Source: Candidatus Hermodarchaeota archaeon (lineage in GTDB: Archaea > Asgardarchaeota > Hermodarchaeia > Hermodarchaeales > Hermodarchaeaceae). Taken from it: DNA of 12,400 bases. This document shows, piece after piece, positions 1 through 12,400 of the stretch; the stretch's first letter is position 1; every line of letters begins with the position of its first letter. Under the pieces are notes generated by a model. It had not been told where the DNA came from. It did no database searches and was given only the letters and a program-made list of their open reading frames with translations. The position numbers and the translations under genes were made by a program. The DNA is taken from positions 1 through 12,400 of the forward strand of contig JAEOUH010000049.1 of assembly GCA_016839365.1 (NCBI GenBank), in the 5' to 3' direction.

Positions 1-2
1 GC

Positions 3-587
3 TCCACGTTTTCCCCCAACATCCGAGTAACAACTGCAGGTACTTCTCTCTCCTATTGGCGACCAGGAGACTATTTCACAATGCGGACAGGACCCAATGG
101 CCGCGTTCACATCGTCTGGACCGATGGTCGAGGGCAAGATGAAGACATCTACTTTGCGAAACAAGATATAGCCAACCCCATCATCACCCATGTCCCTGTT
201 CAGGTCTGGTACCAAGACAGAGCCCTACCACTCACAGTATCAGCTACCGATGACGATTTCCTAGAATGGGTGACGTTGAATTTCAGAAACCCATCAAGTT
301 CAACATGGACCTCAAGAATAATGGAAAAAATTGGCGATTCCACATTTCAATATACTATTCCAGAATCGGGGCTCATGAGCCCAACAATAGAATACTACTT
401 TGTGGCTCGGGACGCAGCTGGACGCGATACTCGGCTTCCTGGTTCAGAATCAGACGCCTTTCTGATACTCATCCTGTCCTTCAATCCACTCCTGGTTGGC
501 ATGATTATTGGATCAACTTTCATCATAATCGGAGTAATCTTTGTCGCATATTGGTATCTCCGACGCACGCCAAATACCGATCATTAA
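3..587 (+). CDS. C-terminal part (5'-truncated by window edge) of a membrane-anchored BNR/exo-sialidase-like beta-propeller surface protein
   Basis: The frame is open from base 3 (STFSPNIRVTTAG...GDYFTMRTGPNGRVHIVWTDGRGQDEDIYFAKQ), typical BNR/Asp-box propeller blade text. It is followed by an Ig-like segment (PIITHVP...EYYFVARDAAG) and a C-terminal TM helix with basic tail (LLVGMIIGSTFIIIGVIFVAYWYLRR). Confidence 0.7.
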   Translation, partial: STFSPNIRVTTAGTSLSYWRPGDYFTMRTGPNGRVHIVWTDGRGQDEDIYFAKQDIANPIITHVPVQVWYQDRALPLTVSATDDDFLEWVTLNFRNPSSSTWTSRIMEKIGDSTFQYTIPESGLMSPTIEYYFVARDAAGRDTRLPGSESDAFLILILSFNPLLVGMIIGSTFIIIGVIFVAYWYLRRTPNTDH

Positions 588-709
588 TCTCCTTAGAATA
601 AACCCTATACGACAATCAAGTCCCTACTTACAGAATTCTAGGTTGTGAAGGCTAAGGCCAATCTTTGTATCAAAATACGAAATGGATTTGCTCTCTCTTT
701 CATGAAAAT

Positions 710-1510
710 CTACAAGACAAAGGATTTGAGGGGAGCTTTTTGCTTCTTAACTGGTCCTGCCCTCTTAGGTACCGGTTCGCCAAAGGGACATACATCCATA
801 CAAATCGAGCATTCAAGGTAGCTATGCGAAGATGGACGCGGAGTCAGTCGTTCTTCAAGATGCCGTACATCCTGAGGGACTTCAGGTGTATCAGGACACT
901 CAAGAGAATAGACTATGCAGTGGTTGATTTGGCACTTGTACGCTGATAGCGCTTGAGCGGGACATGCTTCCACACATTTAGTACAATCGCCACACAAATC
1001 GTCAAGGAATGGCTTATCCGCCTTTAATTCCGCATTAGTTAGCACAGCTATGAGATTTACGCGGGGTCCATGTTGCGGTGTAATCAGTAATGTGTTTTTT
1101 CCCTGCCAACCCAGCCCACATTGAACAGCAATAGGTTTCAGTGGAATCCCTACAGAATATTTGGCCTCAAACCCATTTTGTTGTAGGAAGTCAATAATCC
1201 TCCAAGCCTTGTTCTTCATAATTTCATACGTAAGAAAATATCCATGGAATGGATCAACAGACGACCCTTCCCCCAAATGAACGGAACGGGGTGCTATAAC
1301 ATTGAGGTTGAAAATTTGATCCCACAGGTGAAAGGCCATGATAATTATAGATCTGACCGAAGGAAGTTCCTCATCCGGACGTTGTAGCAGTCGGACCTGT
1401 CCTATCCAACCATGGGGAAGGTTCTCCAGCTTATCTGGATGAGTAATTCCAACGGCAGCGAATCCCACATCGTGTGCGAGCTGTTTAACTTGCTCTGTTA
1501 GTGTACTCAT
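710..1510 (-). CDS. QueG/reductive dehalogenase-like 2x[4Fe-4S] (probably cobalamin-binding) protein
   Basis: Motifs: GFAAVGIT N-terminus, KPIAVQCGLGWQGKNTLLITPQHGPRV, CGDCTKCVEACPAQAL and CSICMDVCPFG. ATG at 1510 is preferred over TTG at 1513. The QueG DYH catalytic motif is not visible, so no gene symbol is given. Confidence 0.85.
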   Translation of the reverse strand: MSTLTEQVKQLAHDVGFAAVGITHPDKLENLPHGWIGQVRLLQRPDEELPSVRSIIIMAFHLWDQIFNLNVIAPRSVHLGEGSSVDPFHGYFLTYEIMKNKAWRIIDFLQQNGFEAKYSVGIPLKPIAVQCGLGWQGKNTLLITPQHGPRVNLIAVLTNAELKADKPFLDDLCGDCTKCVEACPAQALSAYKCQINHCIVYSLECPDTPEVPQDVRHLEERLTPRPSSHSYLECSICMDVCPFGEPVPKRAGPVKKQKAPLKSFVL

Positions 1511-1528
1511 CAATATCTCGTCCTTTAT

Positions 1529-1777
1529 TTACCAATCAATGCGCTGAATCCGTTTCAAGTGAACAGCACGAGATTTGTGCTGCTGTGCATGTAACCAGGC
1601 TCGACGTTGAACGCTATTTGGAACCCAACTTCTTACATCTCTTCCTACATCATCACTTGTGACGAGTGAGGTATTCGGAACCATAATACCTGTAGAAGCG
1701 CTGGATAGGAGGCGCCTGCTTGCTCGCCGAATTCTGCCAAGGATGCTTCGTTTTCCATGAGGGTGTAATGCTTTCAT
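1529..1777 (-). CDS. 82-aa basic hypothetical protein, first gene of the operon with the QueG-like gene
   Basis: SD AGGTGG (1788-1783) lies 5 nt before ATG 1777. The stop is 18 nt from the QueG-like start, and the ORF fills an otherwise empty 380-nt gap. Confidence 0.65.
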   Translation of the reverse strand: MKALHPHGKRSILGRIRRASRRLLSSASTGIMVPNTSLVTSDDVGRDVRSWVPNSVQRRAWLHAQQHKSRAVHLKRIQRIDW

Positions 1778-1824
1778 ATTTACCACCTACTGGTCAGTTG
1801 ACTCGGTGCAGCATATCCTTTCTA

Positions 1825-1838
1825 CCGTCAAACGACGG
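1825..1838. promoter_or_regulatory. Candidate operator CCGTC-AAAC-GACGG upstream of the 82-aa/QueG-like operon
   Basis: Inverted repeat matching the core of the perfect palindrome at 2661-2680 at 12/14 positions. On the minus strand it is followed by AAAGGATAT at the same spacing as AATTTATAT at the other site. Confidence 0.6.
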
Positions 1839-1891
1839 AAGGCCATTAGAACACCAAATTCACTAGCGAAAAAATAGCGGACGTGAGATTG

Positions 1892-2614
1892 TCAGGTCAT
1901 AGCCGGAATAGCATGGCGCTGCTTAATCTCTAATGGGATATGCACATATAACTGTAAAAACGGCATCAAAGACGAAAGCAATTTACTTTCGGCTTTTTGC
2001 AGGTGCTCTTGAAACGTCGTACGCGGAATTCTCTTTTTAGCGGCTATGTCTTTCACGTTGGTCTGCCGCGGAAAATCATAATAGCCATTGGAGTGCGCTG
2101 TGACCAGTGCTGCAAGTTGTTTCTCTGTTAGGCCTGAAAATAAGGCATCCGCGGTAAGGGCTAGTGAGCTGGAAATTACTCCCTCAAAGGGGGCTTTCCG
2201 AATGATCTCATATTGGTAGCCTTTTTCATCAAACCGTTGGAAGAGTCGGTCAATATCCTCATGTTGAAAGACGATGGTCCGATAATATTCCCAGCCCTCA
2301 TCATGTACAACCGGTAACAGATGAAGAAGCTTAAGCTCATCAATCAGTTCCGATATGGTTCCCTCATACTGGCACGAGCACTGTTTTACAATAAGGTGAA
2401 TCCGCCCCTTTTCATAGGTTTGTTCCATAATTCCCTGTAACTGTGCCAGCTCTTCCATGACCTGTGCTTCACTATCCTGACTTACAGAAACAATTTCAAT
2501 CACGTCATGATCGCCATTGCACCAAAAATACATCTTCAGCGAGGGGAACCTTCGAGAGAAATTGCCATAGGGACAATCATGAATTACTTTGAAGACTAGT
2601 TCAAACAACGGCAT
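1892..2614 (-). CDS. Bacterio-opsin activator-like (HTH_10) transcriptional regulator
   Basis: C-terminal LTEKQLAALVTAHSNGYYDFPRQTNVKDIA...RTTFQEHLQKAESKL is the HTH_10 signature, and the N-terminus has HDCP. ATG 2614 fits the TATA position better than GTG 2635. Confidence 0.9.
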   Translation of the reverse strand: MPLFELVFKVIHDCPYGNFSRRFPSLKMYFWCNGDHDVIEIVSVSQDSEAQVMEELAQLQGIMEQTYEKGRIHLIVKQCSCQYEGTISELIDELKLLHLLPVVHDEGWEYYRTIVFQHEDIDRLFQRFDEKGYQYEIIRKAPFEGVISSSLALTADALFSGLTEKQLAALVTAHSNGYYDFPRQTNVKDIAAKKRIPRTTFQEHLQKAESKLLSSLMPFLQLYVHIPLEIKQRHAIPAMT

Positions 2615-2629
2615 TATGATGGCCTCATT

Positions 2630-2680
2630 CGTCACTATCGTGACGGTCCTAATATAAATTCACCCGTCATATGACGGGTG
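2630..2680 (-). promoter_or_regulatory. Promoter of the HTH_10 gene: TATA box (TTTATATT, 2658-2651) flanked by two inverted repeats
   Basis: A perfect 20-bp palindrome CACCCGTCATATGACGGGTG (2661-2680) lies directly upstream of the TATA. A second inverted repeat, CGTCAC-TATC-GTGACG (2630-2645), lies near the expected transcription start. Confidence 0.75.
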
Positions 2681-2709
2681 TGGTTAAGCACGTTTGAAAA
2701 ACGCCTTTT

Positions 2710-3378
2710 CTATTTGCTGAGGATGGTTTTGAACTCATCACAGAGCTTGGCGTTACGGAGGAGAACTCCGATATTTGCCACTAAATCTGAGAGGTAATTA
2801 ATTTCCCAAAGATCTGCTTCGCGGAAGATACCAGAAATGCCCTCGTTTTCTGGGGCTTTTCGCCACAATTCCATCCGAATGCCATCAAGCTGTTCAAAGA
2901 ACTGTCCCATCAGCTTCTTGAAGCCTGCAGGATCCTTGAGCTCTACTTCTAATAATTCTGGCAAGAGAACGCTAAGGCGTTTGATAATCCGTTCGCCTTT
3001 CTCCTTCTCCCACCACTTCTCTTTTTGCCTGTCTTCTCCGAGTACGAAGATGTTTGCGGTGCGGCAGAACAACTTCTCGGTCAAGCGGCTATCGTGTGGC
3101 TTTCGGTGTCCACACTCCATAATTAGCCCTGCATTCTCAAGGGCTTCAAGGTGCCGGTAGACCGTTTTGATGGTTTTATCATACGTTTCTTTGCTCGGAT
3201 TAAAGTACAAGGCGTGAACTTCTTTTACCGTGAGATTCTTCCCAATCATAGCCTTGATGATATCACTATATTCCTTAGCCACAGCTTCCTGCTCCTCTGA
3301 TAAGAAAATGATGGGTTCGGGGCGGGCTGTGAGAAAATCATCATAATCCTTTGGTTTCTCTTTCTCTATATGACCCAT
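2710..3378 (-). CDS. ArsR-like winged-helix transcriptional regulator (222 aa)
   Basis: wHTH pattern LTVKEVH...KTIKTVYRHLEALENAGLIMECGHR...TEKLFCRTA. The upstream extension to 3546 runs through AT-rich promoter DNA, so ATG 3378 is preferred. Confidence 0.8.
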   Translation of the reverse strand: MGHIEKEKPKDYDDFLTARPEPIIFLSEEQEAVAKEYSDIIKAMIGKNLTVKEVHALYFNPSKETYDKTIKTVYRHLEALENAGLIMECGHRKPHDSRLTEKLFCRTANIFVLGEDRQKEKWWEKEKGERIIKRLSVLLPELLEVELKDPAGFKKLMGQFFEQLDGIRMELWRKAPENEGISGIFREADLWEINYLSDLVANIGVLLRNAKLCDEFKTILSK

Positions 3379-3446
3379 ATTACATCTATCCTGTGGGTAA
3401 TTTACACGATCTTCTATGTTAGTTTTCAATTTAACATTGTCATGAA

Positions 3447-3465
3447 CGGTAATATTAATATACCG
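3447..3465. promoter_or_regulatory. Quasi-palindromic AT-rich core CGGTAATATTAATATACCG, candidate bidirectional TATA element
   Basis: AT-only core with CGGTA/TACCG arms, lying between divergent genes (3378 minus, 3602 plus). Confidence 0.5.
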
Positions 3466-3469
3466 GTTC

Positions 3470-3515
3470 GACATAATGATGACATAGTGTGACATCATAA
3501 TGACACTGAGCGTCA
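3470..3515. repeat. Four helically phased GACAY direct repeats, candidate operator array
   Basis: GACAT at 3470, 3481 and 3491, GACAC at 3502 (spacing 11, 10, 11). The last copy also forms TGAC-N7-GTCA (3501-3515). Confidence 0.6.
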
Positions 3516-3601
3516 ATAAGATGAGTATCGGGTCAATCAGCTGCAACCTTGCAGACGATCAAAAGCGAAACTGCACATTCACGCCAAGAGGTGAGGTAGA
3601 A

Positions 3602-3715
3602 ATGACACCCAAATCCAAAGGTGAGAACTGTAATGAACCTCACATTAACCTTGAGGAAGAAAATCACCGCAAGAATCGCATATTTGAATCATATATTCGG
3701 GAGCGAGTTCTTTAA
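3602..3715 (+). CDS. 37-aa small ORF / candidate leader peptide (MTPKSKGENCNEPHINLEEENHRKNRIFESYIRERVL)
   Basis: Consensus archaeal SD GAGGTGA at 3588-3594, 7 nt before ATG 3602, downstream of the candidate divergent promoter. Confidence 0.6.
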   Translation: MTPKSKGENCNEPHINLEEENHRKNRIFESYIRERVL

Positions 3716-4028
3716 GCCTGAAAGAACAACGCCACCAGAATCCGAGCAATTATCATCAGGCTCGATTAAGGTCGATTGTTGTTCGCAGGCCTAAGAACTC
3801 ATTTGAATATTCGCGGATGCCTGCGAAACTGATATCGGGAAATCTCACTAGCGAACCACGATAGAGCGCGAAGGCGAGAGCCTCTAATTCGACACACGAT
3901 TCGATTTGCCTTCTTCTTGCCTCCCTTTCAAAAACAACAACATGCAAGGGTATTCAAAGAGGCATCTTGGGAGAGATCTCCTTGGTGGAAGGGGCTTCTC
4001 TTCCTCTCCTTTTTTCTTTCGGATTCTG
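3693..4028 (+). ncRNA. Putative structured RNA element (cis-regulatory leader/3' UTR or sRNA), family not recognised
   Basis: Multiple complementary segments: 3705-3730 with 3778-3800 (8+5+7 bp), 3782-3790 with 3819-3827 (9 bp), 3736-3745 with 4019-4028 (10 bp), GAGA-tetraloop hairpin 3872-3883, 3918-3923 with 3959-3964, 3970-3975 with 4004-4009. No convincing long CDS in the interval. Confidence 0.5.
3969..4019 (+). terminator. Hairpin plus oligo-T tract, candidate intrinsic terminator/attenuator
   Basis: GGAGAG/CTCTCC outer stem and CTCCTT/AAGGGG inner stem, followed by TTTTTTCTTT (4010-4019). Confidence 0.5.
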
Positions 4029-4158
4029 AACCTGACTGTTCGGAAACAGGAATAGCTATGACTTGTTCAGCAGCTTTTCTGAACCTACCGGGAGCCATGA
4101 AATTATACGTACCAGACAGATATCAAAGACTCAATTCGTTTCGGAGTTCAGAAATACA

Positions 4159-5217
4159 ATGCGATACAAAGTCATTCTTCTCCTCGCTGTGTTGAGCCTC
4201 AGTTGTTGTAGTAGTTTAGCTCCTATTCACGTTTCAACACAGACGATAAGTGATGTCCATGTTTTGTTTGTTCTATCCGACGGATTTGGGTGGAGTTACT
4301 TCACAGCACAGAATATCTTCGATTCTTGGGGTGTTCAGACAACAACCGTTGCGCTAGCTATCGACACCAATGTTTCTGCCTGTCATAATCGACCACACCG
4401 AGAAACCACAGCGGACCTGCTACTCCAAGATTTTGATCTCAATTCATTAACTGATTATGATTGTGTTTTCATTCCCGCAGGCGGGAACTGGCCCACATTA
4501 ATTTCCAGCCAAACAGTGAGAACACTAATTTCAACCGCACACGCACAGGGGCTACTTGTGGCAACCTTCTGTATTGGAAATGTTGTTGTTGCCAGTGCAG
4601 GAACAATCTGCGCCAACACAAAGGTAGCGTCGTTTTCCATGTCTAATGATGAAATGATTGCCGTCGGCGCCAATATTGTTGACAACGTTCGACTAGTCTG
4701 CGATAACCACATAATCACCGGAAGTCAAGGTGGAGGACCTACAGGCGGCGGATATGAAACAGCCCCCATTTATGAGGCCTGTGCCATGGTGGTTAAAATG
4801 GCGTTAGGCTATTCCTTTGCCCAAAACATAGAGATTACGCCAGCGGGCTCTAACTACGCCGTTACAGTAACAACTACGGATCCCGCTAGCCAGCTACCTG
4901 GAATTAATTCTACTACTATTACCTCTGTAAGGGCACATGTCTATTCCCCAGCCAATCCAGTTACTCCAATAACAACAGTGAATTTAGATGAATCCAGTGG
5001 TACTTACACCGGGACGATTTTAGGACTGAGTGGCGGTCCTTATCGCGTAGACATTGAAATCATTGATACTGATCAAGTTCTCGAAGTTATCCGTGATGCT
5101 TCCACTGTTTTCCCTGGGTTACCTCTCCTTGTTGGAGGGGTTGTAATTGGAATTGTTGCCATTATTGCCATAGCCAGTGGGCTATTTTATTGGAAGCGAC
5201 GGTCCCCTCCTTCCTAA
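4159..5217 (+). CDS. Secreted, C-terminally membrane-anchored DJ-1/PfpI (class I GATase-like) family protein
   Basis: Signal-peptide-like MRYKVILLLAVLSLSCCSSLA; DJ-1 motifs VLFVLSDGF, DYDCVFIPAGG, ATFCIG and VCDNHIITG; Ser/Thr-rich beta-sandwich-like segment; TM helix plus WKRR. GGAG at 4143 supports ATG 4159. Confidence 0.8.
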   Translation: MRYKVILLLAVLSLSCCSSLAPIHVSTQTISDVHVLFVLSDGFGWSYFTAQNIFDSWGVQTTTVALAIDTNVSACHNRPHRETTADLLLQDFDLNSLTDYDCVFIPAGGNWPTLISSQTVRTLISTAHAQGLLVATFCIGNVVVASAGTICANTKVASFSMSNDEMIAVGANIVDNVRLVCDNHIITGSQGGGPTGGGYETAPIYEACAMVVKMALGYSFAQNIEITPAGSNYAVTVTTTDPASQLPGINSTTITSVRAHVYSPANPVTPITTVNLDESSGTYTGTILGLSGGPYRVDIEIIDTDQVLEVIRDASTVFPGLPLLVGGVVIGIVAIIAIASGLFYWKRRSPPS

Positions 5218-5225
5218 CCACGCAT

Positions 5226-5265
5226 GAAGGGCACTATCGATGCTGCTCTTCACCCTTTCTTTTTT
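5226..5265 (+). terminator. Hairpin plus T tract after the DJ-1/PfpI gene
   Basis: GAAGGGCA (5226-5233) pairs with TGCTCTTC (5244-5251), followed by CCCTTTCTTTTTT. Confidence 0.55.
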
Positions 5266-5315
5266 CAACTCGACGGATTCATATAGAATGAAAGGAACCG
5301 CGTCACGGATGTGGT

Positions 5316-5732
5316 TTGTTGTCAATTCAAGAAAAAGAGCAAATCCGTGAAACCCTTCGCCTCTTCTTTCTAGCCCAGGAAACAGGTGATGTAAAGCTCT
5401 TCTTAAGGGTATGGCATCCTGAAGCACGACGGTTTGGTTTCGGGTCCAACAACGAACTCTATATCTTCGGCACTGAAGATATCCTTGCCAACCAATTACA
5501 TGCCATTCGTCAAGCCAAGAATGAAGACCCAGATTTTTCTCTGACTTTTCTCATCACCCGCATCAAACACTTCGATGTCCAAAAAGACAACCTTATTGCG
5601 TCTGCCACCGTGGAATGGCAGATGCTCAGCATGGGTAAAAGTATCGGTGTGCACTATTCCCAATTTCATTTTGTTAAATCCGATAATGACTGGGTCATTG
5701 TCAATGTAACCGATCGGGGCAAAGAACTTTAG
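5316..5732 (+). CDS. NTF2-like / SnoaL-like (lumazine-binding-like) domain protein
   Basis: EKEQIRETLRLFF...GDVKLFLRVWHPEAR...IASATVEW...FHFVKSDNDWVIVN is a typical NTF2-fold pattern. TTG start (5316 or 5319). Confidence 0.8.
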   Translation: MLSIQEKEQIRETLRLFFLAQETGDVKLFLRVWHPEARRFGFGSNNELYIFGTEDILANQLHAIRQAKNEDPDFSLTFLITRIKHFDVQKDNLIASATVEWQMLSMGKSIGVHYSQFHFVKSDNDWVIVNVTDRGKEL

Positions 5733-5735
5733 TGT

Positions 5736-6071
5736 CTACTCAGGTGCCCGAGGAAGCTGTTTAACAATATTTAATCCCTCTTCGGTGAGTACAAACACTT
5801 CTCGATCGGTATCAGACTTCCTCCTAAGACACCCCTGTTTCTCAGCTGCTTCCTGTAATGCCACCGAAATGTTACTAATTTTATACGGCGACAAACGCAA
5901 CTGTTGCTGCACCATCGGTGCGGTTAACCCCTCTTCTGAAACATTACATCGTTGATAGAATGCCAAACAGCACAAGATTTCAGTCTCTGTCGCTGGTCGC
6001 ATCGATAAGAGAAACTCGGTCAACCTTAACGGTCGCGTTAATGTTGGCATCGGGGACGGCGTCTCATACAT
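5736..6071 (-). CDS. Hypothetical protein, probable winged-helix fold
   Basis: LTEFL...ILCCLAFY...NISVALQEA...GCLRR...FVLTEEGLNIVKQL resembles a wHTH with a wing LTxxG motif. The start is uncertain (ATG 6071 preferred, 6146 possible). Confidence 0.6.
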   Translation of the reverse strand: MYETPSPMPTLTRPLRLTEFLLSMRPATETEILCCLAFYQRCNVSEEGLTAPMVQQQLRLSPYKISNISVALQEAAEKQGCLRRKSDTDREVFVLTEEGLNIVKQLPRAPE

Positions 6072-6262
6072 CTCACAGGCTAATCTACGTAAACGTAACA
6101 AACAAACACTATGAGCTAAAAACTCCGATTCTGCAAGTCGAATCATGCGTGCTTCTACTAACCGCTCAATGGGTCTAAAACAAACACCACAACGCCTAGC
6201 TTCCTCATCCGACGTAGAATTCTCCTCCTCTGATGAAAGAAGGAAGAAAGAGGAGTAGCCTT

Positions 6263-6526
6263 CTACTCTTCTTCTGCTTCTTCTTCTACGCTGTTCTCTT
6301 CCCAGATACGGCCAAGGACGAGCAAACCAAGGACTAATTCAGAATTCTTCAGTTTCTTAACAATGAATTCAACACTTTCAGAAACCGTATCTTCATAATT
6401 CCAGGCTTCACGAGCTGTGTTGACGATCTCATCGAATTGCTCTTCCTTTAAACCAAAAGCACCGGTAAGAGTCTTACTCTCGTGGTCTTCTATGCTAAGT
6501 TTTCCAAGTTCATAGGTTTTTACCAA
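6263..6526 (-). CDS. 87-aa acidic hypothetical protein
   Basis: GGTGA SD upstream of the TTG start, helical protein-like composition, poly-Glu tail, and a pyrimidine-rich run after the stop. Confidence 0.75.
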   Translation of the reverse strand: MVKTYELGKLSIEDHESKTLTGAFGLKEEQFDEIVNTAREAWNYEDTVSESVEFIVKKLKNSELVLGLLVLGRIWEENSVEEEAEEE

Positions 6527-6702
6527 CCTAGTTCACCAAAACCACCGGACGTAATTCTATCTTATTAACATACTGCTCTTGCGTTTAAAATCAAAAAAGG
6601 TACTAGAAGTAACGGGAAGAGCTATGAATGCGTTAAGTAACTACTTGTATAGTTCTGACCTAAACACTTCCCATAGCTCAGGCAACCCCGAGGTCCCTGG
6701 TA

Positions 6703-7725
6703 ATGCATGAAGCAATGCTGTACAATAAACTCGAAGACGACAAGGTCGGCTGCTATCTGTGTGCGCGCCGATGCACAATAGCAGATGGAAAACTGGGGTA
6801 CTGCCAAGTCCGCAAAAACGAGAAAGGCACCCTTTATTCACTCGTCTATGGAAAAGCATGCTCTGCTAATCCTGATCCTATAGAAAAGAAGCCACTTTGG
6901 CACTTTCATCCAGGCGCACTTGCCATGTCAGTAGCCACCGTCGGATGTAATTTTCGCTGTGACTATTGCCAAAATTGGCAAATCAGCCACGAACGTAAAA
7001 TTATTGGGCGAAAAATGTCCCCTGAGAAAATTGTTGAGTATGCGTTGGAAACCGGGTGCACGGGAATATCATATACATATACGGAGCCGACCATTTTCTT
7101 TGAATACGCCTATGATACCGCGAAGATAGCCCACGCAAAGGGGTTGTTTAATACGTTTGTCACCAACGGTTATATGACCACCGATGCCATTGGCATCATT
7201 GCTCCCTACCTCGATGCCGCCACTGTTGATTTCAAGGGTAATGCCAATCCCACCTTTTACAAAACCTATTGCCATGTCCCCAAAGTAGAGCCCATTTTTG
7301 ATTCGCTCAAAGCGATGAAAGCAGCTGGCATTCATATTGAAATCACTAACCTTCTCGTATCCGATGTCGGCGATGACACCAAAGAAGCGGAAAAACTAGC
7401 CCACTGGATCGTCCAAGAACTCGGTGAAGACACGCCACTCCATCTCTTGCGATTTTATCCCCATTACAAGATGAGTAACCTGCCACCCACCTCCATAAAG
7501 AAACTTGAAGCCGCCGCAGCCGCCTCATCAAGTGCTGGTCTCAAATACGTCTATTTAGGCAATGTTCCTGGTCATCAAGGAGCCAATACCATCTGTGCTA
7601 ACTGCAGCGCACTCCTCATCGAACGATTAGGTATCCGAACACTTTCGGTTCGACTAACACGGGATGGGCGATGTCCATCCTGTAACCTTCCGATTCCAAT
7701 CACACTCTCTAAAGACTTTGTCTGA
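6703..7725 (+). CDS. amrS: AmmeMemoRadiSam system radical SAM enzyme (PflA-like family)
   Basis: N-terminal CYLCARRC...GYCQVR, DPIEKKPLWHFHPG, GCNFRCDYCQNWQIS (CxxxCxxC), YTYTEPTIFFEY, VTNGY, PLHLLRFYPHY, YVYLGNV, and C-terminal CxxC...CxxC. Confidence 0.9.
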   Translation: MHEAMLYNKLEDDKVGCYLCARRCTIADGKLGYCQVRKNEKGTLYSLVYGKACSANPDPIEKKPLWHFHPGALAMSVATVGCNFRCDYCQNWQISHERKIIGRKMSPEKIVEYALETGCTGISYTYTEPTIFFEYAYDTAKIAHAKGLFNTFVTNGYMTTDAIGIIAPYLDAATVDFKGNANPTFYKTYCHVPKVEPIFDSLKAMKAAGIHIEITNLLVSDVGDDTKEAEKLAHWIVQELGEDTPLHLLRFYPHYKMSNLPPTSIKKLEAAAAASSSAGLKYVYLGNVPGHQGANTICANCSALLIERLGIRTLSVRLTRDGRCPSCNLPIPITLSKDFV

Positions 7726-7835
7726 ATGAGGAAATCCGGTTCTGCGAATCCCCTGACGAAATTCATGAATCCCTACTTCTGACACCATCTTTAAGTGGCT
7801 TTGTTGGAAGAAATTTCAAGAAACAGGTGAAGAGT

Positions 7836-8696
7836 ATGCGACTTGTTGCATCCACAGAACCCGATATGGCGACATATTCAGATCAATTTCTCGGCTTGAA
7901 AACCATCTTCGAACAAGCTAAGTTCCCCTTCTGGGCCCTTGTCCGTGAACAAACCGTCTTGGGCTTAATAGTGGCAGCCAAGGAACCCCGAGACCTATTA
8001 CAGCCTGCTAGTACTACCTTCATCCAAGTCTATCTATTTCGTCATGAACCGGATGCAGTAACAAGGATTCTGCGTGAAGCTGACACGATTGCTGCTCAGC
8101 AACAGGCTGTCTACCTTAATTGCGTGGTCAGTGCTGATAAACAAGAGACAATTTACTCGCTCGAAAATGCGAGCTTCTCGGTGTACGATGAAACTGTAAA
8201 AATGGGTGTCCCCTTACAGGATGTAACGCCACCTCCGACAGAGCTAACGTTCACCCGCACTTCTCCTGATGAGACCTCCCTCGTGTTACATAACCTCGAA
8301 ACGATGATGGCCAATACACCAGGACGTTTGCTCCATACAGTAGTCTATAATTTCCGGCATCTTCCTCCAGACAAACTCGAATCAACCCTCTCCCAAATGG
8401 AAGTCATCCTAGTCAAAGATAAAGCCAGCACCGTGGGAGTGATCAGCCTAGAGGGTCCCACAATTGGAATGCTTGGCGTTCACCCCAACCTACGTGGTAA
8501 AGGCTATGGTCGCAAAATGACCCAATGGGCAAAAAACCATCTCGCGGAACAGGGACATTTCCGGGCATGGCTTCGAGTTTCTGTTGCCAATATCCCTGCC
8601 CGGCACATCTTCGAGACTGAAGGCTTCAAAGTCTCTGAACAGATGAAATACTATATCAAAACTAATCCAACTTTGTGGCATCCAATCCCTGAATGA
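7836..8696 (+). CDS. GNAT family N-acetyltransferase (tandem GNAT-like domains)
   Basis: Motif A LGVHPNLRGKGYGRKM and motif B VSVANIPARHIFETEGF. AGGTGA at 7825-7830 is an SD for ATG 7836, and TTTAAG near 7790 is TATA-like. Confidence 0.85.
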   Translation: MRLVASTEPDMATYSDQFLGLKTIFEQAKFPFWALVREQTVLGLIVAAKEPRDLLQPASTTFIQVYLFRHEPDAVTRILREADTIAAQQQAVYLNCVVSADKQETIYSLENASFSVYDETVKMGVPLQDVTPPPTELTFTRTSPDETSLVLHNLETMMANTPGRLLHTVVYNFRHLPPDKLESTLSQMEVILVKDKASTVGVISLEGPTIGMLGVHPNLRGKGYGRKMTQWAKNHLAEQGHFRAWLRVSVANIPARHIFETEGFKVSEQMKYYIKTNPTLWHPIPE

Positions 8697-8794
8697 TATT
8701 TTGCTGTTGGGTTACGGTTTTCTTCTACGAAGCGCCTGTCGTAGGTGTCCTCATCATAATAGAAAACCTCATTCTTTATCACCAACTAGTGGTG

Positions 8795-9808
8795 TTATTC
8801 GGTGCGTCCACGCAAATCTTCAGGCGCAGCTGGGCAATCCAGATAGTCGTCATCAACGCAGGTGCAAACAAATTCTCCGCCTAAATATCTGTATGCTTGA
8901 TAAGCGGCAGTAACTCCCTCGGCCACACCGGTAATCGCTTGTTTGAATTGTGTATCTGTTACATCCCCGGCTGCGAACACACCTGGGATATTGGTTTCAG
9001 TTTGGCGGTTAATGAGGATTTCTCCCTTCTCGTTGGTTTTAACACCCAATTGTACTGCCAATTGGGATAAGGGAAGACTTCCAATGGCGATGAACACACC
9101 TTTCACTACAAGTTCATTTTTTCCTTCAAAAGGCTGATCCAAAACAATCTTTTCGATACCTTGACTTCCCTCAATACTGGTTACGTTAGTGTTGAATACA
9201 AGGGTGATCTTCTCTGTTTTCTTGACTCGTTCCATATTAACTGGCTCGGCTTTCAATTGATCCCCGCGAATAATAACATAAATGTGCTTTGCCCATTGTG
9301 CCAGAATCAAGGCCTCCTTTGCGGCACTATCTCCGCCTCCCACGACCGCCACAAGTTTGTCTTGAAACATCGGTCCATCACAGAGACCGCAAAATTGGAC
9401 TCCTTTCCCTTCAAAGGTATCTGCACCAGGCACCGGAAGCTTACGGTAACGCGTTCCTGTCGCAAAAAGCACTGTTTTTGCCTGATATTCATCGAACGCC
9501 GTATTGACGGTAAAACATCGACCGTCCCGGGTAATCTCTGTGGCCTCATCAAAGACCATATCCACTTCGTACTCTTTGGCGTGCGCCAGTATCTTGTCAG
9601 CTAATTCTTTTCCCGATAAGGAGATGAACCCCGGGTAGTTTTCAATCCAATCCGTGGTGGCAATCACCCCGCCCGGCGGATAGCCAATCAGGACGGTGTT
9701 CAGCTTCATACGTCCTGCATACATCGCTGCCGCGAGACCACTAACTCCACCACCGATTATGGCGATATCATACATTGATTGTTGGTCTGTCAAATGATTC
9801 ACATCCAC
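8795..9808 (-). CDS. trxB: Thioredoxin-disulfide reductase (low-molecular-weight type)
   Basis: FAD motif IIGGGVSGLAAAMY, IENYPG, redox CGLCDG, VVGGGDSA, TNIPGVFAAGDVT and KQAITGVAEG. The start could be GTG 9808 or ATG 9775. Confidence 0.9.
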   Translation of the reverse strand: MDVNHLTDQQSMYDIAIIGGGVSGLAAAMYAGRMKLNTVLIGYPPGGVIATTDWIENYPGFISLSGKELADKILAHAKEYEVDMVFDEATEITRDGRCFTVNTAFDEYQAKTVLFATGTRYRKLPVPGADTFEGKGVQFCGLCDGPMFQDKLVAVVGGGDSAAKEALILAQWAKHIYVIIRGDQLKAEPVNMERVKKTEKITLVFNTNVTSIEGSQGIEKIVLDQPFEGKNELVVKGVFIAIGSLPLSQLAVQLGVKTNEKGEILINRQTETNIPGVFAAGDVTDTQFKQAITGVAEGVTAAYQAYRYLGGEFVCTCVDDDYLDCPAAPEDLRGRTE

Positions 9809-9832
9809 AATAAGTTCCAGCTACTCAGCACT

Positions 9833-10510
9833 TTAAATCGTTGGAGAAATGCCTGTCGGTGAACCTTGGGCTGCTTGCTGGATAAACGTCAAGAACTGTC
9901 CAGGAGGGACAAGGCCTTCGAATTGCACTTTTTCATTCAGCACAGCCTTGGGTGTTCCTACTACATCATACTTTACCGCGAGATGCGGGAATTCCGCGAT
10001 TTCAACTATATCAACCGAAATATTAGCGCTAGCGATGGCAAACTGAAACGCCATGGCTCCCAGGACAGGGCATACAGGGCATGTCGGGATTACAAAGATT
10101 TGAATTTTGACTGGTTTGGTTGCGACTTTTCGTAGGGCTTCTTCTGCTTTTGGTGATAACTCACTTTTTCCTGTCGAAGCAAACACTATTCCTTCAATTA
10201 ATGTCTGAAACTCGTATCCTGATGGAATACCAAACATCCGGAGTCCATAATCCTTTTTGCCCAAAATGGCCACCGCTGGTATCTTCTCAATTCCTAACTG
10301 CTCTGCCTTCTCTTTATCCTTGACAAAATCATGCACTTCAAAGGTGATCTTATCCGAAAGATTGGCCACCGTTTCTAGAAGCTTATGAGTCTGGGCACAA
10401 AAAGGACATTCCATCTCTTGAGTGAAAAAGACGAGTTTTACAGGATCTTTCAATTCCTCATTGAAACGTTGAACCACAGTCTCTTCAATGTCTTCAGGAA
10501 CCTCACTCAT
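9833..10510 (-). CDS. Protein disulfide oxidoreductase (PDO / AhpF N-terminal-domain-like, two thioredoxin folds)
   Basis: CPFC and CPVC motifs, FGIPSGYEFQTLI, EIAEFPHLAVKYDVVGTP, FEGLVP; in an operon with trxB. ATG 10510 is preceded by GGTG. Confidence 0.9.
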   Translation of the reverse strand: MSEVPEDIEETVVQRFNEELKDPVKLVFFTQEMECPFCAQTHKLLETVANLSDKITFEVHDFVKDKEKAEQLGIEKIPAVAILGKKDYGLRMFGIPSGYEFQTLIEGIVFASTGKSELSPKAEEALRKVATKPVKIQIFVIPTCPVCPVLGAMAFQFAIASANISVDIVEIAEFPHLAVKYDVVGTPKAVLNEKVQFEGLVPPGQFLTFIQQAAQGSPTGISPTI

Positions 10511-10591
10511 TACTAGCACCGTACTGAAAGTAAACCTCTGTACCAAAAAAAGCTAGAGGTTTATCAACTACAAAAAACGAAAAAGACCCTC

Positions 10592-11152
10592 ATGAAAGTC
10601 CCAGTTACATATTTTGAAGAAAAGATCACAGAGAATACAGATGAAACCCTTCGCCTCGCCTATCAGCGGGCTCAACAATTGAAAATAACTCACATTGTGG
10701 TACCCACGACATCGGGTGCTACCGCTGTTAAAGCCTTGGAAGTCATGAACGATATGAACCTGATTGTAGTTACTCACATGAGCGGATTCAAAGAACCCGG
10801 TAAAAACCAACTTCTCCCCGAACATCGAAAAATCCTCAAAGAAGCAAATATCCCAATCCTCACAGCCAGCCACGTGCTTAGCGGTGTTGAACGGGGCATA
10901 CGGAATAAATTCGATACCATCGGCCCTGCCATTGTGATTGCCAGCGCCCTCAAAATGCTAGGTCAAGGTGTAAAAGTCGGGGTTGAAATCACTCTCATGG
11001 CTGCAGATGCGGGGCTGATTCCCATGGATCAATCCATCATTGCGCTCGGAGGAACAGGGCGAGGTGTGGATACCGCTATAGTAGTTCAGCCGGCTCATAC
11101 GAACAATGTCTTCGACTTGTACATTCAAGAACTGATATGTAAGCCCCGCTGA
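10592..11152 (+). CDS. Pyruvate kinase C-terminal domain-like conserved protein (MTH1675/COG1751-type)
   Basis: YFE...ENTDETL, HIVVPTTSGATA, VVTHMSGFKEPG, HVLSGVER, GQGVKVGVEITLMAADAG, GGTGRGVDTA, ELICKP. Confidence 0.88.
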   Translation: MKVPVTYFEEKITENTDETLRLAYQRAQQLKITHIVVPTTSGATAVKALEVMNDMNLIVVTHMSGFKEPGKNQLLPEHRKILKEANIPILTASHVLSGVERGIRNKFDTIGPAIVIASALKMLGQGVKVGVEITLMAADAGLIPMDQSIIALGGTGRGVDTAIVVQPAHTNNVFDLYIQELICKPR

Positions 11153-11173
11153 GGAATTTATCGAAGCTGATGT

Positions 11174-12367
11174 CTAGATGTCAATGGTTAGGTATTCAAT
11201 ATCCCAAGGATAGTAGGTTACCATCTCCATCCCATCATCGGTGATGAACACGGTGTCGGAATGACGAAAGCCGCCAATTGCCCGATCATAGATTCCGGGC
11301 TCAACGGTAAAAACCATGCCCGGTTCCATAGTATCATCCATTCCATGGTCGAGAAACGGTTTTTCATGTCCCTCTAGCCCGATGGAATGCCCCGTGTGGT
11401 GTTGAACCAACTCCATAACGCCATGTTGTTTAAACACGCCTCGAGCGGCTTTGTCAACGATTGAACAGGGCTTGCCAGGAGCAAAAGCATCGAAGGCCGC
11501 CTGTTGGGCGTCCATCATAATATCAAAGTATTTCCGTTGTTTCGCGTTTGGTTCTCCTAAAAACATTGTTCGCTCCAACTCAGCATAATACCCGGCGACA
11601 TTGGCGGTAGCCCCCGTAACGAGGGTATCTCCAGCCTTGAAGATTGTGAACCGTGTCATCGCATGGGGGATTGCAGAGTAGGTGCCAATCTGACCGCGAT
11701 AACCCGCATGAACTGGTAACCCACCAATCGCAAACGGACGATAAGCGATGCCTAGGGCTTTCCCCATCGCCGTCGACGCTTCCAAAGATGCCTGCGTAGA
11801 CACTTCGACTTCGTTTAGGCCAACTTTGGTCTTATCCTGAAGCAGCTGGTGGGCTAGATTTGCCCACATGGCTGATTCACGAATACAGGCTAGCTCATCT
11901 GAATCTTTGATGATTCGCATATTCGTCAATAACTGAGCTTCCACTTTCACGGGAAATCCTAAGACTTCCTCTAACTTCGGTCCCTCATACCCCCACCGAC
12001 CTGAACTCCCTGGTGCTTCAGCACCCAACCGATCCTTGATTTTTAACTCCTCTTTTATGAAGGTGGCGAAATGCTTCATTGGATGCTTGGCATCAGGATA
12101 GTCGAAGTAGCTGCCAATCTTTGCCACCCCTGGCACTTCTTCTTCGACGTGCTGTTTTTCTAACTCAGGGACAAAGAAGCTGATATCCGAGTCTTGTACG
12201 ATCAGGGCAAAAGGGCGTTCCGTTGGAATGTGGACAAACCCTGTGAGGTAATAGATATGGGTTGGGTTAAACACAATAAAATGTGCAATTTTTTCTTCCG
12301 CAAGGGTTTGACGCAACTTAGCTAATCGTTCCTCAAACCGGTGTTGTGGTATTTTTACAATGGGCAA
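11174..12367 (-). CDS. M24 family (Xaa-Pro peptidase/creatinase-like) hydrolase
   Basis: Creatinase_N-like N-terminus (YYLTGF), RIIKDSDEL, PHA, GYYAELERT, HHTGHSIGLEGHE, TVEPGIY, GGFRHSDT. GGAGGT (12380-12375) favours TTG 12367 as the start. Confidence 0.88.
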   Translation of the reverse strand: MPIVKIPQHRFEERLAKLRQTLAEEKIAHFIVFNPTHIYYLTGFVHIPTERPFALIVQDSDISFFVPELEKQHVEEEVPGVAKIGSYFDYPDAKHPMKHFATFIKEELKIKDRLGAEAPGSSGRWGYEGPKLEEVLGFPVKVEAQLLTNMRIIKDSDELACIRESAMWANLAHQLLQDKTKVGLNEVEVSTQASLEASTAMGKALGIAYRPFAIGGLPVHAGYRGQIGTYSAIPHAMTRFTIFKAGDTLVTGATANVAGYYAELERTMFLGEPNAKQRKYFDIMMDAQQAAFDAFAPGKPCSIVDKAARGVFKQHGVMELVQHHTGHSIGLEGHEKPFLDHGMDDTMEPGMVFTVEPGIYDRAIGGFRHSDTVFITDDGMEMVTYYPWDIEYLTIDI

Positions 12368-12400
12368 TTGCAGGACCTCCAACAGAGCTTAGTGATACCA

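Follow-up and report, generated by a model that had tools for sequence, protein, structure and literature searches.

A small-protein gene of one Hermodarchaeia genus with a clade-specific, selected hairpin across its stop codon

Asgard archaea are, to our knowledge, uncultured or nearly so, and their post-transcriptional control is almost wholly unknown. In another archaeon, Methanosarcina mazei, spRNAs and small proteins have been mapped (PMC11456600; 10.1101/2025.10.28.685009). As those reports outline them, these spRNAs resemble the locus described here in being stand-alone short transcripts with their own promoter and terminator (predicted in our case), in the small size of their product (about 70 aa or less), which belongs to no known protein family, and in the considerable length of their non-coding parts compared with the ORF. 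Our locus comes from a different phylum, bears no sequence relation to the M. mazei spRNAs and is known here from sequence alone. Unlike them, again as outlined in those reports, it has a coding sequence that is partly locked together with the tail into a selected 150-nt hairpin. Bacterial attenuators of the trp/his/leu type (PMC2965389) offer a second comparison. In the features which that account describes, they share with our locus a short ORF with its 3' end serving as one helix arm, an opposite arm with an alternative partner, and a fold that changes when a ribosome sits at the stop, here in silico. By the same account our locus differs in lacking a regulated downstream gene, a terminator among the alternatives and regulatory codons, in encoding a conserved protein, and in placing its structure at and after the stop of a complete gene instead of in a 5' leader. 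Dual-function RNAs, as far as one treatment of them goes (PMC12612679), carry on one transcript a small ORF that is translated and a non-coding part with conserved structure, as our locus does, but here the conserved structure overlaps the ORF and does not lie beside it. RNA-level selection is seen at our locus in a mosaic of identity, in suppressed pS and in paired changes, but no base-pairing target or activity in trans was identified.

The locus lies in a 12,400-nt stretch of DNA from a Candidatus Hermodarchaeota archaeon, which we call the window. We read it, with a probability of roughly 0.6, as a monocistronic small-protein gene of one genus of Hermodarchaeia (Asgard archaea) that encodes a 71-aa product and probably a 37-aa form, that has a long mRNA tail and a clade-specific selected hairpin (H1) that most likely acts in cis, and that is not a leader. 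An initial annotation had described a 37-codon ORF ending inside a switch-like RNA. Checked letter for letter, its strings and coordinates, including all the pairings it listed, were correct, and the sole corrections to coordinates place the internal ATG at 3602-3604 and the TAA stop at 3713-3715. The 37-codon ORF is real, but it is the second half of a 71-codon ORF (Table 1).

Table 1. Features of the locus in window coordinates
Feature	Position	Strand	Basis or remark
Palindrome around TATA-like box (TAATATTAATATA, 3450-3462)	3435-3478	.	Inverted repeat; probably shared bidirectional promoter and operator
Three phased TGACAT/TGACAC repeats at 3480, 3490 and 3501, spacing 10-11 nt	3480-3506	+	Candidate operator
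Small-protein gene, 71 codons, MTLSVN...PRGEVEMTP...EPH...RKNRIFESYIRERVL	3500-3715	+	Stop 3713-3715; coding conservation in relatives
Shine-Dalgarno (SD) GAGGUGA 3588-3594 and internal AUG 3602-3604, start of the 37-codon form	3588-3604	+	16S pairing, invariant codons
Hairpin GUGAGGU 3591-3597 / ACCUCAC 3637-3643, internal AUG in loop	3591-3643	+	RNAalifold consensus, prediction only
H1, long interrupted hairpin; 5' arm = last 13 codons, stop and 3716-3730; 3' arm 3778-3826	3676-3826	+	Folding, conservation
Hs, small hairpin over stop codon, GUUCUUU / AAAGAAC	3707-3727	+	Competes with H1; suggestive only
Ha, apical hairpin of H1	3734-3772	+	Stems vary yet stay paired
H2, UUCGCAGGC 3782-3790 / GCCUGCGAA 3819-3827	3782-3827	+	Excludes H1 3' arm; patchy in genus
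H2', small hairpin UUCGCGG / CUGCGAA	3810-3827	+	Clade MFE folds, prediction only; uses H2 3' arm when H1 forms
H3, GAAGGC / GCCUUC, optional domain	3870-3913	+	Weak
H4, terminator-like hairpin GGGAGAGA 3969-3976 / UCUCUUCC 3997-4004; U tract 4010-4015; UUU 4017-4019	3969-4019	+	Covarying stems
Inverted repeat TTCTGAAC-N6-GTTCGGAA, directly after the U tract	4024-4045	.	Sequence repeats

The ORF evolves as a gene. About 20 distinct orthologues, all from one Hermodarchaeial genus, keep the frame open, and in 19 codon-aligned orthologues the other two frames of the N half are both closed and indels are whole codons. The homologous loci next to the wHTH gene, whose collection the initial annotation had recommended, give a dN/dS of 0.43 for the N half and 0.28 for the C half, with a third-position excess indicative of codon periodicity (p = 1e-4 and 4.5e-4). 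As in small-protein genes and spRNAs generally, a short ORF is conserved here as coding sequence, and gene callers in public data annotate it at 71-104 aa. It is present in 12 of the 14 genomes of the genus and in none of the four of the sister genus, and its protein makes up 15 clusters among 5.8 billion proteins. A Pfam search with the 71-aa product and with a minus-strand 63-aa ORF returned no match. AlphaFold2, given 22 sequences, modelled only the C-terminal helix at a pLDDT of 61; apart from this conserved helix, most of the product is disordered in this poor model. The locus offers an orphan small protein with genus-wide conservation, whose gene is accompanied in every case by that of a fast-evolving wHTH regulator.

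The gene is single copy in the 2.2-Mb assembly (84% complete) and syntenic in 12 genomes, which rules out a MITE or other repeat element, including the decayed MITE that the initial annotation had named as a competing explanation. A DNA search of the window's own genome and a pattern search for H2 found no second copy, and two other pattern matches were unrelated. A type I toxin-antitoxin system of the hok/sok kind was rejected since the products of the main frame and of the +1 frame are hydrophilic or charged, not hydrophobic. No conserved antisense promoter was seen, and the stretch 3831-3950 is just 40% identical. A scan for tRNA and tmRNA gave no match, and the Rfam comparison that had been proposed for the window found no known family there at E <= 1, nor at E <= 0.1 in eight orthologous loci of relatives. 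In public sequencing data, one 182-nt contig from a wetland metatranscriptome spans 3643-3824 at 93% identity; it comes from a relative and could be carried-over DNA. It is the single contig obtained from one RNA-library run; in the other RNA runs listed, the words of the stretch were nearly absent. Four DNA-type sequencing runs hold the stretch in pieces, as contigs that show no starts, ends or strand.

Transcription would start from a TATA box common to the gene and the divergent wHTH regulator gene. The palindrome around this box is probably a bidirectional promoter and operator for the wHTH gene on the minus strand and the small ORF on the plus strand, and TTGTCAC..GTAATATTAATATACCGG is nearly invariant across all lineages, G011 included. 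The phased TGACAT/TGACAC repeats span the ATG at 3500 and the likely transcript start. They are kept in relatives, and where the frame extends further upstream they are translated as MTxCDI.MT. The palindromic and phased TGACA repeats flanking the TATA box are probably the operator of the wHTH regulator. Translation from AUG 3500 would give the 71-aa protein, and AUG 3602, preceded by the SD, is a probable second start from which the 37-aa form would be made. The initial annotation had recognized GAGGTGA as an SD, and this holds: it pairs over 7 bp with the 16S 3' end ...GGAUCACCUCCU of the same-genus genome G005, and across 19 sequences the codons CCA AGA GGT GAG GTA never change at their third positions. 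The internal ATG is replaced by GTG in L018. The pairs of the hairpin predicted around this AUG are all invariant, so they are evidence neither for nor against it.

The initial annotation had suggested that the ORF is the leader peptide of an attenuator, in which the position of the ribosome on a 37-codon peptide sets read-through of the polymerase into the DJ-1/PfpI gene. A short ORF with a strong SD does overlap alternative helices, and DJ-1 lies downstream on the same strand in 10 loci among those examined. However, synteny contradicts this coupling: at least seven loci have the element but no DJ-1 downstream of it. In the distinct lineages L011, L012, L014 and L016, a SnoaL-like gene follows directly and DJ-1 is missing, and in L046, L047 and G011 a convergent gene follows; the ORF and the tail are kept in all of them, and L011 and L012 retain both hairpins unchanged. 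The position of the U tract argues in the same direction. No U tract follows H1 or H2, and the sole hairpin that has one lies 180 nt past the alternative helices, is not part of them, and, with its covarying stem, closes the unit upstream of DJ-1. Between this hairpin (H4) and DJ-1 stand a TATA-like box and repeated TTCTGAAC motifs. The peptide itself also speaks against attenuation, since its ORF has 71 codons and not 37, is under protein-level selection (dN/dS 0.28-0.43) and has no regulatory codon run, the only run being EEE. We found no conserved link to a regulated gene, no terminator among the alternative helices and no regulatory codons set in an otherwise weakly constrained peptide. 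Literature searches on archaeal leader-peptide attenuation and on archaeal Term-seq hairpins returned bacterial work only. The chance that the locus is an attenuator of DJ-1 is in our view close to negligible, and bacterial-style attenuation, tempting as it is for an archaeal locus, is the wrong reading here. The other suggestion of the initial annotation, a stand-alone peptide-encoding structured RNA, is largely borne out by a real small-protein gene with selected mRNA structure.

In the clade of the window, the 150-nt hairpin H1 is built from the final 13 codons, the stop codon and the 110 nt of tail that come next, with the stop codon in an internal loop. The folding of this long interrupted hairpin, already described in the initial annotation, is far beyond chance: 3676-3830 folds at -51.1 kcal/mol, against -34.1 +/- 3.7 in 200 shuffles (z = -4.58), and 0/200 shuffles are as good. 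H1 is the MFE fold in 10/10 clade members, all close relatives, and its cells are paired at 90%, compared with 25-40% after sliding. Conservation and covariation in relatives are both present. Identity is 94% over 3630-3715 and 88% in the H1 3' arm, compared with 62% in the loop, 40% over 3831-3950 and 75% in the neighbouring wHTH CDS. In this clade, then, the tail is protected over its first 120 nt. With L058 included, seven H1 pairs are changed on both sides versus 3.3 +/- 1.2 in shuffles (2/500 reach seven). In L058, where the 3' arm of H2 has decayed, H1 is retained and shows A-U to G-C and C-G to U-A changes; these added compensatory pairs depend on one low-coverage contig (coverage 1.5). 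The basal helices are almost invariant, and their support is mostly conservation, not covariation. Covariation is seen in the apical hairpin Ha, where five cells are changed on both sides versus 1.1 in shuffles (0/500 reach five) and the stems among relatives read CGAGC/GCUCG, CCGA/UCGG, GGGG/CCCC and CCCC/GGGG. Hairpins analogous to Ha occur in L014, L015 and L057. The small hairpin Hs varies as well, with U-A to A-U in L012, GUGCU/AGCAC in the L017 group and UGCUCU/AGAGCA in G011.

Synonymous sites tell the same story. Within the clade, pS is 0.12 in the last 28 codons versus 0.40 in the first 28, and among lineages without H1 the corresponding values are 0.61 and 0.67. Selection on RNA structure can thus be read from synonymous sites that are frozen in one clade and change freely in sister lineages: H1 is selected as RNA, with arms frozen down to their synonymous sites and an apex that covaries. 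H1 was not found in distant lineages, where its covariance model scores below a sequence-only model, so it cannot be the core function of the locus. The likeliest role of H1 would be an effect in cis on its own mRNA, on stability or on how efficiently the 3' end is read, and it would not control the next gene. The arfA mRNA of E. coli provides a possible parallel of this kind. There, the 3' portion of a small ORF folds into a hairpin that ties expression of the protein to the fate of the mRNA end, in a way that depends on RNase III cleavage and tmRNA. H1 likewise includes the 3' portion of a small ORF but, unlike in arfA, no cleavage site is readable in the locus. Archaea, as far as we know, have no tmRNA, and most have no RNase III.

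H1 alone does not account for the whole frozen stretch, which starts at about 3630, 45 nt ahead of the H1 5' arm, exactly where a +1-frame ORF begins. The H1 fold is also equally good on the minus strand. In one alternative, the frozen nucleotides reflect an overlapping +1-frame gene (3633-3794, 53 codons, MNLTLTLRKKITARIAYLNHIFGSEFF...CCSQA) and not RNA structure. That frame is open in 10/10 clade members, its start coincides exactly with the onset of synonymous suppression in the main frame, its second positions are the third positions of the main frame, and its part beyond the stop has no indels. The same part, however, has a dN/dS of 0.57 versus 0.70-0.79 in the other two phases, with a third-position excess at just p = 0.09. 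The L016-L019 lineages have no ATG for it, and it leaves the conserved 3795-3830 and the paired changes at the apex unexplained. We consider an overlapping gene highly unlikely. It is even less probable, and only barely credible, that the hairpins have no function and arise as side effects of short words (GAAC/GUUC, UCGCA, GCCUG, GAAUAUUC) that recur in sequences of recent divergence. There are many alternative pairings, the distal part folds at chance level, and direct repeats of a palindromic word do create apparent stems. Against this, recent divergence cannot produce a mosaic of 94%, 62%, 88% and 40% identity within 300 nt beside a CDS at 75%, the synonymous suppression is clade-specific, and the paired changes exceed shuffles.

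The selected hairpin H1 shares its 3' arm with H2, and the two are mutually exclusive. The initial annotation had listed the pair TTCGCAGGC/GCCTGCGAA as a rival of the long hairpin, and it is indeed invariant in the clade and kept in L015 (C-G to U-A) and, with G-U changes, in the L017 group. In L015 the helix reads UGCAGG/CCUGCA, with both sides altered; L042 also keeps H2 with G-U changes, and it is absent or decayed in L014, L016, L046/47, G011 and L058. The small hairpin H2', which takes up the H2 3' arm when H1 forms, has a G-U to A-U change in L013. H1 is clade-specific and H2 is patchy, and the two coexist in 10 close relatives only. Such an arrangement could in principle serve as a translation-gated switch, wherein H1 in untranslated mRNA hides H2, and a ribosome on the last codons melts the H1 5' arm so that H2 forms (together with Hs and Ha). 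The two states would then have different consequences, for example for how the mRNA decays, whether a factor binds H2 or how the tail is processed. Each helix has its own evolutionary support, and the near-total invariance of the common segment fits nucleotides that serve two partners. When 15 nt before and 13 nt after the stop are blocked in silico, P(H2) rises from 0.00-0.02 to 0.2-1.0 and reaches at least 0.9 in 6/10 clade members. However, this flip follows automatically from the layout and so is not evidence of function. An output cannot be named, neither helix has a U tract after it, and each H2 arm is also explained by its partner in H1 or H2'. Because L058 lost the H2 3' arm while keeping H1, and several lineages have neither helix, the replacement of H2 by H1 is the simpler history, and a switch is unlikely. 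If it were true, a terminating ribosome would release the older H2 from the 150-nt H1 at the gene's own stop codon, and a factor for decay, processing or binding would in this way learn from the mRNA whether it is being translated. An archaeon would then have RNA refolding sensed through the ribosome, at a 3' instead of a 5' position. In the history that we favour, H1 would have arisen atop an older tail hairpin, H2, whose 5' arm it buries.

The mRNA tail would be about 300 nt long and end at the covarying hairpin and U tract of 3969-4015. The initial annotation had proposed that a hairpin with a U tract closes the element, and across lineages the outer stem of H4 does covary: AGGAGAG/CUCUCCU in L012, GGGAGAA/UUCUCC in L037, GGGAGGGUG/CACCCUCCC in L015 and GGAAGGG/CCCUUCC in L046/47. 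We took these stems from individual folds because the MAFFT alignment put L015 and L039 out of register. Downstream of the stop, the H4 U tract is the first run of five or more T in the window and also in the majority of clade members, and across the clade the first such tract lies 207-300 nt past the stop; in L011 an earlier, interrupted TTTCTTTT tract occurs at +207. At the sequence level H4 thus has the G+C-rich stem, U tract and compensatory change of an intrinsic-type terminator and, like the bacterial ones, combines its covarying stem with a U6 within 5 nt. Archaeal termination is usually described as dependent on a U tract and on factors, with no need for a hairpin. It is therefore notable that an H4-type hairpin is kept by compensatory change in about six of eight lineages of this Asgard genus, and a 3' end of this kind bears on how Asgard transcripts are terminated or protected. 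The U tract itself is a known archaeal termination signal, as one account of aCPSF1 (FttA) termination presents it (PMC8716108).

Between H1 and H4 the tail is far less constrained. The distal stretch 3831-4030 folds no better than shuffles (z = -0.15), and further pairings that the initial annotation had proposed there look like chance. The partner in TTGTTGTT/AACAACAA lies in the 40%-conserved stretch and is altered already in a 99% relative, the AGGC-GAGA-GCCT hairpin is not beyond chance, and neither is the 10-nt complementarity CAGAATCCGA/TCGGATTCTG, which is mismatched without compensation in L010, L012 and L013. At the aligned place of H3, relatives have GAGUGAU / AUCACUC, and the whole H3 domain is deleted in L012 and L044. 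These observations bear on another possible reading, a dual-function RNA or 3'-UTR-derived small RNA, in which the tail or a piece processed from it base-pairs in trans and the ORF is a passenger or a second function. The tail has single-stranded blocks, ACCAGUGAAC and the UAUUUGA loop of H2 among them, that are conserved in several lineages, and archaeal small-protein-coding sRNAs are known, as the M. mazei reports describe (PMC11456600; 10.1101/2025.10.28.685009). On the other side, no target was identified, no separate promoter or processing site is visible, the tail is only about 60 nt long in G011 and L016, the H3 domain can be lost, and 3831-3950 is conserved at 40%. We regard a role in trans as decidedly unlikely, and prefer a small-protein mRNA whose tail structure acts in cis.

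Around the 3' end, a minus-strand ORF at 3928-4098 has been called as a 68-aa gene on one public contig. We treat it as spurious because nothing in it is conserved except FRK and SEQSGSE, which result from translating the repeated TTCTGAAC motif. Around the DJ-1 promoter region this motif has a further copy at 4077-4084 and an inverted one at 4146-4153, and most lineages keep TTCTGAACC, also where DJ-1 is missing.

The region of interest lies between a minus-strand wHTH-like gene and a plus-strand DJ-1/PfpI gene on contig C22 of a 2.2 Mb, 84% complete MAG of Candidatus Hermodarchaeota, a phylum described in PMC8163825. Approximately 20 distinct orthologous sequences were gathered from genomes, metagenomes, and single contigs, the orthologous loci being drawn from MAGs labelled Promethearchaeota or Candidatus Hermodarchaeota. 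All sequence strings and coordinates of the initial annotation were correct on checking. The 37-codon ORF it described is a real coding frame, but the true length is 71 codons, with the frame open from the ATG at 3500. This frame (71-72 codons) is open in all ~20 sequences, and in 19/19 codon-aligned orthologs the other two frames have stops in the N-terminal half; length differences in both halves are whole codons. Both halves also show a third-position excess of substitutions (permutation p = 1e-4 and 4.5e-4), with dN/dS of 0.43 in the first 28 codons and 0.28 after the internal Met. The family forms 15 clusters among 5.8 billion proteins, with called lengths of 71-104 aa and, once, 39 aa. 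No Pfam domain was found in the protein, and its AlphaFold2 model contains only a C-terminal helix (residues 51-70, pLDDT 61). The gene is single copy and present in 12/14 genomes of the genus and 0/4 of the sister genus, all incomplete MAGs. It is thus a real small-protein gene confined to one genus.

Features of the locus, in window positions
Feature	Position	Strand	Remark
wHTH-like gene	2710-3380 (coding ends ~3380)	minus	weak HTH_5 match only
Palindrome and TGACA repeats	3435-3506		
Small-protein gene	3500-3715	plus	internal ATG at 3602; stop codon at 3713-3715
H1, long interrupted hairpin	3676-3826	plus	encloses the stop codon
Hs, small hairpin over the stop codon	3707-3727		
Ha, apical hairpin of H1	3734-3772		
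H2, rival helix	3782-3790/3819-3827		
Minus-strand ORF	3928-4098	minus	56 codons
Hairpin and U tract	3969-4015		closes the small-gene unit
Exported DJ-1/PfpI gene	starts 4159 (4159-5217)	plus	

The shorter reading of the ORF may have its own product. In a genome of the genus, the 3' end of the 16S rRNA reads ...GGAUCACCUCCU, and GAGGUGA, 7 nt upstream of the internal AUG, makes 7 pairs with it. Across 19 sequences the five codons holding it have no third-position changes, compared to 0.22-0.35 at other ORF codons, and one ortholog (L018) has GUG at the internal start site. Therefore, a second, 37-residue form is probably also made.

A long hairpin, under selection and confined to one clade, spans the stop codon in the mRNA of this gene. 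The segment 3676-3830 folds at -51.1 kcal/mol, versus -34.1 +/- 3.7 in shuffles (z = -4.58; 0/200 as good), and the minus strand folds equally well. H1 is the minimum-energy fold in 10/10 members of the window's clade, with a core of -42 to -50 kcal/mol. With L058 included, a low-coverage contig (585 nt, coverage 1.5), the alignment has 11 sequences; in it, 90% of H1 cells are paired, versus 25-40% with the partner slid, and 7 pairs are altered on both sides, versus 3.3 +/- 1.2 in shuffles (2/500). These two-sided changes fall mostly in the apex (CGAGC/GCUCG, CCGA/UCGG, GGGG/CCCC, CCCC/GGGG); the basal helices are invariant apart from L058, where A-U becomes G-C at 3706/3799 and C-G becomes U-A at 3679/3823. 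Within the clade, the last 28 codons have a synonymous divergence of 0.12, compared to 0.40 for the first 28; in lineages without H1 the values are 0.61 and 0.67. Clade identity to the window is 94% at 3630-3715, 85% at 3716-3745, 62% in the apical loop, 88% at 3776-3830, and 40% at 3831-3950, compared to 75% for the wHTH coding sequence and 74% for the first ORF half. The clade's wHTH proteins, L010 excepted, are 39-55% identical to the window's. With such a mosaic beside a divergent wHTH, we conclude from these identities that recent exchange cannot explain the pattern. A wetland metatranscriptome contributed a single 182-nt contig, which spans 3643-3824 at 93% identity, a hint that the ORF end and hairpin region share one RNA.

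The frozen stretch begins at ~3630, upstream of H1, and has two candidate causes. One is a predicted SD-sequestering hairpin (3591-3597/3637-3643), all pairs of which are invariant. The other is a +1-frame ORF (3633-3794), open in 10/10 clade members but with a weak coding signal (dN/dS 0.57 vs 0.70-0.79; p = 0.09).

The switch-like RNA proposed at the stop codon holds insofar as a selected hairpin is there, and H1 and H2, as claimed, are mutually exclusive through one 3' arm; a working switch is possible but improbable. Three models from one clade alignment were scored on nine distant orthologs. The H1 model gave 17-22 bits in three and no match in six, the rival set Hs+Ha+H2 gave 15-49 bits, and sequence only gave 10-33 bits. 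By these scores, H1 is not genus-wide. H2 is older: L015 keeps it with one pair changed on both sides, and G-U changes preserve it in the L017 group and L042. It is weaker in L057 and absent from L014, L016, L046/47, and G011. The stop-codon hairpin recurs in other sequence (GUUCUUU/AAAGAAC, GUGCU/AGCAC, UGCUCU/AGAGCA). In the simplest history, all three of Hs, Ha, and H2 would have been in the ancestral tail; within a single clade, the sequence directly after the stop would have gained complementarity to the H2 5' arm, and H1 would then have replaced the ancestral arrangement. That H1 and H2 instead alternate in use seems unlikely to us: a ribosome-sized block at the stop favors H2, raising its computed probability from 0.00-0.02 to 0.2-1.0, but this is a consequence of the layout and does not show that the cell uses it. 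No U tract comes after either helix, and L058 keeps H1 with H2 decayed.

The mRNA also carries a terminator-like hairpin, its stem covarying across lineages and followed by the U tract. This unit end has the same form as a bacterial intrinsic terminator, here in an Asgard archaeon; in archaea, the known signal for termination is the U tract (PMC8716108). In ~6/8 lineages examined, a covarying G+C-rich hairpin immediately precedes the U tract. The initial annotation had offered, as one of two readings of the element, a leader-peptide attenuator of DJ-1, which we reject on synteny and on this hairpin and U tract, which close the unit before DJ-1. DJ-1 lies downstream in 10 loci and is missing there in at least 7: a SnoaL-like gene is directly next in L011, L012, L014, and L016, and a convergent gene is downstream in L046, L047, and G011. 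H1 and H2 are unchanged in L011 and L012 although DJ-1 is absent. Between the terminator-like hairpin and DJ-1 there are a TATA-like box, at ~4100, and several copies of the TTCTGAAC motif.

The proposed distal pairings fared poorly, and the folding energy of 3831-4030 is no better than expected by chance (z = -0.15). The stretch 3831-3950 evolves too rapidly to be a functional RNA, unlike the first 120 nt of the tail in this clade. The AACAACAA pairing has its partner in the least conserved stretch, already changed in a 99% relative, and the 10-nt pair 3736-3745/4019-4028 has mismatches without compensation in relatives. GAAGGC/GCCUUC is matched by GAGUGAU/AUCACUC at the same position in relatives, but L012 and L044 lack the domain altogether through deletion.

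Upstream, a TATA-like box, TAATATTAATATA, sits at the center of a palindrome (TGTCA..N..TGACA). Past it come three copies of TGACAT/TGACAC, spaced 10-11 nt apart and extending over the ATG at 3500. This layout is nearly invariant across the genus and looks like a candidate operator of the divergent wHTH regulator, governing both genes. The wHTH protein is fast-evolving (32-55% identity to the window's within the genus, excluding the closest two relatives, L036 and L010), compared to identities of 72-97% for the adjacent HTH_10 regulator and 58-98% for the SnoaL-like protein. Five TTCTGAAC / GTTCAGAA-type words lie in both orientations from the U tract to the DJ-1 start (4024, 4038, 4066, 4077, 4146), possibly a transcription-factor site; one copy just past the U tract is kept also in lineages without DJ-1. 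The minus-strand ORF has a 68-aa gene call on one public contig and is probably not a gene, its only conserved residues being translated TTCTGAAC repeats. At its N terminus, the DJ-1/PfpI protein carries a signal that includes a lipobox-like motif, LSCC, and it ends in FPGLP, a hydrophobic helix, and a KRRS tail, like a PGF-CTERM-type archaeosortase sorting signal; if this likeness is true, it would be a surface-anchored DJ-1 family protein. In a same-genus genome, the 16S rRNA gene (L055, G005:C71, 619-4212) is ~3.6 kb against a 1478-position model and therefore has large insertions, possibly introns.
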